Shown here: positions 1 through 13,035 of the stretch, in pieces | How positions within the stretch are numbered: the stretch's first letter is position 1 | Layout of the letters: each line of letters opens with the position of its first letter | IMG/VR virus record: IMGVR_UViG_2690316210_000016 | Coordinates: 1 to 13,035 of that record | Source: a virus | Lineage: Duplodnaviria > Heunggongvirae > Uroviricota > Caudoviricetes | DNA: 13,035 nt | Direction: 5' to 3' (one strand) | Made by a program: the position numbers and the translations under genes | The notes under the pieces: generated by a model | The model's database searches: none | Told to the model about the DNA's origin: nothing | The model's input: the letters and a program-made list of their open reading frames with translations, nothing else

Positions 1-1230
1 ATGAGCAGAGCACTTAACAAACTGAGCGATACACAGCTGAGGAAAATCAACGGCACACCCGCCCAAAAAACAGCTTTTCTTAATGACGGTGGAAACCTGA
101 GCGTCAGGCATTCAACCAGCGGCCTTTTAACCTGGTATTTCACCTACAGGGCCGGAACGGGAAGGGGAGCACGACCGGAACGGATTAAGCTGGGAAATTA
201 TCCTGATCTGAGTCTGAAAGCTGCCAGGGAAAAAGCGGCACAGTGTCGCGCTTGGCTTGCTGAGGGGAAAAATCCACGTCATGAGATGAATTACACCGTA
301 CAGAAAGCGTTAAAGCCCGTAACGGTTGGCGATGCGCTTACCTACTGGCTTGAGTCTTACGTAAAGGAAAACCGCGTGGATTATGCCGCCCTGAAAAAGC
401 GCCTTAATAATCACGTAATACAGCACATTGGTGCTATGCCGCTGGATAAATGCGAGCTACGGCACTGGCTGGCCTGTTTTGACCAGGTGGCAAAGCGAAC
501 GCCTGTTACTGCCGGATTCTTGCTACAGACGTGCAAACAGGCGCTTAAGTTCTGCCGGAGGCGGCGCTATGCAATCAGCAACGTTCTTGATGATATGAGT
601 GTGGCGGACGTTGGGAAAAAACCGGATATAAGCGAGCGTGTCTTAAGCACCAAAGAACTTGGCGAATTATTGCAGGCACTGGACAAAAAAATATTTTCCC
701 CTTACTACGTCGCACTAATCCGCCTCCTGATTGTTTTCGGATGCCGGACGGTAGAACTGAGGTTATCGGAGATCAGCGAGTGGGATTTTACCGAAATGCT
801 CTGGACCGTGCCGAAAGAACACAGCAAAACGAAGGTGGCAATATTCCGGCCCATACCGGAAGCAATACTGCCGTTCGTCACGCAGCTGGTGGAGCAGAAC
901 AGGCACACGGGCTTATTGCTGGGGGAAGTGAAACAGGAAACAAGCGTGTCGCAGTACGGCAGATTAGCGCACAGGAGGCTAAAACACCCTCACTGGTCAC
1001 TGCATGACATCCGGCGCACCTTTACAACGATGCTGAACGATTTAGGCGTGGATCCTCACGTCGTGGAGCAGCTTACAGGTCATCAGATGCCAGGGATGCA
1101 ACGAGTCTATAACCATTCCCGTTATCTGGATGCGAAACGTGACGCGCTGGATATGTGGACGGAGCGGTTAGGGATACTGGCGGGAACACATGAAAACGTA
1201 ACCACATTGCCAATAGCCAGAGAAATATAA
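1..1230 (+). CDS. int: Tyrosine site-specific integrase (phage integrase family), 409 aa
   Basis: Full ORF from ATG at position 1. C-terminal region has the catalytic-domain pattern (HDIRRTF...GHQMPGMQRVYNHSRY, i.e. His/Arg box and a tyrosine near the end). N-terminal part resembles the arm-binding domain of P4-type integrases. Family assignment is from memory, no search run. Confidence 0.88.
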   Translation: MSRALNKLSDTQLRKINGTPAQKTAFLNDGGNLSVRHSTSGLLTWYFTYRAGTGRGARPERIKLGNYPDLSLKAAREKAAQCRAWLAEGKNPRHEMNYTVQKALKPVTVGDALTYWLESYVKENRVDYAALKKRLNNHVIQHIGAMPLDKCELRHWLACFDQVAKRTPVTAGFLLQTCKQALKFCRRRRYAISNVLDDMSVADVGKKPDISERVLSTKELGELLQALDKKIFSPYYVALIRLLIVFGCRTVELRLSEISEWDFTEMLWTVPKEHSKTKVAIFRPIPEAILPFVTQLVEQNRHTGLLLGEVKQETSVSQYGRLAHRRLKHPHWSLHDIRRTFTTMLNDLGVDPHVVEQLTGHQMPGMQRVYNHSRYLDAKRDALDMWTERLGILAGTHENVTTLPIAREI

Positions 1231-1260
1231 TTTTTTTTGCGATTTTTCAGGATGCGGACA

Positions 1261-1315
1261 ACGTGAAACAACGAGACACAACGACGAACAACAAGGAACA
1301 AAATGGAACAACGGG
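1261..1315. repeat. Five tandem ~10-11 bp GAACAAC-type repeats between int and alpA
   Basis: Direct reading: tgaaacaacga / gacacaacgac / gaacaacaag / gaacaaaatg / gaacaacggg, at roughly one helical turn spacing. A second CA-rich repetitive stretch (gacacaatcc gacacaaccc aacccaataatccaccc) lies at about 1513..1565. Confidence 0.4.
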
Positions 1316-1595
1316 TTAAAAATCAGCCATCGTAATAACCATTTGATTTTTATAGGTGTACTGTTTTTTTATACACTGGCGAATCACTCTTAAAAATATG
1401 TAAAAAAGGCGTAAAAGTAAAATTTTATGCCTTTGCATCATAATGAATTAAAAGAGTTTTTATTCTCATTCCCCCTGCTTCTGTAAAACGACCGCCGCCA
1501 GTGTTTGCCATTCCACAAACACCCTGACACAATCCGACACAACCCAACCCAATAATCCACCCAATGACTCTTTAAGAAACAACAAAGGGGGAATT

Positions 1596-1784
1596 GTGTT
1601 AAGCACAGATCGCTTTATACGTGAAAAAGAATGTCAGCAACTTACAGGCCTGAGCCGCTCATGTCGGTACCGCCTGGAAAAAGCCGGACAATTCCCATCA
1701 CGGCGTAAGCTGGGCGGTCGTTCCGTTGGCTGGTCTTTATCCGAAGTTCTGGCATGGAAGGACAGCTGCGAGGCAGTTCACTAA
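1596..1784 (+). CDS. alpA: AlpA-family small DNA-binding regulator / excisionase-like protein, 62 aa
   Basis: GTG start at 1596 preceded by aaaggggg. Translation (FIREKECQQLTGLSRSCRYRLEKAGQFPSRRKLGGRSVGWSLSEVLAWK) matches the AlpA/CP4-57 regulator HTH pattern. Its position just after int is typical of satellites and integrative elements. Confidence 0.8.
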   Translation: MLSTDRFIREKECQQLTGLSRSCRYRLEKAGQFPSRRKLGGRSVGWSLSEVLAWKDSCEAVH

Positions 1785-1836
1785 TCAGGCTGGCGGCACA
1801 CAGCCGCCACCCATCCACTAATACAGAGATCTAACC

Positions 1837-3261
1837 ATGAATACTGGATATTCTCCCGAACAAGGGCGGGGCTTCGTTCGTCCTGAAAAACAGAATCTGC
1901 AAAATTTTGCCGAAATTATTCCGGTTATTTCCGGCCTTACTGGCGGGAGTGAAACCAATATTGTTAACGCCAGAGCGTTGCAGATGTTTGATGATAAAAA
2001 GGGAGTAAATTTAACTTACACCCCTGACGGCAATCAGAATATGAGCATTATCTCTGAGTCAGGTTTCTACAAACTAATAAAAACAAAAAGCGCCCCGTTG
2101 CCGGAGCGCCTTTGTGAACAATTAACCTACTGCGCAAAAAATGAATCTGAGCAGTGGGATTATATCAACCATGTGGAGAAGCGCCACAATTGCCGAATAA
2201 CGGGCAAAACAAAGGCCACCCGCTACGGTGGCCCCTCGACACAAGCTACACGTTATCCCCAACGCATGAGCATTGCCAACAATGCCACATTTGCGGCTGG
2301 TGGGCAATGCAATCAGTCTGGTTCAGTTCGTTGCCATACCTGCAATGAGCGCTTTTCCCTGTACTCTTTAAGGAATTGCTCAAGGGCAAAAGCACATGGC
2401 GCGAATCTTTCTGATTCATGCTCTATCTTTCTGCGCCGTCTTTTCCGTGCCGGTGATAATGTTTTGGTCAATTCTTTATCGGTCATTGTGTTGTCCTGCA
2501 TAGCAATGCGCCGTAATACCTTACACCACGGCGCTGATGGTGATTACTCTGGTTCTTTGGTCTTGCGGCGCTGGAGTTCTTCACGTGCGACAGTGACGAG
2601 CTGCCCGATCTCCTCGGCGGCTTTGATTCCGAGTTTTTCCACCTGCGCCAGTGCATCGAGCGAAGAAACCAGGGGATTTTCTCCACTTCCTTCTGCCTGG
2701 CGCCGGGCGATCTCACCGCGTACAGCCGTAACTATAAAATTCGCTTTAGTTTCCCCTGGCTGTAGGGATGCCTCAATGCCACTCACTACTTCATGTGGAA
2801 ATCTGGCATTCAGTTGCTGTGACTTATTGTTAACAGAACTCCTGGACATGTTTGCACCTCCCATTAATAACGGGATGCAGTGTAATACAAAAGTGAATAC
2901 CAAAAAAGACTTGAAATGGTATTCACCTAAATGTAATGTGAATACCACAAGTGCTGATACATGCAATTCAGCAATTGAAACGACGAAGCCCCGCACTGTT
3001 GGAGCAGTAACGGGGCTTCTAACCACCAACGATAACGAGAGTATCGAGGTAGCTATGAGAAATCATACCACACACCCGCAAGGGCGGGACTCGCACAACC
3101 TGAATAAATACATCTGGCGTTTTATCGCCCTGAGCACTGCACAACCGCGCGTGATTACCATTGAGGCCACCAGCGAACAGGAAGCACGCCAGCAATCCCC
3201 GGCTGGCTGCGTGATGGTATTCGCTGCCCGTATTCGTCAGGAGGTGTGCCATGTGCAATAA
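1837..3261 (+). CDS. Questionable 474-codon ORF; only the first ~90 codons look protein-like (antirepressor / Bro-N-like segment)
   Basis: Residues ~50-85 (MFDDKKGVNLTYTPDGNQNMSIISESGFYKLIKTKSA) resemble the C-terminal half of a Bro-N/antirepressor domain, but the N-terminal half does not match well. From about nt 2150 onward the translation is Cys/Ser/Arg/Thr-rich and looks non-coding. The ORF also runs antisense through a well-supported minus-strand gene (2544..2849) and through a repeat-rich regulatory region. Probably a gene remnant plus a chance open frame. Confidence 0.25.
   Translation: MNTGYSPEQGRGFVRPEKQNLQNFAEIIPVISGLTGGSETNIVNARALQMFDDKKGVNLTYTPDGNQNMSIISESGFYKLIKTKSAPLPERLCEQLTYCAKNESEQWDYINHVEKRHNCRITGKTKATRYGGPSTQATRYPQRMSIANNATFAAGGQCNQSGSVRCHTCNERFSLYSLRNCSRAKAHGANLSDSCSIFLRRLFRAGDNVLVNSLSVIVLSCIAMRRNTLHHGADGDYSGSLVLRRWSSSRATVTSCPISSAALIPSFSTCASASSEETRGFSPLPSAWRRAISPRTAVTIKFALVSPGCRDASMPLTTSCGNLAFSCCDLLLTELLDMFAPPINNGMQCNTKVNTKKDLKWYSPKCNVNTTSADTCNSAIETTKPRTVGAVTGLLTTNDNESIEVAMRNHTTHPQGRDSHNLNKYIWRFIALSTAQPRVITIEATSEQEARQQSPAGCVMVFAARIRQEVCHVQ
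2544..2849 (-). CDS. Hypothetical small protein (102 aa), possible island regulator
   Basis: Minus-strand ATG (complement of cat at 2847..2849) sits 6 nt after a strong Shine-Dalgarno (GGGAGGTG on the minus strand). The longer upstream extension in the ORF track (to 3029) is hydrophobic junk, so the internal start is preferred. It faces away from the replication operon across operator-like repeats. No family recognised. Confidence 0.45.
   Translation of the reverse strand: MSRSSVNNKSQQLNARFPHEVVSGIEASLQPGETKANFIVTAVRGEIARRQAEGSGENPLVSSLDALAQVEKLGIKAAEEIGQLVTVAREELQRRKTKEPE
2881..3019. promoter_or_regulatory. Operator-like repeats (GTGAATACC direct and inverted) and a 9-bp-stem hairpin in the divergent intergenic region
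   Basis: GTGAATACC at 2893..2901 and 2938..2946, its inverse GGTATTCAC at 2918..2926; TGTAAT at 2881 and 2932. Hairpin GAAGCCCCG (2985..2993) / CGGGGCTTC (3011..3019) with no downstream T-tract. Lies between the minus-strand gene and the plus-strand operon starting at 3251. Confidence 0.35.
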
Positions 3262-3475
3262 CACCCGTCCGGACGCAGCCGCCGAAGCCATCATAACGCT
3301 AATGCATGCGCTGATTGATATTTCTGTTATTGCTGACAGGGCGCATAAACACGCAGTCAGAGAATCAGAATGCATCTTCCATTATTTAGCATTTGTGCAG
3401 CTAAAAGCCGATCAGGCACTGGATAAGGCCGGAAAAATTATCATGGCTGATGTGCAGGAGGTGCACCATGCATAA
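3251..3475 (+). CDS. Hypothetical protein, 74 aa
   Basis: ATG at 3251 preceded by AGGAGG (caggaggtgtgccATG). Its stop overlaps the start of the next ORF (atgcataa), indicating translational coupling. Confidence 0.55.
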   Translation: MCNNTRPDAAAEAIITLMHALIDISVIADRAHKHAVRESECIFHYLAFVQLKADQALDKAGKIIMADVQEVHHA

Positions 3476-3833
3476 CCTGTCAATTTCTGACCTTAACAGC
3501 ATTCAGTTTGACGAGAAATTTACCGGGCAGTTGCTGGTCAATGTGGAGAACGGGCGCATAGTGCGTAATTATCACCTGCCGGATGGTGCAATTGCCGGAA
3601 GCGTTGAAGCATTGCTGGAACTGGCGGAACGTGCGCGACTGATTAAGCCGTCAACGAGCCATCACGATGATGATCTGCATTTTACCGGATGTATGGTGAG
3701 TCACTACGAAAACGGCGTCGAGGTATCCTGCGAACGGCTGCGTGATGATTGCTGTTTCGGCACACTGCCGGAATTTATCGAGTTGCTGACCAGTTGCGGT
3801 TATCAGGTCATTCAGGGGGGTAAACATGCGTGA
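3468..3833 (+). CDS. Hypothetical protein, 121 aa
   Basis: ATG at 3468 preceded by AGGAGG (caggaggtgcaccATG). The ORF-track start at 3450 would place the SD inside the coding sequence, so 3468 is preferred. No recognisable domain. Confidence 0.55.
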   Translation: MHNLSISDLNSIQFDEKFTGQLLVNVENGRIVRNYHLPDGAIAGSVEALLELAERARLIKPSTSHHDDDLHFTGCMVSHYENGVEVSCERLRDDCCFGTLPEFIELLTSCGYQVIQGGKHA

Positions 3834-4059
3834 TGATCGTTTTAATTCCCTGAAACAGGAATTTTCCGGCGTTCCTGATGATGCGGCTGATGCGCTTTCG
3901 TCAATGCCAGAACTTATTAGAGCGGCTTTTTTCTTACTTTCCACGAGAGAATATAAATCAACGGGGCTTGATGTACTGAATATCGCCGCCGATTATGCGG
4001 AATATGTGGCAGAGGCGCGTTACAGAAGAAAATTTCCTGAGGATGTAAGCCATGCGTGA
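3826..4059 (+). CDS. Hypothetical protein, 77 aa
   Basis: ATG at 3826 after a GGGGGG run; start overlaps the previous stop. Acidic small protein, no family recognised. Confidence 0.5.
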   Translation: MRDDRFNSLKQEFSGVPDDAADALSSMPELIRAAFFLLSTREYKSTGLDVLNIAADYAEYVAEARYRRKFPEDVSHA

Positions 4060-4285
4060 TATTTACCACGAAACAATAGACCGCGCATTTCTTGCACTTT
4101 CTCACAGTGAAAACATGCTGGAAATATTGCGCATATGGCTTGAAACACTTGGCGACAATGAACGCGACAAACAAAAATCAAGAATTGCCACGGCATTAAT
4201 AACGCTTCTTGAGCCTGTAATAATGGAACTGCAAGAAATAGATCTATTGCACGACAGATATAAAGAACAGCACACCGGAGAATAA
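4052..4285 (+). CDS. Hypothetical protein, 77 aa
   Basis: ATG at 4052 after GAGGA; overlaps the previous stop. No family recognised. Confidence 0.5.
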   Translation: MRDIYHETIDRAFLALSHSENMLEILRIWLETLGDNERDKQKSRIATALITLLEPVIMELQEIDLLHDRYKEQHTGE

Positions 4286-4290
4286 AAATA

Positions 4291-4590
4291 ATGAAACTTA
4301 AATATTCTGGCTTAACTGCCAGTGGCAACACTCACCCTAAATTTACGCGCGGTGATATTTACCGCGACCAGTACGGCGGCACGGTAATGATTAAGGGCGT
4401 GGAAGAACGGCGTGTAACCTACCGCCGTGAAGGTTACGAATATGATTGCGTGATGCCTGTTTATCAGTTCCGGCGTGATTTTTCTCTGGTGCAGACCGCG
4501 CCGCATAACGTGCCCACCAGCAACGCCAGGGCACGGGCAAACATCCAGAAGCTGAAAACCATGATTAACGGATTCAGGGGTAAAAAATGA
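4291..4590 (+). CDS. Hypothetical protein, 99 aa
   Basis: ATG at 4291 after GGAGA; its stop overlaps the primase start (ATGA). No family recognised. Confidence 0.5.
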   Translation: MKLKYSGLTASGNTHPKFTRGDIYRDQYGGTVMIKGVEERRVTYRREGYEYDCVMPVYQFRRDFSLVQTAPHNVPTSNARARANIQKLKTMINGFRGKK

Positions 4591-6341
4591 AACTGGCACC
4601 GAACGTAAAACAGCAGTCACGCGGCATAAAACACAAAGGAACAGAAGTCATTATTTTTGCGGGTAGTGATGCCTGGGCACACGCGAAACAATGGCAGGAA
4701 CATGATGCGCGTATGGCCGGAGATAATGAGCCTCCTGTGTGGCTTGGGGAGCAGCAGTTATCAGAACTGGATAAGCTGCAAATTGTGCCGGAAGGCAGAA
4801 AATCCGTGCGCATATTCAGGGCCGGATATCTTGCGCCAGTAATGATAAAGGCGATTGGCCAGAAGCTGGCGGCGGCAGGCGTACAGGATGCAAATTTTTA
4901 CCCTGATGGTATGCACGGTCAGAAGGTGGAGAACTGGCGCGAATATCTGGCCCGTGAGCGCCAGAATCTTTCTGATGGTCTGGTCATTGAGCTTCCGGTA
5001 AAGCAAAAGGCGCAACTTTCGCAGATGGCGGACAGTGAGCGCGCGCAGCTGCTTGCCGATCGCTTTGATGGCGTTTGCGTACATCCTGAAAGTGAAATCG
5101 TTCACGTATGGCGCGGCGGGGTATGGTGTCCGGTCAGCACAATGGAACTTAGCCGCGAAATGGTGGCGATCTATTCAGAGCACAGGGCCACTTTCAGCAA
5201 GCGCGTAATCAATAACGCCGTGGAAGCGTTAAAAGTTATTGCCGAACCAATGGGCGAGCCGTCCGGCGATTTGCTGCCGTTCGCCAATGGTGCGCTTGAC
5301 CTGAAAACGGGGGAATTTTCCCCGCACACGCCGGAGAACTGGATCACCACGCACAACGGCATTGAGTACACGCCACCAGCACCCGGGGAGAACATCCGCG
5401 ATAACGCGCCAAACTTTCATAAATGGCTTGAGCACGCAGCCGGAAAAGACCCGCGCAAGATGATGCGTATATGTGCCGCGCTGTACATGATTATGGCGAA
5501 CCGGTACGACTGGCAGATGTTTATTGAGGCCACCGGAGACGGCGGGAGCGGTAAAAGTACATTCACACACATAGCCAGCCTTCTGGCAGGGAAACAAAAC
5601 ACGGTAAGCGCTGAAATGACATCGCTTGATGATGCTGGTGGGCGTGCGCAGGTTGTCGAGAGTCGTCTTATCGTCCTGGCTGACCAGCCGAAATATACAG
5701 GCGAAGGAACGGGCATCAAGAAAATCACGGGCGGCGACCCCGTGGAAATTAACCCGAAATATGAAAAGCGTTTCACGGCGGTAATCAGGGCGGTGGTGCT
5801 GGCGACCAACAACAACCCGATGATATTCACCGAACGGGCCGGAGGTGTGGCACGTCGTCGCGTGATTTTCCGTTTCGACAATATCGTCAGTGAGGCCGAA
5901 AAAGACAGGGAGCTACCGGAAAAGATTGCGGCTGAAATCCCTGTGATTATCCGCCGATTGCTGGCGAACTTTTCCGACCCTGAAAAGGCACGGGCTTTAC
6001 TCATTGAACAGCGTGACGGTGATGAAGCACTGGCGATAAAGCAGCAAACGGATCCGGTTATTGAGTTTTGCCAGTTCCTGAATTTTCTGGAGGAAGCGCG
6101 CGGCCTGATGATGGGTGGCGGTGGCGATTCAGTGAAGTACACGACCAGGAACAGCCTTTACCGCGTCTATCTGGCGTTTATGGCATACGCAGGCAGGAGC
6201 AAACCGCTAAACGTAAATGACTTTGGCAAGGCTATGAAGCCTGCCGCAAAAGTTTACGGACATGAATATATTACGCGGAAAGTTAAGGGGGTAACGCAGA
6301 CTAACGCAATAACAACAGACGAGTGCGACGCGTTTTTATAA
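4587..6341 (+). CDS. Replication initiator: P4-type primase C-terminal / SF3 helicase (D5-like NTPase) protein, 584 aa
   Basis: Walker A P-loop EATGDGGSGKSTF (nt ~5534..5557) followed by a Walker-B-like hydrophobic stretch ending in D (RLIVLADQ). Overall resemblance to the P4-alpha / PICI pri-rep NTPase domain, and an iteron array lies directly downstream. Family from memory, no search run. Confidence 0.82.
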   Translation: MKLAPNVKQQSRGIKHKGTEVIIFAGSDAWAHAKQWQEHDARMAGDNEPPVWLGEQQLSELDKLQIVPEGRKSVRIFRAGYLAPVMIKAIGQKLAAAGVQDANFYPDGMHGQKVENWREYLARERQNLSDGLVIELPVKQKAQLSQMADSERAQLLADRFDGVCVHPESEIVHVWRGGVWCPVSTMELSREMVAIYSEHRATFSKRVINNAVEALKVIAEPMGEPSGDLLPFANGALDLKTGEFSPHTPENWITTHNGIEYTPPAPGENIRDNAPNFHKWLEHAAGKDPRKMMRICAALYMIMANRYDWQMFIEATGDGGSGKSTFTHIASLLAGKQNTVSAEMTSLDDAGGRAQVVESRLIVLADQPKYTGEGTGIKKITGGDPVEINPKYEKRFTAVIRAVVLATNNNPMIFTERAGGVARRRVIFRFDNIVSEAEKDRELPEKIAAEIPVIIRRLLANFSDPEKARALLIEQRDGDEALAIKQQTDPVIEFCQFLNFLEEARGLMMGGGGDSVKYTTRNSLYRVYLAFMAYAGRSKPLNVNDFGKAMKPAAKVYGHEYITRKVKGVTQTNAITTDECDAFL

Positions 6342-6356
6342 TTTTTTGTAATTGCT

Positions 6357-6580
6357 GTCTACCCTGTCTACCTGAGTAAAGAAAAATACATTTAATTCAG
6401 TGCATTAAGTTAGGTAGATAGCCTTTTTTTACTGTCTACCCACTATCTACCCTCTCTACCTGATTTTACCTGAATCAGACAGGGAGGTAGACACGGGGTA
6501 GATAGTGGATAAAAGCACTCTACCCCGCTGAAATCCGCGCCATTACTGGCATGAGGGCCACTAAGGTAGATAAGGTAGAC
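6357..6580. repeat. Iteron array, putative replication origin
   Basis: About 11 copies of the heptamer GTCTACC / GGTAGA(C/T) within 225 bp. Mostly GTCTACC-type in the left cluster (6357, 6366, 6434, 6445, 6454) and GGTAGAC/T-type in the right cluster (6486, 6497, 6565, 6574), with one GGTAGAT at 6413 and one CTCTACC at 6518. An AT-rich stretch (6374..6412) lies inside the left cluster. Confidence 0.7.
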
Positions 6581-6629
6581 AAGGGGAGGCACAACTCAAA
6601 ACTTTTTAAACGAGGGGGTAAAAATAAAT

Positions 6630-6908
6630 ATGCACACTTCAGGGAAATTTAATAAATCACTCAAAAAACGCAGAGACAGAACAGAACCGAAATATCGCGC
6701 GTTAGACATGACAGAGCACGCTTTAAAGGTGGCAATCAGAACGATAGACCGACACGTAGGGGAAGGATACGCGAAGGAACATCCCGACCTGATAAGCGCA
6801 TTCATGACCACAGCAGCGGCAAACTTTGCCACGCTGACAGAACGGGAGATTGCCGAAGCGGAACAGGTAACAACCATCAACGTTAAAACCGGAGAGGTGG
6901 AATCATGA
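6630..6908 (+). CDS. Hypothetical protein, 92 aa
   Basis: ATG at 6630 preceded by GAGGGGG; its stop overlaps the start of the SSB-like gene (ATGA). No family recognised. Confidence 0.5.
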   Translation: MHTSGKFNKSLKKRRDRTEPKYRALDMTEHALKVAIRTIDRHVGEGYAKEHPDLISAFMTTAAANFATLTEREIAEAEQVTTINVKTGEVES

Positions 6909-7315
6909 CAGCACAGATAGCAGCTTACGGGCGGCTGGTGGACGACCCGCAGGTAAAACAGACCAGCAAGGGCACACCAATGACGCTGGCACGTATGGCG
7001 GTATCGTTGCCATGTAGTCAGGCGCAGGATGGGCAGGCTACGTTATGGCTATCGGTGATGGCATTTGGTAAGCAGGCCGACTTCCTGGCTAAACATCAAA
7101 AAGGCGACGTTGCCAGCGTATCCGGCACGATGCAGGTCAGCCAGTGGACCGGACAGAACGGGGAAACGCGGCAGGGTTATCAGGTTATTGCAGACAGCGT
7201 AATCAGTGCCCGTGCGGCACGTCCTGGCGGGAACAGACGCAAAACCACAGGCACACAGGGTAATCAGCCACCAGCGGGAGGCGATGACCCTTACGGTGAT
7301 GATATTCCGTTCTGA
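6905..7315 (+). CDS. ssb: Single-stranded DNA-binding protein homolog (short, 136 aa)
   Basis: OB-fold-like N-terminal region, a Gly/Pro/Gln-rich linker, and a C-terminal acidic tip GDDIPF that corresponds to the conserved DDDIPF tail of bacterial SSB. Confidence 0.78.
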   Translation: MTAQIAAYGRLVDDPQVKQTSKGTPMTLARMAVSLPCSQAQDGQATLWLSVMAFGKQADFLAKHQKGDVASVSGTMQVSQWTGQNGETRQGYQVIADSVISARAARPGGNRRKTTGTQGNQPPAGGDDPYGDDIPF

Positions 7316-7325
7316 GGGGGTGAGG

Positions 7326-7574
7326 ATGGTACATGACCGCATAGCGGAGGAACTCGAGGCAAAAGGCTTTTACCGGAGGGCGGCGGCACGATGGGGTGAA
7401 GTCATGCAACTGGTGGAGACAGACAAGGAACGGCATCAGGTTACGATGCGACGGCTGGAATGTTCCAGGAAGGCACAGAGGCCACCGGAGCCGCCAACGG
7501 AGAACTATGCAGACCTGAGAAATGCAGTAAATCGCACTTACGCAGACATGGGGCTGAGCAAATTAGCAGAGTAG
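7326..7574 (+). CDS. PerC/Pch-family-like small transcriptional activator, 82 aa
   Basis: ATG at 7326 after GGGGG, in frame with the ORF-track entry 7206..7574, whose upstream part overlaps ssb and is probably not translated. The motif IAEELEAKGFYRRAAARWGEVM resembles the conserved N-terminal motif of PerC/Pch regulators as I recall it. Confidence 0.5.
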   Translation: MVHDRIAEELEAKGFYRRAAARWGEVMQLVETDKERHQVTMRRLECSRKAQRPPEPPTENYADLRNAVNRTYADMGLSKLAE

Positions 7575-7597
7575 GAATACCAGAACCACACCACACA

Positions 7598-7619
7598 GCC
7601 GGAGCAATCCGGCTTTTTT
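7598..7619 (+). terminator. Rho-independent terminator
   Basis: GCCGGA-GCAA-TCCGGC hairpin followed by TTTTTT. Confidence 0.6.
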
Positions 7620-7631
7620 GCGCCCAAAAAA

Positions 7632-7668
7632 AGCCCGATAAGGTCAGAGGTGGCTTATCGGGCTTTTG
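7632..7668. terminator. Second hairpin terminator, probably bidirectional
   Basis: Perfect 11-bp stem AGCCCGATAAG / CTTATCGGGCT with an 11-nt loop, flanked by an A-run upstream and TTTT downstream. Confidence 0.6.
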
Positions 7669-7744
7669 CATATGAGGTTTTTTGGTGCACTGACACACAT
7701 GATCGGGATAATCATTTCATAATTTGCAACGCAACTCAATATCA

Positions 7745-7797
7745 TTGCACAAAATGCAATCATGATTATAATCATAACTGGATGAACATCCAGTTAT
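7745..7797 (+). promoter_or_regulatory. Sigma70-type promoter of the capsid module overlapped by two perfect palindromic operators
   Basis: TTGCAC (7745..7750), 16-bp spacer, TATAAT (7767..7772). Perfect 14-bp palindrome ATGATTATAATCAT (7762..7775) overlaps the -10. Perfect 24-bp palindrome ATAACTGGATG-AA-CATCCAGTTAT (7774..7797) covers the predicted transcription start. Confidence 0.55.
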
Positions 7798-7828
7798 GAT
7801 TTTTTAAGTCAAAGAGGAATTTCTTACT

Positions 7829-8035
7829 ATGGCTGAAGAGAAAAAAGGCGGTGTTTCGGTGTACATAAGCCCCGACATCGTGAAGGCGCTCAAGGAACGC
7901 CACCAGCAGAACGTAAAAGCAGGCATTGCGGCAGGACTTGATCCGCTGGCGATGGTTGAGCCGTCAACAGGCTGGCAGGTACGCGCCTATTTACGCGCGG
8001 CGCTGGGTATGAATCAGGTTCACGGGGGTGAATAA
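7829..8035 (+). CDS. Hypothetical protein, 68 aa, first gene of the capsid module
   Basis: ATG at 7829 after AAGAGGA; stop overlaps the capsid gene start (TAATG). No family recognised. Confidence 0.55.
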   Translation: MAEEKKGGVSVYISPDIVKALKERHQQNVKAGIAAGLDPLAMVEPSTGWQVRAYLRAALGMNQVHGGE

Positions 8036-9090
8036 TGACAGTAAAAGCAATGGCACTTAACACTAACCAGCTTTTTGCGTACCTGAATCGCGGGGATATT
8101 GCGGAATTTAAATTCAGTCCGCTGTTTACCACGCTGTTTTTCCCGAACGTGGCGACATTCAGCACGCAAAACATCATGCTGGATACCCTGGACATTGAAG
8201 AAGTCACCATGTCGGCGTTTTGTTCGCCTATGGTGGGTAGCCAGGTTCAGCGCGATAAAGGGTACGAAACCAGCACGATTAAACCTGGCTACATGAAGCC
8301 AAAGCACGAAATCGATCCAACGAAAACCATCATGCGCATGGCTGGAGAAGATCCGGCACAGCTTAACGACCCTACCTATCGCCGTATGCGCCTGATTACT
8401 GGCAATATGCGCCGCCAGATAAACGCCATAAAAGCGCGCGTGGAATGGCTGGCGGTAAATGCGGTAACGACCGGAAAAAACATCATTGAAGGCGAAGGCA
8501 TAGAGCGCTATGAAATCGACTGGAAGATACCGGAAAAAAACATCATAGAGCAGGCCGACGGGAAAAAATGGTCAGAGCAGGACAAAGAAACCCACGATCC
8601 AATCTATGATATCGAACTATACGCCGATCAGGCTGGTTGCCCCGCAAACGTCATGATTATGGGCGCTGAGGTATGGCGAACGTTACGCAGCTTTAAAAAA
8701 TTCCGTGAGCTGTACGATCTTTCCCGTGGTTCAGAGTCCGCCGCAGAGCTGGCCTGTAAAAACCTGGGCGAAGTGGTGAGCTTTAAAGGCTATCTGGGCG
8801 ATATTGCCCTTATCGTCTATTCCGGCAAATACACTGACAGCGACGGCACAGAAAAATATTTCCTTGAGCCTGATTTGCTTGTCCTGGGCAACACCAACAA
8901 TAAAGGGCTGGTGGCCTATGGTGCGATTATGGATCAGGACGCAGTAAGAACGGGCGCAACGCAAAACATGTTTTACCCGAAAAACTGGATTGAGGACGGC
9001 GATCCGGCGATTGAGTACGTGCAGACGCACAGCGCACCGCAGCCGGTTCCGGCAGATATTCGCAAATTTGTTACCGTCAAAATTGGTTAA
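8035..9090 (+). CDS. Major capsid protein, lambda gpE-like (HK97 fold family), 351 aa
   Basis: Multiple blocks match lambda gpE as recalled: KPGYMKPKHEIDP vs TPGYVKPKHEVNP; DPTYRRMRLITGNMR vs DPAYRRRRIIMQNMR; VSFKGYLGDIALIVYSGKY vs VSYKGMYGDVAIVVYSGQY; LLVLGNTNNKGLVAYGAIMDQDA vs TMVLGNTQARGLRTYGCIQDADA; YPKNWIEDGDPAIEY vs YPKNWVTTGDPAREF. Length is similar to gpE (341 aa). Confidence 0.9.
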   Translation: MTVKAMALNTNQLFAYLNRGDIAEFKFSPLFTTLFFPNVATFSTQNIMLDTLDIEEVTMSAFCSPMVGSQVQRDKGYETSTIKPGYMKPKHEIDPTKTIMRMAGEDPAQLNDPTYRRMRLITGNMRRQINAIKARVEWLAVNAVTTGKNIIEGEGIERYEIDWKIPEKNIIEQADGKKWSEQDKETHDPIYDIELYADQAGCPANVMIMGAEVWRTLRSFKKFRELYDLSRGSESAAELACKNLGEVVSFKGYLGDIALIVYSGKYTDSDGTEKYFLEPDLLVLGNTNNKGLVAYGAIMDQDAVRTGATQNMFYPKNWIEDGDPAIEYVQTHSAPQPVPADIRKFVTVKIG

Positions 9091-9101
9091 CGGGGGATTC
9101 T

Positions 9102-9437
9102 ATGGACACTCCATACATTGAGTTATTTGCAGGCAGTCAGCAGGTCGCCACGACGCTGGTACATTTTGCCGCTGATGCTGGCGTTATTCAGGAATTTACC
9201 CCGCTGATGCTGGCGGACAATGGCGAGTTTAAGCCGTGGGATGGTAAGGAATCTGGCAAGGCTGTTTATCTGACCTCGTACCCTGTGGACACGTCAAAGC
9301 AGAAATCAGCACAGTGTTACAAGACGGGGATATTCAATATTGCCGCCGTTAACTGGCCTGAGAGCGTCGACACCGATGCGAAAAAATGCGCCGCCTTTGC
9401 GGGTTCCGGCGTATCCGTTCAGCCGCTGGCCCGATAA
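9102..9437 (+). CDS. Head decoration protein, lambda gpD-like, 111 aa
   Basis: Matches lambda gpD (110 aa) as recalled: TPLMLADNGEFKPWDG vs TPLMLDTSSRKLVAWDG; CYKTGIFNIAAVNWPESVDTDAKKCAAFAGSGVSV vs [35 protein letters not shown]. Preceded by GGGGGAT. Confidence 0.85.
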   Translation: MDTPYIELFAGSQQVATTLVHFAADAGVIQEFTPLMLADNGEFKPWDGKESGKAVYLTSYPVDTSKQKSAQCYKTGIFNIAAVNWPESVDTDAKKCAAFAGSGVSVQPLAR

Positions 9438-9449
9438 GCAGGGGGAACG

Positions 9450-9863
9450 ATGGCAACGAATGAAAGCATCATGACGCTACCGCTGGCGAGTAAATTTAAA
9501 GCCGAAGCGCGGGCAATGGCTGACAGAGGTTTATCAACCTATGAGGCCGTATATCAACTAAACAAACTGGAAGAGCAGGACAAGCCGCGCGCTGATGCGA
9601 TTATGGCGCTTCATGAGCATAAAGACTATCAGCCGCTGTTGCGTGCAATGGCAAACGTGCCTTGTATCGATGTTGGTACGGCTAAAAGCATCCTTAGCAT
9701 GACCATAGAGCAGGAACGTCCGAAGGTTGCGCCGGAACTTACCGCAGCCTTTGAAAACTTTATGGACATGCACAGCCCGCAAGCCGTATCAGCTGGCATG
9801 GCATACGATGGCAGAAACCAGGGCGATGACGGCGACATCGATCGCATACTGAAAACCATCTGA
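9450..9863 (+). CDS. Hypothetical protein, 137 aa, last gene of the capsid module
   Basis: ATG at 9450 after AGCAGGGGGAAC. No similarity to lambda FI/FII that I can recognise. Confidence 0.55.
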   Translation: MATNESIMTLPLASKFKAEARAMADRGLSTYEAVYQLNKLEEQDKPRADAIMALHEHKDYQPLLRAMANVPCIDVGTAKSILSMTIEQERPKVAPELTAAFENFMDMHSPQAVSAGMAYDGRNQGDDGDIDRILKTI

Positions 9864-9869
9864 GACAAG

Positions 9870-9891
9870 GCCGGAGAAATCCGGCTTTTTT
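9870..9891 (+). terminator. Rho-independent terminator
   Basis: GCCGGA-GAAA-TCCGGC hairpin followed by TTTTTT; nearly identical to the terminator at 7598..7619. Confidence 0.6.
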
Positions 9892-9892
9892 A

Positions 9893-9957
9893 CGGGTCCT
9901 TCCTGGAATTATGGCCCGTTACGGGGCGGCGACCTCGCGGGTTTTCGCTATTTATGA
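9893..9957 (+). other. cos site copy A: lambda-type cosQ-cosN junction with only the first ~22 bp of cosB
   Basis: Contains GTTACG-GGGCGGCGACCT-CGCGGGTTTTCGCTATTTATGA, matching the lambda end junction (12-nt cohesive end GGGCGGCGACCT at 9924..9935, recalled from the lambda genome). The preceding CGGGTCCTTCCTGG resembles the lambda right end ACGGGTCCTTTCCGG. No R-type repeats follow before the Nu1-like gene. Confidence 0.8.
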
Positions 9958-10024
9958 CGTTTTCCCGTGAAGGTGACACCACCACCACTTGATTAATATT
10001 TAACCATGCAGTTAAGGTAACATT

Positions 10025-10459
10025 ATGATTGATAAAGCTTGTTTTGTAAGTCAGCAGGAAATAGCTGAACATTTCAAGGTTAACAGAACCACTATTCGCG
10101 CATGGACCAAACAGGGGATGCCGTATCTTAATGCGGATCGCGGAAAGTCTGGCGGTTATCACATCGGGCATACATTGCTTTGGTCTTCAGGTAAAAGCCG
10201 TCTTGAGGCCATCAGATATCACGTAGAAACCAGTGCGCTGGAAAAAATTATGTTTGCCAGGCTGCTTTCATCTGAGCGTGACGAGTACTCCAGTGAAGAA
10301 ACAGAACATCGATTTGATGAAGGTTTGCAGATTTACGGCTATTCACCGGAAGATGTGAGCAAGGCACGAAATAAAATGGCTGGCTTTCTGGCTGGGTGGC
10401 GTCATGCCGTAAGCGTTCGCCGTGCCAGCATGGAGCAATCAGCCGATACAGAACAGTAA
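10025..10459 (+). CDS. Small terminase subunit homolog (lambda gpNu1-like N-terminal winged-HTH domain), 144 aa
   Basis: VSQQEIAEHFKVNRTTIRAWTKQGMPYLNADRGKSGG aligns with lambda Nu1 VNKKQLADIFGASIRTIQNWQEQGMPVLRGGGKGN. Shorter than Nu1 (181 aa), and the C-terminal half is unrelated. No large terminase subunit gene is present in the window. Confidence 0.72.
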   Translation: MIDKACFVSQQEIAEHFKVNRTTIRAWTKQGMPYLNADRGKSGGYHIGHTLLWSSGKSRLEAIRYHVETSALEKIMFARLLSSERDEYSSEETEHRFDEGLQIYGYSPEDVSKARNKMAGFLAGWRHAVSVRRASMEQSADTEQ

Positions 10460-10527
10460 AGCCGATAACTTGTTAATCACTCGCAGCAATGCATGTGATT
10501 TGTGCACACTTTCGGTTAACTGGTTCG

Positions 10528-10705
10528 ATGTCCGGTTTTAGTGTCTGTTTTTTGCGCATGTCCGGTTCATGGAAAGCATGTTTTTATATTTTTCATATGG
10601 TTAACTTGCAGAGAAACCGGACATGGATCCCGAAAAATTTTCATAAATAGTGAAAACGCGCGAGGTCGCCGCCCCGTAACGGGCCATAATTCCAGGAAGG
10701 ACCCG
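10528..10705 (-). other. cos site copy B (inverted): cosQ-cosN plus a complete cosB-like region with three R-like repeats and an AT-rich tract
   Basis: Read on the minus strand: cosQ-like at 10675..10705, cosN (AGGTCGCCGCCC on plus) at 10663..10674, then TATTTATGAAAATTTTCGGG, matching lambda TATTTATGAAAATTTTCCGG. R-like decamers ATGTCCGGTT at 10528..10537 and 10558..10567 and the inverse AACCGGACAT at 10615..10624, with an AT-rich tract at 10570..10612. This mirrors the lambda cosN-R3-I1-R2-R1 layout but with a different repeat sequence. Confidence 0.75.
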
Positions 10706-10738
10706 ACGACACCAGACTATCAGAACGATGGGGGCACA

Positions 10739-11020
10739 ATGACAGAAGCCGAAATACTGCGATTAATCCGCCGCGTTGCCGGAATCAGCCAGCAGGCCGA
10801 CGAACAGACCACGCAGCCGGACAGCGTGACCGCCGAAAATTATGTTCGTGTGGTTGCTGAGATGATTCGCCGTAATGGTATCCAGCTTAATGATGTGGAT
10901 ATGCGCAACATACGGATCCGCGTTCTTGAAATGCTGGCCTACAATCGCCGCGTGGCACTGTATCGGGAAACGGAGAAAATTACGTACCACTGGAAGAAGC
11001 CGGAGCGGTTGCGGCGGTAA
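10739..11020 (+). CDS. Hypothetical protein, 94 aa, distal to cos
   Basis: Start chosen at ATG 10739 (GGGGG upstream). The ORF-track start at 10541 would translate through cos copy B. No family recognised. Confidence 0.45.
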   Translation: MTEAEILRLIRRVAGISQQADEQTTQPDSVTAENYVRVVAEMIRRNGIQLNDVDMRNIRIRVLEMLAYNRRVALYRETEKITYHWKKPERLRR

Positions 11021-11070
11021 CTGGTTGATATTTTCGAAATTCGCCAGCGGCGAACATCGGGGAAACCAGC

Positions 11071-11187
11071 CTAACCCGTTGATATTTTCGGGAACCTCAA
11101 ATTGAGGAGGTCGGAAACATAACCCGTCATATTCTGGATGCTGATAATTACCACGCAGCCCATTAAGGCCTAACCCGTTGATTCTTC
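11071..11187. repeat. Three direct repeats of TAACCCGT(T/C)(G/A)AT at ~48-bp spacing
   Basis: ctaacccgttgatattttcg (11071), cataacccgtcatattctgg (11119), cctaacccgttgattcttcc (11168); also ttgatattttcg at 11024. Confidence 0.4.
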
Positions 11188-11193
11188 CACAAT

Positions 11194-11356
11194 CCCCCAT
11201 TGGGGGAGGCTGGGCGGCCTGCTGTGGGCTTTTCCACCATTGGTGGAAAGGCGCACATCTGGATCATCATTACGGTGATCAAGGGTATGTAAAACCCACC
11301 AGCCTGATTGACATTTAACCGGAAAAAAGCCAGGTAGCCCCATTATGGGGATCCCC
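11194..11356. repeat. Cluster of GC-rich palindromes with a CCATTGG-type core
   Basis: CCCCCA-T-TGGGGG (11194..11206), TTTCCACCA-T-TGGTGGAAA (11231..11249), CCCCAT-T-ATGGGG (11338..11350) overlapping GGGGATCCCC (11347..11356). Confidence 0.4.
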
Positions 11357-11574
11357 ATATCGACATTAACGCCCCTCATGAATTGGCGCGCTTCCCCCTG
11401 GAAAGATGACCCGCCTGTATATTTCTTGTGTCTATTTGTTCCACGTTGTTTCATACAGTGCAACGATCGGTGTAGTTAATGGTGTAGTCAATTTGCGATT
11501 TTTAGCACTTTTTGCAGTGCAAATCATTTAATTAAATCAATGACTTGCCTTGATGTAGTGATAAAAGGACATAT

Positions 11575-13035
11575 TTATTCATCTTTCGGCGCAGAATGCT
11601 GGCGACCAAAAATCACCTCCATCCGCGCACCGCCCAGCATGCTCTCTCCGGCGACGATTTTACCCTCATATTGCTCGGTGATTTCGCGGGCTACCGCCAG
11701 CCCTACACCTTGCCCAGGGCGTAAAGTATCAACCCGTTGACCACGGTCGAAAATGACCTCTCGCTTGCTTAATGGAATACCGGGGCCATCATCCTCGACC
11801 ACAATATAGAGATGCTCGTCGGTTTGCCTTGCAGAAATTTCGACAAACTCGAGGCAATATTTACAGGCATTATCCAGCACGTTGCCCATCACCTCGACAA
11901 AATCGTTCTGCTCACCGACAAAGCTGATCTCTGGCGAAATATCGAGAGAGATATTGACCCCTTTGCGTTGATACACTTTGTTCAGCGCTGAGGTGAGATT
12001 GTCCAGCAGTGGGGCGACCGGATGCAGCTCGCGGCTGAGCAATGTCCCGCCGCGCATACTGGCACGATGCAGGTAGTAGCCAATTTGCTGTGAAATGCGG
12101 CTGATTTGCTCCAGCATTACCGGCTCAGCATCACTGACGCTCATCTTTTCACTACGCAGAGAACGCAGCGTACTTTGCAGCACCGCCAGTGGCGTTTTCA
12201 GACTATGGGTCAGGTCGGTGAGCGTCGTACGGTATTTGTCGTAACGTTCGCGTTCACTTTTTAACAATCGGTTCAGGTTTCGTACCAGACTGGTCAGTTC
12301 TCGCGTTGTGGCTGGATTGAGCAATTCGCGGTTATGTTCTTCCAGTTCGCGGACTTCTTTTGCCAGGGCTTCGATGGGGCGTAAACTCCACCAGGCGGCG
12401 ACCCACAGCAGCGGGATCACTAACAGCAGATTGGCTGAGAGCACATAGATAAACCAGCTCCAGACCATATAGGAACTTTTTAGCTCCACCGGAATGGTAT
12501 CCACCACCACAATGGTTAATTTTGGCATCCGCGATGTTGCCGGGTAGACGTTTACTGCCACCGAGTGGGTCATCTCCGCGTCGTCATCATCTTCCCGCAC
12601 TTCCTGCAACTGTTGCTGTATCGAATGATCTCCACTCAGCAAGAGGCTGGTATCGTTAACATCCGCTTCAATTTCATGAAAACCATTCGATTTCAGCCAG
12701 TCAGGCTGGATCATCTTCATCAGCCAGGGCACGTCACGTTGCGCCCATAAAAGCTGCCCGTTCTCATCATAAATTAGCGTCATGGTGGGGCTTTGCTTGT
12801 CGATATTTTCGGGTAACTCGACATGCAACTTATTGTTTTCCCACTTCGCAAGGGTATAGAACAGATTGCTCTCGCCACGTAACAGCCGAAACGTAGTTTT
12901 ATCGAAACTGACGCTATAACCGATCAGCGCGACCATTCCGTAGGCAAGCGAAAGCACCAGTACTACCGCAGCCGTTGCCAACAGAAAACGTACCCGCAGC
13001 GAGAGCGGGAAAAAAAGACGCAGTAATTTTTTCAT
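11575..13035 (-). CDS. phoQ: Sensor histidine kinase PhoQ, 486 aa, complete
   Basis: Translation matches E. coli PhoQ as recalled, including the periplasmic acidic patch EDDDDAE, the H-box HSLKTPL and the C-terminal ATP-binding domain. The start codon is the last three bases of the window. Confidence 0.93.

Follow-up and report, generated by a model that had tools for sequence, protein, structure and literature searches.

The stretch of DNA analysed here (13,035 nucleotides in full, called the window below) ends with phoQ, and the question it raises is whether the DNA directly 3' of that gene is a satellite depending on a helper phage, as an earlier note had proposed, or a piece of a prophage. 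Positions 1-11576 belong to a close variant of EcCICFT073, which is the prototype of the phage-inducible chromosomal islands (PICIs) of Gram-negative bacteria. The element is hence not new, as EcCICFT073 has been studied in detail as an E. coli satellite spreading by means of lambda-like helper phages. We put at about 93% the probability that the region is an integrated EcCICFT073-type PICI of ca 11.7 kb at the roxA-phoQ site, with a 10-bp core overlapping the phoQ stop codon and a helper-dependent life cycle. The features of the window are as follows.

1-1230, plus strand: int, tyrosine integrase (Pfam Arm-DNA-bind_3 and Phage_integrase)
1596-1784, plus strand: alpA, activator/excision regulator of Gram-negative PICIs (Pfam Phage_AlpA, E 3e-18)
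2313-2501, minus strand: small leftward ORF (PHROG 21027/6522 for this ORF and the next as a pair)
2544-2849, minus strand: YlcI/YnfO-family ORF (annotation of strain 181.1)
2575-3825: accessory block (blastn colinearity breaks against CFT073 only; matches strain 181.1)
3019-3261: Icd-like gene in the accessory block, beside small ORFs (PHROG 6196)
3826-4059 and 4052-4285, plus strand: small conserved PICI ORFs (PHROGs 2512, 2196 and 285 cover these two and the next)
4291-4590, plus strand: DUF4222 protein
4587-6341, plus strand: pri-rep, P4-family primase/helicase replication initiator (D5_N, DUF5906, Pox_D5; PHROG 864)
6356-6581: replication origin, iterons in opposed sets (repeat families, sequence)
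6630-6908, plus strand: conserved hypothetical ORF (PHROG 1231)
6905-7315, plus strand: single-strand DNA-binding protein (Pfam SSB, E 5e-17)
7326-7574, plus strand: PerC-family regulator, accessory gene (Pfam PerC, E 2e-35)
7829-8035, plus strand: 68-aa ORF directly upstream of the capsid homologue (PHROG 3255)
8035-9090, plus strand: homologue of lambda major capsid protein E, c1499 in CFT073 (Pfam Phage_cap_E, E 2e-52)
9102-9437, plus strand: homologue of lambda head decoration protein D, c1500 in CFT073 (Pfam HDPD, E 2.5e-17)
9450-9863, plus strand: 137-aa Nu3-scaffold-like protein (tblastn and PHROG 53)
9893-10024, plus strand: cos1, with cosQ-like ACGGGTCCTT, cosN at 9924-9935 and an island-specific cosB reaching to the rppA start (lambda cos alignment)
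10025-10459, plus strand: rppA (c1503), redirecting-phage-packaging protein, 144 aa
10560-10705, minus strand: cos2, the inverted second cos, with cosN at 10663-10674
10739-11020, plus strand: 93-aa conserved ORF (PHROG 1561; 98.9% identical to CFT073)
11021-11566: non-coding P' arm of the attachment site (k-mer analysis)
11567-11576: attR core GGACATATTT (the K-12 empty site fits both junctions, 7-10 bp overlap)
11575-13035, minus strand: phoQ, 486 aa, 100% identical to K-12 PhoQ

The identification comes from comparison with two genomes. In blastn, the CFT073 island is colinear with the window at 97-99% DNA identity outside 2575-3825, where a 1.25-kb accessory block is swapped for other small genes (YlcI/YnfO family, Icd-like, others). 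Both islands occupy the roxA/phoQ site (Fillol-Salom et al. 2018 ISME J; 2019 Mol Cell) and share the order int, alpA, pri, iteron ori, ssb, perC, capsid and decoration homologues, cos1, rppA, cos2. At the protein level, identity to CFT073 is 100% for Int (which also equals the integrase of strain 181.1), SSB, PerC, RppA and the decoration homologue, 99.1% for Pri, 98.9% for the major capsid protein (MCP) homologue and 98.4% for AlpA, in which one residue is changed. The island is estimated at 11,747 bp, compared to 11,452 bp in CFT073. Strain 181.1 is colinear with the whole window at 98.3% identity, the divergence being mosaic, with patches at 4001-4500, 6501-7000 and 9501-10000, and no island match in a collection of 5,426 genomes exceeds 98.3%. 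For the present island itself, the analysis shows the anatomy, the place of insertion and the identity to the prototype.

For EcCICFT073 itself, the published experiments cover int/attP integration, a pri-ori replicon, deletions of cos1 and cos2, and dependence on terS and on alpA, the latter being needed for induction (PMC6092414). Lambda, phi80 and a resident lambdoid prophage transfer it (PMC6092414), and its helper-dependent induction, excision, replication, cos packaging and high-frequency transfer, as well as its interference with the helper, are experimental results (PMC6092414, PMC6739421). Together with these experiments, the colinearity bears out the earlier note in its readings of a satellite at phoQ, of a lambdoid helper with lambda-type cohesive ends, and of phoQ as intact. 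It also means that the discovery value is small, the island being an allele of the best-studied Gram-negative phage satellite, whose packaging and mobilisation mechanism, RppA redirecting the helper small terminase, has already been solved both genetically and structurally.

It is important to point out that the window begins at the int ATG, so that attL and the left neighbour have to be inferred from related genomes. We inspected this neighbourhood in the two closest ones, strain 181.1 and CFT073. In both, the core gene roxA lies 248 bp to the left of int, followed by pepT and potAB, and attL is found ca 180 bp upstream of the int ATG; ca 170 bp of P arm and attL therefore lie beyond the left window edge. 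In the island-free K-12 the roxA-phoQ site is empty and measures 75 bp. The att core, GG(A/G)CATATTT, is 10 bp long and overlaps the phoQ stop codon, which reads TTA on the plus strand (11575-11577). The extent of 1-11574 given previously hence falls short on the left, and its right end is now placed at the att core 11567-11576. A larger prophage, with tail and lysis genes to the left of the window, was considered and rejected, since in the related genomes the island sits between the core genes roxA and phoQ, with roxA, pepT and potAB on that side. The proposed lack of tail and lysis genes agrees with the Pfam and PHROG scans, in which no window ORF matches a tail or lysis family.

The same island junction is present in 544 of the 5,426 genomes, that is, the roxA/phoQ site holds an island with this integrase in ca 10% of complete E. 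coli genomes. A tRNA scan of the window gave none, and the att site is accordingly not a tRNA gene; at the gathering threshold, Rfam gave no RNA family either, the search covering the window with its 550 bp of non-coding right arm. This P' arm contains two repeats GGTGTAGT(T/C)AAT at 11468-11493 and three copies of TAACCCGT (11072-11079, 11120-11127 and 11171-11178), and the same GGTGTAGTTAAT pair is found upstream of int in strain 181.1. These repeats and motifs are candidate arm-type sites of the integrase.

When the Gram-negative PICI criteria of Fillol-Salom et al. 2018 are applied, the following picture is obtained. Such islands measure ca 10-15 kb, with the integrase at the left end and a specific att site; here ca 11.7 kb separate the att cores and int comes first. 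They carry alpA after int and are mostly transcribed rightward, and here alpA follows int and all genes are on the plus strand except the two small ORFs within 2313-2849. They have pri-rep and then an origin made of two iteron sets around an A+T-rich stretch, and they are without tail or lysis genes and without a complete head module; the window agrees on both counts. The primase matches the PHROG DNA primase with E 6e-174 and has a pN/pS of 0.04. Directly 3' of it, the iteron T[ACG]TCTACC has 10 exact copies, on both strands and all within 6356-6581, compared to 0.5 expected in the whole window, and the A+T-rich stretch (ca 6373-6412) lies between the first two of them. This layout is that of the functionally tested EcCICFT073 ori (PMC6092414, Fig. 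2). The int, alpA, primase/helicase, iterons and cos named in the earlier note are thus all present, with repeated motifs far above chance.

As to cos, the lambda-identical cosN reported previously is correct, but the single site is in fact two inverted lambda-type sites flanking rppA, which are the published cos1 (9924, +) and cos2 (10674, -). There are exactly two copies of the cosN GGGCGGCGACCT, at 9924-9935 (+) and 10663-10674 (-), where 0.05 would be expected even with one mismatch allowed. At cos1 the sequence is that of lambda from -6 to +34 around cosN, cosN and the following 22 nt being identical and a cosQ-like element being present, and is unrelated thereafter. At cos2 the cosN 12-mer is shared, there are two mismatches to lambda within -6 to +34, and divergence sets in ca 40 nt after the cosN start. 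The lambda R3, R2, R1 region aligns to neither site, and the R sites of the lambda cosB are thus absent from the island. The cos1 matches the published cos1 sequence. For cos2, the comparison with CFT073 covered 180 nt (10561-10740) and showed no difference, and the site also agrees with the published Fig. S1 sequence, as machine-read from the figure. Two differences from CFT073 were noted: one substitution in the cosB of cos1, at 9964, and a cosQ-cosN spacer that is the same in cos1 and cos2 here, which is not the case in CFT073. An Rpp/cos-type PICI is defined by an Rpp protein and by cosQ and cosN of the helper type combined with a non-phage cosB, and the island has both.

The gene between the two sites had been called a small terminase homologue. 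The likeness to the Nu1 DNA-binding domain stands, while a full small terminase (TerS) does not: the protein is RppA, a mimic of the TerS DNA-binding domain, 100% identical to the CFT073 protein. Its N-terminus is 30% identical to the lambda Nu1 DNA-binding domain over only 64 residues (8-71), the PHROG 'terminase small subunit' match covers residues 7-47 only, and no Pfam terminase family is matched. A full-length TerS of the lambda Nu1 family has DNA-binding, oligomerisation and TerL-binding regions, and RppA is without the C-terminal part of Nu1 that contacts the large terminase. It does match the RppC crystal structure entries PDB 6hlk and 6hn7 (E 5e-31). A tblastn search of RppA against 50,697 phage records gave no match, which indicates that it is not a recently captured phage terS. 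RppA targets Nu1-type TerS and binds that of the helper, and the heterodimer redirects packaging to the cosB of cos1 (PMC6739421).

On the ground of identity to the experimentally studied CFT073 allele, the present island would follow the same helper and packaging mechanism. A lambdoid cos helper phage would turn on alpA, and AlpA would then lead to Int-mediated excision and to Pri-dependent replication from the iteron origin. RppA and the Nu1-type small terminase of the helper would next pair up, the hybrid DNA-binding domain recognising the island cosB at cos1 and no longer the phage cosB. Finally, the helper large terminase would cleave the lambda-identical cosN, so that island concatemers fill full-size helper capsids and packaging of the helper is blocked. 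Lambda packages ca 75-105% of 48.5 kb, a range into which four island copies (47.0 kb) would fit better than three (35.2 kb).

The earlier gene set had left out the capsid, decoration and scaffold homologues at 8035-9863. The capsid homologue is only 44% identical to lambda E, its best match in the 50,697 phage records is 47%, so that it is unlike any sequenced phage capsid gene, and its pN/pS of 0.07 indicates purifying selection, the gene being as constrained as the essential primase. Its nearest relatives are the capsid proteins of Gifsy-1/PhiR12-type phages. The decoration homologue is only 36% identical to lambda D. The lambda genes A, W, B and C are absent, as are its tail and lysis genes. 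The 137-aa protein, by gene numbering probably c1501, shows in residues 49-131 a similarity to the Nu3 scaffold domain found at the C-terminus in lambda-like phages: it is 38.6% identical in tblastn to the C/Nu3 C-terminus of phage PhiR12_2_star and matches positions 495-567 of 583 in PHROG 53. BLASTP against lambda C/Nu3 was not significant (E 0.35), and the scaffold link therefore comes solely from PhiR12-type phages and the PHROG profile. The putative Nu3-scaffold homologue is an identification of the present analysis, made by sequence comparison.

These genes could suggest that the region is no autonomous satellite but what is left of a lambdoid prophage after decay, with cos, part of Nu1 and the head genes E, D and Nu3 retained. 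The lambda-type cosQ and cosN, the three head homologues and the Nu1-like winged-helix domain encoded directly downstream of cos, as in lambda, all fit this. However, no phage record contains a match above 47% to the capsid protein, which is under purifying selection, and the gene order is E, D, Nu3-like instead of the phage order C/Nu3, D, E. Moreover, the region comes with an int, alpA, pri and iteron replicon of its own as well as precise att sites, the same junction recurs in the 544 genomes, and the prototype is experimentally mobile (PMC6092414). A prophage remnant is thus already largely refuted, and we consider it very improbable.

Still less probable is a P4-like satellite relying on a P2-type helper. 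P4 has a size of ca 11.6 kb, close to the ca 11.7 kb here, and the island resembles it also in its integrase, AlpA-type regulator, P4-family primase and Icd-like gene. However, the P4-like class has sid, psu and delta genes and a P2-type cos, whereas the Pfam and PHROG scans gave no Psu, Sid, Delta or Epsilon homologue here, the cohesive-end site is that of lambda and not of P2/P4, and packaging goes by TerS redirection rather than capsid size reduction. RppA, furthermore, targets Nu1-type TerS (PMC6739421), and the published data are the opposite of mobilisation by P2-like but not lambdoid helpers.

Similarly improbable is a capsid-forming PICI (cf-PICI), intact or degraded, which would make capsids itself and borrow just the tails of the helper: although MCP, decoration and scaffold-like proteins are encoded and int, alpA and rep form the same backbone as in the cf-PICI EcCIEDL933, according to its authors (bioRxiv 10.1101/2022.09.08.507074), that element has a complete head and packaging module, while the scans find no portal, protease, large or small terminase, HNH or head-tail connector gene in the island, which has capsid-shell homologues, RppA and cos only, and EcCICFT073 DNA is carried in phage-sized capsids with helper terS needed (PMC6092414).

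With the EcCICFT073-type PICI as the preferred reading, the head genes call for a comment. Published knock-outs of c1499 and c1500 gave no phenotype with lambda or the CFT073 prophages. One can speculate, rather tentatively, that the E-like, D-like and Nu3-like trio is a functional module, which may form satellite-sized or chimeric capsids with particular natural helpers, or may poison the capsid assembly of non-helpers.

Finally, some observations concern the smaller genes. PADLOC, run on ten small ORFs, gave no known defence system. A 474-aa ORF (1837-3261) was rejected as a gene, as several small genes that are annotated and conserved overlap it on either strand. In the scan for consensus promoters and terminators the counts were not above those of shuffled sequence, and it was therefore not used as evidence, except that a terminator-like hairpin at 7597-7614, 3' of perC, is noted. 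The ORFs of 3826-4590 are 86-94% identical to the CFT073 and 181.1 proteins. For annotation, the useful point is that the accessory content of the island is mosaic.

The island lies to the left of phoQ, and the gene order of the window, based on an ORF listing and family scans (Pfam, PHROG), is as follows.

1-1230, + strand: tyrosine integrase (int)
1596-1784, + strand: AlpA
2313-2501 and 2544-2849, - strand: the two leftward members of a set of small genes after alpA
4291-4590, + strand: DUF4222 protein
4587-6341, + strand: P4-family primase/helicase (Pri)
6905-7315, + strand: SSB
7326-7574, + strand: PerC-family regulator
7829-8035, + strand: 68-aa ORF
8035-9090, + strand: homologue of the lambda major capsid protein E
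9102-9437, + strand: homologue of the decoration protein D
9450-9863, + strand: 137-aa protein
10025-10459, + strand: 144-aa helix-turn-helix protein (RppA, redirecting-phage-packaging protein)
10739-11020, + strand: 93-aa ORF
between the 93-aa ORF and phoQ: 550 bp of non-coding DNA
11575-13035, - strand: phoQ

The family scans gave no match to tail or lysis families among the window ORFs, and neither tRNA genes nor Rfam families were found in the window. The phoQ part has a match in every one of the 5,426 complete E. coli genomes, while at least 80% of the window is present in only 44 of them, the best match being strain 181.1 (100% coverage, 98.3% identity) and the second CFT073 (92% coverage, 97.8% identity). 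The island is colinear with that of CFT073 except at 2575-3825; Int, SSB, PerC, the decoration homologue and the 144-aa protein are 100% identical, Pri 99.1% and the capsid homologue 98.9%. In CFT073 the island has been named EcCICFT073 and serves as the prototype Gram-negative phage-inducible chromosomal island (PMC6092414). The element is thus already known, and the window holds a naturally occurring allele in which the accessory block has been exchanged.

The observation made in the earlier note is confirmed, and its interpretation, a helper-dependent satellite served by a lambdoid helper, is supported by this colinearity, since EcCICFT073 is proven to be helper-dependent and is transferred by the resident prophage, lambda and phi80 (PMC6092414). 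For the prototype, int/attP function, a pri-ori replicon and alpA-dependent induction have been described, together with two cos sites that carry the cosN of the helper, a need for the helper terS, and packaging in phage-sized capsids (PMC6092414). Its natural helper is a prophage integrated at icd (PMC10111431). The icd site of CFT073, ca 8 kb to the right of the island, carries another integrase (CFT073 locus L002, 27441-28671), and that of 181.1 a DarT/macro-domain element with intE and xisE.

Another option considered was that the island is part of a larger prophage, with tail and lysis genes to the left of the window. In both 181.1 and CFT073, however, the first gene to the left of int, at a distance of 248 bp, is roxA, with pepT and potA/potB next, and a lambdoid prophage is met only beyond potB, with four core genes in between. 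A larger prophage with the island as its right end is therefore rejected. The part of that prophage found beyond potB, ca 5 kb left of the island, is its tail end (gpJ, Lom, tail fibres; 181.1 locus L001, 1-6790; L002, 1-2891).

In the island-free K-12, the roxA-phoQ gap is an empty site of only 75 bp, and its alignment to both junctions gives a 7-10 bp overlap, GG(A/G)CATATTT, as the att core. The stop codon of phoQ, overlapped by the attR core (11567-11576), is preserved, and the 486-aa PhoQ is identical to the K-12 protein, so that phoQ is indeed intact. Of the island span of 1-11574 proposed previously, the junction with phoQ stands, but the left end does not, as attL, going by the related genomes, lies ca 180 bp before window base 1. 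The length is estimated at ca 11,747 bp, the islands of 181.1 and CFT073 being 11,724 and 11,452 bp long. The roxA-attL-int junction (L001, 11700-12300) occurs in 544 of the 5,426 genomes and at least 80% of the island in only 44, which indicates that the site and the integrase are common and the cargo mosaic; diverse islands thus share one integrase and one att site.

The lambda cohesive-end 12-mer GGGCGGCGACCT is present in exactly two copies, at 9924 (+) and 10674 (-), against 0.05 expected. The lambda-identical cosN of the earlier note is thus there, but as two inverted copies, which lie within a 65-78 bp inverted repeat. Aligned with the joined ends of lambda, both copies share with it the cosQ-like ACGGGTCCTT, the cosN 12-mer and most of the following 22 nt, the left one being identical from -6 to +34. 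Past +34 neither copy resembles lambda, and the lambda cosB R sites are therefore absent. By the published supplementary Fig. S1 sequences, the left site is cos1, with cosB reaching the rppA start, and the right inverted one is cos2. The cosQ-cosN spacers of cos1 and cos2 are the same in the window (9893-9923, 10675-10705) and in 181.1, whereas the cos1 spacer of CFT073 (L002, 17595-17630) differs; this pattern suggests that the inverted copies have exchanged sequence. Compared to CFT073 and 181.1, the cosB of cos1 differs by one base (T to C), at 9964. This position falls inside the region recognised by the complex of RppA with the small terminase TerS.

The gene between the two sites had been taken for a small terminase homologue. 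Its product sits where lambda Nu1 (TerS) sits relative to cos, and is 30% identical to Nu1 over the first 64 residues only (pairwise E 3e-6). Its match to the PHROG small-terminase profile is limited to residues 7-47, it hits none of the Pfam terminase families, and a tblastn search of 50,697 phage records gave no match. It matches two crystal structures of RppC, 6hlk and 6hn7 (E 5e-31). The 144-residue c1503 is RppA, which heterodimerises with the helper TerS, the complex recognising the cosB of cos1 and not that of the phage (PMC6739421). Since the likeness is limited to the N-terminus and the position is that of Nu1, RppA is a homologue or mimic of the TerS DNA-binding domain, in agreement with the published structure; the likeness seen earlier is real, but the protein is not a small terminase.

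The iterons are borne out as well: T[ACG]TCTACC occurs 10 times, all at 6356-6581 directly 3' of the primase gene, against 0.5 expected in the whole window, with copies on both strands and an A+T-rich stretch between them. Compared to EcCICFT073, the accessory block at 2575-3825 is replaced by wholly different DNA, common to 181.1, with a YlcI/YnfO-family gene, an Icd-like gene and small ORFs; PADLOC gave no defence-system hits in it. This block between alpA and pri looks like a cargo-exchange hotspot. The differences from 181.1 cluster at 4001-4500, 6501-7000 and 9501-10000, a pattern typical of recombination mosaics.

The E-like protein shares 44% identity with lambda E, and its identity to phage records does not exceed 47% in any case. 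Between the window and CFT073 its gene has 17.5 synonymous and 4.5 non-synonymous differences (pN/pS 0.07; 0.04 for the primase) and is under purifying selection. The 137-aa protein has no significant match to lambda C/Nu3, but its residues 49-131 share 37-39% identity with the C-terminal Nu3 scaffold domain of C/Nu3 from PhiR12/PhiR5-type coliphages, whose capsid proteins are among the nearest relatives of the island's own, and also match a protease-scaffold PHROG at its C-terminal end. Homologues of the three proteins by which a lambda-type shell is built and shaped are thus all encoded on the island; they follow one another as E, D, Nu3-like, and not in the phage order C/Nu3, D, E. Deletions of c1499 (capsid) and c1500 (decoration) gave no phenotype (PMC6092414), and no published function for the trio was found in the literature. 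Apart from the role of this conserved trio (8035-9863), the island is accounted for by the literature.

Each att arm has paired GGTGTAGT(T/C)AAT repeats ca 85-125 bp from the core (window 11021-11566; L001, 11830-12000), putative arm-type integrase sites that would fit the Arm-DNA-binding domain of the integrase. The attP arms are long, and the right one has three TAACCCGT motifs, two of them inside a longer shared GCCTAACCCGTTGAT, and two palindromes, TTCCACCATTGGTGGAA and CCCCATTATGGGGATCCCCAT. These elements are likely candidates for recombinase or accessory-factor sites.

In K-12, roxA starts 75 bp downstream of phoQ on the same strand. The island, at the phoQ stop codon (window 11567-11577; L003, the K-12 locus, 4241-4316), parts the two genes, and the intergenic hairpin GTTAAGCATCC...GGATGCTTAAC remains on the roxA side, so that the 3' ends of the phoQ transcript, and any read-through into roxA, must differ in carriers. 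The phoQ flank (11567-13035) is 99.86% identical to K-12 DNA (2 mismatches in 1,469 bp), compared to 99.0% for 181.1 and 98.2% for CFT073. The host backbone is thus nearer to K-12-like strains than to the genomes with the most similar islands, a mismatch consistent with horizontal transfer of the island.

Follow-up and report, generated by a model that had tools for sequence, protein, structure and literature searches.

The window (the whole stretch of 13,035 nts that was analysed) contains int, alpA, primase and capsid genes, the gene content of a Gram-negative PICI-type satellite, which is inserted in the roxA / phoQ interval of E. coli. Directly downstream of alpA runs a 474-codon plus-strand ORF, already seen in a previous reading made from the sequence only and confirmed, with its ATG start, in the ORF listing. 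This ORF is composite: a Bro-N remnant is followed by a stretch antisense to two minus-strand genes, then by a promoter and operators, and finally by an Icd-like/Kil end (Table 1). All promoters given for the region are consensus-level predictions. The same DNA is annotated by pipelines in three conflicting ways, namely as nothing, as an 'Icd-like pseudogene' or as an 'Ash family protein'.

Table 1. Features of the alpA-icd interval and its borders, in window coordinates
Feature	Position	Strand	Basis and remarks
Promoter-like site upstream of alpA	1505-1533	+	TTGCCA-17-CACAAT with upstream TG (promoter scan)
alpA (AlpA-family regulator)	1596..1784	+	Pfam Phage_AlpA E=3e-18; PGAP: HTH regulator
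474-codon 'pass-through' ORF	1837..3261	+	ORF listing, ATG start; counterpart of P4 eta in layout
Bro-N (antirepressor-type) remnant in the long ORF	1960..2103	+	tblastn; Pfam below cut-off; PHROG
Second (distal) intrinsic terminator of the minus-strand operon	2086..2113	-	12-bp stem, then TGTTTTTATT (terminator scan)
First intrinsic terminator of the minus-strand operon	2208..2239	-	GGCCACC...GGTGGCC, then UUUGUUUUG; terminator-like alignment
57-aa basic protein, second gene of the repressor operon	2313..2486	-	PGAP CDS WP_000130015
YlcI/YnfO-family protein, 101 aa, probable RHH repressor of the internal promoter	2544..2849	-	NF041551, PGAP
Three operator copies, GTGAATACCA	2893-2902 (+), 2917-2926 (inverted), 2938-2947 (+)		Exact matches
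Candidate internal promoter of the icd-like operon	2911..2939	+	-35 TTGAAA 2911-2916, 17-nt spacer, -10 TAATGT 2934-2939
Structured RNA opposite the 5′ UTR, Shine-Dalgarno and start codon of the icd-like gene	2972..3059	-	Covariation, fold, covariance model
Icd-like/Kil-family gene, 68 aa	3055..3261	+	NF033153 E=1.5e-19; PGAP CDS
Candidate extended -10 promoter of the antisense RNA	3062..3070	-	TGGTATGAT; within icd codons 3-6; predicted start near 3055

The long ORF starts 53 nts past the alpA stop (1784), behind a weak Shine-Dalgarno sequence (GAGA). The partial Bro-N/antirepressor similarity previously noticed near its N-terminus was borne out, since the segment shares 69% identity over 51 aa (residues 57-107, tblastn) with an intact 192-aa BRO-N protein, which occupies the same position in the relative L002 (Pfam Bro-N, 72.4 bits), and is matched by PHROG anti-repressor families with E about 1e-5. 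On the window ORF, Pfam PF02498 reaches 17.0 bits for a cut-off of 25.6 and covers profile positions 34-85 only (E=0.009-0.07). Because of this sub-threshold score and partial profile, set against the intact L002 homologue, the window copy is regarded as a remnant. Phage_ASH (PF10554) gave no match in the ORF product at E up to 1.

The final 68 codons of the ORF constitute a nested Icd-like gene that shares its frame, has a Shine-Dalgarno sequence of its own (GAGG, 3046-3049) and, at its end, overlaps the beginning of the following gene (ATG 3251). The replication operon, which had been placed as starting at 3251, therefore begins earlier, with this gene. Its link to Kil of P4 is visible only through the NCBIfam profile: P4 Kil matches NF033153 with E=1.6e-21 and residues 161-208 of P4 Eta match the same model, while a tblastn search of the phage collection with the Icd-like protein returned one record only, which was not P4.

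The putative minus-strand repressor operon and its operators

The minus-strand gene at 2544..2849 had been proposed, with a strong Shine-Dalgarno sequence, GGGAGGTG, and is now identified by PGAP as YlcI/YnfO, its product scoring 60.8 bits against NCBIfam NF041551 (cut-off 30, residues 9-50). This protein is probably a ribbon-helix-helix (RHH) repressor. In comparisons with PDB, the YlcI/YnfO profile gave weak matches to Arc (1b28, E=0.022) and CopG (7ak7, E=0.16), and the protein itself matches Pfam PSK_trans_fac with E=0.008, which is below the family cut-off. The C-terminal half is helical by prediction, and a single-sequence AlphaFold model (pLDDT 63.5, without strand) was uninformative.

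A second gene, presumably co-transcribed with the repressor gene, encodes a 57-aa basic protein with the motif RFAxxxFxLExFLK. It matches phrog_21027 (E=1e-15) and is kept in a relative at 79% DNA identity with an in-frame 6-nt indel. Two terminators are found past it. The first shows compensatory stem changes in L002 and L003 and has a homologous hairpin called in L038; the distal hairpin is also called in L025 and, in some relatives, is the sole terminator, located directly past alpA. The second gene and both terminators were absent from the sequence-only reading, in which 2150..2540 was described as having no convincing coding frame. This description has to be abandoned, as the interval holds the 57-aa gene (PGAP, indel, phrog_21027) and the first terminator (2239-2208), the second (2113-2086) lying just beyond it.

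The direct and inverted repeats reported between the repressor gene and the operon are real. Three exact GTGAATACCA copies bracket and overlap the hexamers of the candidate internal promoter, and, with at most one mismatch, the motif has 8 matches in the window versus 0.83 expected, a number attained in 0 of 200 shuffles. Near-operator copies inside icd (3151-3160 and 3215-3224) were set aside as coincidental, the same sequences being found in loci with other operator types. The promoter scan of the window did not call the internal promoter, whose -10 TAATGT matches at 3 of 6 positions. The layout is also present in other genera, and at the same place the scan gave TTGACA-17-TACTAT in L038 and TTGACA-18-TATGTT in L025.

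Among relatives, the operator arrangement is conserved, a fourth repeat copy is often present closer to the repressor gene, and the repeat sequence varies with the repressor variant, about 20 types being distinguished. This co-variation is established by sequence comparison. Because the GTGAATACCA repeats co-vary with the repressor variant, the relatives look heteroimmune; we infer that the repressor binds the predicted GTGAATACCA operators. One pair is discordant: the window and the L096/Pectobacterium type have an identical predicted beta-strand, yet their repeats are GTGAATACCA and GTGCGATTCA, respectively, implying that specificity resides elsewhere in the repressor or that another factor binds the repeats.

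A probable structured RNA antisense to the icd start

The 9-bp-stem hairpin seen in the sequence (2985-2993 / 3011-3019) exists and contains a further inner stem; a stretch of 83 nts around it folds better than shuffles on either strand (plus strand, z = -4.05; minus strand, z = -6.70). The sequence-only reading gave it no strand, and the G·U asymmetry and covariation assign it to the minus strand. The minus strand is more stable in 37 of 38 hairpin variants, and 95.8% of its cells are canonically paired, with 106 G·U, versus 79.5% and 5 G·U on the plus strand. Ten pairs change on both sides; shuffles give 5.4±1.2 such pairs, 0 of 500 attaining 10, and slid controls give 2-4. On sequence grounds, the hairpin is thus a minus-strand element by strand, structure and covariation.

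Most likely, it terminates a cis-antisense RNA of ~80 nts over the icd ribosome-binding site, which is previously unannotated. In this layout, a 5′ stem encloses a small hairpin (3030-3046, hypervariable loop 3035-3041) and is followed by the terminator hairpin (3019-2985) and a U-rich tail (2984-2976), so that the icd Shine-Dalgarno sequence (3046-3049) and ATG (3055-3057) are overlapped on the opposite strand. Many relatives have a clear tail; that of the window is weak (UCGUCGUUUC), and the terminator scan did not call the window hairpin. A covariance model of 26 sequences scores 98.4 bits in the window and, in the remaining PICI-type loci of the search, 41-97 bits, with a single match antisense to the icd start per locus searched and none in P4. 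The hypervariable apical loop may set specificity between co-resident islands. In an Rfam search of the window, the RNA matched no family, and RF01695, RF03163 and RF01394 were found neither at the gathering score nor at E up to 10; the same models score 74.9, 44.1 and 60.8 bits in P4, used as a positive control, and membership of the hairpin in the C4/CI/isrK group was rejected on these results.

At the candidate promoter of the antisense RNA, TGn followed by TATGAT, TATAAT or TATTAT is kept in all window-type variants, even where the Icd amino acid changes, and the O157-type lineage has the related hexamers TATGAT or TATGCT. The antisense -10 overlaps conserved His-Thr codons, and protein constraint could explain its conservation.

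The hairpin could instead act on the plus strand, as an attenuator or processing site of the icd leader or as a reduced C4/CI-type immunity RNA excised from the leader (for example by RNase P, at the ACCA past the stem), no antisense RNA being made. Its position between promoter and icd/kil is that of c4 in P1 and CI in P4, the plus strand has a conserved CUAACCAC past the stem and, as mentioned above, the plus-strand fold also beats shuffles. However, the Rfam models C4, c4-a1b1 and isrK find nothing at E up to 10, whereas the P4 elements score 44-75 bits, and the pairing and G·U counts, the stability of 37 of the 38 variants and the side on which the U-rich tract lies all favour the minus strand. 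In addition, the covariance model gives 77.7 bits antisense and 25.6 bits sense in L006, and the plus-strand reading is considered improbable.

Three further candidates for the hairpin were rejected. A P4-like seqA/seqC pairing was dropped as unsupported: positions 1863-1877 are complementary to the 5′ arm of the hairpin at 14 of 15 positions, a likeness which stems from shared N-terminal sequence, CAAGGGCGGG(G/A)CT sitting 24 nts past both ATGs (1837 and 3055), and in L004 the arm is changed to CAACGCCCCG without a compensating change at the upstream site. An RNase P minihelix, made up of the stem and the plus-strand ACCA, is at odds with the G·U asymmetry, which favours the minus strand. A Shine-Dalgarno mimic or CsrA GGA-loop relies on a motif that is not universal, the loop of L013 being CUACCCAC.

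Conservation of the long frame

The comparison set comprises 132 related loci, representing 68 alpA-icd interval types in two combined data sets. In these loci, one plus-strand frame is open from alpA to icd, though the antisense repressor cassettes are unrelated. In the first set (41 interval types), the icd frame has 0-1 stops over 448-1270 nts in 25 types, versus 6-28 stops in each of the other two plus frames. In both sets taken together, one plus frame spans at least 90% of the interval in 45 of the 68 types and terminates either at the icd stop or within -27 to +13 nts of the icd ATG. The dominant long frame differs from the icd frame in 20 of the 68 types. Many long-ORF starts in relatives have a strong Shine-Dalgarno sequence 10-20 nts past the alpA stop, and others overlap the stop of an intact Bro-N gene. 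The frame is interrupted in few relatives (L049, L065 and L017) and broken in Pectobacterium/Dickeya remnants, in which no alpA was found. The statement that the long ORF is probably not a gene does not survive this comparison, as the frame is stop-poor (0-1) in divergent mosaic relatives.

All credible antisense genes (at least 13 sequence types, repressors and second genes included) lie in the single phase in which third codon positions coincide with those of the plus frame. Both the conserved open frame and this fixed wobble-sharing phase are established by comparison of the loci. In the same antisense phase, control genes of the window contain 3.5 stops per 100 codons; this density, together with about 157 non-genic codons, leads to a rough estimate of ~1e-6 for the window ORF being open by chance. 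A codon-position test in the overlap is uninformative as to which strand is protein-selected, because both frames share third positions.

The amino acid sequence behaves differently from the frame. In relatives, the central ~1000 nts of the ORF are replaced by unrelated sequence, yet remain open, and the N-terminal 17 codons have 57 synonymous versus 97 nonsynonymous codon differences. The previous reading had named conservation of the full frame in divergent relatives, together with a synonymous bias, as the finding that would overturn it; the open frame is found and the bias is absent. Since the open frame is kept without synonymous bias and the middle of the ORF is replaced, the frame is selected and its protein sequence probably is not. 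We infer that selection acts on the translation of the long frame and not on its protein, in agreement with what PMC10111431 (citing Forti 1999) reports for P4 eta. Related islands apparently keep the frame stop-free so that ribosomes can cross the switch upon induction.

Read-through could also result if AlpA works on RNA polymerase as a processive antiterminator, in which case the long frame would be irrelevant or secondary. PMC7969949 and PMC9371919 describe for P. aeruginosa that AlpA is loaded at the promoter onto RNA polymerase, which can then bypass intrinsic terminators, and downstream genes are activated by PICI AlpA (PMC6092414). Yet this explanation, to which we give a small but real chance, leaves aside the stop-free plus frame in more than 60 mosaic interval types, the single phase of all antisense genes and the strong ribosome-binding sites just past alpA; furthermore, no plus-strand intrinsic terminator was evident in the interval in the terminator scan. 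AlpA antitermination and translation of the long frame are not mutually exclusive.

Another possibility is that the ORF encodes a functional fusion protein (Eta-like or Bro-N with an Icd-like C-terminus), open because its amino acids matter. Nested starts give both Eta and Kil in P4, where Eta has a Phage_ASH domain (PMC10111431), an N-terminal peptide (M-K/N-x-G/E-Y-T/S-P-E-Q/R-G-R-G-F) is common to eight relatives and PGAP calls the O157:H7 counterpart a (pseudo)gene. However, the window ORF has no Phage_ASH match and a sub-threshold Bro-N match only, and its product would derive from promoter, operator and hairpin DNA. Moreover, in most of the 20 types that use a non-icd frame, this frame stops -25 to +13 nts from the icd ATG, hence no fusion is made, and the exchange of the ORF middle and the 57 synonymous versus 97 nonsynonymous differences in the N-terminus further reduce this proposal to an unlikely one. 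Finally, an open frame arising by chance from the base composition or codon usage of the antisense genes, as first supposed, is strongly disfavoured and barely credible: random synonymous codons keep the antisense frame open with a probability of 0.15-1.0 per gene, so that a single open gene is not very surprising, but these probabilities, conditioned on the proteins, multiply to 10^-5.4 for 13 gene types, the same phase of the control genes contains 3.5 stops per 100 codons, stops are also missing from the non-coding spacers, the promoter and the hairpin, the antisense phase is always the same and the other two plus frames have 6-44 stops each.

A putative immunity and induction switch

The description of the region as a divergent immunity or control region holds, a DNA-binding-type protein on the minus strand, repeats overlying a promoter and a structured RNA all being located upstream of the replication operon. 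On balance, we lean towards reading 1596-3475 as the immunity and induction switch of a Gram-negative PICI-type satellite, built on the plan of P4 with different immunity parts. The gene content of this putative switch is established from its sequence and by comparison.

The immI region of P22 comprises the RHH repressors mnt and arc, Pant, the sar antisense RNA and ant, with divergent promoters and short repeated operators. Sar is a cis-antisense RNA of ~70-80 nts over the ribosome-binding site of the downstream gene, with an intrinsic terminator at its end. The window would have the same logic, with a probable RHH-type repressor, repeated operators and a putative terminator-ended cis-antisense RNA, although the sequence relationship is limited to the weak similarity to Arc (E=0.022), the Rfam sar model reaches E=5.6 only, on the wrong strand, and P22 is not known to have a long sense ORF through the repressor gene.

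In P1/P7 immI (c4, icd, ant), a small RNA is likewise proposed to block the translation start of an icd-family gene, to which the genes downstream are translationally coupled, and an antirepressor-type (Bro-N/Ant) gene is present at the locus. In contrast, C4 of P1 is a trans-type RNA processed from its target's own transcript (Rfam RF01695), whereas the RNA of the window is cis-encoded and without a C4 match, and the Bro-N gene of the window is upstream and degraded.

The layout corresponds to that of P4 in its order, in which an alpA-type gene (vis) is followed by a long ORF that extends over an internal promoter and an immunity RNA and has an Icd-like/Kil gene with its own start as its end. 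P4 eta (214 codons) follows the alpA homologue, holds the CI/C4 RNA and a seqA-type element and ends as Kil, which, like the Icd-like gene of the window, belongs to NF033153. In both, the long ORF is directly downstream of alpA and co-oriented, the relatives having it 10-20 nts away or overlapping. The internal promoter of the window would be the analogue of P4 PLE, the late promoter of P4 being PLL. According to PMC10111431 (citing Forti 1999), translation of eta from the upstream promoter averts immunity-specific termination, a rationale that fits the conserved open frame of the window. The differences are that the window has no C4/CI or seqA/isrK element, that its ORF is 474 codons long and without the Phage_ASH domain of P4 Eta (E=4.5e-23), that this ORF contains, in antisense, a protein-repressor operon of two genes with terminators of its own, and that its RNA is on the opposite strand (cis-antisense), the P4 RNA being in the leader.

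The region also corresponds in position to the Bro zone of Gram-negative PICIs (Williams lab, PMC10111431), which is flanked by the integration zone (int, alpA) and the replication zone, with remnants of the Bro network and immunity functions; some Bro zones carry C4/isrK-type immunity RNAs (PMC10111431). Neither the fixed-phase overlap nor the co-variation of operators and repressors was found in PMC10111431, a text in which neither 'ylci' nor 'antisense' occurs. The literature searched gave no description of an RHH repressor or of an Icd antisense RNA from PICIs.

The proposed switch would work as follows, each binding, transcription, translation and termination step being deduced from sequence. 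In the quiescent state, the minus-strand operon would produce the RHH-type YlcI/YnfO repressor, which, on its three GTGAATACCA operators, would close the rightward internal promoter (2911-2939). The cis-antisense RNA of ~80 nts, starting from the extended -10 inside the first icd codons and ending at the 3019-2985 hairpin, would pair with any icd-like transcript that escapes, over its leader, its ribosome-binding site and its start codon. Translation of the Icd/Kil-type protein would thereby be blocked, as would that of the translationally coupled genes downstream, probably with Rho-dependent polarity. Upon induction, a helper phage would switch on alpA, AlpA would boost its own promoter, and transcription from upstream of alpA would cross the whole region, the alpA transcript being proposed to read into the long ORF. 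Ribosomes entering at 1837 would translate the 474-codon frame over the antisense genes, the operators and the RNA target into icd and the replication operon. This continuous translation would protect the transcript from Rho, and initiation at the icd ribosome-binding site would no longer be needed, hence expression would escape both immunity layers. The same transcription, being antisense to the repressor operon, should silence it.

As a whole, the switch may be a previously undescribed three-layered one, a reading we put forward tentatively, at somewhat less than even confidence. The first layer may consist of exchangeable heteroimmune cassettes, each with a small RHH-type repressor and its own operators, the second may be a new family of ~80-nt cis-antisense RNAs over the Icd/Kil ribosome-binding site, and the third may be a kilobase pass-through frame whose sole selected property is the absence of stop codons. 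Parts of the 1596-3475 region are matched in 1794 of 5426 complete E. coli genomes, hence the putative switch is common.

If translation for read-through holds, the long ORF would be a natural frame conserved without a protein, overlapping two opposite-strand genes over ~480 nts. Selection for translatability, and not for a protein, would then act across two overlapping protein genes, and any antisense gene recombining into the interval would be forced into the sole wobble-sharing phase, which is relevant to the recognition of overlapping genes and to the control of Rho-dependent polarity in mobile elements. The RHH-type gene, its co-varying operators and the antisense RNA are candidates for the missing negative control of PICIs and could set immunity specificity among co-resident islands; if true, the three-layered switch would provide the long-missing repressor of Gram-negative PICIs.

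Composition of the 474-codon frame

The sequence-only reading had treated 1837-3261 as an ambiguous regulatory region in which a long plus-strand ORF is probably not a gene. The ORF is present as described, while an Icd-like gene, a 57-aa gene and intrinsic terminators had been overlooked, and the frame is a composite of five parts. Codons ~42-89 share 69% identity with the central part of an intact BRO-N protein of 192 aa found at the same position in the related locus L002; judged by this similarity, the segment is a Bro-N remnant, so called because its Pfam score falls below the cut-off. The minus-strand terminator at 2239-2208 is retained in relatives via compensatory stem changes, and the 57-aa gene is kept with an in-frame 6-nt indel in a relative at 79% DNA identity. 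This gene (counterparts in the related loci L039, L046, L051 and L063) exists in several very divergent forms, alike only in a basic tract and the motif (R/K)FAxxxFxLExFLK.

A profile of YlcI/YnfO relatives gave weak matches, among solved structures, to Arc (E=0.022) and to a CopG-family regulator (E=0.16), and the 101-aa protein, a putative repressor and called the repressor below, is probably a ribbon-helix-helix (RHH) protein. The last 68 codons of the ORF form the Icd-like gene, and its stop codon overlaps the start (ATG 3251) of the gene that follows. The PHROG families that match the Icd-like product are named 'transcriptional repressor', a label that probably goes back to the obsolete 'cI gene product' CDS of P4 (X51522, 8168-8584), since immunity in P4 is now ascribed to the CI RNA.

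Features of the window, with the support for each
Feature	Coordinates	Strand	Support or remark
Tyrosine integrase	1-1230		opens the window
alpA, AlpA-family gene	1596-1784		Pfam Phage_AlpA E=3e-18
474-codon ORF	1837-3261	+	ORF listing
Bro-N remnant	1960-2103	+	sequence similarity
Intrinsic terminator	2113-2086	-
Intrinsic terminator	2239-2208	-
57-aa basic protein gene	2313-2486	-	PGAP call
YlcI/YnfO-family protein, 101 aa	2544-2849	-	strong Shine-Dalgarno; NF041551 60.8 bits (cut-off 30)
Candidate internal promoter	2911-2916 (-35 TTGAAA); 2934-2939 (-10 TAATGT)	+	GTGAATACCA copies arranged around the hexamers
Proposed antisense RNA, ~80 nt	2972-3059	-	opposite the icd-like start
Small hairpin (7-nt loop)	3030-3046 (3035-3041)	-
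Candidate extended -10 TGGTATGAT	3070-3062	-	conserved, just upstream of the antisense RNA
Icd-like gene	3055-3261	+	own Shine-Dalgarno; PGAP; NF033153 E=1.5e-19
Primase ORF, 584 codons	4587-6341
9-mer cluster	6349-6586		low GC, directly 3′ of the primase ORF

Conservation of the open frame

Loci with a window-type Icd (80) and with an O157-type Icd (80; 46% identical) were fetched, and the 132 loci with alpA upstream gave 68 distinct types of alpA-icd interval. One plus-strand frame spans 90% or more of the interval in 45 of the 68 types and 50-90% in a further 18; those of the latter that were inspected have an extra plus-strand gene before the frame, typically an intact Bro-N gene. The long frame ends at the icd stop or between -27 and +13 nt from the icd ATG. 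Within the first set, the icd frame has 0-1 stops in 25 of 41 interval types, against 6-28 stops in each other plus frame. Many of the long ORFs begin at a strong Shine-Dalgarno start immediately past the alpA stop (e.g., TAAAGGGGAGCATATG), and in Morganella and Proteus the stop of the intact Bro-N gene and the start of the long ORF overlap. In O157:H7, where the antisense repressor is a different, Arc-like gene of 57 aa, the icd frame likewise extends upstream without a stop over more than 330 codons.

The antisense repressors and second genes of the interval comprise at least 13 sequence types, all in one phase, with third codon positions coinciding on both strands. Other genes of the window, taken as a control, have 3.5 stops per 100 codons in the same antisense phase. 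The joint probability of no stops, conditioned on the protein sequences, is ~10^-5.4, and an open frame by chance is excluded statistically. The encoded sequence is unconserved, its middle being exchanged between relatives, and the common N-terminal 17 codons show 97 nonsynonymous versus 57 synonymous differences. Because the frame is kept open across relatives while the encoded sequence is not conserved, we conclude from these comparisons that the open frame is selected, and that its protein probably is not. AlpA-type processive antitermination, as treated in PMC7969949 and PMC9371919, may contribute, but it leaves the open frame unexplained. Reading the ORF as a functional fusion protein is disfavoured, both by the unconserved sequence and by interval types that are non-fused.

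In the related loci L059, L084 and L090, the long ORF lies in frame +2 and ends at a TAG or TAA in the small-hairpin loop, 20 nt before the icd ATG; this type seems to use termination-reinitiation instead of in-frame fusion. In the O157:H7 strain 2149 (L004, 2807-3400), PGAP enters the long ORF's counterpart as a pseudogene, 'Icd-like protein, missing C-terminus', and annotates neither the Arc-like repressor nor the 57-aa gene on the opposite strand; elsewhere the same region is named 'ash family protein'.

The long frame is broken in the Pectobacterium and Dickeya remnants, with no alpA found. In these loci (L005-L009, L012, L014 and L015), alpA was looked for and found in none, and the long plus frame is only 93 codons where measurable, being broken at the operators in L009. 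The latter, the one locus inspected in detail, retains only the repressor, the operators, the antisense RNA, icd and one more ORF, in a module adjoining fis/dusB and a kinase/phosphatase-like gene pair.

Proposed antisense RNA and putative operators at the icd start

The hairpin opposite the icd start occurs in 38 distinct variants, its fold being maintained by compensatory changes, and 37 of the 38 fold more stably as the minus strand (-884 versus -664 kcal/mol in sum). For 3056-2974 of the window, the folding energy is -37.6 kcal/mol (z = -6.70) as minus strand and -28.6 kcal/mol (z = -4.05) as plus strand. RNAalifold on 26 distinct sequences gave a 5′ stem, AGCUAC/GUGGUU, around the small hairpin CGAUA-N7-UAUCG, followed by a two-tier terminator hairpin. 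Read as minus strand, 95.8% of the alignment cells are paired, while 79.5% of the same pairs are canonical on the plus strand; G·U pairs number 106 and 5, respectively. Pairs changing on both sides number 10, compared with 5.4±1.2 in shuffles (at least 10 in 0 of 500) and 2-4 in slid controls. A U-rich tail comes after the stem in the minus-strand reading (e.g., CGUUGUUUUUUG), that of the window, UCGUCGUUUC, being weaker. A plus-strand leader or a C4-like RNA, the alternative readings of the hairpin, is disfavoured by this strand asymmetry; on the folding and alignment evidence, the hairpin is assigned to the minus strand.

A covariance model detected one copy antisense to the icd start, occasionally two, in every PICI-type locus searched (41-98 bits); the same search of P4 returned no copy, and no Rfam family matched the antisense RNA in a search of the window. 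The icd Shine-Dalgarno and start codon fall within the stretch to which the proposed RNA is complementary. Variants of its candidate extended -10 include TATAAT and TATTAT, both of which alter an Icd amino acid. The 7-nt loop of the small hairpin is hypervariable among otherwise near-identical leaders (10 variants in 82 loci; entropy 0.69 bits, compared with 0.13 bits in the remainder of the leader) and shows no co-variation with terminator-hairpin type. We infer from this variability that the loop may be a kissing loop that determines specificity, as such behaviour would be expected of one. The antisense-RNA/icd-leader module is duplicated, at a distance of ~750 nt, in the related locus L173 (2056-2144 and 2923-3011), and likewise in L161, L149, L126 and L140, in agreement with genomes annotated with two Icd-like genes; such duplicated modules may be tandem immunity units.

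The 205-nt spacer before icd contains three exact copies of GTGAATACCA; with at most one mismatch, the window has 8 matches against 0.83 expected. The repeat layout is constant across repressor variants, with one repeat 5′ of the -35, one in the promoter spacer and one at the transcription start, and a fourth is often present beside a leftward -10. The repeat sequence varies with the repressor (GTGTTCAACAC, GTGGGCCACAC, GTGGCTGACAC, TGTGCGCACA, GTGTAAGACAC, GTGCAAGTCAC or GTGCGATTCAC; ATGGTAATTACC or GGTGTACACC in Arc-like repressor types), a co-variation which, at the sequence level, is what heteroimmune repressor/operator pairs would show. There is one discordant case, in which the predicted strand residues of the window protein agree with those of the L096/Pectobacterium type but the repeats differ. 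A promoter scan called a 10-of-12 promoter at the internal-promoter position in the related loci L038 and L025, and did not call the site in the window.

Island setting and relation to P4

The plus-strand operon downstream encodes DUF4222, primase/helicase, major capsid, decoration and connector proteins, and phoQ forms the far end of the window. E. coli 2017C-4173W12, accession NZ_CP030768, has a 99.9% identical copy with roxA on one side and phoQ on the other. The region considered here, that of the long ORF, is highly mosaic, since it is matched in part by 1794 of 5426 complete E. coli genomes and over most of its length by only 34-52. The cluster 3′ of the primase ORF holds at least 10 copies of a CTGTCTACC / GGTAGACA-type 9-mer in both orientations, which look like iterons of the island's replication origin. 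The PICI ori is placed downstream of pri in the literature. At the position of the window's primase ORF, PGAP annotates a gene of 1401 nt, 'helicase RepA family', in L001 (14888-16288), a near-identical genome; either another start was assigned or the sequences diverge there, downstream of the long-ORF region. The window conforms to the gene order typical of Gram-negative phage-inducible chromosomal islands, with Integration, Bro, Replication and Late zones (PMC10111431).

In P4 (X51522), an ORF of 214 codons (8812-8168) comes after ORF88/vis, the homologue of alpA; it contains a C4-family CI RNA (74.9 bits) and an isrK/c4-a1b1-type element and ends as the 65-aa Kil; P4 Kil and the window gene match the same Icd-like model. 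Rfam and domain searches indicate that the window shares this skeleton without the C4/seqA RNAs and without a Phage_ASH domain. According to PMC10111431, citing Forti et al. 1999, a constitutive promoter lies inside P4 eta, Kil is a truncated form of Eta, and immunity-specific termination is averted when eta is translated from the late promoter upstream.

The papers searched contained no report of a conserved pass-through ORF that has a protein-repressor operon antisense within it, at a fixed phase sharing wobble positions, nor of a new cis-antisense RNA family replacing C4. The building blocks are known, from P4 eta/kil, P1 c4-icd and P22 mnt/arc/sar. In the proposed switch, the functional steps of which are predicted from sequence, AlpA would be the helper-induced activator, a role described in PMC6092414.

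Follow-up and report, generated by a model that had tools for sequence, protein, structure and literature searches.

The window analyzed here is the whole stretch of 13,035 nucleotides that makes up positions 1 to 13,035 of the IMG/VR record IMGVR_UViG_2690316210_000016. It was found to be a ~98% nucleotide-identical variant of the CFT073 island, PICI EcCICFT073, a well-known phage satellite of E. coli that serves as the model Gram-negative phage-inducible chromosomal island (PICI), and the island sits between roxA and phoQ. The island displays the features by which a Gram-negative PICI is recognized: int at the left, alpA, rightward genes, pri-rep together with an iteron origin, an att site, and rpp, in a size of ~11–12 kb and with no lysis or tail genes. 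The features of the window are as follows.

1–1230, + strand: int (integrase); the window opens at its start codon, and attL lies upstream of the window
1596–1784, + strand: alpA, the helper-dependent activator of the rightward genes (function from PMC6092414)
Between 2575 and 3825: regulatory/Icd zone, which differs from CFT073
4587–6341, + strand: pri-rep, a 584-aa replicase with D5_N, DUF5906, and P4-family primase C-terminal domain
6349–6586, no strand: replication origin, many TCTACC/GGTAGA iterons oriented both ways around A/T-rich stretches (organization according to PMC6092414)
6630–6908, + strand: orf92, PHROG phrog_1231, unknown function; overlaps the ssb start
6891–6900, + strand: Shine-Dalgarno-like GGAGAGGTGG, 4 nt upstream of the ssb ATG (read from the sequence)
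6905–7315, + strand: ssb, 136 aa, ATG start and TGA stop (profile, PHROG, PDB, and AlphaFold2 evidence)
6905–7213, + strand: predicted OB-fold core of the ssb product, residues 1–103 (AlphaFold2, Foldseek, alignment with E. coli SSB, dN/dS)
7214–7282, + strand: linker, residues 104–126, predicted disordered and poorly conserved; basic, then Gly/Gln/Pro-rich
7283–7312, + strand: acidic C-terminal tip DDPYGDDIPF, SSB-Ct-like (sequence, family comparison)
7326–7574, + strand: perC-family regulator gene, in the same cassette as ssb
7597–7624, + strand: terminator-like hairpin (7597–7614) and T-run, 3' of perC (consensus scan only)
8035–9090: lambda-E-like capsid gene
9102–9437: lambda-D-like decoration gene
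9450–9863: orf137
10025–10459, + strand: rppA (c1503 in CFT073), its position held by an ORF of 144 aa; redirects helper TerS and causes lambda interference
11458–11493, no strand: attR core, a 36-bp match (30 bp exact) to the CFT073 sequence upstream of int; the right end of the island
Beyond attR, − strand: chromosomal phoQ

The iteron origin thus lies between pri-rep and the orf92/ssb pair. The sequence-only reading had placed a 136-aa protein at this position, and the frame was found as described, on the + strand and running from ATG to TGA. Its product is 100% identical to RefSeq WP_000126698.1 of CFT073, which bears the name 'single-stranded DNA-binding protein'. The stop codon of orf92 and the start codon of ssb share an ATGA at 6905–6908, and this overlap suggests that the two genes may be translationally coupled. 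The perC-family gene begins 11 nt past the ssb stop codon, and the terminator-like hairpin that follows it possibly marks the end of an orf92-ssb-perC unit. Scans of the window for tRNA genes and Rfam families gave no matches; in other words, no RNA element accounts for the ssb region.

To which protein family does the product belong? In profile searches, the island SSB matched the Pfam SSB model PF00436 (E=4.8e-17, 62.4 bits; cutoff 26), the NCBIfam model TIGR00621 (58.5 bits against a cutoff of 53.95), and the PHROG family phrog_44, 'single strand DNA binding protein' (E=1.8e-40). A phmmer search of the PDB recovered 31 SSB chains, the best at E 2.4e-12. An AlphaFold2 model made from 39 homologues predicts an OB core spanning residues 1–103, in which most 10-residue blocks have a pLDDT of 87–93 and the loops 72–78. 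Strands are predicted at residues 2–11, 16–19, 25–35, 45–54, 69–82, and 88–101, and a helix at residues 55–62. This layout agrees with the OB fold, whose five-stranded beta barrel has an alpha helix between strands 3 and 4 as well as L23 and L45 hairpins. Residues 104–136 have a pLDDT below 50 and are predicted to form an unstructured tail. Foldseek comparison of the model with the PDB returned bacterial SSB OB domains in 50 of the 50 listed matches, with a probability of 1.00 and a target TM of 0.59–0.82. An OB-fold-like region had been noticed earlier from the letters alone, and the predicted core, the Foldseek matches, and the PF00436 and TIGR00621 scores above their cutoffs bear it out. 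Together, profiles and model confirm the island SSB as a member of the bacterial-type SSB family with a predicted OB fold, a disordered linker, and an acidic tip, a match well outside what chance would produce. It is presumably a homotetramer. An identity as PriB, a single OB fold of ~104 aa encoded in the rpsF-priB-rpsR operon, was rejected because the protein has a linker and a tip and is borne on an island; the NCBIfam profile search gave no PriB model match for it.

A close known reference is the E. coli SSB (EcSSB; PF00436/TIGR00621; PDB 1eqq and 1eyg), whose sequence was checked and is identical to PDB 1eqq_A. The two proteins share the OB fold topology, the disordered linker, and an acidic tip with a DDIPF end, but they are only 26% identical across the OB core. 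Among the four aromatic residues of EcSSB that stack on ssDNA (W40, W54, F60, and W88), three are kept in the island SSB. W54, F60, and W88 correspond to W48, F54, and W81, which are invariant across the island SSB family, whereas W40 gives way to Cys37, part of an SLPC motif particular to the family. In place of H55, a tetramer residue of EcSSB, the island SSB has Leu49, and its L23 loop is shorter by 3 residues. The description of the protein as a short SSB holds, since it has 136 aa compared to 178 aa in EcSSB. The difference arises mainly from the linker, which is ~25 aa long with a basic start (NRRK) in the island SSB, and ~55–60 aa long and Gly/Gln-rich in EcSSB. The C-terminus reads DDPYGDDIPF in the island SSB and PPMDFDDDIPF in EcSSB. 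The DDIPF ending reported in the earlier reading is therefore present and equals the last five residues of EcSSB, and the likeness extends upstream to an aromatic residue at −7 in both proteins. Compared with the SSB-Ct consensus D-F-D-D-D-I-P-F, in which the carboxylate of the terminal Phe is free, the island sequence P-Y-G-D-D-I-P-F appears to be a matching tip. Proteins that bind such a tip in bacterial SSBs include chi, PriA, RecQ, ExoI, and DnaG.

Despite this likeness at the tip, the island SSB does not derive from a recent copy of the host gene. It scores 27 bits against PRK09010, the model of the enterobacterial chromosomal SSB, and 24.4 bits against PRK13732, the model of the F-type plasmid SSB, whose cutoff is 265 bits. 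These scores and the 26% identity to EcSSB indicate a separate SSB lineage, and an origin as a recent copy of either the host ssb or the F-plasmid ssb was rejected on the same grounds. Recent capture from a helper phage was likewise rejected, because the INPHARED phages contain no relative of the island SSB above ~35% identity.

Is the host-like tip a peculiarity of this island? When 1.84 billion cluster representatives were searched exhaustively, 320 relatives of the island SSB emerged at E<=1e-10, mostly of 125–150 aa. For the best-listed representatives with 120 aa or more (116 in total), the count was 38 acidic-[ILVM]PF endings, 26 acidic-...-F endings, and 8 other endings in F. Judged by these endings, tip retention is the rule in the short-SSB lineage, and its presence in the window is hence unremarkable. 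An acidic tip is likewise kept by PF00436 SSBs of plasmids and of many phages. A comparison of 30 family loci was consistent with this picture. The terminal Phe was present in 25 of the 30, and acidic residues made up 31% of the tip compared to 7% of the core. Pairwise identity anchored at the C-terminus was 0.38 over the last 4 residues and 0.34 over the last 8, and fell to 0.21 at positions −9 to −16 and to 0.12 at positions −17 to −32, within the linker. Linker length ranged from 25 to 48 residues across the family loci. Such a gradient is the standard signature of a folded domain joined by a disordered linker to a functional short linear motif.

The tip is not uniform across the family. 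In other genera, tips depart from IPF and read, for example, DDDF, DDETPF, or DDEAPF. To our knowledge, the host SSB tip is invariant. Island tips that differ from an invariant host tip argue against a need to imitate the host exactly. Within E. coli, an O157:H7 allele has the ending DDISF, which is equivalent to P176S, the ssb-113 change that impairs partner binding, indicating that tip function may be relaxed or retuned in some islands. A co-variation of the tail variant with the type of replicase, which would hint at a contact between tail and replicase, was rejected, because the pattern tracks the SSB phylogeny, and replicases of the D5_N/P4 and RepA types have been swapped with the SSB nearly unchanged.

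One alternative use of such a tip is in recombination. Here the tip would bring the helper's single-strand annealing protein (lambda Red-beta or a RecT), or host RecA mediators, to island ssDNA and thereby favor recombination-dependent replication, with the concatemers that cos packaging requires. Packaging of the island uses the cos/TerS pathway of the helper, and island DNA forms concatemers. Furthermore, Red-beta reads at least the last 7 residues of EcSSB, FDDDIPF (bioRxiv 10.1101/2020.04.14.041095), and the corresponding residues of the island SSB are YGDDIPF. However, the exact tail is already available on the host SSB, AlpA overexpression yields concatemeric island DNA without a helper, and the SSB family is found alongside many helpers, with a tip that in some genera is unlike the host tail. 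These observations make the role of a recombination cofactor quite improbable.

The gene is widespread. Of 5426 complete E. coli genomes, 1784 carried an ssb homologue, and a single genome had as many as 6. The homologues occupied 2326 places, of which 2324 were chromosomal. Among the 120 best 90%-identity E. coli clusters, the protein had 136 aa in 66, 140–141 aa in 26, and 149 aa in 9; the proteins of 136, 140, 141, and 149 aa are indel variants of the linker. The tips of these 120 clusters were mostly GDDIPF (67) or GDNIPF (25), followed by SDDIPF (6), GDGIPF (4), and GDDISF (4). When the window allele was compared with other alleles by the Nei-Gojobori method, dN/dS was 0.045–0.16 in the OB core and 0.25–0.39 in the tail where it could be estimated. 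Purifying selection on the OB core is strong. These data bear on the view that ssb is a decaying or neutral SSB copy that travels with the replication module and has no present function. A fragment with rep and ori suffices for replication, and some alleles have a compromised tip (DDISF) or are truncated, as in the family members L002 (104 aa) and L026, which is what a dispensable passenger would look like. On the other hand, the low dN/dS of the core, the presence of the gene in a third of E. coli genomes, and its intactness in nearly all 30 loci and in many genera despite rapid turnover of its neighbors make this view very unlikely.

The main functional evidence for the role of ssb comes from synteny, that is, from what the gene order suggests. 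A scan with one genome per species yielded 23 loci in Enterobacterales. The loci span Escherichia albertii, Edwardsiella, Klebsiella, Enterobacter, Leclercia, Kluyvera, and Shimwellia, among others, with Pluralibacter, Pectobacterium, Serratia, Erwinia, Budvicia, and Rosenbergiella as further genera. In 21 of the 23 species-level loci, a primase-helicase gene on the same strand preceded ssb by no more than ~1.1 kb. Most of the 23 loci had an integrase upstream, and an AlpA homologue was detectable in about half. The spacer between replicase and ssb nearly always contained an iteron array, built from a 7-mer repeated 4–12 times, and at least 8 iteron sequences were seen. The same replicase-iteron-ssb order was found in four more E. 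coli islands and in two enterobacterial plasmid-borne copies. The additional E. coli islands include the O157:H7 island at the roxA-phoQ site and a satellite inside a prophage portal gene.

Although the order is constant, the replicase is not. The replicases that precede ssb belong to three unrelated families: the D5_N/P4 type, a RepA-family helicase, and a larger zinc-binding primase-helicase. The SSBs remained 54–69% identical while these three families and at least 8 iteron types were exchanged, and a neighbor-joining tree of the OB cores likewise showed replicases swapped with the SSB nearly unchanged. The SSB encoded in the window, next to a D5_N/P4 replicase, is for instance ~96% identical to that of locus L029, which has a RepA replicase. 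An SSB that stays constant while replicases and iterons are swapped is more likely to have constant partners, such as DNA and host factors, than to be fitted to one replicase. A useful analogy is T7 gp2.5. This ssDNA-binding protein has an acidic tail ending in Phe and recruits polymerase and helicase-primase. It serves as an analogy only, since it belongs to another SSB family, is a dimer, and has phage-encoded partners, unlike the island SSB. The change of replicase family with the SSB retained argues against a replicase-specific tail contact of the gp2.5 kind.

The genes adjacent to ssb are less constant. Across the family, the slot upstream of ssb is either empty or taken by one of at least 6 unrelated ORFs; within E. 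coli, the ORFs found there belong to three unrelated families. The idea that orf92 is a conserved partner of the SSB was therefore rejected, as the same slot is variable or empty in other family loci. A perC gene follows ssb in about ten loci. Because the coupled small ORF is variable and perC is limited to about ten loci, the conserved unit consists of replicase, iteron origin, and ssb. This arrangement adds to the founding descriptions of EcCICFT073, in which the replication module comprises pri-rep and ori; here, ssb belongs to the same locus. The two founding papers contain no mention of an SSB (PMC6092414, PMC6739421). In a later classification of Gram-negative PICI genes, the 'Replication' category comprises Primase, SSB, and DUF5906, and these genes colocalize with mapped origins (PMC10111431). 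A literature search found no functional study of a PICI SSB in the form of a mutant, a binding assay, or over-expression from EcCICFT073.

The position of ssb also bears on a possible link with defense. PICIs often carry defense cargo, and several defense systems respond to phage SSBs or to the ssDNA that they present. An island SSB could mask ssDNA or SSB signals from retron-Eco8, Hna, AbpAB, or DARNA, or it could act as a trigger or decoy and so shape the success of the helper. However, neither ssb, orf92, and pri-rep nor the accessory ORFs matched a defense family in PADLOC. In addition, ssb lies in the replication module rather than in an accessory hotspot and is kept with replicases across 23 species. 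A defense-related function is accordingly highly improbable.

What, then, does the island SSB do? We assign a probability of about 0.7 to the following reading. The island SSB is a genuine PF00436 SSB that forms a standing, accessory component of the replication module; it would coat ssDNA at the origin and be linked through its tip to host replisome proteins. The framework for this reading comes from published work on the island. Helper phages induce alpA, and AlpA switches on the island genes (PMC6092414). Pri is needed for island replication, and deletion of pri-rep lowers transfer about 100-fold (PMC6092414). When rep and ori were cloned into a temperature-sensitive vector, the construct replicated autonomously in DH5alpha and apparently needed no island ssb (PMC6092414). 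As this construct apparently replicates without it and the host SSB can substitute, the island SSB would be accessory and not essential, and any effect that it has would be quantitative.

The proposed sequence of events begins with two steps that the literature has shown. A helper (lambda, phi80, or the resident prophage) turns on alpA, whose product activates the rightward genes, and Pri-Rep, a P4-alpha-like origin-binding primase-helicase, fires the iteron origin at 6349–6586. Since ssb lies immediately downstream of the origin, the SSB would probably be made in step with replication. Its OB fold may then coat the ssDNA exposed by Pri-Rep through W48, F54, and W81, the residues suggested by alignment. 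The DDPYGDDIPF tip, carried on a short flexible linker, may dock clients of the host SSB-Ct such as chi, PriA, and repair or recombination enzymes. The most relevant client for the assembly of a P4-alpha-type fork would be chi, a subunit of the Pol III clamp loader. Alpha-driven P4 replication in vitro is not known to require more than alpha, SSB, Pol III holoenzyme, and gyrase. Docking of the tip would couple island forks to the host elongation machinery, and a supply of island SSB could spare the host SSB from depletion during high-copy replication of island and helper.

The sequence-only reading had offered two uses for an island-encoded SSB with a canonical tip, namely support of island replication or competition with the host SSB for partner proteins during helper infection. 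The canonical tip is present and the first use fits the replicase-ori-ssb synteny, whereas competition directed against the helper is unsupported. In its full form, the competition model states that the host-like tip sequesters SSB clients, or that the island SSB occupies ssDNA in place of the host SSB, so that helper or host replication is damped to the island's advantage, as a kind of interference. The island tip does equal the last five residues of EcSSB, and uncontrolled AlpA-driven induction of the island harms host growth. There is also a precedent in G36P, the SSB of the B. subtilis phage SPP1, which inhibits host replication in vitro (PMC3561973). In SPP1, the SSB, the helicase, and the origin protein are all encoded by the element and work with host polymerases, and the host SSB can replace G36P in the phage replisome (PMC3561973). 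Nothing comparable to the block of host replication by G36P is known for the island SSB.

An indirect argument against competition comes from genetics. RppA (c1503) accounts for the interference of the island with lambda and phi80, which maps to rppA alone. Deletion of c1503 brings lambda plaques and titers back almost to the levels of an island-free host with ssb still present (PMC6739421). Expression of RppA left phage replication unaffected (PMC6739421). The 2019 over-expression screen with pBAD18 that underlies this work began at c1499, the capsid gene, and ssb lies outside the region that it covered (PMC6739421). The placement of ssb beside the origin, outside the interference and packaging region, points to a role in replication. 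Competition or hijacking is thus an unlikely function of the island SSB.

The accessory-replication reading makes ssb a common and correctly annotated accessory replication gene of a well-studied satellite, and as such it is already known in kind. What is added here is the description of the Gram-negative PICI replication module as a replicase, an iteron origin, and ssb, with interchangeable replicases. If the island SSB measurably boosts PICI replication or biases host replisome factors toward the island, it would be a third player, besides Pri-Rep/ori and RppA, in how Gram-negative PICIs outcompete their helpers, and it would be worth including in PICIs that are engineered as delivery vehicles. 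A bolder version, which we regard as speculative and rather doubtful, is that the SSB is the sole constant protein of a plug-and-play satellite replication module whose replicases and iterons are freely swapped. Its host-like tail on a short linker would let any of these replicases capture Pol III and the primosome, or the helper's Red-beta-type annealase, ahead of helper or chromosomal forks, and the tail variants (IPF, ISF, DDDF, and ExPF) would tune the choice of partner. If this replisome capture takes place, the SSB affects the competition between satellite and helper.

Conjugative plasmids provide a parallel to an accessory SSB carried by a mobile element. Plasmid SSBs complement ssb mutants. 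Like the island SSB, the SSBs of F-family plasmids are PF00436 proteins encoded by a mobile element, have a host-like C-terminus, and are accessory to the host SSB (PMC8406263, PMC9849209). The two differ in setting. Plasmid SSBs are encoded in the leading region and serve incoming conjugative ssDNA, whereas the island SSB adjoins a theta-type iteron origin in a satellite that is packaged as dsDNA. A distant relative of the island SSB on the Sodalis plasmid pSG2 adjoins a relaxase/mobC module.

Upstream of one SSB lineage lie three unrelated replicase families and at least eight different iteron sequences. The replicases are as follows.

Window 4587-6341: D5_N/P4 primase
L029 (island of E. coli O157:H7 Z869) 6152-7552: RepA-family helicase
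L003 (another locus carrying this lineage) 3848-6298: Zn-binding primase-helicase

The O157:H7 island and the CFT073 island share the roxA-phoQ att site and their SSBs are ~96% identical, whereas their replicases differ.

In the E. coli islands (the window and L029-L032), the ssb start (ATGA) is overlapped every time by a small ORF, located as follows.

Window 6630-6908
L029 7753-8004
L030 7555-8004
L031 7747-8004
L032 7702-8004

In these islands the slot is occupied by three unrelated families, namely phrog_1231-like proteins of 83-92 aa, a 149-aa protein, and a 100-aa protein. In other genera, the slot upstream of ssb is often without an ORF.

The SSB itself varies at the tip. The protein of the O157:H7 Z869 island (L029 8001-8411) and those of the E. 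coli clusters P0043, P0049, P0052, and P0064 end in DDISF. In E. coli chromosomal SSB (EcSSB), the ssb-113 mutation (P176S) disables partner binding, and the Pro-to-Ser change in the DDISF island alleles is the same one. This likeness in sequence suggests that tip function is relaxed or altered in the DDISF island lineage. A second motif is found nearer the N-terminus.

Window 7004-7015: SLPC motif, SSB residues 34-37

Cys37 of this motif is conserved across the whole enterobacterial satellite SSB clade, whereas EcSSB has the stacking residue W40 at that position. An xPC motif is present in only 9 of the 116 more distant representatives, which are the best-listed relatives of at least 120 aa out of 320 at E<=1e-10.

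The SSB lineage is not exclusive to satellites, because a distant member (L004 6998-7477; tblastn match, 55% identity) lies on the mobilizable Sodalis plasmid pSG2, where its neighbours are mobC and a gene for a relaxase-like LPD7 protein, with no primase. In E. coli A0 34/86 (L031 1-16329), a PICI with the same layout (int, alpA, primase, ssb, capsid) interrupts a lambdoid prophage within its portal gene, the helper-embedded configuration described in PMC10111431. The E. coli island at the dinD-yicG site carries a ProQ/FinO-family RNA-chaperone gene between ssb and perC (L030 8467-8934).

Other parts of the window hold further features.

9450-9863: orf137, phrog_1999
9893-9970 and 10628-10705: 78-nt inverted repeat, arms 90% complementary
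1837-3261, plus strand: 474-aa ORF without a family match
2544-3029, minus strand: ORF resembling a YlcI/YnfO-family gene

Located behind the genes for the E-like capsid protein and the D-like decoration protein, orf137 looks like a candidate lambda Nu3-type scaffold; it also has a weaker match to phrog_53, head maturation proteases, in the C-terminal part of those proteases (E=5e-9). The two arms of the inverted repeat bracket rppA (10025-10459) and, on the plus and minus strands alike, produce pseudo-ORFs with mirrored ends ('...NSEN[PA]RGRRPVTGHNSRKDP'). The repeat might be related to the island cos or to the RppA-TerS recognition region, or might be a cassette remnant. The 474-aa ORF looks spurious. 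The window diverges from CFT073 in the region 2575-3825, and in CFT073 the corresponding position carries the annotated YlcI/YnfO-family gene that the minus-strand ORF resembles.

Follow-up and report, generated by a model that had tools for sequence, protein, structure and literature searches.

The open reading frame at 7326-7574 (+) of the window, by which we mean the whole stretch of 13,035 nucleotides of viral DNA analysed here, encodes a genuine small regulator of the PerC family. Identity, clade placement and positional orthology identify it as a member of Pch group 3 and as the orthologue of PchE of E. coli O157:H7. The window itself is a variant of the published phage satellite (PICI) EcCICFT073 (PMC6092414, PMC6739421), and within such satellites the PerC gene behaves as a core gene and not as cargo. 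A resemblance to PerC/Pch activators had been suggested in an earlier note on the basis of one N-terminal motif, with a profile search against the PerC family named beforehand as the check. That search returned Pfam PF06069 with an E-value of 6.4e-36 and a score of 122.9 bits (gathering score 22.6), which is far beyond chance and bears the resemblance out.

Family membership and closest relatives

The PF06069 match aligned residues 1-78 of the protein with profile positions 1-77 of 90, and PHROG 994 was matched as well (E=4.5e-39). Conserved residues were called by column counts in an alignment of 68 diverse PerC-family members. The invariant or near-invariant N-terminal positions are all kept in the window protein (D4, A7, E8, L10, E11, K13, G14, Y16, R17, R18, A19, A20, R22, W23, V26, M27, R36, R43, C46 and R52). 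Moreover, the protein fits the family type, being small (members have about 80-105 aa), all-helical in its model and encoded by a PICI. The assignment is right but ordinary and carries little weight as a discovery: RefSeq already gives the identical protein as "PerC family transcriptional regulator", Fillol-Salom 2018 (PMC6092414) had pointed out PerC alleles in PICIs of E. coli, and PchE has two dedicated papers.

For the comparison with characterised relatives the proteins were taken from annotated records, those of O157 Sakai serving as references for PchE, PchA and PchD. Identity to the window protein was 82% for PchE, 48% for EcCIMP1_025, 45% for PchA, 42% for EPEC PerC and 36% for PchD. 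In a neighbour-joining tree, computed without bootstrap, the window protein falls within the PchE clade. PerC and PchA group together next to it, and the positions of EcCIMP1_025 and PchD are elsewhere. The protein of strain CFT073 (C_RS07000 / WP_000233305.1, in EcCICFT073; Fillol-Salom 2018, 2019) is 100% identical to that of the window. EPEC PerC (pMAR2) and EHEC PchA/B/C share the Pfam family and the N-terminal signature, although they belong to another clade, and the tail of PchA is longer and basic (104 aa). EcCIMP1_025, from the PICI EcCIMP1, is likewise satellite-encoded, but it belongs to a separate clade, has the second tryptophan (W38) that is typical of ANR proteins, and is encoded near the cargo end of its island instead of directly after ssb.

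The likeness to PchE (ECs_1588) extends over 82 residues and beyond the protein. The gene lies in prophage Sp7 of O157:H7 Sakai (also CP-933C, O-island 51 or EcCIEDL933), which shares with the window the roxA-phoQ integration site and the order pri, hypothetical gene, ssb, pchE, terminator, packaging module. The terminator hairpin after pchE is identical to that of the window. Given the common site and gene order, the two genes are positional orthologues. They differ at the 3' end and in what follows: PchE has 90 aa and ends in ...DEIWRNYPDS, whereas the window protein has 82 aa and ends in ...MGLSKLAE; pchE is followed by an HK97-type capsid-forming module and the window gene by an Rpp-type module with capsid-E-like and gpD-like genes.

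The island and the position of the gene

The phage-satellite setting assumed in the earlier note also held. The whole window has its matches in E. coli chromosomes, in the interval from roxA to phoQ; it is 98.3% identical to turkey isolate 181.1 over 100% of its length and 97.8% identical to CFT073 over 92%. A PICI of the EcCICFT073 type is marked by int, alpA, pri, an origin just 3' of pri, Rpp, the lack of tail and lysis genes and a size of about 11 kb, and the window fits this type. The features to which the text refers are the following.

1-1230, integrase (int)
1596-1784, AlpA (PHROG match)
4291-4590 (+), RgdR, DUF4222, 99 aa, with RGD at residues 20-22 (c1493 in CFT073, ECs1581 in Sakai)
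4587-6341, P4-type primase (pri)
about 6350-6600 (no strand), replication origin, with GGTAGA(T/C)A / TCTACC iterons round an AT-rich stretch (from alignment)
6630-6908 (+), small hypothetical gene (PHROG match, phrog_1231) that opens the hyp-ssb-perC unit
6905-7315 (+), ssb (Pfam SSB, 62.4 bits), the constant left neighbour of the PerC gene
7314-7325 (+), GAGGGGGTGAGG, purine-rich Shine-Dalgarno-like run between the ssb stop and the ATG (direct reading)
7326-7574 (+), PerC-family (PchE-type) coding sequence, 82 aa and a TAG stop, identical to CFT073 C_RS07000 / WP_000233305.1
7597-7620 (+), intrinsic-terminator-like hairpin AGCCGGAGCAATCCGGCT followed by a T run (terminator scan)
7629-7667 (no strand), second hairpin, AAAAGCCCGATAAG-N11-CTTATCGGGCTTTT, a perfect 14-bp stem flanked by A and T runs
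8035-9090 (+), lambda gpE-like major capsid gene (c1499; Pfam Phage_cap_E, E=2e-52)
9102-9437 (+), gpD-like decoration gene (c1500)
10025-10459 (+), Rpp homologue, a 144-aa HTH protein (RppC, PDB 6HLK/6HN7, E=5.3e-31)

The Rpp homologue is the protein by which the TerS of the helper is turned to the cos site of the satellite, and it confirms that the packaging module is of the Rpp type. EcCICFT073 is reportedly packaged in phage-sized capsids, and the published deletions of c1499 and c1500 gave no phenotype. The GC content falls to 34% in the origin stretch between pri and the hyp-ssb-perC unit; at the same position Sakai Sp7 has a different set of iterons (GCGGGTTAT-like).

Positions 7326-7574 span the reading frame exactly, with 82 codons and the TAG stop. 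An upstream GTG start, which would give a frame of 7206-7574 overlapping ssb, was considered and found unsupported, as homologues begin with M-V/I-H/R-D in agreement with the start at 7326. Codons 1-75 gave dN/dS values of 0.17-0.28 in comparison with three PchE-type alleles, so the gene is a selected coding sequence under purifying selection. Its ATG lies 10 nt past the ssb stop codon (7313-7315), and the GAGGGGGTGAGG run in between is also kept in the alignment with Sakai Sp7. A gap of only 10 nt leaves no space for a dedicated promoter, and ssb and the PerC gene are presumably co-transcribed. In O157 the 5' ends of pchE transcripts were mapped 110-115 and 675-680 nt upstream (PMC7369912), the longer transcript beginning just upstream of ECs1586, which is the counterpart of the gene at 6630-6908. 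Upstream of the hyp-ssb-perC unit, a simple scan for promoters gave no sigma-70-like site on the + strand, so the promoter deduced from the O157 data is only putative for the window. At the other side, the hairpin at 7597-7620 (ACAGCCGGAGnAATCCGGCTTTTT) closes the hyp-ssb-perC unit; it is found unchanged 3' of the PerC gene in all island types examined, the alignments covering those of the Rpp type and of the HK97 type. The hairpin at 7629-7667 is specific to Rpp-type islands and is shaped like a bidirectional terminator.

The position of the gene after ssb, at the close of the replication module, is very general, which is new here. Public assemblies contain the exact 82-aa protein in 2,077 indexed blocks. 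In eight distinct contexts SSB is encoded upstream and the module of 68-aa, capsid-E-like and gpD-like genes downstream every time, while the replication module (D5_N primase, AAA_25 helicase or DUF927) and the integration site differ. Other alleles likewise close the replication module, the packaging module that comes next being Rpp-type, HK97 capsid-forming, a ClpP-capsid fusion or Nu1-type. The adjacency of SSB and PerC was seen in nearly all contexts read; the exceptions are one contig on which no SSB was called (L023) and the P0097 islands, where a ProQ-domain gene lies between the two. The PerC family as a whole is small, with 340 clusters at 50% identity among 1.84 billion representatives, yet its members turn up in 378 plasmid records, in temperate phages and in virulent N4-like phages. 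The core-gene position together with this wide spread argues, if weakly, for the mobile element as the primary beneficiary.

Predicted fold and C-terminal tail

The AlphaFold2 model of the window protein, computed from the 68-sequence alignment, is all helix (pLDDT 88.2), with helices at residues 5-13, 16-27 and 33-50 and, past a proline-rich linker, a fourth one at 61-74. A full-length PchE-type relative was modelled with the same layout and the same confidence (88.2). The three conserved N-terminal helices are TPR-like and related to the ANR domain, which is new here; a helix-turn-helix or other DNA-binding fold was not predicted for the protein. A sequence search of the PDB gave nothing below E=0.7, so that the protein has no solved relative there, and a Foldseek search of the model against the PDB gave no match at E<=0.001.

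Several observations bear on the relation to the ANR proteins (Aar, Rnr, Cnr), which share the small three-helix domain. The ANR model NF033650 of NCBIfam matched the window protein with 18.9 bits (E=9.8e-4), under the cut-off of 32, and it matched 52 of the 68 PerC-family members at E<=0.01, the best with E=1.9e-8. The published ANR signature consists of A10, E14, A22, W26, W43 and R47 (PMC4983702). Counterparts with the right spacing are A7, E11, A19, W23 and R42 in the window protein, to which C46 can be added. The position of the second tryptophan is taken by Q38 (tryptophan in 28/68 members), and the loop between the helices is two residues shorter. The model of an ANR protein from an Aeromonas phage superimposes over 43 residues at 0.8 A, although the corresponding Foldseek match is weak (E 5.5). 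The window protein differs from the ANRs of about 63 aa in its additional proline-rich linker and fourth helix and in the missing second tryptophan.

The C-terminal tail sets the window allele apart, which is likewise new here. An aromatic residue followed by arginine (F/W-R, as in WRNY, FRLNGG or FRRY) is found near the C-terminus of 65-66 of the 68 aligned members (F/W in 65, R in 65), a count that is slightly biased since full-length members were chosen for the alignment. The window protein, ending in MGLSKLAE, and its closest variants are the only three of the 68 without the motif. The DNA is about 95% identical to that of pchE for the first ~250 nt; then comes a divergent patch of ~50 nt, and identity returns at the terminator. 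A nonsense mutation from TGG to TAG within WRNY was considered as the origin of the short form and rejected: the read-through variants P0001 and P0010 continue as ...LSKLAE(K/Q)EYQN... and lack the motif too, which makes the LSKLAE form a distinct 3' allele and not the product of a recent nonsense mutation. Among 5,426 complete E. coli genomes, 69 match through the 3' end of the window gene and 768 have a related gene. In the small sample available the tail is paired with the module that follows, the 82-aa form with the Rpp-type module in 8/8 contexts and the WRNY forms with modules of the HK97 or ClpP-capsid kind. This pairing is most simply explained by linkage at a recombination junction.

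Proposed function and rival explanations

The function that we propose draws on what has been reported for the two related groups. PerC and PchA/B/C activate LEE1/ler by relieving silencing by H-NS; PchA activates only under silencing by H-NS/StpA/Hha and displaces H-NS (PMC4764244). The ANR proteins bind AraC-type activators and H-NS, without binding DNA (PMC5570504, PMC4983702). From these parallels we infer that the window protein most likely acts via protein contacts. Its three N-terminal helices make up a TPR-like hairpin unit with a relationship to the ANR domain, and the linker and the fourth helix come behind it. The gene is the last of the short hyp-ssb-perC unit between the origin and the conserved terminator, and E. 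coli satellites keep it there irrespective of their replication or packaging module. Through its contacts the protein would modulate silencing complexes of the H-NS/StpA/Hha type, and possibly other regulators, as PchA and the ANR protein Aar have been shown to do. Its expression would then shift H-NS-controlled promoters, including AT-rich ones of the satellite or its helper, and host loci such as those for flagella and curli would be shifted as a side effect; it would not be an activator of the LEE. We give an even chance to the central point, that a PchE-type all-helical protein modulates such silencing complexes without classical operator binding by a helix-turn-helix. Family membership, fold class, the link to ANR proteins, synteny and purifying selection are results of the analysis, whereas the mechanism and the element that would profit are inferred.

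Part of the published evidence could also be read in terms of a host-directed accessory regulator (a 'moron'), which would reprogramme surface and motility genes of the host in the resident, uninduced island, as has been suggested for PchE, and have no role in the satellite cycle. The 82% identity to its positional orthologue PchE suits such a role: in work published on PchE only, its overexpression raises flhDC/fliC (fliC about 20-fold) and motility and represses the curli genes csgD/csgA, eae and lpfA1 (PMC7369912, PMC6265319), and the steady-state pchE transcript is low in uninduced cells and drops upon SOS induction (PMC7369912, PMC6265319). Other satellite products act on the host too. 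EcCIMP1_025 represses LEE1 in C. rodentium (LEE1-lux; PMC11773190), and RgdR (c1493), a published regulator of LEE1 that is encoded on the same island, activates type III secretion in EHEC, its variants affecting motility (Flockhart et al., PMC3378721). Yet deletion of pchE is near-silent, no tested gene changing two-fold, and the strong phenotypes all come from plasmid-borne expression (PMC7369912). The PerC gene moreover resides in the conserved core, with the replication module on one side and the packaging module on the other, instead of the variable cargo end. Virulent N4-like phages also have homologues, although virulence traits of a host bring them no gain, and the window allele lacks the C-terminal motif that PchE has. 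We therefore regard a purely host-directed role as possible, though on the unlikely side. The related suggestion of the earlier note, that the satellite could influence host expression, is in itself reasonable and, in view of the reports on PchE overexpression and RgdR, already published; the route it implied, the activation of virulence loci in the manner of PerC/Pch, found no support for the window allele. Indeed, an activator of the LEE1 (ler) promoter, or of an equivalent virulence master switch, has next to no chance and is already largely refuted, despite the clear family membership and the 42-45% identity to EPEC PerC and PchA in a neighbouring clade. UPEC CFT073, with the identical protein, is not known to have the LEE. 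Not all strains with the regulators of this island harbour the LEE either (Flockhart et al., PMC3378721). The window protein belongs to the PchE clade, for which the published summaries report inactivity at LEE1: Pch group 1 (PchA/B/C) is needed for the expression of ler/espA whereas groups 2 (PchD) and 3 (PchE) are not, as stated in PMC6265319 with reference to Iyoda 2004 and Porter 2005, and in the account of Porter 2005 given by PMC11773190, LEE1-lacZ was not affected by the PerC-like gene of EcCIEDL933 or that of EcCICFT073. In the island's two founding papers, where the locus tags c1496-c1498 were looked for, no perC mutant of EcCICFT073 was found.

The position of the gene suggests a role closer to the satellite as well, as an activator of its own packaging operon that would bind the palindromic, AT-rich stretch at about 7708-7801 and switch on the 68-aa, capsid-E-like, gpD-like and Rpp genes in the manner of P4 Delta or of late activators of the Mor/C type. 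In all island types the packaging module directly follows the PerC gene, the 3' allele type is paired with that module as described, and the intergenic region has 31-32% GC and several palindromes. It is nevertheless improbable that the protein acts in this way, considering that its predicted fold is not one that binds DNA, that the N-terminal domain is near-identical across islands whose downstream promoter regions share only the terminator, that junction linkage accounts more simply for the allele-module pairing, and that the pchE transcript declines upon SOS induction (PMC7369912). A very improbable alternative is that the loss of the F/W-R tail inactivated the protein and that the reading frame of a decaying allele persists by hitch-hiking. 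The rarity of tails without the motif, the end of the Pfam match at profile position 77 of 90, the limited distribution of the 3' end (69 genomes against 768 with a related gene) and the existence of frameshifted relatives (L009) are in line with decay. They are outweighed by the presence of the exact sequence in so many assembly blocks and in islands with three replication modules and several integration sites, by the dN/dS values over the shared 75 codons, by the read-through variants that point to a distinct tail, and by a model as confident as that of the full-length relative.

The proposed modulation of H-NS-type silencing might be part of something wider. The PerC family could primarily be a core tool of mobile elements, a TPR-like, ANR-related factor that loosens H-NS-type silencing of incoming AT-rich DNA and that satellites, plasmids and temperate phages carry, as do even virulent N4-like phages, so that the effects on LEE, flagella and curli would be collateral; the C-terminal tails of the satellite forms (LSKLAE of the 82-aa form versus the WRNY type) would then be matched to the packaging module that follows. 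We consider this broader view doubtful. If an anti-silencing factor serving the element were true, the label "virulence regulator" of the whole PerC family would need revising, and satellites and phages would join T7 gp5.5, H-NST and Ler as systematic antagonists of H-NS.

In related islands several arrangements around PerC genes were observed. In a related E. coli satellite type (L025-L029; 3480-4004 and 8051-8288) a 174-aa protein with a ProQ/FinO domain is encoded between SSB and PerC, and a second PerC paralogue is found about 4 kb downstream, past a gene of the Phage_Nu1 type. Sakai Sp7 has the conserved hairpin twice (L007, 7045-7090 and ~7400-7440), after pchE and after ECs_1589, as if it marked a recombination or module junction. 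In one further locus (L018, 10366-12249) the ssb-PerC-capE-gpD module adjoins lambda-like genes for a portal (Phage_portal_2) and a protease (Peptidase_S49), an arrangement that fits the published configuration of a PICI embedded in its helper (PMC10111431). The pchD gene of O157 Sakai SpLE1 (L006, 17943-20146) is found directly downstream of ibrA/ybdM, a pair encoding PAPS-reductase-like and ParB-like proteins, and not downstream of ssb; thus the most divergent Pch has a different setting from the satellite-core copies.

Within the window itself, PADLOC gave no defence-system match for the PerC protein or its neighbours, except for a weak HTH match on Rpp. Upstream of the packaging operon, the stretch 7700-7801 (31-32% GC) contains the palindromes ATAATCAT/ATGATTAT and ATCATTGCA/TGCAATCAT; it also has, at 7770-7801, a perfect inverted repeat of 15 nt with a T run behind it. 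The stretch could serve as an operator or as a terminator. The 137-aa frame at 9450-9863 (+; phrog_1999) has a weak match (E=5e-9) to a head-maturation-protease PHROG, at positions 495-567 of 583, and its product may be a scaffold-like remnant. In the early region, at 1837-3261 (+) and 2544-3029 (-), an open frame of 474 aa without a family match extends over a segment for which RefSeq gives short genes of the Icd-like kind on one strand and genes of the YlcI/YnfO family on the opposite one. It is also in this segment that the window departs from CFT073 (92% coverage).

Follow-up and report, generated by a model that had tools for sequence, protein, structure and literature searches.

A predicted LexA operator over the start of the capsid-module promoter in an EcCICFT073-type phage-inducible chromosomal island of Escherichia coli

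The stretch of DNA analysed here (the window; 13,035 nucleotides, positions 1 to 13,035 of IMG/VR virus record IMGVR_UViG_2690316210_000016) is a phage-inducible chromosomal island (PICI) of Escherichia coli of the EcCICFT073 type, with roxA/phoQ as its chromosomal site. It carries int, alpA, a primase-ori region, homologs of the capsid proteins E and D, rpp and two cos sites, all within the roxA-phoQ interval. The assignment to this class is based on Pfam and PHROG matches, the annotation in strain 181.1 and CFT073, the cosN sites and the published descriptions of these islands (PMC6092414, PMC6739421). Region 7560-8040 has an identical copy in E. coli strain 181.1, where the annotation names an integrase, an AlpA-type regulator, a primase, SSB, PerC, a major capsid protein and a head decoration protein, and Pfam and PHROG searches of the window are consistent with this. 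In CFT073 the prototype island has this region too, and at the same site in the chromosome. In total, 598 of 5426 complete E. coli genomes (~11%) carry the region, and pattern scans of the species representative genomes gave no match, these genomes being without the island. The main features of the island are as follows.

1-1230, integrase
1596-1784, Phage_AlpA, a 62-aa helix-turn-helix (HTH) protein
4587-6341, D5-type primase
6905-7315, SSB
ending at 7574, PerC
7829-8035, + strand, first gene of the capsid module, encoding a 68-aa c1498-like protein (phrog_3255, function unknown) with weak ribbon-helix-helix (RHH) hints
8035-9090, + strand, homolog of the lambda gpE-type major capsid protein, c1499-like (Pfam Phage_cap_E, 2e-52)
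9102-9437, + strand, homolog of the lambda gpD-type head decoration protein, c1500-like (Pfam HDPD, 2.5e-17)
9450-9863, + strand, 137-aa scaffold-like protein, last gene of the module (PHROG 1999, phrog_53)
9869-9891, + strand, GC-rich hairpin followed by a T-run, read from the sequence by eye
9924-9935 and 10663-10674, two lambda-type cosN sequences
10025-10459, Rpp-like wHTH protein

The 137-aa protein is similar to the scaffold-like C-terminal portion of head maturation proteases (phrog_53 residues 495-567), and the hairpin that follows its gene is likely to be the terminator closing the capsid module. Two cosN sites such as those found here have been described for EcCICFT073 (PMC6739421). 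A cos or packaging site at 7745-7805 was considered and rejected, cosN lying at the two positions given above instead. Both the induction of alpA and the cycle of the EcCICFT073 island are reported to be dependent on the helper and not on the SOS response (PMC6092414), in a study which did not cover the capsid module.

Between perC and the capsid module lies a non-coding region with the following elements.

7597-7620, + strand, first of the intrinsic terminators that follow perC, with a GC-rich hairpin and a T-run, found by terminator scan and in the sequence
7629-7667, no strand assigned, second hairpin with 14-nt perfect arms and A-run/T-run flanks, found as an inverted repeat and in the alignment
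7709-7735, + strand, conserved block AATCATTTCATAATTTGCAACGCAAC upstream of the promoter, spanning about -70 to -44 relative to the predicted start and nearly invariant
7745-7750, + strand, -35 element TTGCAC, with 3/6 matches to TTGACA (TTG) and TTGC invariant in relatives
7762-7775, no strand assigned, 14-bp perfect palindrome ATGATTATAATCAT over the -10 element, of doubtful significance
7767-7772, + strand, -10 element TATAAT, a 6/6 match, 16 nt from the -35 element
7770-7801, no strand assigned, full inverted repeat with 15-nt arms (7770-7784 and 7787-7801, 100% complementary) and an AA centre
7776-7795, no strand assigned, predicted LexA box AACTGGATGAACATCCAGTT of the form CTG-N10-CAG, from about -3 to about +17 relative to the predicted start
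7800-7805, + strand, T-run after the inverted repeat
7814-7818, + strand, Shine-Dalgarno sequence GAGGA of the 68-aa gene

For comparison, six further E. coli loci were used together with about 90 IMG/VR contigs sharing the upstream motif (two pattern scans), and distant relatives from Salmonella, Pluralibacter and unassigned samples were found through the 68-aa protein. The main alignment comprised 41 distinct variants with a mean identity of 89%. From its sequence, the predicted terminator at 7597-7620 ends the early/replication operon. The second hairpin (7629-7667) resembles a bidirectional terminator, and the alignment shows it in every relative, the cf-PICI-like locus L007 among them. 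The upstream block at 7709-7735 is retained in Salmonella, Pluralibacter and the loci of the L088 type and forms a partial direct repeat with 7741-7759 at a spacing of 30 bp; it could be an activator site or an UP-like element.

The hexamers TTGCAC and TATAAT match the sigma-70 consensus at 9 of 12 bases, with a spacer at the lower end of the 16-18 nt range of such promoters, and the transcription start is predicted at about 7779 ± 2. A consensus promoter scan did not list this pair, its -35 falling under the threshold, and listed instead TTCATA-18-TATCAT (7716-7745), the -10 of which loses its key A in several lineages and is unconserved. TATAAT and the 16-nt spacing, by comparison, are kept in 39 of the 41 distinct variants, and more than 50 variants, taken from three genera, show almost no change in the -10, TTGC and the spacing. 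Also almost invariant in the 41-variant alignment are the upstream block, a motif in the spacer between the two hexamers, A(A/G)TG(C/A)AA(T/C), and the ribosome-binding site, the GAGGA of which shows no variation. Locus L007 (E. coli), in which a different packaging module has an HK97-type capsid and a prohead protease, shares the entire upstream region through TATAATC and diverges beyond it. Such a module boundary directly after the -10 would be expected of a transcription start at this point and, with the conservation, supports the promoter although its -35 is poor. The conserved upstream block and spacer motif suggest an extra activator or an UP-like element at this weak -35. Sites for other regulators, namely a sigma-54 promoter, a Fur box, IHF and CRP, were looked for by eye only, and in each case the spacing was wrong or the likeness lay at unconserved positions.

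In the sequence-only reading the promoter had been called near-consensus. Both elements are indeed present and the -10 is perfect, but the term overstates a -35 with three of six matches and a spacer of 16 rather than 17 nt. That this promoter drives the capsid module is a claim which the comparison supports, as TTGCAC-16-TATAAT is the sole conserved promoter between the terminators that follow perC and the c1498-like, capsid and decoration genes.

The same reading had placed two perfect palindromes on the promoter, of 14 and 24 bp. The shorter one, over the -10, is present and perfect; such palindromes are nevertheless no more frequent than expected by chance, with two of at least 14 bp in the window against a mean of 1.0 in shuffled sequences. 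Six of the 14 bases of ATGATTATAATCAT are the self-complementary TTATAA core of the -10, and among the variants its outer pair is A-T (16), C-G (12) or unpaired (12). It is not kept in Salmonella. The longer one was described inaccurately, being in fact a 32-bp inverted repeat (7770-7801) with 15-nt arms, which is not a strict palindrome as the two A residues at its centre are non-symmetric. No other inverted repeat in the window is as long, 100 shuffles gave a mean longest arm of 8.2 nt and a maximum of 13 nt, and no second copy of its arms is found elsewhere in the island. The T-run which follows it, and which with the repeat forms a terminator-like site, had been missed. The two parts of the repeat differ in conservation: positions in the lower stem are variable and often mismatched, and the upper CTGGAT...ATCCAG never varies in E. 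coli.

A long inverted repeat followed by a T-run on the coding strand is also what intrinsic terminators look like, and the site could accordingly be read as mainly a terminator, either acting as a third insulator against AlpA-driven read-through from the early operon or ending a short RNA started upstream. A terminator scan does call the repeat, with 14 pairs followed by TTTT, and the RNA hairpin, at -17.7 kcal/mol with a z-score of -5.3, is followed by a U-tract. In some lineages the lower stem has undergone changes of a compensatory or wobble kind (L008 with AGGA/TCCT, A33 with C-G, L023 with T-A), and the Pluralibacter hairpin is located entirely 3′ of the -10, with T6 after it. Here, in contrast to typical intrinsic terminators, the left arm overlies the -10, so that the hairpin is not wholly transcribed: with the start predicted inside the left arm, the RNA of the module itself would keep a stem of only 5 bp, of about -7 kcal/mol. 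The base of the stem at the T-run is A/U-rich and not G+C-rich, the nearest three pairs being A-U, A-U and U-A, with four to five G-C pairs in 15. Two GC-rich terminators already lie 100-180 bp upstream, leaving the repeat to act only on read-through that has got past both, and the one upstream candidate promoter has an unconserved -10.

Comparison of relatives also tells against this explanation. The commonest variants are mismatched in the lower stem, one pair being broken in 18 of 41, and the T-run persists where the hairpin has been lost, as in the L088-type islands. The sequence of the stem, beyond its pairing, is conserved across genera, unlike that of intrinsic terminators. Covariation in the stem amounts to three pairs with double changes and 22 wobble cells among the 41 closely related variants (89% mean identity), a set of compensatory changes too small, in sequences of too close kinship, to demonstrate an RNA structure. 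A search of Rfam gave no match near the gathering score. A mainly terminating function is considered unlikely and the resemblance to a terminator is probably secondary, although a terminator role may co-exist with a LexA operator, for example as weak insulation against read-through.

A further explanation of the hairpin would be a late promoter followed closely by a terminator, which only an antiterminator loaded at the promoter would overcome, either of the Q type from the helper or of the Pseudomonas aeruginosa AlpA type. The conserved spacer motif sits where the binding elements of Q and of P. aeruginosa AlpA lie (PMC7969949), and L007 has a terminator-like hairpin just 5′ of its capsid gene. 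Against this, the hairpin overlaps the -10 and is thus not fully transcribed from the capsid promoter, and the alternative promoter further upstream (7716-7745) is not conserved. The AlpA of P. aeruginosa is 21Q-like and exceeds 140 aa (PMC9371919); the 62-aa Phage_AlpA HTH protein of the island is unrelated to it, the shared name being coincidental. Moreover, a distant blastn search with 7620-7830 against 50,697 phage records returned short chance matches only and no similarity to late regions. An antitermination cassette of either kind was rejected on protein type, geometry and this absence of late-region similarity, and such an arrangement is barely credible here.

The core of the inverted repeat itself matches the binding site of the host repressor LexA, with CTG at 7778-7780 and CAG at 7791-7793, 10 nt apart as in the LexA consensus core TACTGTATATATATACAGTA. 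The predicted box AACTGGATGAACATCCAGTT takes the form CTGG-N8-CCAG, the fourth base of each half being G/C. This is the less common type, present in 10 of 36 known half-sites, and occurs in the boxes of ruvAB and cho; that of cho is also CTGG...CCAG, and the ruvAB box CGCTGGATATCTATCCAGCA, located upstream of ruvA in MG1655, has CTGGAT/ATCCAG arms identical to those of AACTGGATGAACATCCAGTT. A Lewis-type heterology index (HI) was built from 18 E. coli LexA boxes (PMC3009722, Table 4). The HI of AACTGGATGAACATCCAGTT is 7.34, and the known boxes gave leave-one-out values of 2.0-17.0 with a median of 7.3 (n=18). Among these are ruvA at 8.6, cho at 8.0 and lexA at 8.1, all of which AACTGGATGAACATCCAGTT betters. 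It is the best-scoring LexA site in the window, and among 2 million random 20-mers not one reached its score. The exact chance of such an HI is 9e-8 to 4e-7 per position, corresponding to 0.001-0.006 expected sites in the window, and a random perfect 20-bp palindrome reaches it with a P of 1.3e-4 to 2.8e-4. The box begins 3 bp past the conserved TATAAT and lies over the predicted start, a position it shares with the LexA boxes of tightly controlled SOS genes, which overlap the start site (PMC8072944).

The statement that the 24-bp site is not a LexA box is thus contradicted by its core (7776-7795). The wider proposal, that a dimeric repressor keeps the promoter off, stands in so far as a palindromic operator covers the predicted start, but a repressor encoded by the island or a helper was not supported, and host LexA fits the site and is most likely the repressor at the capsid promoter. 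The centre of the box, GAAC, is less A/T-rich than the LexA consensus. Two features are left unexplained by LexA binding, namely the T-run and the extension of the repeat by 6 bp on each side of the predicted box, formed by the outer arms AATCAT/ATGATT. The outer arms, the T-run and the 14-bp palindrome are not required by a LexA model and may be secondary, for example a weak read-through terminator or a second binding site.

Conservation across relatives follows the LexA box. In the 41 variants the columns CTGGAT and AT(C)CAG are invariant or nearly so, and the positions of the box that do vary (1, 2, 9-12, 19 and 20) are those of low information in the LexA matrix. A LexA box with an HI of 6.1-10.2 is present in 97 of 107 related loci, and the box of EcCICFT073 is identical to AACTGGATGAACATCCAGTT. 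Salmonella keeps CTGGATAAATATCCAG, and Pluralibacter keeps CTGGATGTTTGTCCAG (CTGG-N8-CCAG) shifted about 15 bp downstream and so farther from the -10. The constancy of CTGG-N8-CCAG across genera amid changing surroundings indicates a protein site, with constraint on the sequence and not merely on the structure. The same promoter occurs without a LexA box in L007 and in relatives of the L088 type, so that the box is not essential to the promoter.

The palindromes might also have no regulatory role, having arisen through palindrome-correcting mutation in an A/T-rich promoter region. Apparent compensation between the arms of a repeat can come from template switching, and the 14-bp palindrome is, as described above, at the level of chance. 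The 15-nt arms, on the other hand, exceed those of every shuffle, the core is invariant across three genera, and the LexA score would be reached by chance with a probability of about 1e-7, or of about 2e-4 given a palindrome. An origin without function is thus considered very unlikely.

The remaining alternative is that the palindromes are operators of a dimeric repressor other than LexA, encoded by the island or a helper, for example the 68-aa protein as an RHH repressor of its own gene, comparable to P22 Arc at Pant. The gene for this protein lies directly 3′ of the palindromes, and its sequence fits a beta-strand/helix/helix order. The AF2 monomer (pLDDT 74) has two helices, at residues 15-34 and 47-58, and in an hhalign comparison residues 8-28 were in register with the strand and helix A of RHH proteins (P = 0.0035). 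Weak Pfam matches were obtained in a few members of the family, to BrnA_antitoxin (0.017) and RHH_1 (0.15-0.2). In addition, the hexamer AATCAT/ATGATT recurs five times in 7709-7801, and L007, which is without the small gene, is also without either palindrome. A small first gene after a palindromic promoter and a weak RHH-like pattern are features in common with autoregulated RHH operons such as P22 arc-ant, CopG and the antitoxins.

The evidence for an RHH protein is nevertheless non-significant, the hhalign probability being 9%, and a Foldseek search of the PDB with the 68-aa model gave nothing at E ≤ 0.001. Only 14 representatives of this very small family were obtained at E ≤ 0.001 from 1.84 billion proteins. 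In the L088-type islands the small gene and the T-run are kept and the core of the palindrome is absent. The 14-bp palindrome, as noted, is at chance level and lost in Salmonella, and the core sequence of the longer repeat is explained quantitatively by LexA. The locus differs from RHH operons in that LexA better explains the palindrome core and that the RHH fold of the 68-aa protein is putative, and a dimeric repressor other than LexA is considered unlikely. Binding of Rpp or AlpA through shared motifs was also considered and rejected, as elsewhere in the island, the alpA promoter region included, the arms and the upstream block recurred only as chance k-mer matches.

Taken on the evidence of sequence, the region 7745-7805 is probably the sigma-70 promoter of the four-gene capsid module with its start covered by a LexA operator, making it SOS-inducible; from the sequence elements, their statistics and their conservation we infer the start site, the binding of LexA and the SOS inducibility. 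In an undamaged cell, a LexA dimer would sit on AACTGGATGAACATCCAGTT, three bases downstream of TATAAT, and would block open-complex formation or promoter escape. Upon DNA damage, activated RecA would bring about the self-cleavage of LexA, and the freed promoter would then transcribe the c1498-like, capsid E-like, decoration D-like and scaffold-like genes. The module would in this way be expressed when lambdoid helper prophages are themselves induced, by the same DNA-damage signal. Such control would be compatible with the helper-dependent, SOS-independent induction of alpA, and does not conflict with it, since that finding concerns a different promoter (PMC6092414).

As a LexA site, the predicted operator resembles the E. 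coli boxes of ruvAB and cho in being a 20-bp palindromic CTG-N10-CAG at a promoter start with a mid-range HI, and it shares with ruvA a T-rich flank or T-run after the box. It differs from the ruvAB and cho boxes in its location in a phage satellite, before capsid-type and not repair genes, in having GAAC in place of an A/T-only centre and in the extension of 6 bp on each side.

The closest functional parallel is with the SaPIs of Staphylococcus aureus, and LexA control of SaPI operon I was reportedly described by Ubeda and co-workers in 2007. The packaging/interference operon I of these islands is controlled by LexA, and the island cycle proper needs a helper protein (PMC5052747). In both cases a morphogenesis/interference module is under the host SOS repressor, which here is predicted only, and the island itself is induced by a helper-specific signal, this being derepression of Stl in SaPIs and activation of alpA in EcCICFT073-type islands. 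The differences are that the hosts belong to other phyla with another LexA consensus and that homologs of the lambda E/D type are found here as opposed to cpmAB/terS/pti in SaPIs. If the predicted control is real, LexA regulation in the SaPIs and in the EcCICFT073-type islands would be convergent.

Strong predicted LexA boxes were also observed at other promoters in other PICI lineages. In L096 and L109, a box with an HI of 4.2-5.8 adjoins a TATGAT hexamer directly upstream of the Phage_AlpA gene, and in the L040 and L012 types a box is located just after int.

Gram-negative PICIs are currently described as being induced by a helper signal through alpA and not by SOS (PMC6092414), and no description of the capsid-module promoter or of LexA control of a Gram-negative PICI was found in the literature searched. 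LexA boxes and LexA-controlled satellite modules are already known as such; what would be new is the case, predicted here, of a Gram-negative PICI. More tentatively, it is possible that enterobacterial PICIs sense DNA damage directly via LexA boxes placed at different promoters in each lineage, that some satellites are partly or wholly SOS-inducible without a helper, and that the palindrome described here might also, at the RNA level, terminate AlpA-driven read-through and uncouple the capsid module from it.

If the prediction is correct, the LexA operator would give the c1498-c1501 genes a defined regulatory input, and the phenotype of the capsid and decoration homologs would be one to seek under DNA damage or in lexA(Def) hosts. 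With an identical box in the prototype EcCICFT073, the prediction is directly testable with existing strains. It would also mean that Gram-negative and staphylococcal satellites have converged on control of a morphogenesis/interference module by the LexA of their hosts.

Upstream of the -35 hexamer of the capsid promoter lies a block (7709-7735) that is strongly conserved from E. coli through Pluralibacter, and which forms with 7741-7759 a partial 19-nt direct repeat (ATCATT.CA.AA..TGCAA) with a spacing of 30 bp. The cf-PICI-like island of locus L007 (1583-1830), which has an HK97-type capsid and a prohead protease, has its promoter region in common with the window as far as TATAATC; the island possesses neither a LexA box nor the small first gene. 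It has a strong terminator-like hairpin, within whose right arm the capsid gene's Shine-Dalgarno sequence lies, and a cosN-like sequence, GGGGCGGCGGGGTC, is found approximately 300 bp upstream. The L088-type PICIs, relatives with the same capsid promoter and small first gene, have no LexA box at this promoter. The 68-aa protein encoded by the first gene of the window's capsid module (7829-8035) belongs to a very small family: a set of 1.84 billion proteins contains 14 of its representatives at E <= 0.001. The sequence pattern GVSVYISPDIVKALKE...PSTGWQVRAYLRAAL of the protein resembles that of ribbon-helix-helix proteins, a putative fold here.

The early operon (terminator at 7598-7620) and the capsid module (terminator at 9869-9891) both end with the near-identical terminator sequence GCCGGAG(C/A)AATCCGGCTTTTTT. 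The proven LexA box of ruvA (MG1655, L112, 2020-2050, minus strand) likewise forms a hairpin with T7 directly after it, and pattern scans can therefore misread LexA boxes as intrinsic terminators.

A 78-nt inverted repeat (arms 9893-9970 and 10628-10705, 90% complementary) flanks an rpp-like gene and carries two lambda-type cosN sequences:

9924-9935, plus strand: lambda-type cosN sequence
10663-10674, minus strand: lambda-type cosN sequence

The two cosN-bearing arms have their counterparts in cos1 and cos2 of EcCICFT073. Elsewhere in the window, 1837-3261 is one uninterrupted ORF of 474 aa with N-terminal matches to Bro/anti-repressor-like proteins and a C-terminal match to a 'transcriptional repressor' PHROG. 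The annotations of strain 181.1 and CFT073 divide the matching stretch into several short genes, for Icd-like and YlcI/YnfO-like proteins.

The second-best LexA-like site of the window, TACTGTTTTTTTATACACTG (1359-1378; heterology index, HI, 8.85), lies between int and alpA. In the right half of the site CAC stands in place of CAG, and this CAC is kept in relatives (L015). The site is unlikely to be a LexA box, and could be a palindromic site of another kind. A run of short (G/A)AACAAC-type repeats (1250-1315) is located immediately 3' of the integrase gene and probably represents sites in the attachment region, either of arm type or for binding of an excision factor.

LexA-like boxes were also predicted at other promoters in other PICI lineages:

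L040, 1241-1260: CTGT-N8-CCAG predicted box (HI for this type 7.9-9.6)
L012, 11447-11466, minus strand: CTGT-N8-CCAG predicted box
L096, 2317-2336: strong predicted LexA box, TACTGT(G/A)TTTTAATCCAGTA (HI for this type 4.2-5.8)
L109, 8812-8831, minus strand: strong predicted LexA box of the same pattern

Those of L040 and L012 are situated immediately 3' of the integrase stop codon, with TATAAT approximately 35 bp downstream. In L096 and L109, which belong to the L088-type PICIs, a TATGAT hexamer is followed after 3 nt by the predicted box, and a Phage_AlpA gene begins approximately 50 bp downstream. The position of a strong predicted box and TATGAT just upstream of this gene suggests that, in the L088-type lineage, alpA itself may be SOS-controlled.

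Follow-up and report, generated by a model that had tools for sequence, protein, structure and literature searches.

A capsid, decoration and scaffold-homologue operon beside cos1 in an allele of the Gram-negative PICI EcCICFT073

The closest described relative of the locus analysed here is EcCICFT073, the model Gram-negative PICI. Helper-dependent induction, packaging and high-frequency transfer have been demonstrated for its CFT073 allele, and the function of its cos has been published as well (PMC6092414, PMC6739421). Its genes c1499 and c1500 were published in 2018, with a supplement that lists c1499 as a 351-aa capsid protein and c1501 as a 137-aa protein (PMC6092414). Capsid genes are the norm in Gram-negative PICIs, where 21 of 29 reference islands carry one and eight do not (PMC10111431). 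EcCIMP1 is a Gram-negative PICI without a capsid gene. That is, the capsid and decoration pair of EcCICFT073-type islands is already known, and its detection by a sequence-only reading, which had taken the module to be unusual and by implication new, is a rediscovery. c1501 and c1498 were left without assignment in published work; the placement of c1501 in the Nu3 scaffold family is new here.

Phage lambda encodes members of the same families, C/Nu3, D and E, and the same cosN sequence adjoins its head genes. The shell proteins of lambda and the island are 44% identical, the cement proteins 36%, and the scaffolds have a C-terminal repeat and tail architecture in common, but the tail motif of the island scaffold matches PhiR12-type phages and not lambda. 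Lambda-type Nu3 scaffolds are needed for procapsid assembly and are removed by proteolysis. While lambda has the order scaffold, D, E, with the scaffold nested in the protease gene, the island has the order E, D, scaffold, with the scaffold as a separate gene, and is without lambda's protease, portal, W, FI, FII and terminase A. A second comparison leads to Staphylococcus islands. CpmB of SaPI1 shares a C-terminal motif with the helper scaffold, competes with the 80alpha scaffold and remodels the helper capsid protein. By analogy, c1501 may be likened to it as a satellite-encoded, internal, scaffold-like protein whose C-terminal motif is common to the helper scaffold. However, CpmB is unrelated in sequence, whereas c1501 is a true homologue of the helper scaffold and comes together with a capsid protein of the island.

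SaPIbov5 resembles the island as a helper-dependent, cos-packaged satellite with a diverged homologue of the helper capsid protein. This homologue, Ccm, acts alone as a penton-forming redirector of capsid size and shape and has a strong deletion phenotype; the island capsid protein is accompanied by its own decoration and scaffold genes, and its deletion gave no phenotype in published tests. Capsid-forming PICIs (cf-PICIs) such as EcCIEDL933 are likewise E. coli satellites with an int-alpA-rep backbone and their own capsid protein. As stated in the sequence-only reading, they carry a fuller head set, namely capsid, protease, portal, connectors, HNH, TerS and TerL, and the head genes listed for them include no lambda-type gpE, gpD-type decoration protein or Nu3-type scaffold (bioRxiv 10.1101/2022.09.08.507074). 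cf-PICIs take only tails from the helper, whereas the present island has no protease, portal, connectors, HNH, TerS or TerL and thus falls outside this class.

We analysed a window of 13,035 nucleotides, the whole stretch of DNA available. Judged by alignment, this window is near certain to represent a ~98% identical allele of EcCICFT073: the CFT073 island matches it at 98% nucleotide identity across 92–100% of the window length, and the ~8% that does not align is the accessory region from alpA to the primase. Both share the order int, alpA, primase, SSB, perC, c1498, c1499, c1500, c1501, cos1, rppA, cos2, c1504 as well as the insertion site in the roxA/phoQ interval, and the differences are allelic only. 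The island measures 11.5 kb, with att direct repeats spaced 11,491 bp apart in a genome that covers 100% of the window, and the attR core is found at window positions 11458–11488. Thus, the island lies entirely inside the window. It shows the features of a classical Gram-negative PICI: a terminal integrase, att direct repeats, a size in the ~10–20 kb range, an alpA regulator (AlpA matches PF05930, E 3e-18), a pri/rep replication module, mostly unidirectional genes and a helper-type cos with an Rpp packaging gene, while profile searches of the island ORFs found no lysis or tail families. Given 98% identity, the window allele probably shares the helper-dependent induction, packaging and high-frequency transfer of the CFT073 allele. 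No ORF gave a family match to the P4 satellite genes sid, psu or delta, and only the primase is P4/D5-like. The features that matter here are as follows.

Positions 1–1230: integrase, matching PF00589.
Positions 4587–6341: D5/P4-type primase, with Pfam and PHROG matches.
Positions 7598–7619, plus strand: rho-independent perC terminator, stem GCCGGA/TCCGGC followed by a T-run; it delimits the module on its upstream side.
Positions 7716–7772, plus strand: putative promoter-like or operator-like block.
Positions 7770–7801, plus strand: perfect inverted repeat of 15 bp with a T-run after it, just ahead of the ribosome-binding site of c1498.
Positions 7829–8035, plus strand: c1498, a 68-aa protein, phrog_3255 (unknown function), E 8e-37.
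Positions 8035–9090, plus strand: c1499, major capsid protein of the lambda gpE family, 351 aa, PF03864, E 2e-52.
Positions 9102–9437, plus strand: c1500, head decoration protein of the lambda gpD family, 111 aa, PF02924, E 2.5e-17, and phrog_49.
Positions 9450–9863, plus strand: c1501, stand-alone homologue of Nu3-type internal scaffolds, 137 aa, without a protease domain.
Positions 9870–9891, plus strand: module-closing rho-independent terminator directly 3' of the stop codon of the 137-aa ORF, found by sequence reading and pattern search.
Positions 9893–9970, plus strand: cos site, probably the published cos1, 78–90% identical to lambdoid cos regions.
Positions 10025–10459, plus strand: rppA (c1503), 144 aa, matching PDB 6HLK (RppC), E 5e-31.

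The module consists of four co-directional plus-strand ORFs of 68, 351, 111 and 137 aa, and the confident homology to gpE and gpD originally claimed for two of them holds. c1499 scored 178.7 bits against PF03864 (cut-off 22.9) and is 44% identical to lambda E (E 4e-95), 45% to the E protein of the helper and 47% to that of PhiR12. It matched the structure of lambda E (7VI9) with E 7e-84, and with E 1.7e-238 the CFT073 protein in the crystal structure 3BQW, from which it differs by ~3 residues. c1500 scored 63.5 bits against PF02924 (cut-off 29.1) and is 36% identical to lambda D and 43% identical to the D protein of the helper. The proposed order E then D was likewise borne out: it is D then E in lambda, PhiR12, the CFT073 icd prophage and more than 20 further phages of several genera, these being the phages present in both the E and the D tblastn lists. 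The island order is thus reversed relative to every phage checked, and capsid-then-decoration recurs in at least four satellite lineages.

The sequence-only reading had also described the module as lacking portal, protease, large terminase and scaffold. For the first three, a search of the whole island between the att repeats agreed, with every other ORF accounted for. Portal, head maturation protease and head-tail connectors had no family match in any island ORF and are not annotated in CFT073 or strain 181.1; TerL and HNH are absent too, the only related protein being Rpp with its TerS-like DNA-binding domain. Hidden head genes elsewhere in the island, and with them a full head set outside the module, were not found by family searches of all ORFs or in the two annotations. 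Any capsid built by the island must therefore use helper parts.

The scaffold is a different matter, since c1501 (137 aa) shows homology to lambdoid C/Nu3 proteins, namely to the scaffolding region at their C-terminal end. It comprises two Nu3-type repeats and a conserved tail motif, FENFMDMHSPQAV, and follows the Nu3 pattern of C-terminal repeats (IMxxxEA.GRE..A..LA..PGMTV..AR.IL) with a subsequent acidic/hydrophobic tail. c1501 matched positions 495–567 of the 583 in phrog_53 (E 5e-9) and, by tblastn, the Nu3 end of a PhiR12-type C/Nu3 gene (E 5e-5). BLASTP gave 37–39% identity to residues 416–493 of the 501-aa C/Nu3 proteins of PhiR12 and the CFT073 helper, and a motif F..[FY]M..HSP..V is common to c1501 and the helper-type scaffold. 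Profile-profile comparison (hhalign) with lambda-type Nu3 reached 96.8% probability (E 2.5e-10; residues 4–121, 117 columns). Exhaustive HMMER with c1501 alone returned only eight clusters, indicating a very narrow family, and linked it to the 195-aa Nu3-type protein P0072 (E 4e-5); at the database size of that search, protease-scaffold fusions fall below significance. Direct BLASTP of c1501 against lambda Nu3 gave no alignment, so that the link is seen only via the C/Nu3 proteins of the helper and of PhiR12-type phages, the PHROG profile and hhalign. Unlike Nu3, which shares the C-terminus of the protease, c1501 is not encoded in-frame within the 3' part of an S49 protease gene C.

Taken together, these matches identify c1501 as a homologue of lambda-type Nu3 that lacks the protease, and homology assigns it a probable scaffold role. 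Its AlphaFold2 model is all-helical and of low confidence (mean pLDDT 46.6, too low for a fold search). c1501 showed no similarity to lambda FI or another head protein. Relatives of c1501 are named 'phage head-tail connector protein' at NCBI, a name with no curated model behind it, and no NCBIfam model matched any of the four module proteins.

Both small proteins had been proposed as size-determining or scaffold-like factors. The scaffold-like character stands, by sequence homology, for c1501, but the 68-aa c1498 has no such match. c1498 gave no Pfam or NCBIfam match and no tblastn match in phages. Its AlphaFold2 model (pLDDT 74) consists of a β-hairpin and two helices, and Foldseek against the PDB returned nothing significant, with no match below E = 2. 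The stop codon of c1498 overlaps the ATG of the capsid gene, which suggests translational coupling, and c1498 homologues precede the capsid gene in satellites of E. coli, Salmonella and Pluralibacter. The HTH and 69–71-aa proteins of the yejM and helper-embedded lineages are not similar to c1498 or c1501. Reading by eye and the equal length of 68 aa had raised the idea of a ribbon-helix-helix regulator or gpW analogue, and the model is compatible with a β-α-α fold; the idea found no support, with no similarity to W and no Foldseek match in the PDB.

The operon is placed between two near-identical terminators, with a conserved promoter-like block ahead of it and cos1 and rppA directly after it. 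The perC terminator and the module-closing terminator form a 27-nt direct repeat of 89% identity, and the window has exactly two occurrences of the pattern GCCGGAGNAATCCGGCTTTTTT, where 0 are expected. Of the promoter and terminator that the module had been credited with, the terminator at 9870–9891 is clear, and the promoter is a prediction within the block at ~7716–7772. This block contains TTCATA-18-TATCAT (7716–7745), TTGCAC-16-TATAAT (7745–7772) and a palindrome, ATTGCA-N5-TGCAAT; one promoter candidate came from a consensus scan and the second from direct sequence reading. The block is kept in the cspD/clpS-lineage island despite ~66% overall identity and divergent flanks. The arms of the inverted repeat at 7770–7801 are 100% complementary and 2 nt apart; this repeat could be an operator or attenuator, and it is kept only in close relatives and not in the STEC316 lineage.

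Directly downstream of the module, at 9924–9935, lies the cosN sequence GGGCGGCGACCT, an exact match to lambda cosN. A second exact cosN is found at 10663, and the 9893–9970 region forms a 78-nt inverted repeat with a second cos copy at 10628–10705. RppA has the published length of 144 aa and a Nu1-like N-terminal part. It redirects the helper small terminase to the island cos and is context for the capsid operon rather than part of it.

Published experiments with EcCICFT073 bear directly on what the module does. Deletion of c1499 or c1500 left transfer by the native CFT073 prophage unchanged, and a c1499::cat island is transferred efficiently by both lambda and phi80 (PMC6092414, Table 1). 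When c1499 was removed at unchanged island size, transfer was higher, not lower, and the authors report no phenotype for the gene (PMC6092414). The module is dispensable for transfer by the three laboratory-tested helpers, and its function would be conditional.

We favour, tentatively and with a probability of roughly 45%, the reading that the module supplies shell, cement and scaffold as a conditionally dispensable kit, which is completed by the portal, protease and terminase of the helper. The capsid, decoration and scaffold proteins would act together in helper-induced late growth. The island scaffold would make the island capsid protein polymerise on a helper portal and would then be removed by the helper's gpC-type protease; the shell would be filled from cos1 by the Rpp-redirected helper terminase and, once expanded, be stabilised by the island decoration protein. 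The outcome would be capsids that consist wholly or partly of island protein. In lambda, gpD binds only expanded, DNA-filled shells. A decoration protein that co-evolves with its capsid protein therefore argues that the latter serves in real, filled capsids and is not a mere inhibitor. In its scaffold tail motif and in the N-arm of its capsid protein, the island is closer to the type of the natural helper (PhiR12) than to lambda, which fits the use of that helper type's portal and protease. At 45% capsid identity, such compatibility is putative. The signs of selection and co-adaptation given below also favour the kit, while the knockouts, the missing PICI-monomer band with the native helper and the split capsid ORF of Pluralibacter, both described below, count against it. 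A more specific version, in which the trio builds island-specific and possibly small capsids on a stolen portal with PhiR12-type helpers, would make the island an intermediate between classical PICIs and cf-PICIs; it is possible, though we consider it doubtful.

Alternatively, the island capsid protein might act like Ccm, occupying selected positions such as pentons in a helper shell and, with the scaffold, forcing small capsids for an 11.5-kb genome. There are precedents: Ccm of SaPIbov5 is described as occupying the pentamers of small T=4 procapsids (PMC8569155), and among Gram-negative PICIs, PmCI172 encodes a capsid homologue and forms small capsids (PMC6092414). The published size tests have to be read with their strains in mind. 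With lambda as helper all packaged DNA was phage-sized, but the published strain table (Table S7) contains only c1499::cat islands in lambda and phi80 lysogens. The absence of small capsids with lambda is hence uninformative, because the island lacked its capsid gene, and leaves a redirector untouched. With the native helper and an intact module there was no band of PICI-monomer size, which speaks against redirection; the island in that experiment was, however, enlarged by a tetA cassette. According to the published primer arm, this cassette sits between c1501 and cos1. We considered whether the c1501::tetA marker disrupts the scaffold gene and rejected this, since the arm ends exactly at the c1501 stop, leaving the gene intact with the cassette just downstream. 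Further points against a redirector are the knockouts, which neither relieved interference nor lowered transfer, and the matched decoration and scaffold genes, which suggest a whole island-type lattice rather than occasional subunits. We regard this alternative as unlikely.

The knockouts without phenotype could also mean that the module is a functionless passenger, a relic of a prophage head region hitch-hiking with the island. Capsid genes are indeed missing from the eight reference PICIs mentioned above and from EcCIMP1, and a Pluralibacter lineage has its capsid ORF broken into two parts, so that loss is tolerated in at least one lineage. However, 598 of the 5,426 complete E. coli genomes carry an intact module, and its ORFs were intact in the eight E. 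coli loci examined, where dN/dS was 0.07–0.13 for c1499, 0.08–0.2 for c1500 and 0.24–0.41 for c1498. The capsid gene is under purifying selection, and decay, named at the outset as what would undo the idea of a capsid module, is contradicted by the intact ORFs and by capsid and decoration dN/dS well below 1. Intact ORFs occur in four or more lineages whose protein sequences diverge by as much as 45%, and the module is kept across swaps of the replication (primase or RepA) and packaging (Rpp or TerS) modules. Satellite capsid proteins are 54–65% identical among themselves versus 41–48% to phage capsid proteins (for the island protein, at most 47% to any phage by tblastn), and satellite decoration proteins 50–58% versus 29–40%; each forms a separate satellite clade. 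The module thus appears to be a co-adapted set from an old satellite-specific lineage rather than a recent capture. Together with the fixed non-phage gene order, the conserved promoter block and a capsid protein that folds well enough for crystallisation (3BQW), these data make a passenger improbable.

Some relatives point to yet another role, a back-up capsid supply in which island E and D replace interrupted or repressed helper capsid genes, for example where a satellite is integrated in the helper's E gene. The relative L006, which has its capsid and decoration genes in the same order, is inserted in the E gene of a prophage, and a Salmonella relative lies inside a terminase A gene. Helper-embedded PICIs target E more often than any other gene, and a back-up function has been discussed (PMC10111431). 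The present island, however, is inserted at roxA/phoQ outside any helper, excision restores the helper gene anyway, 42–46% identity to the helper capsid protein makes direct substitution doubtful, and knockouts are tolerated; we consider a back-up role more improbable still.

Least probable of all is an interference device, in which the island capsid, decoration or scaffold protein co-assembles with or titrates helper head proteins and so poisons assembly: although the shared tail motif could let c1501 compete with helper-type C/Nu3 for the same partner, and lambda is the only phage tested in detail, a poison gives the decoration protein no obvious role, deletion of c1499 or c1500 brought no relief of interference (PMC6092414), only c1503 (rppA) inhibited lambda when the post-ori genes were expressed singly from pBAD18, and deletion of rppA fully restored plaquing (PMC6739421). 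For lambda, the dominant-negative poison proposed from sequence is thereby refuted.

The shell, cement and scaffold kit thus remains our preferred reading, and it bears on a wider question: why is a capsid gene whose deletion has no laboratory phenotype retained by most Gram-negative PICIs? This question is sharpened by our analysis. What is kept is a full shell, cement and scaffold set rather than a lone capsid gene; it forms an old lineage specific to satellites, under purifying selection and with a fixed gene order that differs from that of phages; and the island used in the key lambda experiment that found no small capsids lacked its capsid gene. If satellite heads are indeed formed with natural helpers, such islands would stand between satellites that take over entire virions and satellites that take tails alone, and this could matter for the engineering of PICI-based delivery particles.

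By megablast, the window matched the roxA-phoQ island of E. coli CFT073 and its relatives with 98% identity over 92–100% of its length. Judged by this similarity, the 11.5-kb island present in the window is EcCICFT073, the model Gram-negative phage-inducible chromosomal island (PICI). Since the att repeats lie 11,491 bp apart in a genome matching the whole window, all island genes are inside it. EcCICFT073 is termed a classical PICI; capsid-forming PICIs (cf-PICIs) are defined by a full set of head and packaging genes. The following features were mapped:

1–1230: integrase
1596–1784: alpA
between alpA and the primase: small accessory ORFs
4587–6341: D5/P4-type primase
6905–7315: SSB
end at 7574: perC
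7829–9863 (+): four ORFs, c1498 (68 aa), c1499 (351 aa), c1500 (111 aa) and c1501 (137 aa)
9893–9970: cos site (cos1), directly after the capsid module
10025–10459: 144-aa HTH protein (rppA)
10628–10705: second cos copy, inverted
10739–11020: c1504, 93 aa, last island gene (phrog_1561, unknown function)
11458–11488: attR
beyond attR: phoQ, opposite strand

Compared with three further satellite loci (O157 phoQ-site island, cspD/clpS lineage, yejM lineage), c1504 showed 73–87% identity and was in each case the final gene before attR. A 474-aa ORF at 1837–3261 (+), without family match, is probably spurious. It overlaps two genes that relatives have on the other strand, one of the YlcI/YnfO family and one small and hypothetical; of the ORF itself, relatives annotate only the 3′ part, as an Icd-like protein. 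On the CFT073 chromosome (L001 and L004, 1377930–1443900), EcCICFT073 lies ~8 kb from the icd-integrated lambdoid prophage, its published natural helper. This prophage has been invaded by IS3 and IS21, and it contains several pseudogenes and a tail gene with a frameshift.

The c1499 product matched PF03864 (E 2e-52), shared 44% identity with lambda E and was near-identical to the CFT073 protein in PDB 3BQW, a crystal structure from structural genomics. The c1500 product matched PF02924 (E 2.5e-17), with 36% identity to lambda D. That is, by homology they are a lambda gpE-family capsid protein and a gpD-family decoration protein, encoded in this order. Decoration lies upstream of capsid in lambda, in PhiR12, in the CFT073 icd prophage and in every phage present in both tblastn lists, among them 434, N15, mEp237, HK629, Gifsy-1 and Stx1 phages as well as Aeromonas PhAER-1 and BUCT552, Vibrio HY01, Xylella Salvo and Bacata, and Klebsiella N133. 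Thus, the swapped order proposed by the sequence-only reading is real and absent from those phages. Its second proposal also held: a search of the complete island revealed no ORF resembling a portal, protease or large terminase, and no head gene set elsewhere.

The same reading had described the module as lacking a scaffold, which c1501 contradicts. Its product matched the extreme C-terminal end of the PHROG head maturation protease family (positions 495–567 of 583, E 5e-9). By tblastn, only the 3′ end of the gene annotated as protease C/scaffold Nu3 in PhiR12-type E. coli lambdoid phages was found. Residues 49–131 share 37–39% identity with residues 416–493 of the 501-aa C/Nu3 of PhiR12 and the CFT073 icd prophage. 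Exhaustive HMMER searches of 1.8 billion proteins revealed a very narrow family of 8 clusters, and the sole distant match was a 195-aa stand-alone Nu3-type protein (E 4e-5). Profile-profile comparison aligned residues 4–121 with the last two repeats and tail of the Nu3 family (probability 96.8%, E 2.5e-10). Lambda Nu3 is an internal scaffold whose C-terminus is common to the protease gpC. By these comparisons, c1501 is two Nu3-type repeats plus tail, the scaffold part without the protease. Two satellite scaffold variants sharing only 28% identity both keep a motif, F-x-x-[FY]-M-x-x-HSP-x-x-V, and so does helper-type C/Nu3, at equal distance from the C-terminus; lambda is devoid of it. The AlphaFold2 model, all-helical and of low confidence, would suit a flexible scaffold without being diagnostic of one. 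Compared with scaffold, D, E in lambda, the island order E, D, scaffold is a full reversal; since all island genes keep one orientation, it is not a simple inversion. We found no paper linking a PICI gene to Nu3 in the literature searched.

The other small protein proposed as scaffold-like, c1498, gained no such assignment. It falls in a PHROG family of unknown function, had no match in Pfam, NCBIfam or phages, and its predicted model (beta-hairpin plus two helices, pLDDT 74) had no significant structural neighbour in the PDB. Its stop codon overlaps the capsid gene start codon. In satellites of E. coli, Salmonella and Pluralibacter the gene lies upstream of capsid; other satellite lineages are without it. 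Between phoQ-site islands (7829–8035 versus 9130–9336 in L009 and L010) it is ~68% identical, with capsid proteins 95–97% identical; this variability suggests that the operon 5′ end holds either a recombination breakpoint or diversifying alleles. On a Salmonella enterica contig (L014, 157–2541), the satellite 68-aa, capsid and decoration genes directly follow a truncated GpA terminase ORF, and this satellite is apparently a PICI embedded in the terminase gene of a helper prophage.

An own promoter and terminator had also been proposed. The intrinsic terminator (9870–9891) directly follows the last module gene; the putative promoter block (~7716–7772) is conserved even in an island lineage with only ~66% identity overall. 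A near-identical terminator copy precedes the module (7598–7619). Both belong to a 27-nt direct repeat, 89% identical, with copies ~2.27 kb apart, and could represent cassette-like boundaries of the module. Within 7744–7801, a palindrome, ATTGCA-N5-TGCAAT, overlaps a -35-like element and is kept across lineages. Immediately ahead of the c1498 ribosome-binding site lies a perfect 15-bp inverted repeat followed by a T-run, conserved in close relatives only. Both are candidate regulatory sites. The two cos copies are 90% complementary and make up a 78-nt inverted repeat, with cosN exact in both on opposite strands. Two cos sites in EcCICFT073 are already published; we note here their inverted arrangement around rppA.

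The island thus carries a matched shell, cement and scaffold set without portal, protease, terminase, connectors or tails, and cos1 and rppA lie immediately downstream. Rpp is established to redirect helper TerS to cos1. We tentatively propose (probability roughly 0.45) that the three proteins act jointly in the helper late phase: they would assemble on the helper portal, be processed by the helper protease and be filled by the redirected helper terminase, yielding heads built in whole or in part from island protein. Both the capsid N-arm and the scaffold motif, which is of helper type, fit dependence on PhiR12-type helper parts. GpD-type proteins bind expanded, filled shells only, and the strongest argument for island capsid protein ending up in real filled capsids comes from the co-diverging decoration protein.

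The capsid and decoration genes were named and deleted in print, so our observation is real but a rediscovery. Fillol-Salom et al. (2018) described the c1499 product as a putative capsid protein and that of c1500 as a head decoration protein; deleting either neither relieved lambda interference nor changed resident-prophage transfer, and no phenotype was found for c1499 (PMC6092414). A capsid gene occurs in 21 of 29 reference Gram-negative PICIs (PMC10111431). Lambda-packaged DNA was all phage-sized (PMC6092414), which bears on a Ccm-like size redirector, an unlikely alternative to island-protein heads. Since the strain table lists lambda and phi80 lysogens with EcCICFT073-c1499::cat derivatives only (PMC6092414), that result concerns an island whose capsid gene was replaced. 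The native-helper strain, with the module intact, gave no monomer band (PMC6092414); its island was enlarged by a tetA cassette, which the primer arm places precisely after the c1501 stop codon and ahead of the terminator and cos1.

A functionless passenger is less probable still. Of 5,426 complete E. coli genomes, 598 carry an intact four-gene module at 93–99% identity. At least four E. coli lineages have the capsid gene followed by decoration: those at roxA/phoQ, at cspD/clpS and at tRNA-Pro/yejM, and one inside a prophage E gene. The pair always lies after SSB and before the packaging-specificity gene, and it was kept where RepA helicase replaces primase and where TerS replaces Rpp. Across the eight E. 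coli loci examined, every ORF is intact; with dN/dS of 0.07–0.13 for capsid (where dS is unsaturated) and 0.08–0.2 for decoration, the module is most probably no decayed prophage remnant. The satellite capsid proteins form a clade apart from those of lambdoid phages, as do the satellite decoration proteins, and phage capsid proteins are at most 47% identical to the island's. This pattern points to one old acquisition with rearrangement, then long retention. However, in Pluralibacter gergoviae the capsid gene is split into ORFs of 179 and 170 aa (L012 9207–10260; L013) in assemblies from independent samples, with the flanking 68-aa, decoration and Rpp genes intact; loss can therefore be tolerated. 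A back-up capsid supply, which would concern helper-embedded relatives such as the E-gene lineage, is doubtful. An assembly poison is the least probable reading and is refuted for lambda, since among post-ori genes expressed singly only c1503 (rppA) inhibited lambda, and rppA deletion fully restored plaquing (PMC6739421).

Of the interpretations offered from sequence, the poison fails for lambda, the smaller capsid is still a hypothesis, and a scaffold-like small protein and dependence on helper parts stand. Modest additions of this analysis are the scaffold assignment, the lineage and selection evidence, and the caveat on the published strains. With them, the 'no phenotype' result, so far unexplained, leads to specific experiments.

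Follow-up and report, generated by a model that had tools for sequence, protein, structure and literature searches.

The locus described here raises two questions: what two cos sites that face each other across a single gene do for the element carrying them, and whether the segment between them turns around. It lies in a 13,035-nt stretch of DNA from a virus (IMGVR_UViG_2690316210_000016:1-13035), hereafter called the window. The original prediction, made from the sequence of the window, had placed two inverted, inward-facing cosQ–cosN modules around a TerS-related gene and had raised the idea of a working packaging-direction switch.

Region 9400–11300 gives a collinear match to E. coli CFT073 (98.9% identical) at the same roxA–phoQ site, and comparison of annotations showed that the gene order at roxA–phoQ is that of CFT073. 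Further island content includes SSB, a gpE-like capsid protein, and a gpD-like decoration protein, with phoQ at the right end. The presence of an integrase, a primase replication module, and a specific chromosomal att site identifies the window, as judged from its sequence, as a phage-inducible chromosomal island (PICI) of the EcCICFT073 type, inserted between roxA and phoQ. The island genes and flanking features referred to below are as follows.

1–1230: integrase, island gene
4587–6341: D5-type primase, island replication gene
9450–9863, plus strand: left flank gene, 137 aa, phrog_1999, unknown function, conserved
9870–9891, plus strand: hairpin GCCGGA-GAAA-TCCGGC followed by T6
10739–11020, plus strand: right flank gene, 93 aa, phrog_1561, unknown function, conserved

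The hairpin, which was seen by eye and was not in the output of the consensus scan, closes the upstream head-like gene block and abuts the cosQ of cos1.

A repeat search revealed inverted arms of 78 nt that are 90% complementary and lie 657 nt apart; the repeat copies are thus present as predicted, whereas the 65 bp originally assigned to them is too short. Alignment of the arms shows a 47-nt perfect core, CGGGTCCTTCCTGGAATTATGGCCCGTTACGGGGCGGCGACCTCGCG, and we estimate the chance of a 47-nt perfect inverted match in 13 kb at about 1e-20. The arms contain the following elements, which confirm the predicted arrangement and both cosN positions.

9893–9970, plus strand: left arm, copy A (cos1), perfect core 9893–9939
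10628–10705, minus strand: right arm, copy B (cos2), perfect core 10659–10705
9889–9903, plus strand: cosQ of cos1, TTTACGGGTCCTTCC, the same string as lambda cosQ in Fig. S5 of PMC6092414
9924–9935, plus strand: cosN of cos1, GGGCGGCGACCT, identical to lambda cosN (Fig. S5 of PMC6092414)
10663–10674, minus strand: cosN of cos2, GGGCGGCGACCT, the exact lambda cohesive-end sequence
10695–10709, minus strand: cosQ of cos2, TCGTCGGGTCCTTCC on the minus strand, in agreement with the published cos2 string
9924–10674, no strand: cos-to-cos segment, 751 bp, flipped in other genomes

Both modules face inward, their cosQ lying on the outer and their cosB on the inner side, and both consist of the 12-nt cosN GGGCGGCGACCT with cosQ upstream, that is, of a lambda-type cos. 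The same two-cos structure is found in CFT073 and in more than 60 other complete genomes. The two sites combine lambda-type cosQ and cosN with a non-lambda cosB, and their sequences are those of the published cos1 and cos2: the supplementary cos1 sequence is copy A on the plus strand and reaches into the 5' end of the enclosed gene, and the supplementary cos2 sequence is copy B on the minus strand, including its CATGTCCGG repeats (PMC6739421). The original prediction knew of no described cos-flanked invertible module of this kind. It is in fact the cos1–rppA–cos2 module of EcCICFT073, already reported in PMC6092414 and PMC6739421, and the structure of two facing cos sites adds nothing new. What is new is the close match between cos2 and a phage cos, the conservation of the inverted layout with varying cassettes, and the occurrence of natural flips in a few E. 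coli lineages. The elements between the two cosN sites are listed below.

9965–10105, plus strand: cosB of cos1, with limits given by primers phi80quimera-cosB-3m/-4c (Table S5 of PMC6739421) mapped onto the window
10025–10459, plus strand: rppA, 144 aa, redirecting-phage-packaging protein
10527–10625, minus strand: cosB of cos2, with R3' at 10615–10625 (minus), an AT-rich spacer at the I1 position, R2' at 10557–10567, and R1' at 10527–10537

Three R-like repeats CATGTCCGGTT, one of them with a single mismatch, occur at 10527–10537 (plus), 10557–10567 (plus), and 10615–10625 (minus), with 0.26 expected by chance. They adjoin copy B only, between this copy and the enclosed gene. When compared with the annotated cosB of phage 21 and with R3/R2/R1 of lambda, R2' and R1' are inverted relative to R3', which is the lambda-style R3–I1–R2–R1 layout. 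A three-R-box cosB, with R3, a spacer at the position of the IHF site (putative here), and inverted R2 and R1, is thus found in cos2 only. On the cos1 side, a repeat and motif search between 9936 and 10105 found no R-box repeats, in agreement with PMC6739421, and the expectation that a complete lambda-style cosB would exist at copy B only holds. The cosB of cos1 overlaps the start of rppA and contains a (CCA)n run at 9978–9989.

The enclosed gene had been described as Nu1-like, but its product is RppA, and the likeness to TerS is limited to the N-terminal wHTH domain. The first 50 residues are identical to published RppA (Fig. S1C of PMC6739421), and the protein accession is the one found in CFT073. 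The protein matches the structure of RppC (PDB 6HLK) over residues 2–125 (E 5e-31), resembles the TerS profile phrog_57 over residues 7–47 only, and, in a Pfam search, gave no Phage_Nu1 match and only weak HTH matches. It has the makeup of an Rpp protein, an N-terminal wHTH domain that mimics the DNA-binding domain of TerS and a C-terminal dimerisation region; a full-length Phage_Nu1 (PF07471) with a TerL-binding C-terminal domain is not present in these 144 aa. For the window, the presence of a genuine Nu1 gene in the cos-to-cos segment was rejected on the same three grounds (Pfam, 6HLK, and the short stretch of TerS likeness).

The functions of cos1 and cos2 of EcCICFT073 have been tested experimentally by Fillol-Salom et al. 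(ISME J 2018, PMC6092414; Mol Cell 2019, PMC6739421), and the module is a textbook case of how Gram-negative cos PICIs hijack the helper terminase. With lambda and phi80, transfer of EcCICFT073 falls upon deletion of cos1, rises upon deletion of cos2, and is lost upon deletion of both, while either site, when cloned on a plasmid, gives transfer by lambda/phi80 (PMC6092414). RppA binds the helper TerS and boosts transfer of plasmids with cos1 only; cosB swaps and a phi80 chimera placed specificity in the cosB of cos1, and moving the cosB1 region of the CFT073 allele into phage 80 led to RppA-dependent packaging (PMC6739421). Copy A is thus the main packaging site, with a repeat-poor, Rpp-dependent cosB, and its published role as an essential, RppA–TerS-dependent site contradicts a scenario in which copy A is never cleaved. 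Packaging from cos1 would be expected to depend on RppA–TerS in the 98.9% identical allele of the window as well. Since published specificity maps to the cosB of cos1, the cosB of cos2 is not the target of RppA; the R-repeat cosB had been considered as an Rpp target, and the cosB-swap and phi80 chimera data (PMC6739421) rule this out. The words "orientation" and "inverted" are absent from the main texts of PMC6092414 and PMC6739421, as is "opposite" in relation to cos, and these texts report no inverted variants, nor do the papers mention that cos2 matches a real phage cos. Among the papers searched, there was likewise no report on how PICI cos sites are oriented or whether they invert, or on EcCICFT073 in connection with inversion.

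Sibling islands with the same flanking genes occur in E. coli O157:H7 (at phoQ), at yejO, and near mdtJ. Both inverted cosN sites are exact and kept in these siblings, and the cassette differs: in place of RppA there is a 180-aa Phage_Nu1-family protein (82.6 bits against a cut-off of 30), and the cosB2 carries different yet complete R3/R2/R1 sets. One cosB2 type has R boxes CAGATCC (O157-type), for which we found no close match in 50,697 phage records; another has boxes of the phage 21/phi4 type, CATGTCGG. One Nu1-like gene is paired with two cosB2 types, and the sequence on the cos1 side (cosB1) travels with the gene. The inverted two-cos layout is therefore conserved across E. coli islands with differing specificity genes. 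Relatives outside E. coli were found by a homologous-protein search followed by retrieval of the encoding contigs. An Rpp-homologue island in Klebsiella quasipneumoniae has a single cosN, located upstream of the gene, and no inverted repeat, which indicates that cos2 is not essential to the Rpp strategy. The Salmonella loci have no cosN within 2 mismatches, and a search of genome contigs for related loci, with RppA alone as the query, gave no matches.

The inverted configuration of the cos-to-cos segment was built in silico and searched against 5,426 complete E. coli genomes. The inverted rppA query aligned over 100% of its 1,901 nt, in one collinear piece with 98.5–98.6% identity, to 15 genomes, whose annotation places the same RppA protein on the other strand with unchanged neighbors. 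The phrog_1999 left flank gene keeps its strand in every forward and inverted locus compared. When the locus of strain WP4-S17 is flipped back at cosN, it is identical to that of the forward strain CU568-3 (881/881, 0 differences). With queries covering the left junction, the rppA cassette was found forward in 69 genomes and inverted in 15; the corresponding numbers for the Nu1-like cassette were 491 and 5. In total, the segment is inverted in 20 of the approximately 580 complete E. coli genomes that carry the cassette, and the suggestion that both orientations exist in nature is borne out by the 15 genomes with the rppA cassette and the 5 with the sibling cassette, annotation included.

All 15 inverted rppA genomes are approximately 100% identical over the 21.9-kb locus, which makes them one clone and one event; the group has no forward member. 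The five inverted Nu1-like cassettes occupy two chromosomal sites. Judged by gene and flank distances, their Nu1-type genes are not mutual closest relatives, one lineage being nearer to forward alleles than to the other inverted one. These lineages probably reflect two further independent events, a reading to which mosaicism sets a limit. The segment has thus undergone two or more inversions, three being the most likely number, and has then become fixed in its lineage. Among the complete assemblies, both orientations were not seen within any one clone: the rppA clone is inverted in 15 of 15 genomes, CFT073 is forward in four of four assemblies, and there is no flip among the O157:H7 matches listed, which are part of the 491 forward genomes. 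There is no dedicated invertase in or beside the segment, which holds only rppA; the sole recombinase is the island integrase, 8.7 kb away. A fast phase-variable switch was rejected, as orientation is clonally fixed. There is, then, no sign of the working packaging-direction switch that had been envisaged, and the data suggest that inversion is a rare, clonally fixed rearrangement rather than a programmed switch.

The sites of exchange were located by comparing the arms. In the rppA clone, the exchange took place inside the 47-nt core. In the two other inverted lineages, which are of the Nu1 type, everything inside cosN is flipped and arm-specific cosQ variants stay with the flanks, which limits the crossover to 24 and 28 bp including cosN. 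Overall, the crossover windows are thus 24–47 bp wide and centered on cosN. Today, the two flipped Nu1-type lineages have only 24 and 28 bp of arm identity, whereas the O157:H7 cassette has 48 bp and shows no flip among the matches listed. Because the 48-bp arms are unflipped and the 24- and 28-bp arms are flipped, the occurrence of flips does not follow the length of homology, contrary to the expectation for simple RecA recombination. The allele in the window differs from that of CFT073 in this region: its left cosQ has been homogenized to match the right arm, which brings the perfect core to 47 bp, as against 25 bp in CFT073, where the left cosQ is of another type.

One explanation for the flips would be active inversion driven by the helper terminase, which would cut both inverted cosN sites during helper induction and release a 751-bp fragment that is religated either way, with regular flipping as the result; in a variant, the ends made by cos cutting would be taken up by a phage recombinase of the Red type, which would act on the short arms. 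That double cutting would leave identical cohesive ends on the inner fragment, each 5'-GGGCGGCGACCT, had been predicted correctly, as it follows from lambda cos chemistry. This geometry, the use of both cloned cos sites by the lambda/phi80 terminase (PMC6092414), and the location of each crossover, in two to three lineages, within a 24–47 bp window containing cosN agree with such a process, as do the lack of correlation with the length of arm identity and the absence of an invertase from the cassette, which means that some non-canonical route is needed. However, regular flipping is at odds with the clonal fixation of orientation described above (15/15 in one globally sampled clone, O157:H7 matches listed forward, CFT073 4/4 forward). 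The junction sequences do not separate religation from homologous recombination, because sequence is shared only around cosN and both routes predict a crossover in that shared, cosN-centered core. The change in the left cosQ lies outside cosN and hence did not come from religation by terminase; it needs recombination or gene conversion. The process would also require terminase to cut twice and to let go of both ends, after which the fragment would have to be religated and the product to survive or be packaged again. Taken together, we consider terminase-driven inversion unlikely. If true, it would amount to a recombinase-free, terminase-dependent DNA inversion, frequent enough to be measured in induced cells and in transducing particles, in which the Rpp-dependent and the helper-native cosB are re-paired with opposite flanks and the direction of packaging is reversed.

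The flips would most likely stem from homology-dependent recombination between the arms, to which cos cutting may provide a stimulus. Reportedly, Stahl and co-workers described cos in the 1980s as a recombinator in the lambda Red pathway, with the terminase cut at cos focusing recombination nearby. Such an activity could explain flips in cosN-centered windows; it is said to be known from lambda crosses and not from inversion between two cos copies of a satellite, and we treat it as a lead only. By geometry, a flip would make Rpp-dependent packaging start at the right arm and run leftward, with cos2 at the left arm running rightward. The packaged content would remain unchanged, because the whole island still lies between successive cos sites of like orientation.

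As to the origin of cos2, comparison with phage genomes revealed the following block.

10528–10706, minus strand: block with 93–96% identity to a genuine phage cos (cosQ–cosN–cosB) of PhiR12-like phages and an O104:H4 prophage

The matching phages are PhiR12_1-5 (PV340549-PV340554), and the shared stretch of approximately 180 bp runs from cosQ to the third R box. The alignment is near-perfect from cosN through the third R box, and homology stops right after R1. In the PhiR12-like phages, cos sits between the Rz/lysis genes and a Nu1-family terS followed by terL, W, and portal genes. The 169-aa TerS of PhiR12, a Nu1-family protein, showed no significant similarity to RppA in a sequence comparison, and a literature search on the PhiR12 phages found nothing relevant. 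Given the level of identity, its extent from cosQ to the third R box, and its end right after R1, cos2 is a phage cos that was captured intact and that, in this allele, is almost a copy of the site in PhiR12-like lambdoid phages. An alternative put forward in the original prediction, that the two cos copies are read by different terminases, fits such a near-copy of a real phage cos. Accessory, exchangeable, and matched to helpers is how cos2 would best be described in view of the sibling and Klebsiella islands, with cos1 and its gene forming the specificity unit of the island itself.

Could cos2 instead be a functionless by-product, a near-neutral scar of recombination with the cos of a helper phage, such that neither the layout nor the flips has a biological role? 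Deletion of cos2 does improve transfer by lambda and phi80 (PMC6092414), and RppA does not promote cos2 (PMC6739421). Likewise, the Klebsiella relative lacks cos2, and the cosB2 sequence is mosaic and variable. Yet every E. coli sibling examined retains an intact cosQ–cosN–R3–spacer–R2–R1 set, and approximately 580 genomes keep a collinear cassette in one or the other orientation. Moreover, cosB2 has been replaced by other complete types and is not decaying, which suggests selection for a working site. We therefore regard a cos2 devoid of function as improbable. An assembly artifact or a chance repeat as the origin of the duplication or of the inverted configuration has a negligible probability and found no support, since CFT073 and dozens of independent complete genomes share the structure, the genomes with the inverted segment belong to many unrelated strains from many sources and agree in their annotation, and a 47-nt perfect inverted match is much too long to arise by chance.

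The explanation we favor, and consider probable, is that the locus is a packaging-specificity cassette of an EcCICFT073-type PICI, in which the island's own cos1–rppA route is combined with a captured phage cos2 in inverted orientation, the segment between them being flipped occasionally, most likely by recombination between the arms. In this cassette, RppA would heterodimerize with the small terminase of the helper to give a hybrid DNA-binding domain that recognizes cosB1. RppA–TerS at cosB1 would then recruit a lambda/phi80-type terminase that cuts cosN1 and packages rightward, as published for the CFT073 allele. In turn, cos2 might let the unmodified terminase of PhiR12-like helpers package the island leftward, thus widening the helper range, and it would be a mild liability with non-cognate helpers. 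However, when lambda or phi80 is the helper, the island can do without cos2 and even pays a cost for it (PMC6092414). The link to PhiR12-like phages as helpers is one that we infer from the cos2 sequence. If it holds, cos2, so far seen as a dispensable second site, points to a second, Rpp-independent route that sets helper range.

Packaging termination of the lambda type is polar and requires cosQ upstream of cosN. Because termination is orientation-specific, and because recombination between inverted copies inverts the enclosed gene and does not delete it, the inverted arrangement may be a stable way to hold two cos sites, and its retention across differing specificity genes argues for this. 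The 24–48 bp of identity centered on cosN that the arms share would allow occasional inversion of the 0.75-kb segment, followed by fixation. Natural flips, with crossovers in 24–47 bp around cosN, provide a defined site at which to study whether rearrangement is promoted by cos cutting. These new points leave current understanding unchanged unless the terminase-driven reading is true, and their interest is mainly to specialists in satellites and packaging.

Among known systems, EcCICFT073 is the closest, with the same island family, chromosomal site, and RppA, and with copy A as cos1 and copy B as cos2, so that its published function applies directly; the alleles differ in the left cosQ and in the length of the core (47 bp here, 25 bp in CFT073). 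Compared with the cos of lambda and phage 21 (cosQ–cosN–I2–R3–I1–R2–R1, then Nu1), the island has an identical cosN, a near-identical cosQ, and, in cos2, the full set of R3, spacer, and inverted R2 and R1. Unlike these phages, it carries two inverted cos copies, its R-box sequence differs from that of lambda, cos1 has no recognizable R boxes and is followed by rppA, which has only the wHTH domain in common with Nu1, and downstream of cos2 lies, instead of terS, a convergent gene with its 3' end toward cos2. In PhiR12_1-5 and the O104:H4 prophage, the cos that is 93–96% like cos2 is, in the phages, single and followed by a Nu1-family TerS. SaPIbov4, with two putative cos sites, and cos-type SaPIs such as SaPIbov5 are also satellites with helper-type cos sites; the parallel between EcCICFT073 and the two cos sites of SaPIbov4 was drawn in PMC6092414, but these SaPIs are Gram-positive and unrelated in sequence. 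The Hin, Gin/Cin/Pin, and fimS systems resemble the island in having a short segment between inverted repeats that occurs in two orientations. Unlike in those systems, the island segment has no dedicated recombinase, its repeats are functional cos sites, and its orientation is fixed within clones.

In the inverted lineages, the RppA and Nu1-like genes are intact. A promoter consensus scan inside the cos-to-cos segment gave only weak matches to promoter hexamers, and expression of rppA may be independent of the orientation of the segment.

The cosB of the minus-strand cos copy (cosB2) occurs in three R-box types, CATGTCCGGTT, CAGATCC and CATGTCGG, among otherwise similar islands. The regions carrying these boxes in the window and in three sibling islands with a Nu1-like gene in place of rppA (L006, L007, and L008) are as follows:
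L006 and L008, 2720–2890, cosB2 R-box region
L007, 2720–2890, cosB2 R-box region
Window, 10527–10625, cosB2 R-box region
A single Nu1-like gene occurs together with two of the three types, showing that the helper-type cosB has been replaced as a module.

On the side of the plus-strand copy (cos1), the Rpp-type site has a (CCA)n run approximately 40 nt to the right of its cosN (window 9978–9989). Such a run is also found in a single-cosN Klebsiella relative (L011, about 2440–2460), and in the sibling cassettes with the Nu1-like gene the equivalent place is taken by the reverse complement of the run, (GGT)n (L006–L008, about 2070–2085). Within cosB1, the (CCA)n run may serve as a recognition element. 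Directly 5' of the cos1 cosQ lies a GC-rich hairpin followed by T6 (window 9870–9891), which is kept in all sibling islands and was not picked up in a terminator scan. If this hairpin is a terminator, rppA would require its own promoter or antitermination.

The island also carries a small module of head-like genes (window 8035–9863):
8035–9090, gpE-like capsid protein
9102–9437, gpD-like decoration protein
9450–9863, 137-aa protein with a weak profile match to the C-terminal end of a head maturation protease
The 137-aa protein is possibly a Nu3-like scaffold. These genes contrast with the full-size helper capsids reported as the package for EcCICFT073. The EcCICFT073 island differs from the window in having other content in place of the following ORF:
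1837–3261, 474-aa ORF, matched by a phage "transcriptional repressor" family over its last 90 residues only
This ORF has a short motif of an anti-repressor-like kind near residues 50–82, and no match to it was found in Pfam or PADLOC.

A repeat search revealed direct repeats between the 93-aa ORF and phoQ (window 11018–11210), possibly arm-type sites for the integrase or sites related to att:
11018 and 11072, direct repeat TAACnnGTTGATATTTTCG
11069 and 11168, direct repeat GCCTAACCCGTTGAT

In Salmonella enterica subsp. salamae (L015, 2501–5441), an island with an Rpp homologue, lacking a lambda-type cosN at ≤2 mismatches, lies directly upstream of prophage genes (Packaging_FI, Phage_attach, Minor_tail_Z, and tail_U) and is possibly a satellite that sits within the prophage of a helper. 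In one strain, E. coli F765 (NZ_AP026082.1, 1543339–1546412), an IS3-family element sits inside the Nu1-like cassette and splits the "terminase small subunit" annotation.

Follow-up and report, generated by a model that had tools for sequence, protein, structure and literature searches.

A Nu1-like gene next to the cos site of an E. coli phage-inducible island encodes RppA, and the inverted second cos site of the island resembles that of PhiR12-type phages

Introduction

Which function should be assigned to a protein that begins like the small terminase Nu1 of phage lambda, if no large terminase gene accompanies it? This question is raised by an ORF at 10025..10459 (+ strand, ATG start, 144 aa) in a stretch of viral DNA of 13,035 nt, hereafter the window (positions 1 to 13,035 of the IMG/VR record IMGVR_UViG_2690316210_000016). 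The ORF is present exactly as the original prediction had described it. That prediction offered two roles for the encoded protein: it could redirect the small terminase (TerS) of a helper phage to the cos site of the island, as the Rpp proteins of E. coli phage-inducible chromosomal islands (PICIs) do, or it could be a small terminase of swapped specificity that still docks onto the helper large terminase (TerL, gpA). It also held that homology to Rpp could not be decided from the sequence. Here we compare the protein, its cos sites and the island that carries them with sequence collections, complete E. coli genomes and the published experiments on PICI packaging.

Results

The ORF is identical in all of its 144 residues to WP_000565609.1 of E. 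coli CFT073, and the DNA that runs from cosN through the gene to the second cos site differs from CFT073 in a single base (C at cos bp 41). A phmmer search against PDB chains matched the crystal structures of RppC (6HLK/6HN7) at E=5.3e-31 over residues 2–125, which covers both halves of the protein, with a measured identity of 44%; the published figures for RppA, the product of c1503, are 144 residues and 43.65% identity to RppC (PMC6739421). Table S1 of that paper lists AAN79972.1 as the accession of CFT073 RppA, and the RppA sequence printed in its supplementary Figure S1C equals the window protein over the first 50 residues, the part that is cleanly readable. The published primers for c1503 and c1504-07::cat find exact matches in the window at 10177–10231 and 10409–10468, and the gene order found here fits the numbers c1499 and c1500 that PMC6092414 gives to the capsid and decoration genes. 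Moreover, every residue that was mutated in PMC6739421 is present at its published position, namely R21 and T22 in helix α2 of the N-terminal winged helix-turn-helix (HTH), L51 for heterodimerisation with TerS and F121 for homodimerisation; R25, K29 and K41 are found as well, and the part that R21, T22 and these residues play has been demonstrated (PMC6739421, PMC9026076). Because gene order, length and identity figures, Figure S1C, Table S1, the primers and the mutated residues all agree, the ORF is c1503/RppA, and we found no sequence evidence against this assignment. The product of the gene at 10025..10459 is thus almost certainly RppA ('redirecting phage packaging') from a PICI of the EcCICFT073 type, with full-length homology to the RppA/RppB/RppC family. 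Membership in that family is settled by 100% identity to a characterized protein together with E=5e-31 to a homolog of solved structure (6HLK), so that what the original prediction had called undecidable from sequence is decided trivially by database comparison.

RppA is the founding Rpp protein (Fillol-Salom 2019, Mol Cell 75:1020), and the present finding is therefore a rediscovery. Papers from 2018 to 2022 already describe its identity, structure class and mechanism, and the window represents one more copy that adds little to them. The role of the protein looked open from the letters because RppA scores under the cut-off of every Pfam and NCBIfam model in a profile search. As the RefSeq label of the protein is still 'hypothetical protein' and the family models stay below their cut-offs, readers who work from sequence are bound to rediscover it.

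The likeness to Nu1, which the original prediction had placed in the N-terminal winged-HTH region including the GMP...GK segment, is real, and it is confined to the first ~55–70 residues. Pairwise BLASTP aligned full-length lambda Nu1 with residues 8–71 of RppA (E=3e-6), phmmer aligned the lambda TerS chains of the PDB, including 1J9I and 6HN7_B, with residues 6–57 (E about 0.08–0.2), and PHROG 57 'terminase small subunit' matched residues 7–47 (E=3.9e-8). The 'QGMP...GK' segment is kept, reading QGMPYLNADRGK in RppA and QGMPVLRGGGKG in Nu1. RppA thus carries a Nu1-type winged-HTH DNA-binding domain at its N-terminus, and for RppC the structural equivalence of this domain to the Nu1 type has been shown in the literature (PMC9026076). 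Past residue ~71 neither the phmmer nor the BLASTP alignments contain any similarity to Nu1, so that no counterpart of the Nu1-type C-terminal oligomerisation/TerL-binding region is found, and RppA is 37 residues shorter than Nu1 (144 vs 181 aa); the C-terminal half is indeed shorter and unrelated, as had been proposed. The Pfam model Phage_Nu1 (PF07471) reaches 14.7 bits over residues 8–40 only, under its cut-off of 30. In the comparison against Nu1 and Rpp families, which had been suggested as a check, the match to RppC (E=5e-31) spans both halves of the protein, and Phage_Nu1 stays below threshold.

A cognate large terminase gene does not adjoin rppA. With lambda gpA as the query, tblastn against the six frames of the window gave a best E of 2.4, the domain search found no terminase family among the main ORFs of the window, and there is none in the annotation of the CFT073 counterpart; the original prediction was therefore right that the window holds no TerL gene. 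The gene that follows, c1504-like and located at 10739..11020 (+), encodes a 93-aa protein that falls into PHROG 1561, of unknown function (E=2e-53).

Published experiments describe what RppA does. Expression of c1503 stops plaque formation by lambda and phi80, and deletion of c1503 brings the plaques back; RppA homodimerises and binds helper TerS, and phages that escape carry terS mutations (PMC6739421). The L51D mutant does not bind TerS and the F121R mutant does not dimerise, and both have lost interference and island transfer (PMC6739421). In the presence of RppA, transfer of a plasmid with a phage cos falls and transfer of a plasmid with the island cos1 rises, and cosB swaps, a phage 80 chimera with the island cosB and the R21A/T22A mutant assigned the specificity to cosB1 and helix α2 (PMC6739421). 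Deletion of helper terS abolishes island transfer, and helper TerS is thus essential (PMC6092414). Murialdo and Feiss argue that it is helper TerS that brings in TerL, as Rpps are without a TerL-binding end (PMC9026076). For the CFT073 protein, which is identical to that of the window, TerS binding, reduction of lambda plaques and lowered island transfer upon deletion have all been published as positive (PMC6739421).

In the mechanism that follows from these experiments, the trigger is the development of a lambda-, phi80- or 21-type helper phage, upon which RppA dimers bind the helper small terminase (TerS/Nu1). The N-terminal winged HTH of RppA mimics the DNA-binding domain of TerS, and its C-terminal helices provide a coiled-coil contact. 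The resulting Rpp–TerS complex is blind to phage cosB, which blocks phage packaging, and recognises the island cosB1 through helix α2 of RppA (R21, T22). Its TerS part still recruits the helper large terminase, so that the island cosN is cut and island concatemers are packaged in phage heads. Each of these steps has been shown in published experiments on the identical protein, and our tools establish the identity, the position close to cos, the key residues and the absence of TerL. We infer that the island variant of the window behaves like that of CFT073. An Rpp-like role, one of the two originally offered, is thus borne out by 144/144 identity to RppA and by homology to RppC over both halves (E=5e-31, 44%).

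The other role offered, a specificity-swapped small terminase that replaces helper Nu1, binds the island cosB itself and recruits gpA directly, would account for the resemblance of the N-terminal domain to the DNA-binding domain of Nu1, for the location of rppA at the Nu1 position relative to cos, and for the name 'terminase small subunit' that some Rpp relatives bear in RefSeq. It is contradicted, however, by the loss of island transfer upon deletion of helper terS (PMC6092414) and by the loss of function of L51D, which is unable to bind TerS (PMC6739421). These two results exclude a replacement of TerS that docks on gpA, and the sequence comparison agrees with them: the C-terminal half of Nu1 with its TerL-binding domain remains unaligned, RppA is too short by 37 residues, Phage_Nu1 scores under its threshold, and the conserved TerL-binding segment was not found among Rpps by Murialdo and Feiss (PMC9026076). 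We regard a swapped small terminase as very improbable.

That the protein is an ordinary HTH regulator of the island, be it a transcription factor or excisionase-like, with no part in packaging, is still less probable. The generic Pfam models HTH_28, HTH_17 and MerR_1 do match RppA at E 0.002–0.01, all under their cut-offs, and the DNA-binding domain has a published structure similar to that of MetR/LysR-group transcription activators (PMC9026076). Against such a regulator stand the identity to RppA, whose packaging function has been demonstrated, the full-length homology to RppC with the C-terminal dimerisation helices included, and the conserved position of the gene at cos bp 102; the published RppA phenotypes and the RppC homology rule it out as the main role.

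The cos site upstream of the gene agrees with RppA as the redirecting protein of this island. The cosQ side of cos1 (9893..9923, +) contains GGGTCCT as in lambda cosQ, as placed by a fixed-register alignment to the lambda right end, and is followed by cosN (9924..9935, +; GGGCGGCGACCT), which is identical to the lambda cohesive end at 12 of 12 positions. Between cosN and the gene lies cosB1 (9936..10024, +), island-specific and RppA-responsive, whose function was established by swapping cosB and by the phage 80 chimera (PMC6739421). The ATG of rppA falls on cos bp 102, which is the figure published for PICI-C, and the gene thus begins 102 bp after a lambda-identical cosN. At the R3 position, cosB1 and lambda share 3 of 18 bases, and no phage in the collection searched matches cosB1 beyond about bp 50. 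An island cos with phage-like cosQ/cosN and a non-phage cosB hence lies directly upstream of rppA. The proposed R3-PICI (PMC9026076) occupies bp 48–65 (9971–9988, +) and contains the conserved ACCACCACC at bp 55–63 (9978–9986). A strict IHF consensus pattern has no match in cos1, in cos2 or in lambda itself, and is therefore uninformative.

Two kinds of difference separate this cos1 from that of CFT073, and both lie outside the proposed Rpp-binding segment at bp 48–65. Position 9964 of the window (cos bp 41) is C, and it is T in CFT073 and in nine other related islands that were compared. On the cosQ side (9893–9923), about 8 positions differ from CFT073, and the sequence is identical to the arm that contains cos2. 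As the cosQ side of cos1 matches the cos2 arm and is unlike CFT073, its sequence suggests gene conversion between the two arms.

When the whole island is compared with E. coli CFT073, 91% of its length aligns at 97.8% identity, and in both cases the insertion lies between roxA and phoQ; the window therefore holds a close variant of EcCICFT073. It encodes an integrase, AlpA, a D5_N/DUF5906 primase and SSB and lacks a terminase, as befits a PICI. Upstream of cos1 on the + strand (8035..9863) lie a gene for a lambda gpE-like major capsid protein (c1499, 8035–9090; Pfam Phage_cap_E, E=2e-52), one for a gpD-like decoration protein (c1500, 9102–9437; HDPD, E=2.5e-17) and c1501 (9450–9863). The 137-aa product of c1501 has a weak similarity (E=5e-9) to a head-maturation-protease PHROG, in the C-terminal part of the latter, and may therefore be scaffold-like. 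The island thus encodes capsid-type genes and yet is reportedly packaged in phage-sized heads, and deletions of c1499 and c1500 are reported to have no phenotype.

A terminator-like hairpin, GGCCGGAGAAAUCCGGC followed by U6, is located at 9868..9891 (+) between the stop codon of c1501 and cos1. RNA folding gave it -17.8 kcal/mol (z = -3.07 vs shuffles), and a simple consensus scan did not list it. Because the hairpin is strong, rppA may escape read-through from the capsid genes. A promoter scan of the region found 5 sites, not significantly more than the 2.3 ± 1.8 expected, and no convincing promoter in cosB1.

Elsewhere in the window, three direct repeats of an AAC(C/T)(C/G)GTTGAT(A/T)(T/C)T-type motif are located at 11018, 11072 and 11171 (spacing 54 and 99 nt; 11018–11209). 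They stand 3′ of the last island gene and close to the phoQ end of the island, whose last DNA reaches up to phoQ (11575–13035, −), and may represent arm-type sites of the integrase at attR. An ORF of 474 aa at 1837–3261, which runs through a region that differs from CFT073, has no family match, and small YlcI/YnfO-like genes are annotated in relatives on the strand opposite to it. It is probably not a gene, although few ORFs of this length would be expected by chance.

The second cos site, which is the published cos2 of EcCICFT073 (supplementary Figure S1A), lies downstream of rppA on the opposite strand. Its cosN (10663..10674, −; bp 1 = 10674) is again identical to lambda at 12 of 12 positions, with the cosQ side at 10675..10705 (−) and cosB2 at 10528..10662 (−; cos2 bp 13–147). 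Three exact copies of ATGTCCGGT are found in cosB2, at bp 51–59 (10616–10624), bp 109–117 (10558–10566) and bp 139–147 (10528–10536). The two cos sites form the arms of an inverted repeat (I1; 9893–9970 and 10628–10705, 78 nt, 90% complementary, with a perfect stretch of 47 nt) that brackets rppA. Each arm contains cosQ–cosN, with the cosQ sides making up the outer parts of arms 1 and 2, and cos1 and cos2 thus face each other. Neither 'inverted' nor 'orientation' occurs as a word in the 2019 paper, its supplements included, or in the main text of the 2022 paper.

In the published work, cos2 is functional, non-essential and unresponsive to RppA, and its deletion raised lambda-mediated transfer (PMC6739421, PMC6092414). 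Both island cosB regions were called 'completely divergent' from those of phages, and the question was asked why some PICIs have two cos sites (PMC6739421). For cos2 we found a counterpart in the phages PhiR12_1 to PhiR12_5, which it matches over 179 nt at 93% (10528–10705, − strand; PhiR12_1 3001–3179). Over bp 1–147 there are four mismatches to PhiR12_1, and the similarity stops abruptly after bp 147. The ATGTCCGGT repeats at bp 51 (+), 109 (−) and 139 (−) have the same positions and orientations in the island and in PhiR12_1. In lambda, R3 (bp 49) and R2 (bp 109) are likewise inverted with respect to each other, with an AT-rich spacer between them, and R1 is at bp 151. In PhiR12_1 the counterpart of cos2 lies between the lysis genes and Nu1-A-W-B, and by this placement it is the genuine cos of that phage. 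By these alignments cos2 is not divergent from all phages, and is a near-exact copy of the cos of PhiR12-type lambdoid phages.

Only the C-terminal 92 residues of PhiR12 TerS align with lambda Nu1 (46% identity), which indicates that its DNA-binding domain differs from that of lambda. Of 5,426 complete E. coli genomes, 1,153 (21%) contain the PhiR12-type junction of cosB and terS, and a literature search found no paper describing the PhiR12 phages. By way of cos2, helpers of the PhiR12 type may be able to package the island directly and independently of RppA.

As cos1 and cos2 are inverted with respect to each other, the cassette between them can flip. We represented a flip of the segment between the arms by a synthetic junction and searched for it in complete genomes, in which it was found as one full-length piece. 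Both flipped junctions are present in 15 complete E. coli genomes, and the native left junction is present in 68, which makes 83 complete genomes together; the exact inversion is also found in further assemblies, with RppA intact and identical. In strain WP4-S17-ESBL-08, the window segment 9893–10705 has its counterpart in reverse orientation (99.9%) between flanks that are collinear, and the annotated RppA, identical in sequence, lies on the opposite strand. The exact protein is indexed in 3,664 blocks, and when its contexts were looked up independently, 3 of 10 were flipped, of which one strain (KGu016) was already among the 15.

The left flanks of flipped and native islands can be identical (0 differences in 1,858 nt). 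The four flipped islands that were examined share one phoQ background (0–1 differences in 1,965 nt), and their nearest native relative is 1 + 3 SNPs away, which makes a single recent flip the economical explanation. From these comparisons the inversion of the cassette probably stems from one recent event. A recurrent, switch-like inversion was considered and rejected, as the flank comparison fits the single event, and we do not claim a programmed switch. Flips were seen only on backbones with a perfect repeat of 47 nt, as in the window, and none on those with 25 nt, as in CFT073. Homologous recombination could be the route, or terminase could cut both cosN sites and release a fragment with identical cohesive ends.

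Nine further matches to the flipped left junction turned out not to be flips of the intact cassette. Four of the nine were fetched and examined, and they have a different architecture that is devoid of rpp. These islands are inserted at yejO, thiM or clpS and retain two inverted cos arms with the cosN sites about 535 bp apart (cosN is exact in three of the four loci); a cos2-type cosB lies beside the forward cos, accompanied by a remnant of 22 codons from the 3′-end of rpp and by AT-rich filler. At least two of the hosts also carry a PhiR12-type prophage, examples being S1-CAM-02-A and NCTC9112.

Discussion

The gene that looked like a small terminase without its partner is rppA. The findings on cos2 lead us to a reading in which the island has two packaging routes, instead of one route and a relic: cos1 would serve lambda-, phi80- and 21-type helpers through RppA, cos2, as a complete cosQ–cosN–cosB acquired from PhiR12-type phages, would serve helpers of that type, and the cassette between them could flip. 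Related islands without rpp, in which a cos2-type cosB is all that is kept, would on this reading do no more than mimic a cos. We give this reading as a whole an even chance. If cos2 is a working copy of the cos of a very common prophage, these islands exploit two unrelated terminase specificities, and if it works their range of helpers is wider, which bears on the spread of virulence islands in E. coli. The PhiR12 origin of cos2, the flip of the cassette and the rpp-less relatives were not found in the literature that we searched.

The closest known system is EcCICFT073 itself. Its RppA (c1503, AAN79972.1 / WP_000565609.1) is the same protein on the same type of island at the same roxA–phoQ site, and the intergenic and cos2 DNA are the same too. 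The window island differs from it in the region from alpA to the primase, in a backbone that matches at 97.8% over 91%, and in its perfect inverted repeat of 47 nt, compared with 25 nt in CFT073. RppC of EcCIEC2733.1 (6HLK; 6HN7, the complex with the N-terminal domain of lambda TerS) is homologous over the DNA-binding and the dimerisation halves, and R21, T22, R25, K29, K41 and L51 are conserved between the two proteins. RppC is longer, however (153 aa vs 144), and residues of helix α2 and the wing differ (Q30 vs R30, R39 vs K39); Murialdo and Feiss propose that such differences between RppA and RppC may tune the specificity for cosB (PMC9026076).

Lambda gpNu1 (PF07471; 1J9I, 7LW0) shares with RppA the N-terminal winged helix-turn-helix and the QGMP...GK segment, and its gene stands just downstream of cosQ–cosN–cosB, as rppA does. 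Unlike gpNu1, RppA shows no similarity after residue ~71, has neither the TerL-binding C-terminus nor an adjoining terL, recognises another cosB, and acts only as a partner of helper TerS, never as its substitute. The pac islands of staphylococci arrive at the same outcome with TerS(S) plus Ppi: as with Rpp, island DNA is packaged preferentially and packaging of the helper is blocked. In SaPIs, which package by the headful mechanism, this takes two proteins, one of them a true homolog of TerS and the other a separate inhibitor, whereas Rpp combines both jobs in one protein and acts at cos sites (PMC6739421).

Follow-up and report, generated by a model that had tools for sequence, protein, structure and literature searches.

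Why does a satellite island carry two different cos sites? The authors who described the Rpp mechanism in the EcCICFT073 island of E. coli explicitly left this question unanswered (PMC6092414, PMC6739421), and it is raised again by the DNA considered here, a stretch of 13,035 nucleotides referred to below as the window. In the two EcCICFT073 papers (Fillol-Salom et al. 2018, ISME J, PMC6092414; 2019, Mol Cell, PMC6739421), the cosB of the second site, cos2, was called "completely divergent", and no R elements were reported in either cos site. Murialdo and Feiss (2022, PMC9026076) proposed an R3-PICI element at bp 48-65 of the first site, cos1, with bp 55-63 identical among PICIs; the 21-type small terminase (TerS) was reported there as hijacked by Rpp, and cos2 was not mentioned. 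A preliminary description of the window singled out three decameric repeats at positions 10528-10674, next to a lambda-like cosN, and supposed that they are island-specific and are recognized by an island-encoded Nu1-like protein. The analysis presented here differs from the EcCICFT073 papers in that the repeats, the IHF-type site, and the phage origin of cos2 are described.

The Island and Its Two cos Sites

The window contains a phage-inducible chromosomal island (PICI) of the EcCICFT073 type inserted between roxA and phoQ, which is the integration site of the published EcCICFT073. From position 3826 to its end, the window is 97.4% identical to EcCICFT073, and CFT073 is 100% identical over the 113 nt of 10520-10632. 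The island encodes an integrase (1-1230), a D5/P4-type primase (4587-6341), SSB (6905-7315), capsid and decoration proteins resembling lambda E and D, respectively (8035-9437), and, on the plus strand at 10025..10459, the redirecting phage packaging protein A (rppA). The 144-aa RppA bears a Nu1-like winged-HTH domain; it is 100% identical to RppA of CFT073, has the same N-terminus as RppA in Fig S1 of PMC6739421, and matches the RppC structure 6hlk with E = 5e-31.

Two cosN sequences are present in the window, one at 9924-9935 on the plus strand and the other at 10663-10674 on the minus strand. The former belongs to cos1, the Rpp-dependent cos (9893..10025, plus strand), with a conserved ACACCACCACCAC at 9976-9988 (cos bp 53-65). 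The latter belongs to the region in question, which matches the published cos2 (Fig S1A in PMC6739421, Fig S5 in PMC6092414) and occupies the same position downstream of rppA. Judged by sequence and location, this region is the already published cos2 of the EcCICFT073 satellite island.

Both sites reside on the same island, have the same cosQ-cosN arm, and are lambda-compatible nicking sites. cos1 has a single proposed R3 (ACCACCACCAC, bp 48-65) without an R2/R1 pair, lies upstream of rpp in the same orientation with the rpp start near bp 102, and responds to RppA, whereas cos2 has none of these features and is located downstream of rppA and convergent with it. The R3-PICI motif ACCACCACCAC is present in cos1 at 9976-9988 and absent from 10528-10674. 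It was found in cos1 of all RppA islands examined, and it is conserved along with Rpp in RppA islands, in RppB-like islands, and in a 70% relative.

Organization of cos2

The cosN of cos2 (GGGCGGCGACCT, 10663..10674, minus strand) is an exact copy of bp 1-12 of lambda (NC_001416), i.e., of the 12-nt cohesive-end sequence. Since it lies on the minus strand, the whole cos2 site reads from right to left; the cos coordinates used throughout take the first base of cosN as base 1. About 20 bp upstream of cosN in the cos orientation, there is a cosQ-like element, TCGTCGGGTCCTTCC (10695..10709, minus strand), which contains the match CGGGTCCTTCC (10695-10705) expected of a lambdoid cos; the lambda cosQ core is CGGGTCCTT(T)CC, with cosQ defined as in Fig S1A of PMC6739421 and Fig S5 of PMC6092414. 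The element falls within a 78-nt inverted repeat common to cos1 and cos2. Beginning from base 1 of cosN, 42 of 46 bp are identical to lambda, after which identity drops to 1 of 14 at bp 47-60. The preliminary description had seen lambda sequence for about 20 bp past cosN, and it was right about the resemblance and underestimated its length. This lambda-like stretch includes an I2-type IHF-like site, TATGAAAATTTTT (10633..10645, minus strand, cos bp 30-42; 7/9), at a position common to lambda, phage 21, and cos2; for phage 21, M81255 has the site annotated as I2.

The decamer ATGTCCGGTT occurs in three exact copies in the 13-kb window, at 10528-10537 (plus), 10558-10567 (plus), and 10615-10624 (minus), while the only further near-match in the window is at position 620, with one mismatch. 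Among 300 windows simulated with a first-order Markov model, none contained any 10-mer three or more times inside 150 bp. The observation of two direct copies and one inverted copy beside a lambda-identical cosN, from which the preliminary description started, is thus confirmed. In cos coordinates, the copies occupy bp 51-60 (forward), 108-117 (inverted), and 138-147 (inverted). The first of them, ATGTCCGGTT at 10615..10624, corresponds to R3, and the second, at 10558..10567, which reads AACCGGACAT in the cos orientation, corresponds to an inverted R2 at a distance of 57 bp start-to-start; both are elements of the minus-strand site. Between the two lies an I1-equivalent IHF-like core, TAACCATATGAAA (10591..10603, minus strand, cos bp 72-84), followed by an A/T-rich tract to about 10581. 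It fits the IHF core in 7 of 9 positions, with the same score and on the same strand as lambda TAACTTAATGTTT (bp 74-86), at the place of the lambda I1 site between R3 and R2. An R3 at about 50-65 bp with an inverted R2 some 55-60 bp further on is what is expected of a lambdoid cos site. The cores of R3, R2, and the third R start at 51, 108 (inverted), and 138 (inverted) in cos2; at 53, 114 (inverted), and 155 (forward) in lambda; and at 54, 112 (inverted), and 154 (forward) in phage 21.

It is in the third copy (AACCGGACAT, 10528..10537, minus strand, bp 138-147) that cos2 departs from the canonical order R3-I1-R2-R1, in which R1 is oriented as R3 and R2 is opposite (PMC9026076): this copy is oriented as R2. 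Thus, of the R3-I1-R2-R1 layout supposed initially, the inverted R3/R2-like pair around an IHF-type site at the lambda and 21 positions holds, and the assignment of the third copy to R1 does not. In prophages, an R3-oriented fourth half-site, ATGACCGGTT, directly follows the third copy; in the island, it is degenerate. Nor is there a TerS gene just downstream of cosB in the island, where the 3′ end of rppA on the other strand is found instead. With these reservations, cos2 is, by its sequence elements, a complete lambda-type cos on the minus strand, comprising cosQ, cosN, I2, R3, I1, R2, and a third R.

In comparison with the lambda cosB, which is bound by gpNu1 and IHF, cos2 is alike in cosN, I2, and the inverted R3/R2 at nearly equal distances from cosN, with the IHF-type core at bp 72-84 as the counterpart of bp 74-86. 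It differs in the R sequence itself (CGTTTCC-type in lambda, ATGTCCGGTT in cos2) and in the third copy, which has the R2 orientation and is 30 bp from R2. The cosB of phage 21 (M81255; R boxes around CATGTCGG) and that of CFT073 phi4 share the architecture of cos2, with R3 and R2 about 58 bp apart, and the R core of phage 21, CATGTC-GG, resembles the core of the cos2 decamer, CATGTCCGG, but has one extra base and other flanks; besides, the 21-type TerS has a full-length Nu1 domain.

The open reading frames 10489-10650 and 10541-11020 (both plus strand), which overlap cos2, were treated as spurious, and the real gene downstream of cos2 starts at 10739. A scan of 9800-11600 for promoters and terminators revealed nothing above chance in the cos2 region, and a transcriptional role of this region was rejected on this ground. 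One weak terminator-like hairpin overlaps R3.

A Native cos of a Widespread Prophage Lineage

When 50,697 phage genomes were searched, PhiR12_1 and four sibling records were found to match cos2 well beyond cosN. In a pairwise alignment, cos2 and the PhiR12_1 cos have 4 differences in about 147 bp (about 99% identity) over the segment that extends from cosN as far as the third decamer, and the homology ends directly after this decamer. In PhiR12_1, this segment lies about 50 bp upstream of the genes for Nu1/TerS, gpA, W, and portal, with the lysis genes on the other side, and a location between the lysis genes and TerS is the canonical cos position. A "hypothetical protein" annotated across the phage copy was treated as spurious. 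The same cosB precedes the TerS-TerL-portal operon in E. coli prophages that encode the same TerS, WP_000235436 (referred to here as class-A TerS), and in phage and prophage copies alike, TerS starts about 50 bp past the last repeat.

The association is regular. Among 80 IMG/VR contigs encoding a WP_000235436-type TerS, the first decamer is found at +50 from cosN in 77, the second at +107 as well in 73, and all three exact copies (+50, +107, +137) in 50. In 5426 complete E. coli genomes, the 5′ region of the class-A TerS gene has a match in 1166, the 113-nt cosB in 226 (at megablast sensitivity), and rppA in 97. Among isolated phages the lineage is nearly absent, being represented there by the PhiR12 records only, and literature searches for PhiR12, its accession numbers, and the decamer sequence gave nothing relevant. 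Because the decamer cosB stands ahead of TerS in a common prophage lineage, the repeats are not island-specific, contrary to what was first supposed: the same cosB accompanies the phage TerS in PhiR12_1, in prophages, and in nearly all of the IMG/VR contigs mentioned. On the sequence evidence, cos2 reproduces the native cos of a class of lambdoid prophages that is widespread but uncharacterized, PhiR12_1 being the sole isolated example.

The copy is not a pure one. The left arm of cos2, from cosQ to cosN, is of the island type and forms the 78-nt inverted repeat with cos1; an island-type arm followed by a phage cosB makes cos2 a chimera joined at or near cosN. In the CFT073 genome, this cosB is found in one place only, the island copy, and the known resident helper, phi4, has a cosB of the phage-21 type, so that cos2 is not matched to the helper in its own strain.

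Co-Variation of the Repeats with Class-A TerS

In lambda Nu1, the DNA-binding winged HTH is located in the N-terminal domain. Class-A TerS (169 aa) has a Nu1-like C-terminal domain, but the Pfam family Phage_Nu1 matches only its residues 49-150, whereas phage 21 gp1 is covered from residue 1. Class-A TerS thus has a different N-terminal domain, which by Pfam is not Nu1-like, unlike that of lambda. An AlphaFold model of the protein has pLDDT 70.5 and pTM 0.34, with pLDDT about 80 in the N-terminal HTH, and a Foldseek comparison of this model with the PDB yielded no match with E < 0.5. At the weak top of the Foldseek list, there were MerR/excisionase-type winged HTH domains and also lambda TerS (6hn7_B), which can only be regarded as suggestive.

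To relate the protein to the repeats, full-length TerS relatives of 60-80% identity were aligned, and the DNA upstream of each was compared, for 11 TerS loci from five genera (E. coli, Salmonella, Citrobacter, Enterobacter, and Klebsiella). Here cosN and the spacers have changed a great deal, but the two inverted decamers always start exactly 57 bp from each other. Each pair encloses an IHF-type core, with 9/9 matches in four loci and 8/9 in others; the 9/9 cores, at the position homologous to I1, are TAACCAATTGATT, TAACATATTGATT, and TAACCTGTTGATT.

Across the 11 loci, which are few, not phylogenetically independent, and represent essentially two repeat types, a change in one repeat arm is accompanied by a change in the other and in the predicted recognition helix of TerS. 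In five loci, the helix ...(D/E)RQLRRLQK goes with the repeat pair ATGTCCGGTT / AACCGGACAT. In the other six, TerS has Asp or Asn at position 20 (RRLRD, RWLRD, RQLRN, RRVRD, RQFRN), the helices being of the form ...R(R/W/Q)(L/V/F)R(D/N)LQK, and the pair is A(T/C)TTCCGGTT / AACCGGAA(A/G)T. Arg20 TerS proteins are therefore those that accompany ATGTCCGGTT repeats, Arg20 going with G at repeat position 3. The Arg20 group takes in the relatives that are most distant overall from PhiR12 (about 61% identity), while an 80%-identical Klebsiella TerS belongs to the Asp/Asn20 group, indicating that the correlation does not simply follow overall relatedness.

Variation within E. coli is unevenly distributed over the site. 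Among 19 distinct prophage cos variants, the number of variable columns is 0/10 in R3, 2/10 in R2, 6/10 in the third copy, and 18/20 in the spacer after R2. The R3 decamer keeps its offset in the Salmonella, Citrobacter, and Enterobacter relatives, and the third decamer occurs in the E. coli, E. kobei, and Klebsiella loci but not in those of Salmonella and Citrobacter. Since the third copy is variable, and missing in some relatives, R3-I1-R2 is the conserved core, and the third repeat is facultative.

The invariant spacing and the co-variation with the TerS helix lend comparative support to one part of the preliminary description, namely that the repeats are likely to be the specificity determinant of the site. 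We infer that the ATGTCCGGTT decamers are the R sites of the class-A phages' own small terminase. Direct similarity between RppA and class-A TerS was limited to a marginal 31-residue HTH alignment (E = 0.05), which was not accepted as a sign of common specificity. The two recognition helices, NRTTIRAWTK in RppA and TDRQLRRLQK in class-A TerS, are unrelated.

The Second cos in Sibling Islands

The situation in related islands bears on the same point. A conserved cos1 (ACACCACCACCAC at bp 53-65) upstream of rpp is present in all 24 IMG/VR RppA-like islands that retain the region. Downstream of rpp, on the other strand, about 10 of the 24 carry a decamer-type cos, and in about 9 there is an alternative cos, with GGTTGTTGT near bp 50, ACAACAACC near bp 109, and GGTTGTTGT again near bp 187; its IHF core, read by eye, has 8/9 matches.

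The source of the alternative cassette was sought in deposited phage genomes and in E. coli genomes; at megablast sensitivity, only islands matched, and a scan for the exact pattern likewise returned only islands. A looser pattern combined with a filter for an upstream cosN revealed GGTTGTTGT-type cos sites in phage-sized contigs, directly upstream of a gene for a 168-aa TerS, which is a full-length Phage_Nu1 member. The 168-aa protein and class-A TerS have about 100 C-terminal residues in common, the last 80 or so being nearly identical, and their N-terminal domains are unrelated. Comparison of these sequences indicates that the two sibling phage classes differ by a swap of the cosB together with the DNA-binding domain of TerS. 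As the sibling islands carry the cos of one or the other class, the repeats and the TerS N-terminal domain appear as a specificity pair on evidence independent of the co-variation described above.

The island and phage copies of the GGTTGTTGT-type cos are similar from cosQ onward, and this similarity stops a few bases beyond the last R site. The edges of homology thus fall at the last R site in both cassettes, which argues that islands capture whole functional cos units.

Published Genetics of cos1, cos2, and RppA

Experiments already in the literature define what cos2 does when lambda or phi80 is the helper. cos1 is needed for lambda- and phi80-mediated transfer; deletion of cos2 leads to more lambda-mediated transfer, and the double deletion of cos1 and cos2 abolishes transfer of EcCICFT073 (PMC6092414), from which it follows that cos2 is cleavable. 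RppA stimulates transfer of plasmids with cos1, and when cosB regions were swapped, only constructs with the cos1 cosB were transferred in the presence of RppA (PMC6739421, Fig 6B). The published genetics thus show that cos2 can be cleaved by a lambda-type terminase but is not a target of RppA-TerS; the partner of RppA is cos1, not cos2.

These data decide what becomes of the remaining claims of the preliminary description. Recognition of the decamers by the island Nu1-like protein is contradicted, since in the swaps RppA uses the cos1 cosB only (PMC6739421). Failure of this protein to act on the repeats had been named in advance as the result that would speak against such recognition, and it is the result obtained in vivo with the identical protein and site. 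The logic of packaging redirection, i.e., the helper nicking site kept and the specificity determinant changed, is real, but it belongs to cos1 (9924 onward) rather than to cos2.

A Proposed Role for cos2 and Its Alternatives

What is new here is the recognition that the cosB of cos2 is native to phages of an undescribed specificity class, the element itself having been published already. As to function, the reading we hold to be the most probable, with reasonable but by no means full confidence, is that cos2 is a captured native phage cos that would allow Rpp-independent packaging by a second class of helpers. By analogy with lambda, IHF would bend the DNA at I1, a dimer of class-A TerS would bind R3 and the inverted R2 on the two sides of the bend, and the bound TerS would anchor TerL so as to nick the adjacent cosN. 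The unmodified terminase of a class-A helper could then package the island concatemer leftward, starting at cos2 and passing through rppA in the direction of int. In such a scheme, cos2 would provide direct packaging by helpers with class-A TerS without RppA, cos1 together with RppA would serve for helpers with lambda-, phi80-, or 21-type TerS, and the two would be alternative routes matched to different TerS classes. The scheme also predicts that an R20D/N change in TerS would switch the repeat preference to ATTTCCGGTT.

A comparable strategy is known from the cos-type SaPIs, such as SaPIbov5 (cited in PMC6092414), which carry the helper's own cos and rely on the unmodified helper terminase, as is proposed for cos2. 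The difference is that SaPIbov5-type islands belong to Gram-positive bacteria and depend on an HNH-dependent terminase, whereas in islands of the EcCICFT073 type, the native-cos route would coexist with Rpp redirection.

The main alternative is that cos2 is a functionless scar, left when an island and a class-A phage recombined or were joined by their cohesive ends, and that it has persisted by hitch-hiking. A recombination product could well have such a left arm, which is of the island type and forms the 78-nt inverted repeat with cos1, and for lambda- and phi80-mediated transfer, cos2 is dispensable and even slightly harmful (PMC6092414). In islands L086 and L088, moreover, the cosN of cos2 has a point change (GGGCGACGACCT) that could mean relaxed constraint, and the fourth half-site is degenerate in the island. 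On the other hand, in two independent cassettes the captured block amounts to a whole cos, and it is bounded on either side by functional edges. Across many islands, cos2 keeps about 99-100% identity to the phage version; the cos2 of island L099 resembles a mosaic of the island copy and the prophage copy, which suggests continuing exchange; and cos2 alone gives residual transfer, that is, it can be cleaved. Finally, cos2 lowers transfer with lambda, and without any compensating benefit it should have disappeared, so that its presence suggests a benefit elsewhere. For these reasons a scar seems unlikely, but the neutral-relic reading keeps appreciable weight owing to the mismatch with phi4, the cosN changes, and the degenerate half-site.

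It is still less probable that cos2 serves mainly for interference, as a decoy by which class-A terminase is titrated or drawn into unproductive cutting, so that the helper yield falls. PICIs do generally interfere with helper packaging, and in a replicating island a perfect phage cosB would be available in many copies. However, terminase that binds a complete cos on a replicating concatemer should package it too, and the decoy and transfer functions are hard to separate. The least tenable proposal, that the decamers are island-specific R sites read by RppA, alone or with the helper TerS, in order to redirect the helper terminase, could appeal to the Nu1-like winged-HTH domain of RppA, to a lambda cosN kept beside a cosB that differs from lambda, and to cos1, which is thought to work in exactly this way, but it is very improbable, and largely refuted in vivo for lambda as the helper, given the swaps and the raised transfer after cos2 deletion, the decamers that stand upstream of the phage TerS in most prophages with this protein and co-vary with it, the dissimilar recognition helices of RppA and class-A TerS, and the Rpp-conserved motif, which is the ACCACCACCAC of cos1.

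Implications for Rpp-Type Islands

The captured-cos explanation can be extended to the whole group, though we put this extension forward tentatively, at somewhat less than an even chance. Rpp-type PICIs may possess a modular second-cos slot downstream of rpp, into which the complete native cos of a helper, from cosQ to the last R site, is captured. There would be at least two cassettes, of the ATGTCCGGTT and GGTTGTTGT types, matching sibling phage classes that have a common TerL-binding C-terminus of TerS and swapped DNA-binding domains. Such islands would combine Rpp redirection at cos1 with direct mimicry at cos2 for those TerS proteins that Rpp perhaps cannot hijack.

Several features of this material may be of use irrespective of the island. 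It contains two previously undescribed packaging-specificity classes of lambdoid phages, which differ by a natural swap of a DNA-binding domain. This swap, together with the correlation between Arg20 and G at repeat position 3, should help in studies of terminase specificity and in the engineering of cosmid or PICI delivery vehicles.

For the islands themselves, the faithful copy of a phage cosB leads to a concrete hypothesis for the presence of two cos sites, with an isolated phage, PhiR12, at hand. If the hypothesis is true, the modular second-cos slot would answer the published question of why there are two of them. The helper range of this island family of uropathogenic E. coli would then be wider than the group of lambda, phi80, and 21, and it would take in a TerS class found in about a fifth of complete E. 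coli genomes.

The two cos sites around rppA

The Rpp-dependent cos of the island, cos1, lies at 9893-10025 (cosN, 9924-9935), and the island Rpp gene rppA (10025-10459, plus strand) is located directly downstream of it. The R3 position of cos1 (bp 53-65 from the first base of cosN; R and I1 sites are named after lambda cosB) is occupied by a ACCACCACCAC motif (ACACCACCACCAC, 9976-9988), with the IHF-like TTGATTAA (9989-9996) coming right after it. Both elements of cos1 are kept in all RppA islands, and both are present in a slightly altered form in the island whose Rpp shows 70% identity (L107). Such a placement of the motif fits the R3-PICI proposal of Murialdo and Feiss (PMC9026076).

rppA is flanked by a 78-nt inverted repeat (9893-9970 and 10628-10705) with 90% complementarity. 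One copy is the cosQ-cosN arm of cos1, and the other is that of cos2, the second cos, which lies downstream of rppA on the minus strand. Inversion of the rppA segment could proceed via this repeat. The two arms of cos2 differ in type, the left one being island-type and the right one phage-type; therefore, cos2 is a chimera with the junction near cosN.

In the three RppB-like islands (L104-L106; Rpp identity 83-84%), a search of the 1.2 kb to each side of rpp for a 34-nt cosN-plus-flank pattern, with up to 7 errors allowed, gave no lambda-type cosN. These islands may rely on another cos or on another arrangement.

Other repeats and capsid genes of the island

Besides the three decamers of cos2, the island has a second triple repeat, GTGAATACCA, which spans 2893-2947 (2893, plus; 2917, minus; 2938, plus) inside a 474-aa ORF (1837-3261). 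The CFT073 island lacks the segment that carries it (about 2575-3012). This repeat might be an operator or an iteron-like site. Two tandem arrays have also been found: 4.4 copies of the 10-nt ACAACGAGAA at 1258-1301, adjoining the integrase gene, and two copies of the 12-nt GGTGTAGTCAAT at 11458-11493, at the right island end. These arrays are probably att or arm-type sites, since the right island end matches the CFT073 sequence beside int.

EcCICFT073 has been described as lacking capsid morphogenesis genes and being packaged in phage-sized capsids (2018; PMC6092414). In contrast, the present island has, within 8035-9863, genes for a 351-aa major capsid protein resembling lambda E (PF03864, E = 2e-52), for a 111-aa decoration protein resembling D, and for a protein of 137 aa that shows similarity to head protease/scaffold proteins (phrog_53) in their C-terminal part.

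Variation of the second cos among islands and phages

In phage and prophage copies of cos2 (L001, about 6150-6180; L003; L004), an oppositely oriented ATGACCGGTT comes directly after the third decamer, and the two make up a near-palindrome, AACCGGACATGACCGGTT, at about the lambda R1 position. Most of the ATGACCGGTT half-site is gone from the island cos2.

Nine sibling RppA islands (L093-L095, L097, L098, and L100-L103) bear a different second cos (about 1690-1870 of these loci, minus strand), with the repeats GGTTGTTGT, ACAACAACC, and GGTTGTTGT in the canonical forward-inverted-forward order. Phage copies of it occur in L209 (1081-1320), L166, and L165, and a second class of phages has this site as its cos. 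The small terminase of that class (L209, 1309-1812) has the C-terminal ~100 residues in common with class-A TerS, the small terminase encoded next to cos2-type cosB in phages, the last ~80 being near-identical, while the N-terminal domains differ.

Among the islands, two (L086 and L088) carry a point change within the cos2 cosN (GGGCGACGACCT; about 1854, minus strand). In another, L099 (about 1850), the R3-I1 half of cos2 resembles common prophage variants, including ATGTCCGGCT, and the R2-R1 half is island-type, a mixed structure suggesting that cos sites of islands and prophages have recombined.

What the first reader, a model, noticed from the sequence alone, without database searches (positions are those of the whole stretch)
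11021..11356. Right-end region with phased direct repeats and CCATTGG-core palindromes, a candidate attachment-site arm
Three TAACCCGTTGAT-type direct repeats at ~48-bp spacing are followed by three GC-rich palindromes sharing a CCA-T-TGG core. Direct repeats of this kind are typical of integrase arm-type sites, and the palindromes could be core-type sites or binding sites for another protein. The island-chromosome junction should lie in or near this region.
Basis: seen in the sequence. Interest (0 to 1): 0.5.

Follow-up and report, generated by a model that had tools for sequence, protein, structure and literature searches.

The report
Phage-operator copies arrayed in a satellite
The repeats and palindromes are real, but they are not integrase arm sites: they are a tandem array of host IHF-type bending sites, each paired with a small palindrome, matching a short internal piece of helper-phage roi/rha regulator genes, which suggests that this phage satellite carries docking sites for its helpers' regulators.

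Summary
The window is an EcCICFT073-type phage satellite (PICI) inserted between roxA and phoQ. The true junction is a 10-bp duplicated core, GGACATATTT, at 11567-11576, which is 211 bp right of the finding. The likely arm-type sites are GGTGTAGTYAAT x2 at 11469-11492, and they recur in the left arm.

The finding region holds something else: about five ~50-bp modules.
- Three modules carry a perfect IHF consensus (TAACNNGTTGATW is the reverse complement of WATCAANNNNTTR).
- In each of those three, an odd-centred palindrome sits exactly 29 bp downstream of the first base of the IHF site.
- Each module matches, always on the minus strand, codons ~40-56 of a different allele of phage roi/rha/ant genes. 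Those genes carry a palindrome at nt 136 and an IHF consensus at nt 153-165.

Similarity between satellite and phage is confined to the palindrome arms and the specified IHF bases. Eleven PICIs at seven chromosomal sites, with different arm repeats, carry such arrays, with at least 16 different palindromes.

Best reading (inferred, untested): an allele-specific Roi/Rha-box plus IHF-site array that binds helper-phage regulators. I found no paper linking Roi and PICIs.

The parts
11018..11060 (-). Module A. IHF-consensus site at 11018-11030 (TATCAACCAGTTA on the minus strand), which overlaps the stop codon of the 93-aa ORF. Palindrome TTCGCCAGCGGCGAA at 11040-11054, centred 29 bp from the first base of the IHF site.
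   Evidence: It matches codons ~42-55 of the 'DNA-binding protein' (Roi family) of Stx2 phages, 38/57 identical in the anchored alignment, with the identity concentrated on the IHF site, the spacer and the palindrome.
11069..11119 (-). Module B. IHF-consensus site at 11072-11084 (TATCAACGGGTTA on the minus strand) plus palindrome CCTCAAATTGAGG at 11095-11107 (centre 11101, +29).
   Evidence: The palindrome half-sites are the same as in roi of JLK-2012, HK620, H-19B and Kapi1 (ATCCTCAAATTGAGGAT / CCTCAAATTGAGG at nt 136 of the gene, with IHF at nt 153-165).
11120..11170 (-). Module C, degenerate. Broken IHF motif TAACCCGTCATAT at 11120-11132 and decayed palindrome TGCTGATAATTACCA at 11139-11153.
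   Evidence: It is homologous to the TGGTCATAATGACCA / TGGTGATAATCACCA module, which is intact in other PICIs (L003, L004, L015, L016). No phage counterpart was found for this module type.
11171..11208 (-). Module D. IHF-consensus site at 11171-11183 (AATCAACGGGTTA on the minus strand) plus palindrome TCCCCCATTGGGGGA at 11193-11207 (centre 11200, +29).
   Evidence: It matches the roi allele of VT2-Sakai, HK629 and the PA phages (…CCACCATTGGGGG… plus AATCAATAACTTA).
11209..11249 (-). Module E, Rha type, without an IHF site. It contains the 19-bp palindrome TTTCCACCATTGGTGGAAA at 11231-11249.
   Evidence: It is 97.6% identical over 41 bp to a prophage Rha-family gene (codons 42-56, 'FPPMVEKPTAGRP'), and 90% identical to the antirepressor gene of phage-plasmid SSU5. 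In both genes the palindrome CTTTTCCACCAATGGTGGAAAAG sits at the same codon position.
11250..11337 (.). Conserved ~85-bp spacer block between the array and the att arm. Its role is unknown.
   Evidence: It is present in many PICIs and occurs twice in L004. There is a promoter-like match on the minus strand (TTTACA-16-AATGAT, 11293..11266).
11344..11566 (+). Conserved att arm proper (the P arm of attP). It contains:
- the palindrome TATGGGGATCCCCATA at 11344-11359
- TTGTTCC/GTTGTTTC repeats at about 11430-11452
- the probable arm-type sites GGTGTAGTTAAT GGTGTAGTCAAT at 11469-11492
- the palindrome TTTGCAGTGCAAA at 11511-11523
- the IHF consensus AATCAATGACTTG at 11535-11547
   Evidence: It is about 90-100% conserved in phoQ-site and tqsA-site islands (alignment A1). 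GGTGTAGTTAAT x2 is repeated in the left arm upstream of int (L002 3648-3671).
11567..11576 (.). Crossover core and island-chromosome junction (attR). GGACATATTT overlaps the phoQ stop codon.
   Evidence: The empty site in K-12 reads …GTATGGACATATTTATTCATC…. attL reads …GTATGGACATATTTTATCAA…. attR reads …AAAAGGACATATTTATTCATC….

Best explanation
Window 11018-11249 is a tandem array of about 50-bp protein-binding modules, not an integrase arm.

Each module is a copy or mimic of the short, allele-specific internal segment of helper-phage roi/rha/ant genes (Phage_pRha N-terminal domain, usually with a KilAC/ANT C-terminal domain). In the phage, that segment carries an odd-centred palindrome, which I take to be the protein's own operator. 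In Roi-type alleles it also carries an IHF site with its far end 29 bp from the palindrome centre.

The satellite strings together modules of several specificities: Roi of the JLK-2012/Kapi1 type, Roi of the VT2-Sakai type, the Stx2-phage 'DNA-binding protein' type, the Rha/SSU5 type, and one decayed module.

Proposed mechanism:
- During helper lytic growth, Roi/Rha-family proteins made from the helper's early/nin region would bind these boxes on satellite DNA, together with host IHF, which bends each module.
- This would form a nucleoprotein array at the satellite's right end, between cos2 and the att arm.
- The most likely consequence is that the array acts as a multi-helper decoy (a titration sponge) or as a landing pad that couples the satellite to whichever lambdoid helper is present.

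What is shown: the homology, the geometry and the pattern of sequence constraint. What is inferred: that the proteins bind, and what the biological pay-off is.
For: 1. Independent BLAST hits of separate modules all fall, on the minus strand, in phage genes annotated roi / Rha / anti-repressor / DNA-binding protein, at the same codons. Scores range from E = 3e-12 (57 bp, 91%) down to weaker hits. Separately, one module is 40/41 identical to a prophage Rha gene.
2. Eight of nine characterised phage alleles have a perfect palindrome (arms 5-12) centred at the same codon: nt 136 in six of them, and the homologous position in SSU5 and ST65. VT2-Sakai has a one-mismatch version at nt 142. Roi types have an IHF consensus at nt 153-165. 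In 80 further IMG/VR Roi loci, the IHF consensus is present in 80 of 80, and most alleles have the nt-136 palindrome.
3. The palindrome lies in the hypervariable stretch of an otherwise highly conserved protein (alignment A3).
4. The distance from the first base of the IHF site to the palindrome centre is 29 bp (30 in a few) in every IHF-type module of 11 PICIs, and the same in the phage genes. No such module appeared in 5 shuffles of 1.1 Mb.
5. In anchored PICI-versus-phage alignments, mismatches are 4% in the palindrome arms, 20% in the spacer, 60% at the N positions of the IHF motif and 55% in the outer flanks (Fisher p = 2e-31). For the ST65-type box, identity is limited to the palindrome itself.
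6. Palindromes differ between modules by symmetric double changes: CCTCAAATTGAGG versus CCCCCATTGGGGG, and TGGTCATAATGACCA versus TGGTGATAATCACCA. In the PICI they are perfect although the reading frame is destroyed.
7. The arrays are shared by PICIs with different att arms and different morphogenesis modules.
8. Literature: Roi is cited as a DNA-binding protein linked to IHF (Clerget & Boccard 1996, cited in PMC3430580 and PMC4587872). From my memory of that abstract, which I could not check because the paper is not held: Roi binds a site inside its own gene, next to an IHF site, and IHF stabilises the binding.
Against: - No binding data exist for any of these boxes. The key statement about the Roi site rests on my memory of an abstract.
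- In phages, the IHF consensus coincides with a conserved peptide (I-N-x-L-G), so there it could be a by-product of coding.
- Two module types (TGGTCATAATGACCA and CCCCACTGGGG) have no phage counterpart in the searches made.
- One module in this window is decayed, and a few phage alleles have imperfect palindromes.
- The alpA promoter alone responds to the helper in a related PICI (PMC11773190), so the array is not needed for induction.
- All modules have one orientation relative to the PICI genes. A DNA-site model does not require this.
- The benefit to the satellite is unknown.
Confidence: 0.45

Rival explanations
1. Antisense-RNA array. The modules are transcribed as the 3' extension of the PICI late operon (93-aa ORF mRNA, + strand). 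This gives RNA complementary to the hypervariable part of several helper roi/rha mRNAs and silences them, in the way P1 c4 RNA controls ant.
For: - All modules in all 11 PICIs examined are antisense to roi relative to the PICI gene direction.
- No convincing intrinsic terminator separates the ORF from the array.
- The region folds better than shuffles as RNA (z = -2.9).
- One module is 40/41 identical to a prophage Rha gene.
Against: - Complementarity is short and breaks down immediately outside the palindrome and IHF bases: 55-60% mismatch in the flanks and at the N positions.
- A pan-allele antisense would more sensibly target the highly conserved neighbouring sequence (YVFEGEQGKRDS…) with a single copy.
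- The exact 29-bp IHF-to-palindrome geometry and the perfect IHF consensus are not explained.
- There is no Rfam match.
Confidence: 0.17
2. Non-functional debris. The region consists of scars of repeated illegitimate or short-homology recombination between satellites and helper roi genes, or of a decayed, internally duplicated roi-like pseudogene. It persists because the right end tolerates junk.
For: - The region is mosaic and highly variable between PICIs.
- One module here is decayed (11120-11170).
- The minus-strand frames are full of stops.
- No Pfam hit was found for the mechanical ORFs.
Against: - Neutral decay would erode palindromes and IHF bases as fast as the flanks. Instead the arms show 4% mismatch against 55% in the flanks.
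- Only the ~50-bp operator-bearing piece of the gene is ever present, in 3-10 tandem copies and from different alleles.
- The 29-bp spacing is kept without indels.
- The PICI versions are sometimes more perfectly symmetric than the phage allele: CCCCCATTGGGGG against CCACCATTGGGGG.
Confidence: 0.2
3. The TAACCCGTTGAT repeats are arm-type sites of the island's tyrosine integrase, and the palindromes are core-type or accessory sites of an extended att arm.
For: - The integrase has an arm-DNA-binding domain (PF13356).
- IHF sites and phased repeats are typical of attP arms.
- The array always lies next to the right att arm.
- The att arm itself contains one IHF-plus-palindrome pair with module-like spacing (11535-11547 and 11511-11523).
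Against: - The repeats are 384-549 bp from the core and absent from the left arm.
- A different tandem repeat, GGTGTAGTYAAT x2, is present in both arms.
- Identical modules accompany different arm repeats and different insertion sites.
- The palindromes have unrelated sequences, which is incompatible with a single integrase specificity.
Confidence: 0.04
4. Structure-dependent element. The element is recognised through hairpins or cruciforms, or through repeated identical sites: a replication origin, a single-strand initiation signal or a centromere-like site (sopC- or parS-like).
For: - The tandem ~50-bp units, each with an inverted repeat, resemble F sopC. IHF plus flanking repeats resembles P1 parS (my knowledge).
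- The variety of sequences with a constant hairpin shape fits recognition of structure.
- EcCIMP1 has one of these palindromes beside its putative ori iterons.
Against: - A better ori candidate, inverted TCTACC iterons at 6428-6509, lies next to the primase gene.
- The palindromes differ between units, unlike sopC.
- No partition genes are present.
- The loops are only 1-3 nt.
Confidence: 0.07

Closest known systems
Internal Roi-binding site plus IHF site of the phage HK022 roi gene (Clerget & Boccard 1996, J Bacteriol 178:4077). The details are from my memory of the abstract.
   Same: - The architecture is the same: an odd-centred palindrome followed by an IHF consensus whose far end lies 29 bp from the palindrome centre.
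- There is direct sequence homology to several roi alleles.
- HK022 roi itself has CTGCATTGCAG at nt 136 and AATCAATGATTTA at nt 153-165.
   Different: - Here the site is outside any gene and is multiplied 3-10 times in tandem.
- It combines several allelic specificities and sits in a satellite rather than in the phage.
- Binding has not been tested.
Helper-regulator binding sites in satellite P4: P2 Cox boxes at P4 PLL, and Ogr/Delta sites at Psid (my knowledge).
   Same: A satellite carries DNA sites for DNA-binding proteins of its helper, which couples its behaviour to the helper's cycle.
   Different: - The P4 sites lie in promoters and control defined operons. The array here is downstream of the last gene, and no promoter has been shown to be controlled by it.
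- The proteins are unrelated (Cox/Ogr versus pRha-domain proteins).
- The multi-allele library has no P4 equivalent.
Lambda attP arms (IHF sites H1/H2/H' plus integrase arm-type sites).
   Same: IHF consensus sites are phased along non-coding DNA next to a tyrosine-recombinase core. The island's real arm (11344-11566) has this make-up.
   Different: The array modules are too far from the core, are absent from the other arm and do not co-vary with the integrase or its arm repeats.
F-plasmid sopC and P1 parS centromere-like sites (my knowledge).
   Same: Tandem 43-50-bp units, each with a short inverted repeat. In parS, an IHF site is embedded among the protein boxes.
   Different: The sopC units are identical and bind one protein, whereas the palindromes here differ from unit to unit. 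There are no partition genes.
EcCICFT073-type cos/Rpp packaging region (Fillol-Salom 2019, PMC6739421; Feiss 2022, PMC9026076).
   Same: It is the same element family and the same neighbourhood. The window has two inverted lambda-type cosN sites flanking an rpp-like gene, as described for cos1 and cos2.
   Different: The array is a separate feature 350-590 bp from cos2. Neither paper mentions it.

Membership tests
Integrase arm-type sites / attP arm | The repeated motif lies within about 200 bp of the crossover core and occurs in both arms. | tested here: not met
   The TAACNNGTTGAT copies are 384-549 bp from the core (11567-11576), and none is present in the left arm. GGTGTAGTYAAT x2 is present in both arms instead.
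Integrase arm-type sites / attP arm | The motif co-varies with the integrase and the att site. | tested here: not met
   The same modules are found with the arm repeats GGTGTAGTTAAT (phoQ, clpS, tqsA sites), TGTGTGGTCAGT (thiM) and GGTTATACG (yejO).
Integrase arm-type sites / attP arm | The motif is bound by the integrase N-terminal arm-binding domain. | not testable with these tools
   This needs an EMSA or footprint. The integrase does have PF13356.
IHF binding site | Match to WATCAANNNNTTR with an A/T-rich tract 5' of it. | tested here: met
   There are three perfect matches on the minus strand (11018, 11072, 11171), two of them preceded by GAAAAT. The window holds 6 matches against 0.6 expected. 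The N positions vary while the specified bases are kept.
IHF binding site | Actual IHF binding and bending. | not testable with these tools
Roi/Rha-family operator (the site inside the phage gene) | Sequence homology to the palindrome-bearing segment (codons ~40-56) of roi/rha/ant genes. | tested here: met
   Four of the five modules in the window have an identified phage allele.
Roi/Rha-family operator (the site inside the phage gene) | Dyad symmetry kept at a fixed distance from the IHF site. | tested here: met
   The palindrome centre lies 29 (30) bp from the first base of the IHF site in PICI modules and in the phage genes. No such module appeared in the shuffles.
Roi/Rha-family operator (the site inside the phage gene) | Bound by the cognate Roi/Rha protein. 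| not testable with these tools
   The primary paper is not held. Only the citation and the label 'DNA-binding protein' could be verified.
Lambda-type cos site | cosN 12-mer GGGCGGCGACCT with flanking cosB/cosQ. | tested here: not met
   There is no cosN in 11018-11360. The two cosN copies lie at 9924-9935 (+) and 10663-10674 (-).
Iteron origin / sopC-like centromere | Multiple identical protein-binding repeats next to the cognate rep or par gene. | tested here: not met
   The palindromes differ between units. The primase gene is 4.7 kb away and has its own iteron hairpin at 6428-6509.
Known RNA family or intrinsic terminators | An Rfam covariance-model hit, or a hairpin followed by a U-tract. 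| tested here: not met
   There is no Rfam hit in the region at E <= 1. None of the palindromes is followed by a T-run. The only terminator-like hit, at 11006-11023, is weak.

The most novel reading that the evidence does not exclude
PICI-type satellites (both the Rpp type and the capsid-forming type) carry, at their right end, a hypervariable 'library' of operator mimics. Each is a copy of the allele-specific Roi/Rha box (with or without its IHF site) that lambdoid and P1/SSU5-like phages keep inside their own roi/rha/ant genes. The library would let one satellite bind, and so sense or titrate, the early regulators of many different helper or competitor phages. It would diversify by exchange with phage alleles in an arms race. 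A corollary for phage biology: Roi/Rha-family genes encode their own operator within the codons for their hypervariable segment, so that specificity and site travel together.
Probability: 0.35. Interest if true: 0.8.

Novelty: new variant of a known kind. Interest (0 to 1): 0.62.

Why it matters
How enterobacterial PICIs perceive and manipulate their helper phages is only partly understood. AlpA induction and Rpp-mediated packaging are known, but the phage cue is not.

A non-coding array that collects the operator-plus-IHF segment of many roi/rha alleles would be a new, DNA-based layer of satellite-helper interaction. It is directly testable with EMSAs, ChIP and deletions.

It also points to a role for the long-neglected Roi/Rha 'antirepressor-like' proteins, which were identified through the inability of their phages to grow in IHF-defective hosts. 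It gives a simple sequence signature for the right ends of PICIs: an IHF consensus with a palindrome 29 bp away.

Practically, it corrects the att-site anatomy of this island: the core is at 11567-11576 and the arm repeats at 11469-11492.

Tried and rejected
- **Integrase arm-type sites:** rejected on distance from the core, absence from the left arm, and independence from arm type.
- **cos site or cosB:** rejected. The cosN copies are elsewhere, and the cos literature does not cover this region.
- **Known RNA:** no Rfam hit.
- **Terminators:** no U-tracts.
- **Coding on the minus strand:** all three frames contain stops. The mechanical ORFs 11170-11463 and 10763-11200 have no Pfam hits. One small minus-strand ORF annotated in L141 is hydrophobic, is not conserved as an ORF here, and is not annotated in the near-identical GN02050.
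- **Lambda-ori-like iterons:** the palindromes superficially resemble lambda O-protein iterons, but the BLAST hits are in roi/rha genes, not in O genes.
- **The 93-aa ORF as a partner protein:** it belongs to PHROG 1561 (unknown function) and has no Pfam or NCBIfam hit. The AlphaFold model has pLDDT 68 with three helices, too weak for a fold search.
- **Genome-contig scan with the 93-aa protein:** it returned only one locus.
- **Exact 15-mer scan of IMG/VR for TGGTCATAATGACCA:** mostly chance hits plus PICI copies, and no phage gene.
- **EcCIMP1/Kapi1 pair:** EcCIMP1 has no such array, only one related palindrome near its putative ori.
- **Literature searches linking PICI with Roi/Rha, or Roi with IHF:** nothing beyond citations of the 1996 paper, which is not held.
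Full report
**Context**

The window is a roughly 11.6-kb phage satellite of the EcCICFT073/PICI kind, inserted between roxA and phoQ. Its genes are:
- a tyrosine integrase with an arm-binding domain (1-1230)
- an AlpA-type regulator (1596-1784)
- a D5_N primase-helicase (4587-6341)
- an SSB (6905-7315)
- lambda E-like and D-like head proteins (8035-9090 and 9102-9437)
- a small Nu1/Rpp-like HTH protein (10025-10459)
- a 93-aa ORF of unknown function (10739-11020)

phoQ occupies 11575-13035 on the minus strand. Two perfect lambda cosN 12-mers in inverted orientation flank the rpp-like gene (9924-9935 +, 10663-10674 -). This matches the published cos1/cos2 arrangement, in which the rpp start codon lies about 100 bp after cos1 (PMC6739421; PMC9026076).

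**The junction**

Island-free E. coli, including K-12, match the window only from 11567 onward. The three relevant sequences are:
- K-12 empty site: …GTATGGACATATTTATTCATC…
- Left junction in the near-identical strain GN02050: …GTATGGACATATTTTATCAA…
- Right junction in the window: …AAAAGGACATATTTATTCATC…

The duplicated core is therefore GGACATATTT, at 11567-11576, overlapping the phoQ stop codon. This is 211 bp to the right of the finding's end.

The block 11344-11566 is conserved at about 90-100% in other islands at phoQ and at tqsA (alignment A1). It contains a tandem GGTGTAGTTAAT/GGTGTAGTCAAT pair (11469-11492), which recurs upstream of int in the left arm (L002 3648-3671), and an IHF consensus 20 bp from the core (11535-11547). 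That block is the att arm, and the 12-mers are the likely arm-type sites.

**The observation**

The copies are at 11018, 11072, 11120 (degenerate) and 11171. TAACNNGTTGATW is the reverse complement of the IHF consensus WATCAANNNNTTR. The window holds six matches against 0.6 expected, and three of them lie here on the minus strand.

There are four odd-centred palindromes with arms of at least 6 bp in 343 bp, against 0.12 expected (0 of 2000 shuffles). The other 11 kb of the window holds only one.

Each intact repeat has its own palindrome centred exactly 29 bp after its first base (centres 11047, 11101 and 11200). The unit is therefore an IHF site, an 8-10-bp spacer and a palindrome, repeated every 48-54 bp.

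The conserved element at that position is TATGGGGATCCCCATA, which marks the start of the att arm.

**What the modules are**

Searching the region and its counterparts from other islands against phage genomes gave only short hits. All were on the minus strand, and all were inside genes annotated roi, Rha-family regulator, anti-repressor Ant or DNA-binding protein. Pfam confirms that these are Phage_pRha and/or KilAC/ANT proteins. The window's modules map as follows:
- Window 11209-11249 is 40/41 identical to codons 42-56 of a prophage Rha gene, and 90% identical to the SSU5 antirepressor gene.
- Window 11162-11213 matches roi of JLK-2012 and of Stx1a phages.
- The CCCCCATTGGGGG module matches roi of VT2-Sakai, HK629 and the PA phages. 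The TTCGCCAGCGGCGAA module matches the Roi-family gene of Stx2 phages.

Modules from other islands also have phage counterparts:
- A 23-bp palindrome in the O157-type island (L003) matches a Roi-like gene of Salmonella and Klebsiella phages exactly.
- An L004/L016 module matches a 25-bp palindrome in a Stx1a-phage gene.

**The phage side**

Eight of nine characterised alleles carry a perfect odd-centred palindrome (arms 5-12 bp) at the same codon. Its centre is at nt 136 in six of them and at the homologous position in SSU5 and ST65. VT2-Sakai has a one-mismatch version at nt 142. The Roi types carry an IHF consensus at nt 153-165, so its far end lies 29 bp from the palindrome centre. HK022 roi itself has CTGCATTGCAG and AATCAATGATTTA at these positions.

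In 80 further IMG/VR Roi loci, the IHF consensus is present in all 80, and most alleles have the nt-136 palindrome. The VT2-Sakai allele and two single variants have imperfect ones.

The palindrome lies in the only hypervariable stretch of an otherwise very conserved protein (alignment A3).

Roi is cited as a DNA-binding protein whose phage cannot grow lytically in IHF mutants (Clerget & Boccard 1996, cited). From my memory of that abstract, Roi binds a site within its own gene, closely linked to an IHF site, and IHF stabilises the complex. The paper is not held, so this key point is recalled, not verified.

**Evidence for constraint on the satellite copies**

In twelve anchored alignments of satellite module against phage allele, the mismatch rates were:
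- 4% in the palindrome arms
- 20% in the spacer
- 60% at the four N positions of the IHF motif
- 55% in the outer flanks (Fisher p = 2e-31 for arms against flanks)

For the ST65-type box, identity is restricted to the palindrome.

Modules differ by symmetric double substitutions: CCTCAAATTGAGG versus CCCCCATTGGGGG, and TGGTCATAATGACCA versus TGGTGATAATCACCA versus TGGTCAAAATGACCA. The minus-strand reading frame is destroyed by stops, yet the palindromes and the IHF consensus remain perfect. The 29-bp (occasionally 30-bp) spacing holds in every IHF-type module of eleven PICIs, and no such module arose in five shuffles of 1.1 Mb.

One module in this window (11120-11170) is decayed in both elements.

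**Distribution**

Similar sequence occurs in 1150 of 5426 complete E. coli genomes. Eleven right ends were examined, at phoQ, clpS, tqsA/mdtJ, yejO, hpt and thiM, plus one in Shigella.
- They belong to both Rpp-type and capsid-forming (TerL-containing) PICIs.
- All carry arrays of 3-10 modules between the last gene and the att arm.
- There are at least 16 different palindromes.
- The arm-type repeats change with the insertion site (GGTGTAGTTAAT, TGTGTGGTCAGT, GGTTATACG), while the array modules are shared.

This rules out an integrase-specific role.

**Mechanism**

The best-supported reading is that the array is a set of allele-specific Roi/Rha boxes with IHF sites. When a lambdoid helper, or a P1/SSU5-like phage, expresses its Roi/Rha protein, the protein would bind satellite DNA together with IHF.

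Whether this titrates the regulator, titrates IHF, remodels the adjacent att or cos DNA, or signals the helper's presence cannot be decided here. The alpA promoter alone responds to the helper in EcCIMP1 (PMC11773190), so the array is not the induction switch.

Rivals, in order of weight:
- Neutral recombination debris. The localised conservation argues against it.
- An antisense-RNA array against roi mRNAs. The uniform orientation and the lack of a terminator argue for it. The very short complementarity, and the choice of the variable rather than the conserved part of the gene, argue against it.
- A structure-dependent origin or centromere-like element.

**Novelty**

I found no paper connecting PICIs with Roi/Rha, and none describing this array. 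The cos/Rpp papers do not mention it.

The principle that a satellite carries binding sites for helper regulators is known from P4/P2 (my knowledge). I therefore class this as a new variant of a known kind. It rests on sequence evidence only.

Noticed in passing
window 9924-9935 (+) and 10663-10674 (-); 10528-10537, 10558-10567, 10616-10625: Two perfect lambda cosN 12-mers (GGGCGGCGACCT) in inverted orientation flank the rpp-like gene, as in the published EcCICFT073 cos1/cos2. Beside the second one, ATGTCCGGTT occurs twice directly and once inverted, at cosB-like distances, so these are candidate R elements. The sequence next to cosN is nearly identical to the lambda left end.
   Followed up: partly
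window 6428-6509: A long hairpin built from inverted TCTACC(C) iterons lies just downstream of the primase-helicase gene. It surfaced only as a chance-level mir-135 Rfam hit. It is the more plausible replication origin of the satellite.
   Followed up: no
window 1255-1320 and 11430-11452; L002 3595-3625: Short GAACAA/GAAACAACG-type repeats with a period of about 10 bp follow int. They recur as TTGTTCC/GTTGTTTC in both att arms. They may be AlpA/Xis or integrase accessory sites.
   Followed up: no
window 1837-3261: The 474-aa open frame is probably not one gene. Its N-terminus has only a weak antirepressor (Ant)-like stretch (aa ~49-84), and its C-terminus is an Icd-like cell-division inhibitor (aa 425-468). 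The same stretch of the near-identical strain GN02050 is annotated as several small genes, including one on the opposite strand.
   Followed up: partly
window 11344-11359; L004 1139-1165, 1266-1280, 1787-1803: TATGGGGATCCCCATA, a palindrome with a central GATC, marks the boundary between the array and the att arm and is invariant in five islands. In the clpS-site island, extended versions (CCCGATATGGGGATCACCATATCGGGG) occur three times, bracketing the array. Its function is unknown.
   Followed up: partly
window 11250-11337: A ~85-bp block is conserved among many PICIs and duplicated in L004. It has a sigma-70-like match on the minus strand (TTTACA-16-AATGAT) that would transcribe leftward through the array. 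On that strand it would encode a hydrophobic stretch (FYIPLITVMMIQM), which is part of an annotated 83-aa ORF in L141 only.
   Followed up: partly
window 11511-11523 and 11535-11547: The att-arm IHF site has a palindrome (TTTGCAGTGCAAA) at module-like spacing (30 bp) but in the opposite orientation. In the Shigella island it is replaced by the symmetric variant TTTTCATTGAAAA. In two other islands it is not palindromic.
   Followed up: partly
phage loci L007, L008, L009, L011, L012, L013, L138-L140, L144-L223: Phage roi/rha/ant genes carry a palindrome at a fixed codon (nt 136), inside the hypervariable stretch of the protein, and Roi types have an IHF consensus at nt 153-165. This is a general property of the gene family and seems worth a study of its own.
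   Followed up: partly
L143 11149-11167 and 11270-11400 (EcCIMP1 of E. coli MP1): EcCIMP1 lacks a right-end array. It does have the ST65-type palindrome ACTACGAAAATTTCGTAGT beside direct and inverted GTTGGTTCA iterons flanking an AT-rich stretch, downstream of its primase gene. This is a likely origin of replication.
   Followed up: no
window 10739-11020: The 93-aa ORF (PHROG 1561, unknown function; three predicted helices, pLDDT 68) precedes the array in 10 of the 11 PICIs examined, whatever gene lies before it (rpp, terL or the protease-capsid fusion). Its stop codon lies inside the first IHF-type site.
   Followed up: partly
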